IMG/VR virus record: IMGVR_UViG_3300020045_005768
Location: 1-30,321 of that record
Length of the DNA stretch: 30,321 bases
Reading direction: 5' to 3' (one strand)
Source of the DNA: a virus
Taxonomy: Duplodnaviria > Caudoviricetes
Shown here in pieces: positions 1 through 30,321 of this stretch. The notes below the pieces were generated by a model. The model did not search any database. It saw only the letters and a list, made by a program, of their open reading frames with translations, and was not told where the DNA came from. The first letter of the stretch is position 1. Each line of letters begins with the position of its first letter. The position numbers and the translations under genes are program-made.

Positions 1-887
1 GAATTATCTCTAACAACACTTTGTATCGTGGCACCGATGGCACACAAAACGCCGGGCAAGGAAATAAAGGCGTAATTGAGATTCGCGGTCGCTCCACAGG
101 TATTGCTGCAAATAAAGTAGTTGTCTCCAACAACGAATGTGGTTCTCTCGGGTATGCCTGTTTCTCCGCGACTTCTGGTAGCACCGACGGCCACATCACT
201 GATCTGATTATCGAACGGAATCACGCCTTTTGCTTTGCAAGTTGTTCAACTGGGGCGTTCGTCTGGATTTACGCAACAGAAACCACCATCAGAAACAATA
301 TTCTTGATTTGTCGAATGCGCCTACAGCATCGACATACGCCATAGGGCTGTTCCAGACGAACGGTGTTGATGATTCAGCGGATAACGTGACTGTTTTTAA
401 CAACACAATATATTCGTCGAACTCCAATGTAAATTTCACAGCGATTCGTGTTGAGGCCGCCGCCACAAACAACACCGCAAAAAACAATTTGGCGTATGCC
501 CCGAATGTGACGGGGACAATACTAATGATAGACAATTCGTCCGGAGCAGAATTGACGGCCAGTAACAACACGGTCAGTGAGTCAGCGGCGAATGGGGTGA
601 GCGATACACCGAATTTCGCCTCTGCTACGCCGGTGACGCCAATAGATTTCGCCATCAGCACAGGGTCATACGGTGCGAATGGTGGGACCACAACAGGGAC
701 TTATCCAGCAGTCACATATGATTTTTTTGGATGTGCAAATATCAGCGGCACACAAATGGGTGCTATCGTCCCTGTCGCCAATCGGGGGACGTGTTTTGAG
801 GCCGCCACAGCAACTTACCTCCCGATCCGCCTTTCATGGGCTGATTTATGGGAAGATTTATTTAGAACACCAGCATTAGCTTTTTAA
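1..887 (+). CDS. Right-handed beta-helix repeat protein, 5'-truncated by window edge
   Basis: Frame open from window start; repeated (I/V)xNNxx beta-helix motifs (RNNIL, NNTIY, KNNLA); C-terminus resembles that of 1619..3850. Confidence 0.75.
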   Translation, partial: IISNNTLYRGTDGTQNAGQGNKGVIEIRGRSTGIAANKVVVSNNECGSLGYACFSATSGSTDGHITDLIIERNHAFCFASCSTGAFVWIYATETTIRNNILDLSNAPTASTYAIGLFQTNGVDDSADNVTVFNNTIYSSNSNVNFTAIRVEAAATNNTAKNNLAYAPNVTGTILMIDNSSGAELTASNNTVSESAANGVSDTPNFASATPVTPIDFAISTGSYGANGGTTTGTYPAVTYDFFGCANISGTQMGAIVPVANRGTCFEAATATYLPIRLSWADLWEDLFRTPALAF

Positions 888-896
888 GGACAGGAT

Positions 897-1619
897 ATGA
901 AACACCTACTTAGTTTAATTTTATTGGCCCTTGCACTGGCGGGAATGCCACAGGCGGGTGCCCAGACCTTCTGGCCAATTAAGCTGGCCCCGCCGGGTTT
1001 TAACCCCGCTGATTATGGTACAGTATGGGCGTGGTATAAAAAGGGGGCAGGTAACACTGTTTCTCAGTGGGATGATAGTTCAGGTAATGGGCGGCACATT
1101 GTCCAGCCTACAGCCGGACTACAACCTACAGTGGCTGGGGGAGGTCTGACCTTTGACGGCACGGATAACGTGTTGATCTCCAACAATCCAGCCGCCCATG
1201 TGGTAACAGCTTCGGTTGCGATTCGTTTCCGACAAGATGGTTGGGCGGGCAATCAGTTAATTTTTGGATTTTCTGCTGCTGGGGATGCGGACATCTGCTC
1301 GTTTTACCAGAACACGTCAACTCCTAACGTCTCTATATACAATGGAACAGCATCTCTCGATGCCAACAACGAGAGAGCTGAAGATAATTTTGATGTAGCA
1401 TTTGTAGTGTATGCGGGGGCTAGTTCTGTATTACGATTTATTGATGGAACAGATGTTACAGGAAACCCTGGGACCATTGACTGTCGTGGATTTACTTTAG
1501 GTGCCTATTCCACCGGATTGTCAGGTTCAGCTGTCACCGTAGAGGAAGTAATCATCTGGTCCACAGTGGTGGACGGGGCGGGGCGGACTGCGGTTATGAC
1601 TTATTTGGATGGACTATAA
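897..1619 (+). CDS. Signal-peptide protein with LamG/concanavalin-A-like jelly-roll domain
   Basis: N-terminal MKHLLSLILLALALAGMPQAGA signal-like; WxDxSGNGRHxxQ motif typical of phage LamG-like domains; SD-like AGGA upstream. Confidence 0.65.
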   Translation: MKHLLSLILLALALAGMPQAGAQTFWPIKLAPPGFNPADYGTVWAWYKKGAGNTVSQWDDSSGNGRHIVQPTAGLQPTVAGGGLTFDGTDNVLISNNPAAHVVTASVAIRFRQDGWAGNQLIFGFSAAGDADICSFYQNTSTPNVSIYNGTASLDANNERAEDNFDVAFVVYAGASSVLRFIDGTDVTGNPGTIDCRGFTLGAYSTGLSGSAVTVEEVIIWSTVVDGAGRTAVMTYLDGL

Positions 1620-3850
1620 TGAAGTTATTTACCACACTATTGTTGCTGATCTTAGCGCTTCCAGCGGTTGCGGCTATTGATCTTTCTGTTGTTGAGGGAC
1701 CGCACCGCGAATGCGACACTACCACGCGCTGCTACGCACCGACACTGGTGGTGTTCAGCGGGGTGGGTGCCGACGATTCCGCCATGTCCGGGACGAATCA
1801 GGAAGTCCGTGATCTTGAATACTCGTGGGTCTCCACTTATGTCCGCTCTGGTGCTGCTAGTCCATGCGGAACTGCCCCGAGCTCTGGCGAGGGCTATTAC
1901 GCTTGCGGCTCTGAGCCGGGAACGAAACCGAAACACCGTGGCACCGGCGCGATATGGTCGCAGGTTTTCGAGGAACCCGGGACTTACACTGTCACACTGA
2001 CGGTCAGAAATGGAACCCCAGCAGAAGATGAAGCTACGCAGTGGACTGTTATCATTAGCGAGTGGACGGATGGCGGAATTACAGCAGCACAAACGATGTG
2101 CTACAACGCTAACTCGTCAGACTTTACCGGCTGCCCTGCTGGTGCGACTCAAATCAATCAGGGAGGAACAGGTAGCTGGCCTACCGCTCTTGGCTACTTC
2201 ACCGGTGGCACATCCTGCGCGTCTGGTACTTTAATCTGCAAGCGGGTGTTGTTGAAAGGTGGGGAGACATTCACCGGAGCTTCAAATACGGTGGTTTCAA
2301 CCTCGGGTCCAGCGATGATCGGCTCATACGGCACCGGTAAGGCCATTATTAAGACCACTGATACGGCAGATTTTAGCAACTTAATTGCGTTTGATAATAC
2401 TGTATCGGATTTACGGTTTGTTGATTTAGAGTTTGATGGTGATGGTGTTGCGGCGACGCAGGTAGCGTCGGCTGCGTTACAACCTACTACGTTATCAAAC
2501 ATATTATTCCTACGCATCCATGCGCATGATGTTGGGAGTGGTATGGTTATAGACCCCGGAACTAATACACTAACTACTGGCTTCGGGCTTGTTGATAGTA
2601 TAGTTCAGCGTATGAATGGTGGAGGCTCGAAGAATAGTGGAACAGGGCTGTTTATTTTGGCGAAGCATATGGCTGTCGTCGGCACTCTTATTGACGATAC
2701 AAGAGGACTACAGATCGCTGGAACATCCTCTGGTTCCACAATTAGTGGGTTATCCACAGTTACCAACCTGCACGTTAATATGTGTGTGCGAGGGACGGGT
2801 GTTGATTCAAACACTTCAATCACAAGCATAGATAGTGGCACCCAAGTAACGCTAAATAAAGCTGTTCTGTCTGGGCAAAGCACCACATTCCGTTTCGGGT
2901 GCCAAGAACATATAGTGCGAACGTATTACCAAGACCGATCAGTGATGTCGAACAGCACATTGCGGGATGTGCAAGATCAAAAGGGGCTGATGGAAATTCG
3001 TGGAATGAACCCTGCGGCTACCGTGTATGGACTTACGGGAGCGGCTTTGGCAACTCGTTTGTTTGTTGTCACGGGAAATAGATTTGATCAATCCACCATG
3101 ACCGGTTCACCGGTGGGGATATATGCTGATGGAGACCCGGATGGCGCCGGTCCTCTCCCAGTTCCTCTGGCCTACATCGAGGACATTATTTTCGAGCGTA
3201 ATTTCTTTACGAACATGAACATAGTAATGGGTGGAAACAGGATTGTCACCAGAAATAACATCGTCAAAGGTCAAGACGCTTTATTTCATTTTCAAACGAG
3301 TGAAGCCCTCGGAGACTTTCCGGCAGCTTCAAATCATGAAGTCTATAACAACACCTTTTATAGTGCCTACGAGGGAGACTTCTATCCAATACGTATGCTT
3401 GGGGGTTCTGGCCATATAGTTAAGAACAACATCGGTTACACTACAAGCACCACGGGGACCCGTGTAATGTTTTATGCCACCACAGGGTCTACAATCAGCC
3501 ACAATACCGATGATGGGGGAACCACCGGTATTGCAGGGACTTCGGTTACGGAGCCCCCACTGTTCGTCAACGCCAGCGGCACGATGACACTGGCGACGGA
3601 TTTCAGGATTGGTGCCGGTAGCCCTTACGACGCAACCGGTACAACTGTCCCTGTGCGTAGTGACTACGATCTTTGTTACCGAAGCACCAACCCGGTGGGC
3701 GCGTTCAATTTGAAGGGGTCTGGCTTGACTTGCTTAAATGCTGCAGCAAGCTACCTCCCGTTCCGATTGTCGTGGGTGGATCTCTGGATAGGTGAAATGA
3801 CCGAGATGCCATGGTTGTTGGCATCAAACGGTCCCCTGTTTTATAAATAA
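1619..3850 (+). CDS. Signal-peptide protein with PKD-like domain and parallel beta-helix repeats
   Basis: Signal peptide MKLFTTLLLLILALPAVAA; PKD-like FEEPGTYTVTLTV; beta-helix repeats (RNNIV, NNTFY, KNNIG); TAATG coupling to upstream gene. Confidence 0.7.
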   Translation: MKLFTTLLLLILALPAVAAIDLSVVEGPHRECDTTTRCYAPTLVVFSGVGADDSAMSGTNQEVRDLEYSWVSTYVRSGAASPCGTAPSSGEGYYACGSEPGTKPKHRGTGAIWSQVFEEPGTYTVTLTVRNGTPAEDEATQWTVIISEWTDGGITAAQTMCYNANSSDFTGCPAGATQINQGGTGSWPTALGYFTGGTSCASGTLICKRVLLKGGETFTGASNTVVSTSGPAMIGSYGTGKAIIKTTDTADFSNLIAFDNTVSDLRFVDLEFDGDGVAATQVASAALQPTTLSNILFLRIHAHDVGSGMVIDPGTNTLTTGFGLVDSIVQRMNGGGSKNSGTGLFILAKHMAVVGTLIDDTRGLQIAGTSSGSTISGLSTVTNLHVNMCVRGTGVDSNTSITSIDSGTQVTLNKAVLSGQSTTFRFGCQEHIVRTYYQDRSVMSNSTLRDVQDQKGLMEIRGMNPAATVYGLTGAALATRLFVVTGNRFDQSTMTGSPVGIYADGDPDGAGPLPVPLAYIEDIIFERNFFTNMNIVMGGNRIVTRNNIVKGQDALFHFQTSEALGDFPAASNHEVYNNTFYSAYEGDFYPIRMLGGSGHIVKNNIGYTTSTTGTRVMFYATTGSTISHNTDDGGTTGIAGTSVTEPPLFVNASGTMTLATDFRIGAGSPYDATGTTVPVRSDYDLCYRSTNPVGAFNLKGSGLTCLNAAASYLPFRLSWVDLWIGEMTEMPWLLASNGPLFYK
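3842..3849 (+). promoter_or_regulatory. T4-type late promoter (TATAAATA) for gp21
   Basis: Exact gp55 consensus 23 nt before gp21 start. Confidence 0.8.
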
Positions 3851-3872
3851 GATAACAGTCATAGGATAACCA

Positions 3873-4526
3873 ATGAAACTAATATGCGAAGTTACAGAAA
3901 GCGTTAAGTACCTCACAGAAGAAAAAGATGGTAAAAAGTCTTACTTCATAGAGGGAGTATTCATGCAGGGCGGTATTCCTAATCGCAATAAGCGATGCTA
4001 TCCAATGGAAACACTCTCACGTGAAGTAAATCGCTACCTCAAAGAGAATGTTGAGAAGAGTCGTGCATATGGTGAGCTAGGTCACCCTGCAGGCCCAACA
4101 ATCAATCTCGAGCGTGTATCACATATGATTAAAAGCCTCACACGTGAAGGCAACGATTATATTGGCAAAGCAAAAGTAATGGATACCCCCTACGGGCAGA
4201 TTGTTAAGAATCTAATTGATGAGGGTGCTTGCCTCGGTGTGTCATCACGCGGTGTTGGTTCCCTCAAGTCAACAAATGAAGGTATCAACGAAGTACAAGA
4301 AGACTTCATGCTTGCCACCCCCGCAGATATTGTAGCAGATCCTTCCGCTCCTGATGCATATGTGCGTGGTATTATGGAGGGAAAAGAGTGGGTTTGGGAC
4401 GGTGGAATTCTTAAAGCAGTACAAGTTGAATCATTCAAGAAAGAGATTGTAAAGGCGTCACGACGTGATCTCGAAGAAACAAAAATCGCTGTGTTTAAGA
4501 AGTTCTTAGACGCACTTTCAAAATAA
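3873..4526 (+). CDS. gp21: Prohead core protease (T4 gp21-like)
   Basis: YFIEGVFMQ...NRNKRCYP, AYGELGHP, GVSSRGVGS, DIVADPSAPDA motifs; upstream of scaffold and capsid. Confidence 0.95.
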   Translation: MKLICEVTESVKYLTEEKDGKKSYFIEGVFMQGGIPNRNKRCYPMETLSREVNRYLKENVEKSRAYGELGHPAGPTINLERVSHMIKSLTREGNDYIGKAKVMDTPYGQIVKNLIDEGACLGVSSRGVGSLKSTNEGINEVQEDFMLATPADIVADPSAPDAYVRGIMEGKEWVWDGGILKAVQVESFKKEIVKASRRDLEETKIAVFKKFLDALSK

Positions 4527-4533
4527 CAGGTTT

Positions 4534-4541
4534 TATAAATA
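4534..4541 (+). promoter_or_regulatory. T4-type late promoter for gp22/gp23
   Basis: Exact TATAAATA followed by SD AAGGAG. Confidence 0.8.
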
Positions 4542-4564
4542 ATGTTACGAATTAAGGAGACACA

Positions 4565-5551
4565 ATGAAACTCACGCAGACAATTAAAGAAGGATTTTCA
4601 GTAGGTGGAGGCGCTTCCGGCGTTTCATCTATTCCTGATCCTATTGATACAGGTGCAACAAAGCGCGCCCAGGACAAAGATGGTGGTGATAAAACTGCTG
4701 CTAAAGTTGCAGATGTAACTCCAGAAAATGGTGGTGGAACAGCCGAAGGTAATCGTGCTTCCGTCGCTGCTAAAGGTAACCCAACTTCTGTAAAGACACA
4801 AGCCATGGAAAATGTAAACAAAATTAAAGAGATGTTCGCTGGTCAGGAGCTTTCAGAAGAGTTCATGGAAAAGGCTTCAGTAGTATTTGAAGCCGCAGTT
4901 AGTGAACTCGTTGCTTCACAGCGTACTGCTCTCGAAGAAGAGTATACCACAAAGCTCGAAGAAGCTGTTAAGACTATCAGGGAAGAAACAGATACACAGC
5001 TTGATGAATACCTCAACTATGTTGTTGAAAAGTGGATGGAAGAAAACAAAGTTGCTATTGAAAGCAGCCTCCGTGGTGAAGTGACTGAATCCTTCATGCA
5101 AGGTCTCCAGAAGTTGTTCGTTGAGCACAATGTTAATATTCCTGAAGATAAGGCTGATATCGTTGAAGAATTGATCAGCAAGGTTGAAGAACTTGAAGGT
5201 AAGCTCAACGAAACAATCAACGAAAATATTGAACTTAAGAAGGTTAAAGAAGCAGTTGACCTTGAATCTGTTGTTGAGGGTCTACAAGCCGATATGACCG
5301 ATACACAGAAAGAAAAGTTTGGTATGTTGATTGAAAATGTTTCCTTCACATCGAAAGAAGATTTCGAGAAGAAAGCAAAGATCATCAAAGAACAATACAT
5401 TGGTGGTACAGCAGATACTAAGAAGGTTGCAACTCTCACAGAAACAGTAGAGAAGAGTGAACCTATCGAAGAAGCTGCAGCAGCGGCCGCCGCACTTGAT
5501 CCAAACATGGCGCGTTACGTGAAGTCAATTGCACGTAACACCATCAAATAA
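4565..5551 (+). CDS. gp22: Prohead core scaffold protein (T4 gp22-like)
   Basis: Acidic coiled-coil; LSEEFxxKAxxxFEAAV and YLNYVVEKWMEENK motifs; position between gp21 and gp23. Confidence 0.9.
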   Translation: MKLTQTIKEGFSVGGGASGVSSIPDPIDTGATKRAQDKDGGDKTAAKVADVTPENGGGTAEGNRASVAAKGNPTSVKTQAMENVNKIKEMFAGQELSEEFMEKASVVFEAAVSELVASQRTALEEEYTTKLEEAVKTIREETDTQLDEYLNYVVEKWMEENKVAIESSLRGEVTESFMQGLQKLFVEHNVNIPEDKADIVEELISKVEELEGKLNETINENIELKKVKEAVDLESVVEGLQADMTDTQKEKFGMLIENVSFTSKEDFEKKAKIIKEQYIGGTADTKKVATLTETVEKSEPIEEAAAAAAALDPNMARYVKSIARNTIK

Positions 5552-5581
5552 TTATAACCAAGCCTCCGAGGAGATTTAAAA

Positions 5582-6904
5582 ATGTCACAAATGTTAAATG
5601 AAGAGCTTCTTAAGAAGTGGGCTCCAGTGCTTATGCACGAAGATCTTGCTCCTATTAAGGACACACACCGCCGTAACGTAACAGCTGTTCTTTTGGAAAA
5701 TACCCAAAAGGCGCTTCGCGAAGCCGGCAACTATGTTCCACAAACACTTACAGAAGCTACACCAGTTAACGCAACAGGTGGTGAAATCGACAATTTCGAT
5801 CCAGTGCTTATCACACTTGTTCGTCGTGCCGCTCCTAACCTAATGGCGTATGACCTCTGCGGCGTTCAGCCAATGACAGGTCCAACAGGTCTTATCTTCG
5901 CAATGCGTTCGCGTTACGCTAACCAGACTTCGACAGAAGCGTTCTACAATGAAGCTAACACAGGTCATTCTTCTGTTCGTACTGCAACAGCTAACAACAA
6001 TGCGCTCGGTCAAGCAAATACTAACCGTGGTACAGTTCCATCAGGCGTAGCCAACGATTACAACTTTGAAGGCTCGATGACCACAGCTGATTCGGAAGCA
6101 TTGGGTGGTAACACAACTCACGTGATTCCAGAAATGGCATTCTCGATCGAAAAAGTTACAGTTACCGCAGGTAGCCGTGCTTTGAAGGCAGAATACACCA
6201 TTGAATTGGCACAGGACTTGAAAGCAATTCACGGTATTGATGCAGAAACAGAACTCAGCAACATCCTTTCGACAGAAATTCTTGCCGAAATCAACCGCGA
6301 AGTTGTTCGTACAATCAACGGTACTGCAGTATTGGGCGCCACAGAAAATACAACAACAGCAGGTACCTTCGACTTGGATACAGATGCAAATGGTCGTTGG
6401 TTGGTTGAAAAGTTCAAGGGTCTTATGTTCCAGATCGAACGTGAAGCTAACAAGATTGCAAAAGACACCCGTCGTGGTAAGGGTAACATCCTCGTTTGCT
6501 CGTCTGACGTTGCTTCGGCACTTCAGATGGCCGGCGTATTGGATTACACACCTGCCCTTGCTGGTAACAACCTTCAGGTTGATGACACAGGTCAGACATT
6601 CGTTGGTGTTCTCAACGGTCGTATCCGTGTTTACATCGACCCATATGTATCCGGTGGTCACTACATGACAGTTGGTTACAAAGGTTCGAACGCGTTTGAC
6701 GCAGGTCTTTTCTACTGCCCATACGTACCGCTCCAAATGGTTCGTGCAGTTGATCCATCGAGCTTCCAGCCTAAGATTGGTTTCAAGACACGTTACGGAA
6801 TGGTTGCAAATCCATTCGCAGAAGGTACAACAGCAGGTCTTGGTGTAATCACAGCCAACACCAACTTGTACTACCGTCGCGTAAGCATCACAAACTTGAT
6901 GTAA
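5582..6904 (+). CDS. gp23: Major capsid protein (T4 gp23-like)
   Basis: KWAPVL, CGVQPMTGPTGLIFAMR, SRALKAEYTIELAQDLKAIHG, FQPKIGFKTRYG. Confidence 0.98.
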   Translation: MSQMLNEELLKKWAPVLMHEDLAPIKDTHRRNVTAVLLENTQKALREAGNYVPQTLTEATPVNATGGEIDNFDPVLITLVRRAAPNLMAYDLCGVQPMTGPTGLIFAMRSRYANQTSTEAFYNEANTGHSSVRTATANNNALGQANTNRGTVPSGVANDYNFEGSMTTADSEALGGNTTHVIPEMAFSIEKVTVTAGSRALKAEYTIELAQDLKAIHGIDAETELSNILSTEILAEINREVVRTINGTAVLGATENTTTAGTFDLDTDANGRWLVEKFKGLMFQIEREANKIAKDTRRGKGNILVCSSDVASALQMAGVLDYTPALAGNNLQVDDTGQTFVGVLNGRIRVYIDPYVSGGHYMTVGYKGSNAFDAGLFYCPYVPLQMVRAVDPSSFQPKIGFKTRYGMVANPFAEGTTAGLGVITANTNLYYRRVSITNLM

Positions 6905-6931
6905 TCAAAAATATAATAGCGTCAGGTACTC

Positions 6932-6959
6932 AGAGAGGAGCTTTCGCTCCTCTCTTTTT
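6932..6959 (+). terminator. Rho-independent terminator after gp23
   Basis: AGAGAGGAGC-TTTC-GCTCCTCTCT stem followed by T run. Confidence 0.85.
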
Positions 6960-6969
6960 GTGCCTAATT

Positions 6970-7320
6970 TCAGAATCTGCGTTCGAGTCTCAGACCTAAT
7001 GCTTTCTGCTCTTCAACTATCTCGAAAGCTCGCTCTTTCATCTCAGGGTAAGAACTGAGTACATTCCAAGCTTCATCAGCTTTCTTCATGTAGTACTCAT
7101 AGATATTGTGAACATGATGATTACAACCAGCAAGTACTGCTCGCTGATCTTCATTGATACACGGTAACGACACAATTGATTTCTGTGCGTGTCGCGCTTT
7201 GACCAACGAATTCTCATACTGTGCCACCATATCAGTAAGAAAACCTAGCCCAACTCGACGTTGTTCTTCCGTCATCGAGACGAACCAGGTGTTCTTTTTG
7301 AATATTTTACTAAGTTCCAT
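6970..7320 (-). CDS. Hypothetical protein
   Basis: ORF in tightly packed minus-strand block; start chosen at MELSK. Confidence 0.6.
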   Translation of the reverse strand: MELSKIFKKNTWFVSMTEEQRRVGLGFLTDMVAQYENSLVKARHAQKSIVSLPCINEDQRAVLAGCNHHVHNIYEYYMKKADEAWNVLSSYPEMKERAFEIVEEQKALGLRLERRF

Positions 7321-7322
7321 GA

Positions 7323-7517
7323 TTAACCTTTCTTCAGACAAGCTTCACAAGTAGCAACACCTGAGAAGTCATTGGTTAAGATGAAGTACTTCTCATCGAT
7401 ATTCAGACCACAGAAAGTGACACCTGCATCACTCGAGTAGTGTGTACGTTTCGCAAAACTCTGATTGCGCCGCTGAATCGCGACCGTGTAAAGCTTTGCA
7501 TTTGGATGTGTTTTCAT
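7323..7517 (-). CDS. Small Cys/His-containing hypothetical protein
   Basis: MKTHPNAK... with H, TFCG, CxxC; ATGA overlap with upstream gene. Confidence 0.55.
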   Translation of the reverse strand: MKTHPNAKLYTVAIQRRNQSFAKRTHYSSDAGVTFCGLNIDEKYFILTNDFSGVATCEACLKKG

Positions 7518-7942
7518 GATACCACCTGTGAATGTTTGCGTACTTCTTTCCACCAATCAACTGAGCACGGACACGCGCTTCCACCGAGACCGTCGAGATT
7601 GCCCTCATACTCCATGATGCTCTTCTCATACTCCGTCAACTCACCAGGATTAAGAAGCGCCCAATCAACCATGTGTGAACGGAAACCTTCGCCATCTTGT
7701 TCAATAGCGGGCTGCGCTTCACGAACAATCTTCAGAAGATACTCGTGGCCGCGTTGTGCATCCGCGAGTGTAAGTTCTTTGGCGCACCAAGTAGACCCAC
7801 CCTTCATCTTCCAGTAGGCCTTTTCACTTACACCCAGATTACCATCATCGTCCCAAGCATAGTTCTCTTGGTCTTGGCAGATGATGATAAGGCGAAACTT
7901 ATCAGAAGGCTTGATATACTTCGGGAGGTCTGTGTGTGCCAT
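7514..7942 (-). CDS. Hypothetical phage protein
   Basis: 142 aa; QxxENY...YWKMKGG pattern; packed in operon. Confidence 0.7.
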   Translation of the reverse strand: MAHTDLPKYIKPSDKFRLIIICQDQENYAWDDDGNLGVSEKAYWKMKGGSTWCAKELTLADAQRGHEYLLKIVREAQPAIEQDGEGFRSHMVDWALLNPGELTEYEKSIMEYEGNLDGLGGSACPCSVDWWKEVRKHSQVVS

Positions 7943-7945
7943 GGT

Positions 7946-8152
7946 TTATCCAATAATGTGAAAGTGGAAGTGTACACCGTGTTGCATGGCAACTTCACCG
8001 AGGAAAGCCGGGAAGTAGCGATTGTCTTCGGTCTTGATAACCAGATAGCGCAGATTCGTGTTACCAAACTTCTTCTCTACGGCCTTGATAGCATTTGCTT
8101 CAGTCGCGTAAGTTTTGTTTGCTTCAAGTTTCACGAGTCTGGCCATTTTCAT
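7946..8152 (-). CDS. Small hypothetical early protein
   Basis: SD AGGAG and sigma70-like promoter directly upstream. Confidence 0.65.
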   Translation of the reverse strand: MKMARLVKLEANKTYATEANAIKAVEKKFGNTNLRYLVIKTEDNRYFPAFLGEVAMQHGVHFHFHIIG

Positions 8153-8160
8153 CTCCTAAT

Positions 8161-8218
8161 TAATTTAACCCCACAATTAATTATATGAAAACGTAGATAT
8201 TAGGGCAACCCTTATTTT
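8161..8218 (-). repeat. Early promoter cassette, copy 1 (TTGCCC-N17-TATAAT on minus strand)
   Basis: 58-bp similar to 8490..8547; -35 at 8203-8208, -10 at 8180-8185. Confidence 0.8.
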
Positions 8219-8475
8219 TTGATAATTTGCGGCGCGCGACCAAAAGTTCTGACTCTACTCGTCTTTATAGTCGCCGGAATCTTAACTACTTTGAATGTAC
8301 TTGCGCAAGTCAACCGCGCGGCATATGATAATGCAATTTCTTGTGAAGCGAAGGCAAAGATTGCTTCACCAAAAATATTGTGTGCAAAAGGGCCACAACC
8401 AGCAGAGTTATTCTTAATGCTGTAGACAAACCCTTGGCGCGGTCCATTATCTTTCAAAGCGAATACGTAATCCAT
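8212..8475 (-). CDS. Hypothetical early protein
   Basis: 87 aa between the two promoter cassettes; SD GAGGG. Confidence 0.6.
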   Translation of the reverse strand: MDYVFALKDNGPRQGFVYSIKNNSAGCGPFAHNIFGEAIFAFASQEIALSYAARLTCASTFKVVKIPATIKTSRVRTFGRAPQIIKK

Positions 8476-8489
8476 GATTTATCCCTCTC

Positions 8490-8547
8490 TAATTTAACAC
8501 CACAACTAATTATATAGTGCCTACTAGATTAGGGCAACCCTTATTTT
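8490..8547 (-). repeat. Early promoter cassette, copy 2
   Basis: -35 at 8532-8537, -10 at 8509-8514; flanks conserved with copy 1, spacer diverged. Confidence 0.8.
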
Positions 8548-8843
8548 GTAACTAAATCGGTTGCTTTATGAATAAACGATCTGAAGGATTTTACGATTGG
8601 ATTCTTGATTGTGCTAGCAATCTTGCGGCCAACATTGGGTATTGGTTTTCGCTTGAAATGTCGCTTGAGCTTCTGACGAAGCGTCTCTGATTTCCTCTTC
8701 TTCGCAAGAGCGACCTTCCTACGAAGCAACTGTAAGCGATGAGCTCGCTTGAGGTGTGGGTGCTTATCACGCGCGTTCTTAATCGCTCGATCCTTAGCGG
8801 TCTTGATGACAAATGAAGCGAGTGATTTCTTTTCTGTGAGCAT
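8541..8843 (-). CDS. Very basic (K/R-rich) hypothetical protein
   Basis: 100-aa ORF filling the gap; no clear SD. Confidence 0.45.
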   Translation of the reverse strand: MLTEKKSLASFVIKTAKDRAIKNARDKHPHLKRAHRLQLLRRKVALAKKRKSETLRQKLKRHFKRKPIPNVGRKIASTIKNPIVKSFRSFIHKATDLVTK

Positions 8844-8850
8844 ATAAATA
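8843..8850 (+). promoter_or_regulatory. T4-type late promoter for gp3
   Basis: Exact TATAAATA, then SD GAGGA. Confidence 0.8.
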
Positions 8851-8869
8851 CGTGATTAGAGGATAAATT

Positions 8870-9379
8870 ATGACTGCAATTAGTAATCAACCAACAAACT
8901 ACAATTATCTATCATCAGTACATTTTCAAGTACTGATACATAGAGCACCAAACTTCAACTTCTTCGTGCAATCTGTTACTCTACCTGGAATGCAGCTTCC
9001 ACGTGCAGACGTTGGTACACCTTTCATCAATATGCCGATTCCTGGTGATCGTATTATTTATGAAGATCTGACTTTCAGATACAAAATAGATGAAAAACTT
9101 GCATCCTACAACGAGTTTCTCACATGGTTCAAGGGTGTTGGTTTCCCCGTTAATTTTGAACAATATGCTGATTATGTAGATGGACAGAGAATCACATCGG
9201 ATATCTCAGTGATTATCCATAATTCATCGAGACTTCCGCAGGTAACATACACTTACAAGGATTGCTGGCCTACATCAATGTCTTCAATCGATCTTAGCAG
9301 TACAGCCAGTGATACTGAGTACATCGATTCATCAGTTACTTTCGCATTCACAGACTTTGAAATAGCAGTTTCTACTTGA
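8870..9379 (+). CDS. gp3: Tail tube terminator/tail completion protein (T4 gp3-like)
   Basis: NYLSxxxF...FFVQSVTLPG...PGD..YEDLxFxxxIDE, CWPTSMS; synteny before uvsY. Confidence 0.8.
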   Translation: MTAISNQPTNYNYLSSVHFQVLIHRAPNFNFFVQSVTLPGMQLPRADVGTPFINMPIPGDRIIYEDLTFRYKIDEKLASYNEFLTWFKGVGFPVNFEQYADYVDGQRITSDISVIIHNSSRLPQVTYTYKDCWPTSMSSIDLSSTASDTEYIDSSVTFAFTDFEIAVST

Positions 9380-9404
9380 TTTAATTGTAGTTTTATACTA
9401 TAAT
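9376..9404 (+). promoter_or_regulatory. Sigma70-like early/middle promoter TTGATT-N17-TATAAT
   Basis: Exact 17-nt spacing; TAAT directly after -35 as in other copies. Confidence 0.7.
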
Positions 9405-9427
9405 TGTCATTGTGAATGGGGGTGCGA

Positions 9428-9862
9428 ATGGAACTAAGTGAAATTCAGGAAATGTGGACAAAAGACTGTGAAGTTGATCGCTCTGAGCTTGGTGAAGCAT
9501 CTCTCCGAATACCCACGCTGCATAACAAATACTACAAAATATACTCAGCAGAACGCGCTGAGTATCGTAAACAAGAGGCGCTTCACAAGAGACTCCTCAA
9601 ATACAAGCACGAGTGGTACGCTGGTATTATGTCGAAAGAAGATCTCGCTGCATTGAAGTGGGAACCAAACCCGCTCAAGATACTTCGTTCAGATATGAAC
9701 ATCTATTTTGAGAGTGATAAAGACATCATCAAGATGAAGTCTGAGCTTGATGATATGAAAGAGAAGGTTGAATACTTGGAGGCAATTATCAAATCTATGG
9801 CAACACGTAATTTTGTAATCAAAGCAGCAATTGATTGGGAACGGTTCAAAGTTGGTGCATGA
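9428..9862 (+). CDS. uvsY: Recombination mediator UvsY
   Basis: IQEMWxKD...SLRIPxLHNKY...IKxAIDWERF; adjacent to uvsW. Confidence 0.85.
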   Translation: MELSEIQEMWTKDCEVDRSELGEASLRIPTLHNKYYKIYSAERAEYRKQEALHKRLLKYKHEWYAGIMSKEDLAALKWEPNPLKILRSDMNIYFESDKDIIKMKSELDDMKEKVEYLEAIIKSMATRNFVIKAAIDWERFKVGA

Positions 9863-11316
9863 TAGAGATTGAAAAACTCAACGAAATCTATATAAGAATT
9901 CATGCAGCGGTCGATGTAAGAAGAGAGATAGAAGAGCACTTCAGCTTCAGGGCAGATGGATATCAATTCATGCCCGCGTATAAATCAGGTTGGTGGGATG
10001 GATACGTTAGACTCTACAAATTCAAAACATCCACAATCTACGCTGGTCTACAAACAAAGGTAGAAGAATTTCTCAAAACGCGTAACTATGAATATGTGTT
10101 GCGTGAAGAGTTTGCTGCGGCCGAATTTTCAGATCACGAGGCGTTGCAATTCACAAAAGACATTAAGCTTCCCGAAAAGTATGACATCATTGATCGCGAT
10201 TATCAACTTAGCTCTTTCGTAAGCGCTGTAAGAGATCATCGAGGTCTCTTTGTGCTTCCGACGGCTTCTGGTAAGTCACTGATCATCTATCTCATCTGGA
10301 TGTGGTTCAGATCCAAAGGATTGAGATCCCTCCTCTTAGTTCCTACAATCGGTCTTGTACATCAAATGTACAAAGACTTTGAGCAGTATGGTGGTCCGAT
10401 CGATGAGGTCCACAGAATTTATGGTGGGCAAGAAAAACACCCATCAGAGAACCACTCAATCATTATCTCTGTCTGGAACTCAATCTATAAACTAGACGAA
10501 GAGTATTTCAGCCAATACAATGTAGTGATGGGCGATGAAGCTCATCTATTCACAGCGACCTCTCTAACGAGCATCATGGAAAAGCTTCCATCTTGCAAAT
10601 ATCGAGTTGGGTTCACTGGAACTCTAAAGGATGCTAAGGCGAATGAGTTAGTACTCGAAGGTCTCTTTGGTAAGGTTCACGAGCCTGTAACGATGAAAGA
10701 GCTTCAGAGTAGAGGTATTCTTTCGAATATGCTCATCAAGGCCATCGTTCTGAAACACTCAAAGGAAGTCTGTCAGGCATCGAAGAAACTTGACTTTCAG
10801 CAAGAGACTGATTTCCTTCTCGATCATGTGGGTAGACGCCGATTCGTCAAAAATCTTGCACTGAGCCTCAGGGGTGTTACACTAGTTCTATTCACTCGAA
10901 AAGAGCAACACGGTTACAAGATTCGAGATGAAATTGAGGAAGCTGGTCGCAAGGTCTATTACATTGATGGTGATGTTGATGGTACTATCAGAGAGGATAT
11001 TCGCCAAGAGGTACTGTCACTGACAGATGCAACTGTTCTTGCGAGTTATGGAACATTTCAGCTGGGTGTTAACATTCCGAATATCAACAACATCATCTTC
11101 GCAAGTCCCTACAAATCAAAGATAGTTGTACTACAATCACTAGGTCGTGGTCTTCGTGTGTCAGAAACGAAAGAGCGACTCACTGTTTATGATATCGCTG
11201 ATGATTTGCGAACTGGTAAGCACAAGAATCATTCATACAAGCATTTAGAAGAGCGTCTCAGTATTTACGATGAGAGAGAGCAAGAAGTTAAAATCTATAG
11301 GGTGGACATAAAATGA
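9859..11316 (+). CDS. uvsW: SF2 DNA helicase UvsW
   Basis: PTASGKS Walker A, DEAH, GFTGT, QSLGRGLR; N-terminal GYQFMPAYKSGWWDG. Confidence 0.95.
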   Translation: MIEIEKLNEIYIRIHAAVDVRREIEEHFSFRADGYQFMPAYKSGWWDGYVRLYKFKTSTIYAGLQTKVEEFLKTRNYEYVLREEFAAAEFSDHEALQFTKDIKLPEKYDIIDRDYQLSSFVSAVRDHRGLFVLPTASGKSLIIYLIWMWFRSKGLRSLLLVPTIGLVHQMYKDFEQYGGPIDEVHRIYGGQEKHPSENHSIIISVWNSIYKLDEEYFSQYNVVMGDEAHLFTATSLTSIMEKLPSCKYRVGFTGTLKDAKANELVLEGLFGKVHEPVTMKELQSRGILSNMLIKAIVLKHSKEVCQASKKLDFQQETDFLLDHVGRRRFVKNLALSLRGVTLVLFTRKEQHGYKIRDEIEEAGRKVYYIDGDVDGTIREDIRQEVLSLTDATVLASYGTFQLGVNIPNINNIIFASPYKSKIVVLQSLGRGLRVSETKERLTVYDIADDLRTGKHKNHSYKHLEERLSIYDEREQEVKIYRVDIK

Positions 11317-11693
11317 TCATATTAGTTAGAATGAGAGAAGGCTACGAAATTATGGGTACTGTTGTTAGTGAGTCTAACAGTGCTATTGAATTACAAGACC
11401 CGCTTGAAATTATTACTACAAGCAGAGTGCTAGGACATATGCTCACTTTTCAGAGATTTATGCCGCTCTCTATAATACACACACATGTTATACAGAAATC
11501 TGATATTATTTGTAAAACATATCCTTCAGAGAAAGTTGCTGAGTACTACAAGGTAACACTCGAAGTTCTGATCCCTAAATTTGATGAGCAGCTCGAAAAA
11601 GAATTAACTCGAGCTGTCAACCTCTTTCAATCGAAAGAGCTATATGATGGTCTCCTATCAACAATAGATACATCAAATTTAACGAAACAATGA
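11313..11693 (+). CDS. Hypothetical protein (possibly Sm-like) between uvsW and gp55
   Basis: ATGA-coupled at both ends; beta-rich N-terminus. Confidence 0.7.
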   Translation: MIILVRMREGYEIMGTVVSESNSAIELQDPLEIITTSRVLGHMLTFQRFMPLSIIHTHVIQKSDIICKTYPSEKVAEYYKVTLEVLIPKFDEQLEKELTRAVNLFQSKELYDGLLSTIDTSNLTKQ

Positions 11694-12229
11694 AAAAACC
11701 TAATGATTACGTAGATAATGAGAAGCTGCATGCAGAGATGGTAGAATACATCAAAGCCGTGCGAATTACGAAAGAAGCGAAAGCTCCTCTTCCACCCATC
11801 AACAACTATATCGGTAGTTGTATACTTAGAATTGCTCAGGGCCTCGCAATGAAGGGTAACTTCTCGCAATATACATACAAAGATGAGATGATAAGCGATG
11901 GGGTTGAGAATTGTATACTGTACATTCACAACTACAACCCAGATATTTCGAAGAACGCATTTTCATACTTCACATTCATCATCTTCAGAGCATTCCTTCG
12001 AAGAATCGCGAAAGAGAAAAAGCATCAATACATCAAACAGAAGAGTTTAATTAAATCGGTATATGATAAATCATATTTCACTACTGAAGAGAGTAGTGGC
12101 AACCTTGATAACGAAGTTGATCTTGATATGAATATGGACTTCGCATCTGAATTTGTCAAAAATTATGAGAAAAAGCTCGAAGAAGAGCGCTTGAAGAGTA
12201 AGAAGAAGAGTGAGATTGAGAATGGCTAA
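11690..12229 (+). CDS. gp55: Late-transcription sigma factor (T4 gp55-like)
   Basis: YVDNxxL...YIGxC...YTYKDEMISDGVENC...NAFSYFT..AFLRRI. Confidence 0.93.
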   Translation: MKKPNDYVDNEKLHAEMVEYIKAVRITKEAKAPLPPINNYIGSCILRIAQGLAMKGNFSQYTYKDEMISDGVENCILYIHNYNPDISKNAFSYFTFIIFRAFLRRIAKEKKHQYIKQKSLIKSVYDKSYFTTEESSGNLDNEVDLDMNMDFASEFVKNYEKKLEEERLKSKKKSEIENG

Positions 12230-13289
12230 GATTGCACTAATAACAGATCAGCATTTAGGAGCACGTGACGATGATCAAAATTTTGATGCATACTTCGAAC
12301 GGTTTTACCGTGAGGTGTTCTTTCCATATCTCATCAAACACAACATCAAACATGTTATAGGTCTTGGTGATCTCTTTGATCGCCGGAAGTACATCAATTA
12401 TGTGACAATAGCGCGTGCACGTGAATACTACTTCAAGTGGTATGATGATAATGATGTGAAGAAGTGGTGCATCATAGGAAATCATGACACTTTCTACAAG
12501 AGTACGAATAGAATTAACTCTCCAAGTCTTTTATTACGTGATTTTAAGAATATGAACATCGTTCCTGAAGCGTGTGAGGTTGAAATTGCAGGTCTGAATC
12601 TTCTACTCGTACCCTGGATTAATCCTGAGAACAAAGAGAAAACACTGAAGTTGATTAAGAATGCGAAAGCATCGATTCTGCTAGGTCACCTCGAGCTCGA
12701 AGGTTTTCAGATGCACAAGGGTTTCATGAGATCTCATGGTGATGATCCGAACATGTTCGCTGATTTTGAGCTAGTTTGCTCTGGACATTACCATCACAAA
12801 TCGACGGTTGAAAATATCAACTATCTAGGTGCGCCTTATGAGATGAATTGGTTGGACTACAACGACCGAAGAGGGTTCCATGTTCTCGACACAGAGACCC
12901 ATGAATTAGAATATATTGAAAATCCTCTTAAAATGTTCACCCATATACATTATAATGATAGTAATAGTGAGACCATTGAGATACTCCTGCCTGATAGTAT
13001 AAAACCTACGTATTCACAGAAGTATGTTAAGGTTATCGTAGCAGATAAGACGAATCCAATGCTGTTTGATTCGTTTATCAGTGAATTAGAAAAAGTGGGT
13101 GTTCTTGATTTCCAGATCGTTGATGACCATCTCAACATGCAACAGCACAGTGATGCTGATATCGCTGTTGAGGTGAATGATACAATTTCGATTATCAAGA
13201 ATATCATAGCAGTGAAGCCGATAAATCATAAAGAGAAGGTTGAGTCTCTTCTTCTCGACTTATATCAAAAAGCACACGAAACAGTATGA
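12222..13289 (+). CDS. gp47: Recombination endonuclease subunit (gp47, Mre11/SbcD-like)
   Basis: DQHLG, GDLFD, GNHD, GHL, SGHYH metallophosphoesterase motifs. Confidence 0.93.
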   Translation: MAKIALITDQHLGARDDDQNFDAYFERFYREVFFPYLIKHNIKHVIGLGDLFDRRKYINYVTIARAREYYFKWYDDNDVKKWCIIGNHDTFYKSTNRINSPSLLLRDFKNMNIVPEACEVEIAGLNLLLVPWINPENKEKTLKLIKNAKASILLGHLELEGFQMHKGFMRSHGDDPNMFADFELVCSGHYHHKSTVENINYLGAPYEMNWLDYNDRRGFHVLDTETHELEYIENPLKMFTHIHYNDSNSETIEILLPDSIKPTYSQKYVKVIVADKTNPMLFDSFISELEKVGVLDFQIVDDHLNMQQHSDADIAVEVNDTISIIKNIIAVKPINHKEKVESLLLDLYQKAHETV

Positions 13290-15004
13290 TTGTAAACTTT
13301 GAGAAGGTTGGTTGGAAGAACTTTCTTTCAACCGGTAACACGATGACGTGGGTGACGCTGAATTCAGCGAAGCTGACTCTCATCGTTGGTACGAATGGTG
13401 CTGGTAAATCAACACTACTCGATGCTATCTGCTATGCTCTGTATGGTAAAGCGTTCAGAAATATCACAATCCCTCAACTAGTTAATACAATCAATCAGAA
13501 AGAGAGTCTCGTTGAGATTCATTTCTCAATTGGATCAAGGAAGTATCGAGTTATCAGAGGTCAGAAGCCAACTATCTTTGAGATCTACTGTGATGGTAAT
13601 CTGATTCCTCAGAACGCTGATGCTCGCTCATATCAGAGACATCTTGAATCAGCGATCTTAAGAATGAACTTCAAATCATTCACTCAAATTGTCACTCTTG
13701 GTGTATCGAGTTTTGTTCCCTTCATGGATCTCGAAACCGGAAAGCGAAGAGAGTTGATTGATGATCTTCTCGATATTCAGATCTTCACGACAATGGGCAA
13801 CATTCTCAAAGCTCGCTCTACAATCAACAAAGAGCAGATTGAAGAGAATAAGAATCGAACAAACTTACTCTTACAGCGGATAGAGTTGCATAAGAAACAT
13901 CTAGAAGAGATGAAGAGTAATACAGAGGAGCAGATTAAACAGCATGAAGAATCCATCACGTCGTATAAAGCCAAACTCGAAGCTGCACAGCAGAGTGTCA
14001 GGCAGAAAGCAACTGAAGCTCGTACGCTCGAAGCCAGACTCACTGGTAGAGAAGCTAACAGGAAAAAGCTTGATGAGTCAAATAAACTCTATCGTAAGTT
14101 AGACACAAAGATGGATGAACACAATCGAGTGATTGAGTTCTTCACAAAGAACGATAACTGCCCGACGTGCCAGCAGGTTATCGAGAGTGGTTTCAAACAG
14201 ACGGTGGTTGATGATAAACAAGCAGTAATCAACACCTACACTACTGCTCAAACAGGTCTTCGCACAAAGATTGATGAATTGATGAAGCTTGAGAGTGGTT
14301 ACGTAGAGGTTGAAACTGCGATGCTCGCTATCGAGAGGCTTCAGCGTGATTATCAATACGAAGTTAATCTCAACAATAAACTCATCTCAACGATTGAGTC
14401 AGAGATCAAGAAACTTCTCGCTGTATCGAAAGAACAGAGTGTCAAGAGTGATGATATCATCGAAGCTCAGAATAAGTTGATTGAAGAAACAAGTATAAAA
14501 GAAGCCCTGCTACTTCAGAGAGATGTCTATGATACTACAAATCAACTTCTCAAGGACGGTGGTATCAAGGCTGAGGTAGTTAAGCAGTTCGTTCCAGTGA
14601 TCAACAAACTGATCAACAAATATCTCGCGGCGCTGGACTTCTTCGTCAACTTTGAATTTGATGAGAACTTCAAAGAGAGTATCAAATCACGACATCGCGA
14701 TGATTTCAGTTATCACTCGTTCTCAGAAGGTGAAAAGCTGCGTATTGATTTGAGTTTGCTATTCACATGGAGAGCGATTGCGAAGCTACGCTCATCGATG
14801 GGTACAAATCTCTTGATTATGGATGAGATCTTTGAAAGCTCACTCGATAACAACGGAACAGATGAATTTCTCAAGCTACTCGATAACTTCATCGATGATA
14901 CAAACATATTCGTCATCAGTCATAAAGGTGATCAGTTGTTTGATAAATTCGATAGCGTATTGAAATTTGAGAAACATCAAAACTTTAGTAAAGTCATTCA
15001 ATAG
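13286..15004 (+). CDS. gp46: Recombination ATPase subunit (gp46, Rad50/SbcC-like)
   Basis: GTNGAGKS Walker A, CPTC zinc hook, FSEGEK signature, LIMDE Walker B, ISH. Confidence 0.95.
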   Translation: MIVNFEKVGWKNFLSTGNTMTWVTLNSAKLTLIVGTNGAGKSTLLDAICYALYGKAFRNITIPQLVNTINQKESLVEIHFSIGSRKYRVIRGQKPTIFEIYCDGNLIPQNADARSYQRHLESAILRMNFKSFTQIVTLGVSSFVPFMDLETGKRRELIDDLLDIQIFTTMGNILKARSTINKEQIEENKNRTNLLLQRIELHKKHLEEMKSNTEEQIKQHEESITSYKAKLEAAQQSVRQKATEARTLEARLTGREANRKKLDESNKLYRKLDTKMDEHNRVIEFFTKNDNCPTCQQVIESGFKQTVVDDKQAVINTYTTAQTGLRTKIDELMKLESGYVEVETAMLAIERLQRDYQYEVNLNNKLISTIESEIKKLLAVSKEQSVKSDDIIEAQNKLIEETSIKEALLLQRDVYDTTNQLLKDGGIKAEVVKQFVPVINKLINKYLAALDFFVNFEFDENFKESIKSRHRDDFSYHSFSEGEKLRIDLSLLFTWRAIAKLRSSMGTNLLIMDEIFESSLDNNGTDEFLKLLDNFIDDTNIFVISHKGDQLFDKFDSVLKFEKHQNFSKVIQ

Positions 15005-15012
15005 GAGATGAT

Positions 15013-15558
15013 ATGTATGAACTTGTGAAATATGATGCACCAATCTTGAGAGAAAAACTCAGTGATTACGTTTTCAGTGATCTTGAAGCTGCACGTGAAA
15101 TCGCGGAGACACTCTCGAAGACGTGCCAGGCCTACAAAGCTGTTGGACTTTCCGCGAACCAATGTGGTCTTCCTCATCGCGTATTTGTGATGAATATCAG
15201 TCCTGGTTATGTGTGCTTCAATCCAGTGATTACAGCATACGGCCTGGAGAATAACATTCTCATCGAAGGTTGCTTATCCTTTCCTCTCTTGAACTTTAAC
15301 GTGAAGCGCCCAGCGTCTGTTCGCGTTCGTTATCAGGATGAAAAGGGTGCGTTTCAAACAAAGATGTTTGGTGGCCTCGAAGCGCGAGTATTCTTGCACG
15401 AATTCGACCATCTCGAAGGTAAGACGTTTACTCAAAGAGCATCTCTCGTGAATGTTCGTCGAGGTATCGAGAAGACAAACAAATTCATCAACAAGCGTAA
15501 AGTGAAACATATTCCCATTTACACTGAGGCAGAATTAAAAATAAATTCCTTGATTTAA
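15013..15558 (+). CDS. def: Peptide deformylase
   Basis: GLSANQ, EGCLS, HEFDH motifs. Confidence 0.93.
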   Translation: MYELVKYDAPILREKLSDYVFSDLEAAREIAETLSKTCQAYKAVGLSANQCGLPHRVFVMNISPGYVCFNPVITAYGLENNILIEGCLSFPLLNFNVKRPASVRVRYQDEKGAFQTKMFGGLEARVFLHEFDHLEGKTFTQRASLVNVRRGIEKTNKFINKRKVKHIPIYTEAELKINSLI

Positions 15559-15578
15559 TAGTGTTTTTACTATATAAT
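15550..15578 (+). promoter_or_regulatory. Sigma70-like promoter TTGATT-N17-TATAAT for the que/guanine cluster
   Basis: Exact spacing. Confidence 0.7.
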
Positions 15579-15606
15579 CAATACTGTAGACAGGAGATAT
15601 AATATC

Positions 15607-16476
15607 GTGTACGAATGGTCTGAAGTATTCATGAGTATTGAAGGTGAAGGTCCTCTAACAGGTGCACCAACAGCCTATATTCGCTTTGCGCGTTGTAATT
15701 TCACATGCAAAGGTTTTAACAATCCAAACAACGAAGATACAACTGATATCAGCGTAATTGGTTTTGATCCGAAGAGTTACAAGAACATCACAGAGATTCC
15801 TTTGATTACAAAGGGATGTGATTCAATCTACTCGTGGGATGAGAAATTCTCTCATATGTGGAAGAAGGGTGATGCGACTCAACTCGCTAAAGAGTTGATT
15901 GATGTTCTTCCGAACAAGAAGTTCCAATTACCAAGCAATCCGAATATGAAGGTGGTACTGTCAGTGACAGGTGGTGAACCTACACTACGAGCGAAGTTTA
16001 TTCCGAAGCTTCTCGGTCATGAATTGTTCAATGATCTCGATACGGTTCTCATCGAAACGAATGCATCAGTTAAACTCTCTGATAAATTTGTTGAAGAGAT
16101 GAATATCTGGGTGACAAGTGGTTCTGCGATGCGTGGTGTTATCTGGAGTAATTCTCCGAAGCTGAGTTCTTCTGGTGAAGAGTGGAAGAAGGCGATTATT
16201 CCTTCTGTTATCAAACAACAAGCACGAGTTCGAAACAGCATTCAGTATCTCAAGTTTGTTGTTGGAGATAGTGATGCTCATTTCGCTGAGGTCGCAAAAG
16301 CGGTCAAAGAACTCGATCCTCAGTATCAGATGCCTGTGTATGTGATGCCGGAGGCGTGCACTGAGGAACAACAGAAAATTGTTGGTATCAAGGTCGCGAA
16401 GCGCTGTATGGAACTCGGTTACATCTACTGTCATCGAGTGCAGAACTCAGTATTCGGTAATGGAGTTGGAACTTGA
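15607..16476 (+). CDS. queE: 7-carboxy-7-deazaguanine synthase (radical SAM)
   Basis: EVFxSIEGEG, RFARCNFTC...GCDS, TGGEP, IETN, SPKLSSSG, LKFVV. Confidence 0.85.
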   Translation: MYEWSEVFMSIEGEGPLTGAPTAYIRFARCNFTCKGFNNPNNEDTTDISVIGFDPKSYKNITEIPLITKGCDSIYSWDEKFSHMWKKGDATQLAKELIDVLPNKKFQLPSNPNMKVVLSVTGGEPTLRAKFIPKLLGHELFNDLDTVLIETNASVKLSDKFVEEMNIWVTSGSAMRGVIWSNSPKLSSSGEEWKKAIIPSVIKQQARVRNSIQYLKFVVGDSDAHFAEVAKAVKELDPQYQMPVYVMPEACTEEQQKIVGIKVAKRCMELGYIYCHRVQNSVFGNGVGT

Positions 16477-16739
16477 ATCGAACACAACAATTCCTCGACC
16501 TTCTCTGTCAGGCACCTGATTGCTATGTGCCACGAAAGTATTGTGGCTTCATAGCGTCCTTGATTTATTTAGATGAAACACTTATAATGGATGGTCTAAA
16601 TAGGCTTTTAACGGATGAATTTAAGATACATCCGGATACAAAAGCACACATTCGAAAGTTTATTGATGAAATACAATTACAAAAGAATGAGAGCGTTTCT
16701 ATCGAGTCAGAAGGAAGCACTTCAGAAACAAAAGTTTGA
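16473..16739 (+). CDS. Hypothetical protein
   Basis: TTG start overlapping queE stop; overlaps next gene. Confidence 0.45.
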   Translation: MNRTQQFLDLLCQAPDCYVPRKYCGFIASLIYLDETLIMDGLNRLLTDEFKIHPDTKAHIRKFIDEIQLQKNESVSIESEGSTSETKV

Positions 16740-17118
16740 ACATATCATTGCAGTAGGTCGTGGTGCAATGATAGTTGCAGTTCATCTATCTCACATGCTC
16801 GATGTTCCTATCAGTGTTATCCCCTGGTCACGTAAGGGTGGAGGCATCATTCCTAATGATGTCTACGATGTTATTGAGAGAGGTGAGAAGATACTCTTTG
16901 TAGATGAAATCGTTGATACTGGTATCACGATGCATATGATACTCAGAAAAATTGAGCTCGCTTTTGAAAACGGCACAATGCACTATACGAGTAAGAGAAC
17001 ATTCAAACCGCAGATGTTCTGTCTGGTTTACATCAAAAACAATCTATTCACACCTACGTATTACGATAAGAACTTTGATACGAAGAATGAATTTGTTGAC
17101 TTTTTCTGGGAGAAGTAA
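16666..17118 (+). CDS. Type I purine phosphoribosyltransferase (Gpt-like)
   Basis: IIAVGRGA..AxxLSHxL and ILFVDEIVDTGIT PRPP-binding loop; C-terminal FFWE; start uncertain. Confidence 0.8.
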   Translation: MKYNYKRMRAFLSSQKEALQKQKFEHIIAVGRGAMIVAVHLSHMLDVPISVIPWSRKGGGIIPNDVYDVIERGEKILFVDEIVDTGITMHMILRKIELAFENGTMHYTSKRTFKPQMFCLVYIKNNLFTPTYYDKNFDTKNEFVDFFWEK

Positions 17119-17810
17119 TGAACGAAGAAATTTCTAGTATCATTCGTCAGCGTATCAAAGAAGCTGGTGCAAGATTTTTTGCTTGTGATAATATCTCAAA
17201 ATTTATTCAACCAGGTGAACTCGATAAACTCAAAGATGAAGTTGAGATAATCTTTCAGGAAGTGCTGAATTCTCTTTTGATTGATACTATTGGAGATCCA
17301 AATTCTCGTGATACAGCGCGAAGACTCGCTGAAATGTATATTGATGAATTATTTTCGGGTCGTTATTATCCAGAACCTGATTGCACTGCATTCCCGAATG
17401 ATACCCACGATCGCTACAAAGGTATGCTCGTTATTCGAGCTGAATTGAAATCTGTCTGCTCACATCACCATCAACCAGTTCGTGGTATCGCATATGTAGG
17501 TATTATTCCAACAAAGAAAGTGATCGGTCTATCGAAGTATATTCGTATCGCTCAGTGGCACGCGCGTCGTGGTACTCTTCAAGAAGAATTGTGCAACCGA
17601 ATCGCTGACTCAATCTGCAAAGTAACAGAGTCACCGAATGTGGCTGTATACATCGCAGCTCGTCATGGTTGCTGCGAGAATCGTGGTGTTGAGGCACACT
17701 CATCACTGACCCAAACAACAGTGCTACATGGTAATTTTAATGAACCTGATGTGAAGAAAGAATTCTTCGACAACATTGCATTGCAGCAGACATACCAAGA
17801 GAAGCTCTAA
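17118..17810 (+). CDS. folE: GTP cyclohydrolase I
   Basis: SVCSHHHQP, VIGLSK, LQEE, HGCCENRGV. Confidence 0.93.
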   Translation: MNEEISSIIRQRIKEAGARFFACDNISKFIQPGELDKLKDEVEIIFQEVLNSLLIDTIGDPNSRDTARRLAEMYIDELFSGRYYPEPDCTAFPNDTHDRYKGMLVIRAELKSVCSHHHQPVRGIAYVGIIPTKKVIGLSKYIRIAQWHARRGTLQEELCNRIADSICKVTESPNVAVYIAARHGCCENRGVEAHSSLTQTTVLHGNFNEPDVKKEFFDNIALQQTYQEKL

Positions 17811-18037
17811 TGCTCATCAACCCTGCAGAGTTACACATTCTTATCCATACCACAACAGGTGGTACAGGGAAAATATATCGTAACCACTACGTTGCACCAC
17901 CTGGAACGGATTCTCTTCCTATCATTGAAAAACTTATTGGTTCTGGTTTGATGAAGAAGAATTCCTTTACAGAGAACACATACATGGTTACATCAGAGGG
18001 TATGAAGATTGTTGAAGGAGCACTACATCATGAATAA
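17810..18037 (+). CDS. Small hypothetical protein
   Basis: TAATG-coupled; YRNHY motif. Confidence 0.6.
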   Translation: MLINPAELHILIHTTTGGTGKIYRNHYVAPPGTDSLPIIEKLIGSGLMKKNSFTENTYMVTSEGMKIVEGALHHE

Positions 18038-18404
18038 AAATCTCGAAGATACTCTCAGGAAAATGCAATCACTTGCGATGACACCTGATGATGTATACAA
18101 ATTACTTCTTGAAAATGAGCGATTGAAAGCTGAGAAAGCTCCAAGTAAAGAAGAAATACTACTCAGTCTCATCAAACGCGTTGGTGATAAGCACAACTGG
18201 AAGCATGGTTGGTCTGCACGTGGGTGCTATTTACACTTAGAGTCATCAGAGTTGATTGAGGCTCTTCGTGGTAAGGGTGGCAATCCAACAGACGAAGCTG
18301 GTGATGTTCTAGGTGTGTTGATGTCAATCATCATAACAGAGAATCTCGATTGGAATAAAGTGTTGGATATGGCGATCATAAAAATGGACGAGATGTTGAA
18401 ATGA
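18030..18404 (+). CDS. MazG-like NTP pyrophosphohydrolase
   Basis: ExxE..(ESSELIEA)...ExxD (DEAGDV) all-alpha NTP-PPase pattern; SD AAGGAG. Confidence 0.65.
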   Translation: MNKNLEDTLRKMQSLAMTPDDVYKLLLENERLKAEKAPSKEEILLSLIKRVGDKHNWKHGWSARGCYLHLESSELIEALRGKGGNPTDEAGDVLGVLMSIIITENLDWNKVLDMAIIKMDEMLK

Positions 18405-19474
18405 GAATAATTGAAGATATAAAACTCGATTTTAATGATGTATTGATTCAACCAAAGCGTTCGACGCTTGAAAGTCGTAGTGAGGTTGATCTTCTTCGTG
18501 AGTTTACATTCCCACATTCTCATGAAATCTTAAAGTGCATACCAATCGTTGCGTCTAATATGGATACAGTTGGAACTTTTGAGATGCATGATGTTCTATC
18601 CCATAATTCACTACTCACAACAATTCACAAACACTATACCAAAGCTGAGTGGCAGGAATTCAACCCCGTTACATACAAATTTGTGATACCGAGTATTGGT
18701 GCATCACAGTTTGAGTTTGACGAGCTAATGAAGATCTTAGCTGCTCATACACACATCAACAAGATCTGCATTGATGTAGCGAATGGATATCATCAGAATT
18801 TCTTGAAAGCAGTTGAAAGAGTTCGTAATTCATACCCGTGGATGACAATCATTGCTGGTAACGTTGTTACTCCTGAAATGACAGAGGCGTTGATTCTCGC
18901 AGGTGCTGATGTTGTAAAGGTTGGTATCGGTTCTGGTGCCGCGTGTACAACGAGATTGAAAACAGGTGTCGGTTACCCTCAACTCTCAGCAATCATTGAG
19001 TGCGCTGACGCAGCTCATGGTCTCAATGGTCATGTGATGTCGGATGGTGGTTGTGTTACTCCTGGTGATATCGCGAAAGCCTTTGCGGCTGGTGCTGATT
19101 TTGTGATGCTCGGCTCGATGCTCGCTGGTCATGCTGAAGCTGGTGAGAAGAATCTCATCACTGAGGTAGACATTGGTGTTGTACCTCGCAAAGGTAAAGC
19201 AGTGCCCCGCAGAGTTGTAGGTGTTAGATTCAGAGGTATGAGTTCATCTGCTGCGATGAAAGATCATCATGGTGAAGTAGATGAATATCGCACATCAGAA
19301 GGTCGTGAGCTGACAATTCCATACAAAGGTAAGGTTGAACACACACTCAGAGATATTCTTGGTGGTCTGCGCTCAGCATGTACATATACAGGTGCGAAGA
19401 CACTCAAAGAACTTCCGAAGAGAGCTACCTTCATCAGAGTAAATAATCAGTTAAATGATTCCTTGGTGCGATAG
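18401..19474 (+). CDS. guaC: GMP reductase (type 1)
   Basis: MRIIEDIKLDFxDVLIxPKRSTL, DVANG, KVGIGSGAACTTR, SEGR, GGLRSACTYTGA. Confidence 0.92.
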   Translation: MRIIEDIKLDFNDVLIQPKRSTLESRSEVDLLREFTFPHSHEILKCIPIVASNMDTVGTFEMHDVLSHNSLLTTIHKHYTKAEWQEFNPVTYKFVIPSIGASQFEFDELMKILAAHTHINKICIDVANGYHQNFLKAVERVRNSYPWMTIIAGNVVTPEMTEALILAGADVVKVGIGSGAACTTRLKTGVGYPQLSAIIECADAAHGLNGHVMSDGGCVTPGDIAKAFAAGADFVMLGSMLAGHAEAGEKNLITEVDIGVVPRKGKAVPRRVVGVRFRGMSSSAAMKDHHGEVDEYRTSEGRELTIPYKGKVEHTLRDILGGLRSACTYTGAKTLKELPKRATFIRVNNQLNDSLVR

Positions 19475-19491
19475 AGGGCATACCTTATAAT
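19463..19491 (+). promoter_or_regulatory. Sigma70-like promoter TTGGTG-N17-TATAAT for ligase
   Basis: Spacing and perfect -10. Confidence 0.55.
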
Positions 19492-19521
19492 GTATTGTGT
19501 TAAACTAACTGAGAGTTCATA

Positions 19522-20880
19522 ATGATTGAAGTTATTGAGATTATCAATCGCGTTGCCCTCACTTCTTCACGTAATGAGAAAGAAGAAATTCTGAGGAAGT
19601 ATTCAGATAATGTGGATCTAAAGCAAGCAGTGTTTCTTGCCTATGATCAGTTTACACAGTTCTACATTCGTAAGATTCCAAAATATAAACCCAACTTCGA
19701 CTCTTCGAAACAACCTTGGACGCTGCAAGATGCGTTTAACGGTCTCAAAGGTCTGAGTGAGCGTAAATTCACTGGCAACGCAGGTGTTGAGCATCTGACG
19801 AAGATTCTTGAAAATGTATCTAATCAAGATGCTTTGGTGATTATGCTTATCATTGGTAAGGATTTGAAGTGTGGTGCATCTGAAGCCACATTCAACAAAA
19901 TCTGGCCGGACCTTGTGAAAACATATCCGATAATGAAAGCTTCGCAGTTCGATAAGAAGCTCATTGAGCGGTTCATCACATGGCCAGCTGGTGTTCAACT
20001 GAAGATGGATGGCATGCGTGGTAACATCCATCTCAAGCGCAATAAAGAAATTCTCGCGTACTCGCCGAGTGGTAAAGATCTTTTCTTCCACCGTATTGTT
20101 GAAGAAGCAGCTCGCGCTTGGTTTGATGCGCTCGGTGCATTTCCTTGTGTGATTGATGGTGAATTCTACTGCGTCAAGAATGGTAAAATTCTTCCGCGCA
20201 AAGAGGGTAATGGAATTTGCAACAAAGCGATTCGTGGAACAATTAGTGAAGAAGAAGCATCATGGATACGCTTCAAAGTGTGGGATGTGATTCCGCTCGA
20301 AGATTGGGAAAAGAAGTTGTGTGAGATTCCCTACAAAGAGCGTTATGGTTTCATTCTTCAAGCTGATCGTATTCTTCATGAAACTGGTGCATACTACAAA
20401 GAAAGTCAATACAACCCAATCAGCGTTCTTGCAACAGAAATGGTCAACTCGCTTGAAGAAGCTGTTGAGATTTTCCAGCGCTTCTTGAAAGCAGGTGAAG
20501 AAGGTATCATCCTGAAGGATATGGAAGGTGTCTGGGAAGATACACGCGCGAAAGATCAGATCAAGTTCAAGAATGCGCTTCAATGTGAACTTCGAGTGAA
20601 GGGTTGGAAACCTGGAACACCAGGCACGAAGTATGAAGGTATGCTCGGTTCACTTGAGTGCTACTCTGAAGATGATATCATCAAAGTCAACATCTCGTGG
20701 TTCACTGATGAAGAGAGAGCCAAAGGTCCTGAATTCTACATGAACAAGATTGTGACTGTTGAATACAATTCGCGTATTATCAACGAGAAAGGTGAACACT
20801 CGTTATTTATTCCTGGTTTTATCGAAGTGCGTGATGATAAGAATATCGCGCAAACTGAAGATACAATCCCATATATTTAA
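19522..20880 (+). CDS. gp30: ATP-dependent DNA ligase (T4 gp30-like)
   Basis: KMDGMR motif I, IDGE, WDVI, EEGIILK, KFK, OB-domain tail FIEVRDDK. Confidence 0.93.
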   Translation: MIEVIEIINRVALTSSRNEKEEILRKYSDNVDLKQAVFLAYDQFTQFYIRKIPKYKPNFDSSKQPWTLQDAFNGLKGLSERKFTGNAGVEHLTKILENVSNQDALVIMLIIGKDLKCGASEATFNKIWPDLVKTYPIMKASQFDKKLIERFITWPAGVQLKMDGMRGNIHLKRNKEILAYSPSGKDLFFHRIVEEAARAWFDALGAFPCVIDGEFYCVKNGKILPRKEGNGICNKAIRGTISEEEASWIRFKVWDVIPLEDWEKKLCEIPYKERYGFILQADRILHETGAYYKESQYNPISVLATEMVNSLEEAVEIFQRFLKAGEEGIILKDMEGVWEDTRAKDQIKFKNALQCELRVKGWKPGTPGTKYEGMLGSLECYSEDDIIKVNISWFTDEERAKGPEFYMNKIVTVEYNSRIINEKGEHSLFIPGFIEVRDDKNIAQTEDTIPYI

Positions 20881-20898
20881 TCAAGAGGTTATACTACA

Positions 20899-21078
20899 AT
20901 GATAGATGACAAAGAAACAAATTACGTCCCTGATGCAAAGATGCATCTCTATGTCAGTATTGCGAAGAGTATTCTTCGCCTCGGTGCTGCAGTTACGTTG
21001 ATGAGCGAAATGTTCATTGTAGCAGGTGTGTTGTTTCTACTTGCAGAAATTCTTGGAATTGTTGAAGAGGTTGTTTAA
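20899..21078 (+). CDS. 59-aa membrane protein coupled to queD (not in ORF track)
   Basis: SD GAGG; MIDDKETNYVPDAKMHLYVSIAKSILRLGAAVTLMSEMFIVAGVLFLLAEILGIVEEVV; TAATG overlap with queD. Confidence 0.7.
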   Translation: MIDDKETNYVPDAKMHLYVSIAKSILRLGAAVTLMSEMFIVAGVLFLLAEILGIVEEVV

Positions 21079-21542
21079 TGGCAAAATTCAGATCGGTTAA
21101 AGCCTACGGGCACGAGCGTGGTTATGCAGTAGCTTATCGTCAGTGGCGCGCTGATTCTCACTGTAATTTGATTCACGGTTACGCAATGGCGTTTCTGTTT
21201 GAATTTGAATGTGATGAAGATAAGTTGGATCGTCGTAACTGGTGTGTTGACTTTGGTTCATACAAATCGTTGAAAGAAAAACTTGATGAGTGGTTCGATC
21301 ACACTCTACTTGTTGCTCAAGATGACCCCGAATTCAAGACATTCGAAGAGCTTCACAAGAAGAAATTATGCAACATGGTTGTTGTTGAACGCACGGGCTG
21401 CGAAGGTCTTGCGAAATTTCTTGCTGATTACATTCAAGAAATTTGGATGGAAGAAAATGGTTATGGTGACGGTCGCGTGAAACTGATCAGAGTTCGCGTT
21501 CAGGAGACACCTTCAAATTGGTCTGAATGGAATAATGAGTAA
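21078..21542 (+). CDS. queD: 6-carboxy-5,6,7,8-tetrahydropterin synthase
   Basis: HCNLIHGY, WCVDFG, FDHTLL, GCEGLA, VQETPSN. Confidence 0.88.
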   Translation: MAKFRSVKAYGHERGYAVAYRQWRADSHCNLIHGYAMAFLFEFECDEDKLDRRNWCVDFGSYKSLKEKLDEWFDHTLLVAQDDPEFKTFEELHKKKLCNMVVVERTGCEGLAKFLADYIQEIWMEENGYGDGRVKLIRVRVQETPSNWSEWNNE

Positions 21543-21732
21543 TCCAAACAATTGTAGCACCTGTAATCATAAACCACATGGAGATGGTGGTTGGTGCTAT
21601 ATGTTTAAGAAAGAACCGAAAGAAGTGTGCCATCAACACACTGGCCAAAAGCAATCGATGGATAGGTTCTACAGATTAATTGAGGATTTATTCAAAGAAG
21701 TAAGAAATTCAACTGAGAAGGGTCTACTATGA
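21535..21732 (+). CDS. Small Cys-rich hypothetical protein
   Basis: CxxC, WCYMF, CxxH; overlap-coupled. Confidence 0.55.
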   Translation: MSNPNNCSTCNHKPHGDGGWCYMFKKEPKEVCHQHTGQKQSMDRFYRLIEDLFKEVRNSTEKGLL

Positions 21733-22172
21733 AAATCAATCGTGATGTTTGGCACTACAGACTCGCAAATCTTACTGGTGATTATCGCTGGGAAGATAAC
21801 ACTGATATTTGTGTATACACCCGCAAGATTATACTCAACCTGATACTTGCGATATTAGGTGCATTAATTGTTGTTGTACTTGGTATCGGTGTGTTGATGA
21901 TAACAGCTGATATGATTGCATGGTTAGTAGCTTCAATAGCTACTATGAGTTTTCTTCCGTTCGGTGAAGGTGCGGCGGGGTTTGTCCTCGTTACTAGTTG
22001 TTTATTTCTTGTATTCGGACTACCATATGGGTGGAATAAATTTTCAAATACTGCATCAAAGATCACAACTTCTGTAGTTGATATTCCATTCGTGCAAACA
22101 GCCTATGATGCGTGGAAGAATAAGTTTTGTATAAAAATTGAATTTGAGAGTGAAGATGAAGATAAAAACTAA
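21729..22172 (+). CDS. Hypothetical membrane protein
   Basis: ATGA-coupled; long hydrophobic segments. Confidence 0.7.
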   Translation: MKINRDVWHYRLANLTGDYRWEDNTDICVYTRKIILNLILAILGALIVVVLGIGVLMITADMIAWLVASIATMSFLPFGEGAAGFVLVTSCLFLVFGLPYGWNKFSNTASKITTSVVDIPFVQTAYDAWKNKFCIKIEFESEDEDKN

Positions 22173-22437
22173 GGTATCACAAGAGCATCTTTTACTAATG
22201 CTCATGGCAACTGGCTTTCAGCAGGCCGTCACATCATTCAATGCTACTGCCCCTAATCATGAAATGTCTGGTATGGTTGGTTGCTCAGAAGTTGACATTG
22301 AGTTTAATGTGAGAGATTTGAGTGAGTTTACAAGACTATTCTATCTAACACAGTACAAGTCAACCAAGGATTTTGAGCATGTACTCAAATCATTGAATGA
22401 GTGTATTAAGAATACGGTACAGCTGACCAAATACTAG
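22156..22437 (+). CDS. Hypothetical protein
   Basis: Packed ORF; start at MKIKTK. Confidence 0.55.
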   Translation: MKIKTKVSQEHLLLMLMATGFQQAVTSFNATAPNHEMSGMVGCSEVDIEFNVRDLSEFTRLFYLTQYKSTKDFEHVLKSLNECIKNTVQLTKY

Positions 22438-22438
22438 T

Positions 22439-22481
22439 AGGTTCTCCTTGTGATATAAATACACAATCACAAGGAGAACCT
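22439..22481 (+). promoter_or_regulatory. Late promoter (TATAAATA 22454-22461) in the loop of a perfect 16-bp hairpin that sequesters the SD of the next gene
   Basis: AGGTTCTCCTTGTGAT / ATCACAAGGAGAACCT. Confidence 0.85.
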
Positions 22482-22482
22482 C

Positions 22483-22803
22483 ATGAAACATGCATTTGGT
22501 GTTCTTTTGTTATTGTTGTCACTAAATGTATGCGCTACAGATTATGTTGCTCGTAATCGAGCCGGTGGTTTAATACTATTCTTAATGGATACACCATGCC
22601 CTGTAAAGAGTATCCAAGCTCCCAACGTCTTTTTCATAGCAACAACCAATAAACAACACGAAGTTGTTCTTCGTGGTTGTGGTGTGAAAGAAAAGAATGG
22701 TGTGATTCTCATGTTCTGGGAAGATGGTGACACTGATAAGACTCATATCAGAGAACTCACAGCATTATCTGAGAGGAAGAAATCTCCTAAGCTCAGCATA
22801 TAA
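22483..22803 (+). CDS. Small secreted/periplasmic late protein
   Basis: Signal peptide MKHAFGVLLLLLSLNVCA; two further Cys. Confidence 0.7.
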   Translation: MKHAFGVLLLLLSLNVCATDYVARNRAGGLILFLMDTPCPVKSIQAPNVFFIATTNKQHEVVLRGCGVKEKNGVILMFWEDGDTDKTHIRELTALSERKKSPKLSI

Positions 22804-22806
22804 ATA
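22799..22806 (+). promoter_or_regulatory. T4-type late promoter
   Basis: Exact TATAAATA. Confidence 0.7.
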
Positions 22807-22870
22807 CTCCTGTAGTTTCTGTCTTTAATCAACATGCCACTAGACAGATGGCAGTATAAAGGAGGACCAA

Positions 22871-23659
22871 ATGATGTACAACAACCAGTTCGTATTAGCT
22901 GTAAAGCATTCCGGTAAGATTCTTCGCGAGTTTGGCGATAAGGTCTACCTTCCCTTCGGATCGGAGTATTCACTCCTCCTCAAAAATCTCAACACGCTTC
23001 GAGCTCTCGCTACAGTTACCATCGATGGTACTGATGTAGGTGACGGTCACGCTTTTGTCATTCAACCTGGTCAGGAAATGTCAATTGAGCGATTCGTAAG
23101 TAACTTGGATAAAGGTAATCGATTCAAGTTCATTGAGCGTATCAAAGAGATTGAGCAGCATCGTGGTATCGGTATTCAGGATGGAATCGTTCAAGTGAAG
23201 TTTCAATTCGAACGACCAATCAAAACCATCACGACATGGTCCAGCCCATCCTACCCTTGGTCACCAGTGGCTCCATATGATCCGTTTGGTGATAAGTATC
23301 GAGGTGGTGACTTCATTCAGATGTCAAACACATTTGGAGCTGTAGGCGGTCACAGTGTATCAAGTTGCTTCGCATCATTAAACTCTGCTGATATCACACC
23401 AACAGCTGCTGTATTACCACAGAACGCGGCACCTGGTATCACTGTTCCTGGTTCTATCTCAAATCAGCAATTTCATGTTACGTCGAGCTTTGATGTTGAC
23501 CCGACGACCCACTCAATTGTTCTAATGTTGCAGGGTGGTGAAGTCAAAGAAGCCATCACAGTAAAGAAGCGTGTAACTTGTAGAAACTGTCGCCGTCGTT
23601 GTAATGCAAAGGCCCAGTTCTGCACCCGCTGTGGTACTGCTCTAAACATCATAAAATAA
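22871..23659 (+). CDS. Hypothetical protein with C-terminal zinc ribbon
   Basis: SD AAGGAGG; CxxC...FCxxCG at C-terminus. Confidence 0.8.
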   Translation: MMYNNQFVLAVKHSGKILREFGDKVYLPFGSEYSLLLKNLNTLRALATVTIDGTDVGDGHAFVIQPGQEMSIERFVSNLDKGNRFKFIERIKEIEQHRGIGIQDGIVQVKFQFERPIKTITTWSSPSYPWSPVAPYDPFGDKYRGGDFIQMSNTFGAVGGHSVSSCFASLNSADITPTAAVLPQNAAPGITVPGSISNQQFHVTSSFDVDPTTHSIVLMLQGGEVKEAITVKKRVTCRNCRRRCNAKAQFCTRCGTALNIIK

Positions 23660-23661
23660 AT

Positions 23662-23690
23662 TTGCCCTAATAATCATAATCTCCTATAAT
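23662..23690 (+). promoter_or_regulatory. Early promoter TTGCCC-N17-TATAAT
   Basis: Same -35 plus TAAT as cassettes at 8161/8490. Confidence 0.75.
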
Positions 23691-23707
23691 GTATGTAATA
23701 GGAGATT

Positions 23708-23911
23708 ATGATGATAAACGTTCCCTACACTGAAGACATGCTCGCGTATCGTAAAGAGCACTTTATCACTGAAGTGCTCGATCACGAGATGTTGGTTGGT
23801 GAAATCAAGATTAGCGTCGGTCTCGCAAATTTCAGAAATAACATCACAGTGAATCGTGAAGAACTTCTGAAGATCAAAGAAGCAATTGAGAAGTATTTGG
23901 AGAAATCATGA
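23708..23911 (+). CDS. Hypothetical protein
   Basis: SD AGGAG after promoter. Confidence 0.65.
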   Translation: MMINVPYTEDMLAYRKEHFITEVLDHEMLVGEIKISVGLANFRNNITVNREELLKIKEAIEKYLEKS

Positions 23912-24210
23912 AATTCAACTACAACGCTGAGCAGTTAAAAGCAACAGCTCAATACATTCTGACACACAATCCGAAGATGTGTCAGAATCACGGTATCCAT
24001 ACTCTCGAAGAGATGGAAAAGTGTATCATCGAAACCATCAAGACACTCAAGCGGACAGATGGAAGGGTCTTCGAAAGTCTCGCAACAGGTGGTTTTCAAG
24101 TTGACGCTGTAAAAGATTCCTATACAGATGATGTATACAATATCTACTGTTGGGTTGACCCTGCGCTGGGCATTCGGGCGTATGGCAAAGAATCCGCCAT
24201 AGAAGTATGA
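23908..24210 (+). CDS. Hypothetical protein
   Basis: ATGA-coupled. Confidence 0.65.
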   Translation: MKFNYNAEQLKATAQYILTHNPKMCQNHGIHTLEEMEKCIIETIKTLKRTDGRVFESLATGGFQVDAVKDSYTDDVYNIYCWVDPALGIRAYGKESAIEV

Positions 24211-24377
24211 GCTATATCGACTATTATGGCCACACGAAGAGGGCTGTTGAACTCCTCACTAGAATTAACAACGGTGACGAGTCCGCTTTCAAAGAGATTG
24301 AAGACTTTCTTAAGTCTCTTGAAGATGAGAGAAATCTTCGTGAAGCAGCTGAACTCAAAGGAACAGTTCAGTTATGA
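24207..24377 (+). CDS. 56-aa hypothetical protein (not in ORF track)
   Basis: MSYIDYYGHTKRAVELL...; ATGA overlaps at both ends. Confidence 0.6.
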   Translation: MSYIDYYGHTKRAVELLTRINNGDESAFKEIEDFLKSLEDERNLREAAELKGTVQL

Positions 24378-24643
24378 CAACAGAGACACTCGATTTTGTA
24401 AAGCGCGATATCAAAGAGTATGAGGTCTTTGATATCCACTGTAAAGATAATCGTGTCAAGGTTGGTGAAGTCTTTCAAGATGTTGATGGTTATCACAAAT
24501 TCTGGCCAAATCATCCAAGCGGAGGTGGGTACTTCCCCACTTACATGATGCGTGAAATTGCTGATAAAGTTGACAAACTGAATGAAGAGTGGGACAACAT
24601 CATCAGAAACGACCCGAGGATCAATGGAACCCAAGATAACTGA
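24374..24643 (+). CDS. Hypothetical protein
   Basis: ATGA-coupled. Confidence 0.65.
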   Translation: MTTETLDFVKRDIKEYEVFDIHCKDNRVKVGEVFQDVDGYHKFWPNHPSGGGYFPTYMMREIADKVDKLNEEWDNIIRNDPRINGTQDN

Positions 24644-24962
24644 TTGTTGTTTGACCAAGCTAGGCGTTCATCTCGATTTCGATAATGGAACTTGGGAAGC
24701 GCAACCTGCTGATAAAGCTCACAAATATCTCTTACAACGCGTGCAGTATCTTGAACGCGTGATTGTAGACCAGGGCGCGATTATCAGAATGGGTGTGCCT
24801 GTTCATCATATCGAAACGATGGAAAAGCAGAAGAAGCTACTTCAAGCGTACCTCAGTGAATTCCCTGAGCACGATCAGGGTGACCACCGTGTGTATGAAG
24901 CTTGTACATCAATTGAAAACGTCATCAATAAGGTGAAACCATATGCCGTTCCCAAACGCTGA
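24624..24962 (+). CDS. Hypothetical protein
   Basis: SD GAGGA before MEPKITD. Confidence 0.6.
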   Translation: MEPKITDCCLTKLGVHLDFDNGTWEAQPADKAHKYLLQRVQYLERVIVDQGAIIRMGVPVHHIETMEKQKKLLQAYLSEFPEHDQGDHRVYEACTSIENVINKVKPYAVPKR

Positions 24963-25143
24963 AGGTGTTGTGTATGAAACACGAGATGCGGTGATATGTC
25001 ATCGTGGTTGTGGACGAGTCGCTCTTTCTGAAGAAGAGTACGACCATCAACTGAATCAACCGGATTGGGGCTGGAGATGCCCGAAGTGTGGTGATAGTGC
25101 CACCTGGGACGATCACTGTCCTACAACGAATCCTCCAGAATGA
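24943..25143 (+). CDS. Small zinc-finger protein
   Basis: CxxxCG ... WRCPKCG; SD AAGGTG. Confidence 0.6.
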   Translation: MPFPNAEGVVYETRDAVICHRGCGRVALSEEEYDHQLNQPDWGWRCPKCGDSATWDDHCPTTNPPE

Positions 25144-25409
25144 TTGAATGGATTACGCAGGACTTCAAATCACATCCAGGTAGATTTGTTGTTGAAGTTC
25201 TCGCGTGGATTATCAGTATTGGATGCTCAGTAACGATTGCGTTTACTGTTCCTAATCCACCTTGGGTCATCTTGTATTCAGTATGGATTCCAGGATGCGC
25301 GCTTTATGCGTGGGCCGCGTGGACTCGTAACTCATTTGGAATGCTTGCTAACTACATCCTACTTACAACGATTGATTGTATCGGCTTCTATCGAGTTCTG
25401 ACAAATTGA
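25140..25409 (+). CDS. Small three-helix membrane protein
   Basis: Three hydrophobic segments; ATGA-coupled. Confidence 0.7.
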   Translation: MIEWITQDFKSHPGRFVVEVLAWIISIGCSVTIAFTVPNPPWVILYSVWIPGCALYAWAAWTRNSFGMLANYILLTTIDCIGFYRVLTN

Positions 25410-25415
25410 TCTGAA

Positions 25416-25423
25416 TATAAATA
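25416..25423 (+). promoter_or_regulatory. T4-type late promoter
   Basis: Exact TATAAATA. Confidence 0.75.
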
Positions 25424-25446
25424 CTATCTCAGATTTGGAGATTAAT

Positions 25447-25830
25447 ATGCAGCGATTTAAAGAGTTCATAACAGAGATGTCTCACAGTCTCGCTATTCTT
25501 CCAGCGACACGTATCCTCTACAATAAGAATAAAGTGGGTCACGACGAACTCGGTGCCGATCATAAAGATGGTACAGTATACGCCGCACGTATGCATACAG
25601 GCTCCGGCGATAAACACGTCTTTCTTCACAGTGCTGGAGGAAAACTCAGCGATGTAAAAGTTGGTACAAAGCATTTCTGGCACCACGATCAGACACAACC
25701 TGGCGGTCAACGATCCGGTTCTCAACGCTTAACAATTGATAACGTGATACATCACAAAGATGGTAAGATTCACTCACACGAAAATGATGTGGGTGTCAAT
25801 GAGAAGCGACCGGTGTACGTGTTCAAATAA
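25447..25830 (+). CDS. His-rich putative internal head protein
   Basis: N-terminus MQRFKEFITE resembles T4 capsid-targeting sequence MKTYQEFIAE; late promoter, SD GGAG. Confidence 0.65.
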   Translation: MQRFKEFITEMSHSLAILPATRILYNKNKVGHDELGADHKDGTVYAARMHTGSGDKHVFLHSAGGKLSDVKVGTKHFWHHDQTQPGGQRSGSQRLTIDNVIHHKDGKIHSHENDVGVNEKRPVYVFK

Positions 25831-26198
25831 TGCCTACAAAGAAAGTATTCATTCCTGGAAGCGGCTGGCACGAGGTGAAAGTACCTGTGAAGAAAGAGAA
25901 GGATCCAGAGAAAGTCAAACGCTTCAAAGAGCATGTGAATGAGTCAACAACTACACTGAAAGACAAAATTCGTCATCACGTTTTCGCTGCGTGGAAAGAA
26001 GATGGTCTGACACATACACCAGAGAATCATCACCGTGAATTAGAAGGTGATGATCTCGATGATTTTGAAGATCATGTTGATGATGTGCATAAGCATATGA
26101 AGAAGCACAACATCAAAGACCCTGAGAAGGGTACTCATCATTACATGGAAACACTCGCAAACGCTCAAGACGCGGCCCATAAGAAAACGAGACACTAA
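25830..26198 (+). CDS. His-rich putative internal head protein
   Basis: TAATG-coupled; internal KRFKEHVNE resembles the same targeting motif. Confidence 0.55.
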   Translation: MPTKKVFIPGSGWHEVKVPVKKEKDPEKVKRFKEHVNESTTTLKDKIRHHVFAAWKEDGLTHTPENHHRELEGDDLDDFEDHVDDVHKHMKKHNIKDPEKGTHHYMETLANAQDAAHKKTRH

Positions 26199-26239
26199 TG
26201 AAAACATACAAAGAATTTAAAAAATATCCTTTATTTTAA
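26198..26239 (+). pseudogene. Remnant of an internal-protein gene (MKTYKEFKKYPLF*)
   Basis: TAATG-coupled; first 7 residues nearly identical to T4 MKTYQEF; runs into a promoter. Confidence 0.45.
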
Positions 26240-26258
26240 TGGCAAGGGGTACTAGAAT
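26230..26258 (+). promoter_or_regulatory. Promoter TTTATT-N17-TAGAAT for tRNA-Met
   Basis: Spacing; similar to 26373 promoter. Confidence 0.5.
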
Positions 26259-26276
26259 ATATATAGTAATGACAAT

Positions 26277-26353
26277 AGCAGTTGGGGAGCTTAAGTAGCT
26301 CAGTGGTCTCATAAGCCACTACCATGTAGGTGCAAATCCTACCGCTGCTACCA
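26277..26353 (+). tRNA. tRNA with CAT anticodon (Met/fMet/Ile2 not resolved)
   Basis: Cloverleaf, loop CTCATAA, encoded CCA. Confidence 0.85.
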
Positions 26354-26372
26354 AAATTCTTTAAAAGATATC

Positions 26373-26401
26373 TTTATTTAATTGGTCAGATATCTTATAA
26401 T
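26373..26401 (+). promoter_or_regulatory. Promoter TTTATT-N17-TATAAT for leader peptide/tRNA array
   Basis: Exact spacing; overlapped by AAGATATCT/AGATATCTT inverted repeat. Confidence 0.7.
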
Positions 26402-26435
26402 TGTTGTATAGTAAATTTTAACTAACGAAATAAAC

Positions 26436-26564
26436 ATGAAAACAGATAAACGCACATTGGAAAAGTATCAAAGCTGGTCACAGCATCTTGATATTTGTGT
26501 GTTTACAGGCTCAAATGCGGGAGAGCCTAGTAAGAAGCCTTTTGTGGATACGTGGGATGAGTAA
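26436..26564 (+). CDS. Putative attenuator leader peptide (42 aa) containing all 20 amino acids
   Basis: MKTDKRTLEKYQSWSQHLDICVFTGSNAGEPSKKPFVDTWDE*; stop lies inside the antiterminator; SD weak. Confidence 0.7.
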   Translation: MKTDKRTLEKYQSWSQHLDICVFTGSNAGEPSKKPFVDTWDE

Positions 26565-26592
26565 GTAGTCCCATCGAGTCAAAACAAAAGGC
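26537..26592 (+). promoter_or_regulatory. Antiterminator hairpin
   Basis: GCCTTTTGT (26537-45) pairs ACAAAAGGC (26584-92); inner TGGGA/TCCCA; exclusive with terminator. Confidence 0.75.
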
Positions 26593-26616
26593 CATCTGGA
26601 GACAGTGGCCTTTTTT
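26586..26616 (+). terminator. Intrinsic terminator (attenuator) upstream of tRNA array
   Basis: AAAAGGCCA-T-CTG-GAGA-CAG-TGGCC-TTTTTT. Confidence 0.85.
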
Positions 26617-26793
26617 ATTGATTCAAGTGTAATGAGGAACGCGACCTCGTGAGGCACTTAAAACATCTCAGGATTGGCGGCGGCTAGGATGAAATTCATG
26701 GCGGCAACTTGAAGAGTAAAATAAGTCAGAGTGGGGAAGGCCTACTCCTTAATTGAAAGTTATTTCAGTGAGATTATTTTCAATTAAGAATTT

Positions 26794-26870
26794 GGTTCCT
26801 TAGCTCAGTTGCGTAGAGCATCCTCCTTACAAGTGGAATGTCGAAGGTTCGAGTCCTTCAGGAATCACCA
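26794..26870 (+). tRNA. tRNA-Val(TAC)
   Basis: Cloverleaf, loop CTTACAA, CCA. Confidence 0.9.
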
Positions 26871-26875
26871 AATTC

Positions 26876-26951
26876 GGTAGTGAAGCTCATATGGATGAGC
26901 GGCGTCTTGATAAGGCGAAGGCAAAAGGTTCGAATCCTTTGACTACCACCA
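26876..26951 (+). tRNA. tRNA-Ile(GAT)
   Basis: Loop TTGATAA, TTCGAAT T-loop, CCA. Confidence 0.9.
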
Positions 26952-26958
26952 AAGTTAT

Positions 26959-27031
26959 GCGTTTATTCTCCTGGGAGAGGACATAGCCTTCCAAGCTATT
27001 GGACGCGGTTCGAATCCGCGTAGACGCTCCA
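26959..27031 (+). tRNA. tRNA-Gly(TCC)
   Basis: Loop CTTCCAA, U73, CCA. Confidence 0.9.
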
Positions 27032-27037
27032 AACAAT

Positions 27038-27121
27038 GTATCGTATGACACAACGGTGTGTCAGCTGTCTGTAAAACAGCCGCCTCTGGCATGGTGGGTT
27101 CGATCCCCTCACGGTACACCA
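27038..27121 (+). tRNA. tRNA-Tyr(GTA)
   Basis: Loop CTGTAAA, long variable arm, CCA. Confidence 0.88.
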
Positions 27122-27127
27122 GATTAT

Positions 27128-27203
27128 GGTGCCAAAGTGTTTATGGATGCATGCGACACTGTCAATGTCGAGGGGTCGGGATCGTTACCCGCTGGCACCG
27201 CCA
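27128..27203 (+). tRNA. tRNA-Asp(GTC)
   Basis: Loop CTGTCAA, G73, CCA. Confidence 0.88.
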
Positions 27204-27278
27204 AAATAGATATCACGGTCTTCCAACCCGCGAGGTTGGTGATACTCAAGAGTATCGTAAAACACGTGTACAGACAAT

Positions 27279-27352
27279 GATCAGCTCGTCTAGTGGTAAG
27301 ACGGAAGCCTCCAAAACTTCCTACGAGGGTTCGATTCCTTCGCTGATCGCCA
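27279..27352 (+). tRNA. tRNA-Trp(CCA)
   Basis: Loop CTCCAAA, CCA end. Confidence 0.9.
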
Positions 27353-27362
27353 GTATTAAAAT

Positions 27363-27429
27363 AGAATAGTTACAGCAAACAATAAAGACTACCAATCTTG
27401 TTAATTGTCTTAGTCGACAAAGCTATTCT
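27363..27429 (+). ncRNA. CAGCAA-stem RNA, copy 1
   Basis: AGAATAGT/GCTATTCT stem, TACAGCAA after 5' arm. Confidence 0.55.
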
Positions 27430-27438
27430 GATAATTTT

Positions 27439-27486
27439 AGGATCAGTTCAGCAACCAACATCCTTTTATGGAAAAAAGTTGATCCT
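27439..27486 (+). ncRNA. CAGCAA-stem RNA, copy 2
   Basis: AGGATCAG/TTGATCCT stem, TTCAGCAA, A-run before 3' arm. Confidence 0.55.
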
Positions 27487-27501
27487 GTTAACAAAGAATT
27501 T

Positions 27502-27576
27502 GGGTCATAAACTTAGGTGATGAAGCACTCGGCTCTTAACCGATAGAAGAAGGTTTGATTCCTTCATGACCCACCA
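27502..27576 (+). tRNA. tRNA-Lys(CTT)
   Basis: Loop CTCTTAA, CCA. Confidence 0.88.
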
Positions 27577-27583
27577 GATTTAT

Positions 27584-27652
27584 TCTCGCCGACCAGCGTC
27601 TCGGACGTGTTGCAACACGTTTGATGGGGACCAACACCTCGGGTGGGAGCCA
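27584..27652 (+). ncRNA. tRNA-like RNA with reduced D-arm and 6-nt (or smaller) anticodon loop
   Basis: TCTCGCC/GGTGGGA-G-CCA acceptor; ACGTG-TTGCAA-CACGT; T-arm TGGGG-ACCAACA-CCTCG. Confidence 0.55.
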
Positions 27653-27796
27653 TTTTAGAGCTAGACGGTTTGATCGAGTATGAGTGACGTGTCCGTTACA
27701 TCGTATTAGGGATTGCACGTTTATGGAACTCTCGAATTCGAGACAATCTCATGAGTCCACAGATAGGATAGTGAGGCGCTCTTGTTTTATAACAAC

Positions 27797-27872
27797 ACAC
27801 GGTAATGCAAAGTGTCGAGCAACAGGACCTTCAACCCTGTCCTAACGGGAGCGTGCCCCGTATCGTGTACCA
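27797..27872 (+). tRNA. Atypical tRNA (anticodon TTC with C33, or TCA in shifted register)
   Basis: ACACGGT/ATCGTGT-A-CCA; ACAGG-ACCTTCAAC-CCTGT; non-canonical T-loop AGCGTGC. Confidence 0.55.
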
Positions 27873-27877
27873 AATAT

Positions 27878-27953
27878 GTTTCCGTCGTCTAACGGCTTAG
27901 GACATCACACTTTCACTGTGAGTATGGGAGTTCGATTCTCCTCGGGAACGCCA
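27878..27953 (+). tRNA. tRNA-Glu(TTC)
   Basis: Loop CTTTCAC, CCA. Confidence 0.9.
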
Positions 27954-27958
27954 AATAT

Positions 27959-28023
27959 GGACTAGAATCCGGTGTGGGCTTAACCTGCATGCGGGGATAA
28001 GAAGGGTCAAGCCTTCATGGTCC
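27959..28023 (+). ncRNA. Degenerate tRNA-like element
   Basis: GGACTA/TGGTCC outer stem, GAAGG-GTCAAG-CCTTC T-like arm, no D-arm or proper CCA. Confidence 0.35.
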
Positions 28024-28184
28024 TACCCAGATTCGCAAGCACAAATATGCGATGAGCCGCTCAAAGACTTTGCAAGGTCGATGAAGTGTATAATGGTAGC
28101 CCTCTTAAGGCCCGAGCTTATCCCGAGTAGTGGTGAGTAGCTCTCATTTAGAGCAATCTAACGAGTGAACAATAGGAGATGAAG

Positions 28185-28301
28185 ATGAGAAATTATTTCA
28201 AAAAGCTTGGTCGCCGTAAAGCAGGTTCATGGGGTCGCCCTCATGGCTGGTATGGAAAAAGAATTGCGAGTAAAGCAACTCGTAAGTGTCAAGTAGTTTA
28301 A
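28185..28301 (+). CDS. 38-aa highly basic peptide inside tRNA array
   Basis: SD AGGAG; MRNYFKKLGRRKAGSWGRPHGWYGKRIASKATRKCQVV*. Confidence 0.55.
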   Translation: MRNYFKKLGRRKAGSWGRPHGWYGKRIASKATRKCQVV

Positions 28302-28323
28302 CAAGAGCGAAAGGAGTTCGATT

Positions 28324-28377
28324 ATGAAGCGAAAATCGAAAGATGGTAAACGAAGATTCAGAGGGAGTGTAGTGTAA
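28324..28377 (+). CDS. 17-aa Lys/Arg-rich mini-ORF overlapping tRNA-Lys 5' end
   Basis: SD AAGGAG; MKRKSKDGKRRFRGSVV*. Confidence 0.4.
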   Translation: MKRKSKDGKRRFRGSVV

Positions 28378-28438
28378 AGACCGCACACCGGACTTTTAAT
28401 CCGGACAGAGTTGGGTTTGATTCCCACCGCTCCTACCA
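28363..28438 (+). tRNA. tRNA-Lys(TTT)
   Basis: CCGGA-CTTTTAA-TCCGG, CCA. Confidence 0.88.
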
Positions 28439-28479
28439 TCGTAATAATTGATGCATTTCTAACGAGATGTATGAATTAT

Positions 28480-28573
28480 TCCGCGGTACTCTAACTGGTA
28501 AGAGACCTCACTGTTAATGAGACGTATTCCGCCTTCGAGCGGTATGGGGGTTCGAAGCCCTCCTGTGGAGCCA
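28480..28573 (+). tRNA. tRNA-Asn(GTT) with long variable arm
   Basis: Loop CTGTTAA, G73-CCA; extra hairpin CCGC-CTTCGA-GCGG. Confidence 0.8.
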
Positions 28574-28580
28574 TTACAAT

Positions 28581-28656
28581 TCCAAAGTAGCACAGCGGTA
28601 GTTGCGCCTGACTGTTAATCAGGATGTCGTAGGTTCGATCCCTACCTTTGGAGCCA
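28581..28656 (+). tRNA. tRNA-Asn(GTT)
   Basis: Canonical cloverleaf. Confidence 0.92.
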
Positions 28657-28663
28657 GATTTAT

Positions 28664-28739
28664 CTCTCATTCGGTTAGCGGCTATACCACTCCGTTTGGG
28701 GCGGAGATTTCGAAAGTTCGAGTCTTTCATGAGAGACCA
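28664..28739 (+). tRNA. tRNA-Pro(TGG)
   Basis: CTCCG-TTTGGGG-CGGAG, C1-G72, A73. Confidence 0.9.
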
Positions 28740-28745
28740 TACAAT

Positions 28746-28836
28746 GGAGAGTTAACTGCACAGGGTGCAGCGCTGTTTGCTAAACAGTTGGTACGGTGAA
28801 GAGCCGTATGGGGATCGTTACCTCAATTCTCCGCCA
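28746..28836 (+). tRNA. tRNA-Ser(GCT)
   Basis: Loop TTGCTAA, long variable arm, G73. Confidence 0.9.
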
Positions 28837-28842
28837 AGTAAT

Positions 28843-28917
28843 GCTTAGGTCGTCTAATTTACTAAGGCGCTCACATTCCAGTGGGATATGTTGGAGAATA
28901 ACCAACCCTTCGCTCCA
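28843..28917 (+). ncRNA. Gly-like tRNA body with 6-nt anticodon loop
   Basis: GC..AGG/CCT..GC-T-CCA with two mismatches; CTCAC-ATTCCA-GTGGG. Confidence 0.55.
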
Positions 28918-28921
28918 GTAT

Positions 28922-28995
28922 GCGAGTGTAGCTTAGTGCTCAAAGCGGTGCCCTACGGGGCACAATCGGTGGTTTAAATCCATCCACTCGCTCCA
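28922..28995 (+). ncRNA. Gly-like tRNA body with anticodon loop replaced by cUACGg tetraloop
   Basis: Perfect GCGAGTG/CACTCGC-T-CCA; GTGCCC-TACG-GGGCAC. Confidence 0.75.
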
Positions 28996-29000
28996 GTTTT

Positions 29001-29115
29001 GGATCATTTCAGCAATCAACTTATTCCTCTGTAAAAGGACTAGAGCGGTTCAACTCCGCATCGAGGGCTTCAATCCTCGTTTAGTGTAACGGTAGCACAG
29101 TAAAAAAGGTGATCC
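29001..29115 (+). ncRNA. CAGCAA-stem RNA, copy 3, enclosing a circularly permuted tRNA (YrlA/Y-RNA-like)
   Basis: GGATCATT/GGTGATCC stem; inside, in order: anticodon arm (GTA), T-arm, looped acceptor stem, D-arm. Confidence 0.7.
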
Positions 29116-29125
29116 AGTTAAATAT

Positions 29126-29200
29126 GGGGGCAGTAGCGGGCTACGGAGAATACTTGCAATATTCTTGTCTAGAAGGGTTCAACTCCCTCGGTCTCCACCA
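29126..29200 (+). tRNA. tRNA-Ala(TGC) with short D-arm
   Basis: Loop CTTGCAA, G3:U70, A73-CCA. Confidence 0.82.
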
Positions 29201-29206
29201 AACAAT

Positions 29207-29281
29207 GGTCCTGTAATTCAGTGGTAGAATGTTCGCCCGATTAGCGAAACGTCGAGGGTTCGAATCCTTCCAGGACTACCA
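29207..29281 (+). tRNA. tRNA-Ile(GAT) with non-canonical loop (C33, U37)
   Basis: TTCGC-CCGATTA-GCGAA; otherwise canonical. Confidence 0.75.
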
Positions 29282-29289
29282 AGAACAAT

Positions 29290-29362
29290 CGCTCCGAGGC
29301 TCGATAGCTGCGAGTGGCTTTGAACCACTTCGAAGAAGGTTTGACTCCTTCCGGGGCTGCCA
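29290..29362 (+). tRNA. tRNA-Gln(TTG)
   Basis: AGTGG-CTTTGAA-CCACT, G73-CCA. Confidence 0.85.
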
Positions 29363-29367
29363 AATTT

Positions 29368-29470
29368 AGAGTAGATACAGCAACACAAACTTCCTCTCCA
29401 AAGATGTACCAAGGGCCGTCAGTGGTGACATTCCAATGGGTTCGACTCCCAGGCTTAGGAAACCTACTCT
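29368..29470 (+). ncRNA. CAGCAA-stem RNA, copy 4, containing a T-arm
   Basis: AGAGTAG/CTACTCT stem, ATACAGCAA, TGGG-TTCGACT-CCCA. Confidence 0.6.
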
Positions 29471-29480
29471 GCCATACAAT

Positions 29481-29553
29481 TGCCCCGAGGCTCGATAGCT
29501 ACGCTTGGCTCTGAACCAAGTCGGAGATAGTTTGACTCTATCCGGGGTTGCCA
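29481..29553 (+). tRNA. tRNA-Gln(CTG)
   Basis: CTTGG-CTCTGAA-CCAAG; paralog of 29290. Confidence 0.85.
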
Positions 29554-29594
29554 GCTTCAGAGATGTGCGTCTTACGTAAACGCACGATATTTGA

Positions 29595-29680
29595 CACCAT
29601 GATCCGAATGGAAAGGGACCACGCTTCGAACGTGGCGCTGCTTCGTGCAGTTGGGGGTTCGAGTCCTCTCATGGTGACCA
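29595..29680 (+). tRNA. tRNA-Arg(TCG) with long variable arm
   Basis: CCACG-CTTCGAA-CGTGG; extra arm CTGC-TTCGT-GCAG; CACCATG/CATGGTG-A-CCA. Confidence 0.8.
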
Positions 29681-29688
29681 TATAAATA
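29681..29688 (+). promoter_or_regulatory. T4-type late promoter inside tRNA array
   Basis: Exact TATAAATA upstream of tRNA-Leu and ORF 29807. Confidence 0.6.
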
Positions 29689-29704
29689 GTAGTTTAAGAA
29701 CAAA

Positions 29705-29789
29705 GCATCTGTGGTGGAATTGGTATACACGCTATCTTGAGGGGGTAGTGCCTCACAGCTTGAGAGTTCGAGTCTCTCCAGATGCACCA
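29705..29789 (+). tRNA. tRNA-Leu(GAG)
   Basis: Loop TTGAGGG, long variable arm, A73. Confidence 0.92.
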
Positions 29790-29806
29790 AAATAGAAGGA
29801 TCTACG

Positions 29807-30025
29807 ATGAGCGAAGATCGCCTTTATGGATTATTGATTACAGGTGGATTTGCTATTATCGGGTGGTTTATATCAAGAATATTTGCCGAGATTGAAAGAA
29901 GCCGCACAAATGAGAGAAAACTCTTTGAACTTATCAACGCGGCTGAAAAAGAGCAGCTGAAACAGCATATTGAAATTCTCGAAGATCAGCGTGATCAAGC
30001 GAGAAAATCAAAGAACAATGTATGA
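29807..30025 (+). CDS. Small single-TM, coiled-coil protein
   Basis: SD AAGGA; N-terminal hydrophobic helix then charged heptads. Confidence 0.65.
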   Translation: MSEDRLYGLLITGGFAIIGWFISRIFAEIERSRTNERKLFELINAAEKEQLKQHIEILEDQRDQARKSKNNV

Positions 30026-30095
30026 GTGGACTGAAAGGTTAGGCAATCGCCTGCAAAGCGAAATCATGAGAGTTCGAATCTCTCCTCATACTCCA
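30020..30095 (+). tRNA. tRNA-Cys(GCA)
   Basis: Loop CTGCAAA, U73-CCA; overlaps stop codon of upstream ORF. Confidence 0.9.
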
Positions 30096-30098
30096 ATA

Positions 30099-30166
30099 GG
30101 TGGTGTTAGTTTACTGGATAAAACAGCCCCATAACAGGGGAGGAAGAAGGTTCGATTCCTTCACAC
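30099..30166 (+). pseudogene. 3'-truncated tRNA-like element with 6-nt anticodon loop
   Basis: D-arm and GAAGG-TTCGATT-CCTTC intact; CCCC-ATAACA-GGGG; acceptor 3' strand breaks after ACAC. Confidence 0.55.
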
Positions 30167-30243
30167 TTTCGAGTCAGCTCCACGGGTTCGTTGGCGCGAA
30201 TCTATAGACTGGCGTTTCTGATCCTATCCTACAAGATATTGTA

Positions 30244-30321
30244 GAGGATTGAAGCCCTCGATGCGGAGTTGAACCGCTCTAGTCCTTTTACAGAGGAATA
30301 AGTTGATTGCTGAAATGATCC
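30244..30321 (-). repeat. 78-bp exact inverted copy of 29001..29078 at window end
   Basis: Direct reverse-complement comparison. Confidence 0.9.

Follow-up and report, generated by a model that had tools for sequence, protein, structure and literature searches.

A 42-codon open reading frame of all 20 amino acids as part of a predicted transcription attenuator ahead of a phage tRNA array

The window, by which we mean the whole 30,321-nt stretch of DNA that was analyzed, is, as judged from its genes, a 30.3-kb contig of an uncultured T4-like phage. PHROG matches were obtained for a head protease, scaffold, major head, tail tube, UvsY and helicase, and further for a late sigma factor, an SbcC/D-like nuclease, a ligase and Que-type genes. 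The nearest cultured match of the major head protein was that of Stenotrophomonas phage DLP6 (70%). The Que-type region at 15607-21542 contained QueE-like, GTP cyclohydrolase and QueD-like genes according to PHROG, a set that would represent the 7-deazaguanine pathway and could modify DNA or tRNA. Two ORFs rich in His, Asp and Lys (131 and 122 aa) were located at 25435-26198, just upstream of the region considered here. The PHROG comparison gave no match for either of them, and a homologue search with the 122-aa ORF next to the leader returned only itself. The features from this point to the tRNA genes are as follows.

26229..26258, + strand: predicted promoter-like site 1, CTTTATTT...TAGAAT with 17-nt spacing, upstream of the tRNA-CAT
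26274..26353, + strand: tRNA with CAT anticodon, upstream of the switch (ARAGORN)
26357..26366, + strand: boxA-like motif TTCTTTAAAA (motif match)
26372..26401, + strand: promoter-like site 2, CTTTATTT...TATAAT, likely the leader promoter (pattern match)
26436..26564, + strand: leader ORF of 42 codons with all 20 amino acids (ORF list, composition count)
26436..26528, + strand: predicted sensor part, codons 1-31 with all 20 types, ending at the predicted onset of ribosome coverage of the antiterminator arm
26447..26505, + strand: predicted long hairpin within the ORF (MFE folds)
26507..26540, + strand: competing short helices, 26507-11 with 26536-40 as a previously proposed protector and 26507-12 with 26523-28 as a local hairpin (pair probabilities)
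26537..26592, + strand: predicted antiterminator, arms 26537-26545 and 26584-26592, inner stem 26547-26580 (folding)
26586..26619, + strand: predicted intrinsic terminator, stem 26590-26610 with A4 extension and T6 tract (sequence, folding)
26623..26742, + strand: conserved structured RNA, first element after the terminator, ends approximate (alignment, folding)
26794..30171, + strand: tRNA array, 18 ARAGORN calls

The promoter-like pattern had only two matches in the window, at 26229-26258 and 26372-26401; two matches were obtained in 0 of 100 shuffles, with a pattern that was itself derived from these two sites. The -10 hexamer of site 2 was identical in the wastewater relative described below. 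The tRNA-CAT scored 23.2 bits against Rfam, below the gathering score of 29, and is outside the control of the switch because it lies upstream of the leader. A tRNA-CAT upstream of the leader was also seen in several relatives (L086, L113, L216, L218 and L219). The boxA-like motif TTCTTTAAAA at 26357-26366 was present at the head of many tRNA arrays among the IMG/VR loci fetched here.

The arrangement of promoter, 42-codon ORF, terminator and tRNAs described in an earlier sequence-only reading was confirmed in the window. A recount of the leader ORF also agreed with the statement that its first 31 codons comprise all 20 amino acids and 26 distinct codons, the 20th type, Pro, being first reached at codon 31. 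No amino acid occurred in a run longer than two, and Ala accounted for one of the 42 codons. Because Met occurs nowhere but at the start, the leader does not sample elongator Met. A Met followed by 30 random codons would contain all 20 types with a probability of 3-4e-4, a figure resting on a cut-off chosen after the fact, and the fairer figure for the whole ORF (Met and 41 random codons) was 0.9-1.2%. The peptide gave no homologue candidate in a protein search, the ORF had no PHROG match, and blastn of the leader against cultured phages returned matches to tRNAs only among the 40 of 45 records listed. The Rfam search of the leader region found no significant match either at the gathering threshold or at E up to 10, the best leader-type match being Phe_leader with a non-significant E of 9.6. 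The long hairpin predicted at 26447-26505 would be a possible pause site.

The two segments GCCTTTTGT (26537-26545, codons 34-37) and ACAAAAGGC (26584-26592) close one hairpin, the predicted antiterminator, which had a folding energy of -23.8 kcal/mol with a z of -5.6 and was equaled in stability by 0 of 200 shuffles. The fold agreed with the earlier proposal that codons 34-37 pair with the 5' arm of the terminator and that the stop codon lies in the loop, here the loop of the inner stem. The T6 tract at 26611-26616 directly follows the terminator stem 26590-26610. A standard terminator scan of the window did not report the terminator at 26590-26616, and a purpose-written finder detected it at -11.6 kcal/mol. 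The nucleotides common to both folds were 26590-26592 in the stem and 26586-26589 in the A4 extension, and the competing folds were nearly isoenergetic, within 1 kcal/mol (-26.9 vs -27.9 kcal/mol). Before the 3' arm of the antiterminator is made, the proposed protector pairing was predicted at 0.47-0.60 as against 0.40-0.52 for the local hairpin, the two being about evenly matched; once the arm is made the protector fell to 0, at 3' ends 26593 and 26605. A search with the antiterminator-arm pattern yielded four IMG/VR matches without tRNAs and one metagenome match without a tRNA.

The structured RNA behind the terminator, which the sequence-only reading had not mentioned, is roughly 110 nt in length. 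In an alignment of 20 rows, picked from 30 unique sequences to limit near-duplicates, 18 of the 20 predicted pairs showed two-sided change, and Rfam had no match for it in the window or in the seven loci tested. Downstream of the motif, tRNAs were found in 27 of 29 unique loci. Inspection by eye (window, L216-L259) suggested a possible pseudoknot in which the 5' end of the RNA pairs with the conserved loop. A scan of GTDB for the motif gave a single match, which lay within a protein-coding frame without tRNA or terminator and was taken as chance. Beyond the 18 ARAGORN calls of the array, a relaxed threshold added at least four tRNAs, Lys-CTT, Ser-GCT, Gln-TTG and Gln-CTG, and the array may be cut, as the contig ends at 30321. 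No sigma70-like promoter was predicted between the window's terminator and the first tRNA.

Three separately fetched sets of loci were used for comparison. Set 1 consisted of 80 IMG/VR loci retrieved with the window's DNA ligase and 81 retrieved with a boxA-like motif followed by a tRNA T-loop, queries that contain nothing of the leader. The detector required a terminator at -8 kcal/mol or lower and an ORF of 25-60 aa ending 12-50 nt upstream of it, and kept the most diverse candidate ORF in the tRNA-near and the control class alike. The window, duplicates, terminators with less than 250 nt upstream, those lying 800-2000 nt from a tRNA, and those without a downstream tRNA and with less than 800 nt remaining in the locus were left out. 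Of the 56 unique terminators with a tRNA on the same strand no more than 800 nt away, 31 were preceded by an ORF with at least 19 amino-acid types, as compared with 4 of 376 control terminators; when only terminators with any such ORF were counted, the values were 31 of 40 and 4 of 100, respectively. The detector had been written after the loci of set 1 were seen, and sets 2 and 3 matter for this reason. With thresholds unchanged, the 40 further loci of set 2 gave 4 of 11 new tRNA-near terminators vs 0 of 24 controls, and a sequence like the window's post-terminator spacer followed three of the four leaders.

Set 3 was obtained by scanning for the post-terminator RNA motif and comprised 44 IMG/VR loci, of which 29 were unique and 28 offered 300 nt or more of upstream sequence; it overlapped set 2 in at least two contigs. 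A terminator was located within 60 nt of the motif in 16 of the 28, as in the window, and all 16 were preceded by an ATG ORF of 43-56 aa that ended 25-32 nt before the terminator stem and contained 20 types in twelve cases, 19 in three and 18 in one. When the best candidate in the 1200 nt upstream was taken, 20 types were reached in 22 of the 28 loci, 19 in three and 18 in two, with no candidate in one. By chance, 20 types would be reached by 0.8% of ORFs of 42 aa, by 3.6% of those of 52 aa and by 6.7% of those of 58 aa. Across the three sets the leader stop was mostly positioned 20-35 nt before the stem. As the source phages are related, these locus counts are not independent of one another and overstate the independence of the cases. 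The terminator finder detected none in four 900-nt stretches of L043, one of L055 or 1200 nt of L240.

Clustering at 60% identity reduced the 35 leaders of set 1 (those with at least 16 types for which an arm was detected; in two of them a long TTG start was trimmed to an inner GTG) to 25 clusters including the window, and the leaders of set 3 to 15. The peptides were 10-26% identical to that of the window, indicating that composition was kept rather than sequence. A DNA profile of 34 leaders (nhmmer) gave no match to the window's leader. The other loci share the design, and homology of their leaders to that of the window is not supported.

The diversity did not extend to the codon level. The 26 distinct codons noted in the sequence-only reading compare with 26.1 expected by chance for these amino acids, and the 25 leaders together had 633 distinct codons vs 620-630 expected with usage weights taken from the window's genes, which again is chance level. 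The supposed sampling of split synonyms was likewise rejected: among leaders with two or more codons of the amino acid concerned, both synonyms were present in 4 of 11 for Lys, 5 of 9 for Gln and 2 of 4 for Glu. With respect to the start of translation, none of GGAG, GAGG and AGGA, nor any SD-like motif, was found upstream of the window's leader; by eye, such a motif was also absent at 13 of the 27 other starts listed for this phage. An SD-like motif was present in 4 of the 25 leader clusters, and in 8 of the 25 the start lay 5-8 nt after the -10 hexamer, as it would in leaderless mRNAs. A second sigma70-like promoter was predicted between the terminator and the first tRNA in 17 of the 25 clusters of set 1, which had been selected largely for boxA. 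The switch would therefore not be the sole source of tRNA in those phages, and an attenuator would add to a basal supply. In set 3, a sigma70-like promoter between terminator and RNA motif was predicted in one of the 27 leader-bearing loci.

The pairing between the 3' region of the ORF and the 5' arm of the terminator was also compared. The mean duplex energies were -15.4 kcal/mol for cognate pairs, -10.8 kcal/mol for swapped pairs and -6.3 kcal/mol for the 376 controls. The window's duplex, at -13.3 kcal/mol, ranked first of 25 for its own arm, and was matched by 3.5% of the controls and by 151 of 5000 synonymous recodings. In a 15-member leader family, the RNAalifold consensus corresponded to the antiterminator and 92% of the cells paired, while the covariation was modest, with two-sided changes in 2 of 11 pairs and a score reached by 13 of 500 shuffles.

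If single codons act as the sensors, they must lie 5' of the point at which the ribosome starts to cover the antiterminator arm, which was taken as the P-site plus 12 nt. In the window this boundary falls at codon 31, the codon of its last new amino acid (p 0.04 alone). In the 24 other clusters, 446 types were found before the boundary vs 417.6 +/- 5.1 in shuffled order (0 of 5000), with 0 of 5000 at offsets of 9 and 15 as well; the corresponding numbers for the 15 clusters of set 3 were 284 vs 274.7 +/- 3.7 (33 of 5000). Every type was located before the boundary in just 12 of the 24 and 7 of the 15 clusters. Val was the type most commonly missing or located 3' of the boundary, and was absent from 8 of the 25 leader clusters. 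Constraints from base pairing in the tail of the ORF could contribute to the 5' placement of the diversity.

Among cultured phages, the element was found in one of the six loci screened, that of Xanthomonas phage X1 (OQ427096.1, leader at about 135510-135740). Its leader is a 39-codon ORF, unannotated and with 19 types (Cys is lacking), whose stop lies 29 nt before a terminator and whose last codons contain an arm; 34 tRNAs were called, the first of them at a distance of 321 nt. Phage BUDD was 89% identical to X1 there, and the start, stop and length were kept with 18 types. The X1 leader (L170 4805-4977) has its ATG 5 nt after ATAAATA, an arrangement to be expected if a late-type promoter yields a leaderless transcript. 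The element was looked for in the loci of DLP6, Aswh_1 and AM24 and none was seen; none was seen in RAS14 and Atu_ph07 either, where the array head may be out of view.

One variant, approximately 93% identical over 26381-26617, was detected in contigs from four wastewater runs, which represent at most three samples of one study at a depth of 3.5-6.4 and probably derive from DNA. According to a difference table read by hand, the start, stop and frame of the leader were all kept, and four codons were changed, all non-synonymously, with loss of the single Cys leaving 19 types. Only one change was present in 26460-26573 vs nine in 26381-26435. Both antiterminator arms were identical to those of the window, the inner stem had one change in a bulge and one turning a G-C into a G-U pair, and the terminator differed in its loop and nowhere else.

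The effect of a translating ribosome was modeled by equilibrium folding with a masked ribosome footprint, leaving out sterics and kinetics. At the 3' end 26593, the antiterminator was predicted at 0.99-1.0 when no ribosome was present and when the A site stood at any of the codons tested from 5 to 31 (up to 30 with the longest footprint). It was predicted at 0 for the five positions tested among codons 32-40. The sequence-only reading had placed the melting of the antiterminator at the stop codon. In the model it was lost at codons 32-40 instead, and a ribosome at the stop codon left the arm free, with the antiterminator at 0.80-0.82 at the 3' end 26610. The accompanying claim that a stall at any earlier codon gives read-through agreed with the model up to about codon 31, and failed for codons 32-40. 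With a stall at codon 5, the terminator was favored at the 3' end 26610 (0.65-0.76). The results for the stop codon and for codon 5 indicated that the switch depends on timing and sterics.

In the proposed mechanism, transcription would begin near 26372-26401, with a ribosome trailing RNA polymerase on the 42-codon ORF. When decoding is fast, a ribosome past codon 32 would cover 26537-26545 while 26584-26610 is being made, upon which the terminator would fold and transcription would end near 26616. A ribosome waiting at one of codons 2-31, among which every amino acid except Met is represented (19 types), or one that never loads, would allow the antiterminator to form first, and polymerase would then read into the structured RNA and the tRNA genes. 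The comparisons show the sequence elements, their recurrence, a pairing that persists between unrelated sequences and the placement of the amino-acid diversity. Translation, coupling and read-through are the steps that we infer here, and the natural signal may be starvation, depletion of charged tRNA through phage protein synthesis, or the cutting of tRNAs.

We assign a probability of roughly 0.78 to the reading that the leader is a ribosome-coupled transcription attenuator which senses the whole charged-tRNA pool and gates the tRNA operon. The presence of an ORF over a predicted switch, in a layout recurring with unrelated peptides in dozens of other phages, suggested that tRNA output probably rises in this phage when ribosomes stall because almost any one charged tRNA is in short supply. 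The core of the earlier proposal of a pan-tRNA sensor was strongly supported by the comparative evidence and by the precedent of whiB7 described below, while its strict form with all 20 amino acids was not, as the relative without Cys and the frequent absence of Val indicate. The element might instead be a translation-coupled timer or a gauge of ribosome availability, or might mainly control the structured RNA, with no amino-acid sensing or tRNA replacement involved. Read-through is indeed predicted by default when no ribosome is present (antiterminator 1.0 at 3' ends 26593-26605), second tRNA promoters occur in 17/25 of the relatives' clusters, the structured RNA comes first after the terminator here and in 16/28 loci, and some leaders follow late-promoter-like motifs, as in X1. 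A timer, however, needs neither a near-complete amino-acid coverage nor its placement 5' of the boundary, and the tRNAs lie downstream in 27/29 unique motif loci, other leaders having been found via boxA and tRNA alone. We regard this explanation as unlikely.

A switch operated by a protein or an RNA, or a terminator that is simply leaky, with an untranslated ORF there by chance, was considered very unlikely. The recurrence of the ORF with its stop at a similar distance from the stem in all three sets argues against it, as do the leaderless-like starts in 8/25 leaders and the lack of any T-box or riboswitch match in Rfam, even though the leader has no SD motif, a lone 42-codon ORF has all 20 types in about 1% of cases by chance, and the two folds are near-equal in energy (-26.9 vs -27.9 kcal/mol). 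Similarly very unlikely is the explanation that the ORF encodes a functional small protein, the terminator merely ending the transcript and the antiterminator pairing being incidental. All four changed codons in the wastewater relative alter the amino acid with the frame kept, and a few residues such as Trp are kept within leader families, as would suit a protein. Against this, the searches gave neither a homologue of the peptide nor a PHROG match, its identity to other leaders is low while composition and spacing are fixed, and the duplex is far stronger than in control terminators. The absence of synonymous changes in the relative also points to a constraint at the RNA level.

The attenuator reading can be compared with several known systems. 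The uORF of M. smegmatis whiB7 contains 19 of the 20 amino acids, all but Cys; removal of its single Trp codon lowers the response to Trp starvation, and 18 of 20 amino-acid pathways were hits in the reported screen (10.1101/2023.06.02.543512). In the actinobacterial whiB7/wblC uORF, efficient translation is described as leading to an intrinsic terminator and stalling to an antiterminator, as predicted here, and a broad amino-acid content is tied to the terminator/antiterminator pair in both. The whiB7/wblC uORF, as described, has 25-40% Ala, is chromosomal and acts on a transcription factor, unlike the phage leader, which has one Ala in 42 codons and 20 types in 31 codons and is followed by a structured RNA and tRNAs. 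The precedent makes the mechanism plausible, and broad sensing is not new in itself; the novelty here lies in the target, a tRNA operon, in the occurrence in a phage and in a composition that is both compact and evenly spread. The trp, his and phe leader attenuators and the multivalent ilv ones, such as that of C. glutamicum ilvBNC, have a promoter, a short ORF and overlapping antiterminator and terminator with a U-tract (PMC11857589). The window shares with this type the short ORF after a promoter and, in the predicted folds, the mutually exclusive terminator and antiterminator overlapping the 3' part of the ORF; it differs in having no repeated codons for one to three cognate amino acids and in being followed by a structured RNA and tRNAs rather than by a biosynthetic operon. 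The toiL uORF of E. coli topAI-yjhQ is likewise a broad sensor of translation stress, but is described as acting on translation initiation and Rho termination in answer to ribosome-targeting antibiotics (PMC12121999), and not by way of an intrinsic terminator switch.

T-boxes, which have a stem I with a specifier loop, are terminator/antiterminator switches that depend on tRNA charging; they sense one tRNA directly and need no ORF. This class was ruled out, as there was no Rfam match at the gathering threshold or at E up to 10 and the antiterminator has no 7-nt bulge. No account of a leader-peptide attenuator before phage tRNA genes was found among the top-listed papers in searches of CC-licensed PMC and bioRxiv; both this leader and the RNA behind its terminator could figure in supplementary compilations of candidate phage RNAs or small genes. 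Neither phage nor tRNA genes are mentioned in the retrieved text of PMC2965389.

Explanations for phage tRNAs include codon-use compensation, sustained translation and the replacement of nuclease-cut tRNAs, and are hard to separate. The reason for large phage tRNA sets is still described as poorly understood (PMC12482277). A feedback switch in front of the tRNA genes would make the question of tRNA function directly testable, since the condition that opens it would be the condition that the tRNAs answer. Such an element would be a leader-peptide attenuator of tRNA genes, in which tRNA supply regulates tRNA synthesis. The tRNA-Lys of T5 rescues from PARIS (PMC11464382), which explains why a phage might provide its own tRNA once that of the host is cleaved, and motivates, without showing, a counter-defense role here; the retrieved text of the same article describes no regulation of the phage tRNA genes. 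It is a tentative idea, and one that we hold at clearly less than even odds, that large phages have repeatedly built a compact gene of all amino acids with which the entire charged-tRNA pool of the host is tested and replacement tRNAs are turned on when needed, also under attack by anticodon nucleases, as an inducible counter-defense operated by the ribosome. A link to PrrC, PARIS or retron nucleases, as suggested in the sequence-only reading, is conjectural. The element could also be put to use as a small reporter of translation stress or of tRNA-cutting defense, and its occurrence in the cultured phages X1 and BUDD makes experimental work feasible.

The array itself showed several further characteristics. 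A long AT-rich hairpin at 26748-26788, right before the first tRNA, is a possible processing signal, and a hairpin with similar outer arms follows the RNA motif in L243. The motif TATAAATA, presumably late-promoter-like by resemblance to the T4 motif, occurs within the array at 29681-29688 just before tRNA-Leu, with six more copies elsewhere in the window; the copy at 29681 may drive the distal tRNAs late. The segment 28998-29122, called neither by ARAGORN nor by Rfam, resembles a circularly permuted tRNA-Tyr (GTA), folding in the order of anticodon arm, T arm, loop-joined acceptor strands and D arm, with an outer stem enclosing all of them. Elements at approximately 27362-27430, 27441-27488, 29001-29118 and 29367-29472 have in common an outer stem followed by CAGCAA, and differ in their inserts.
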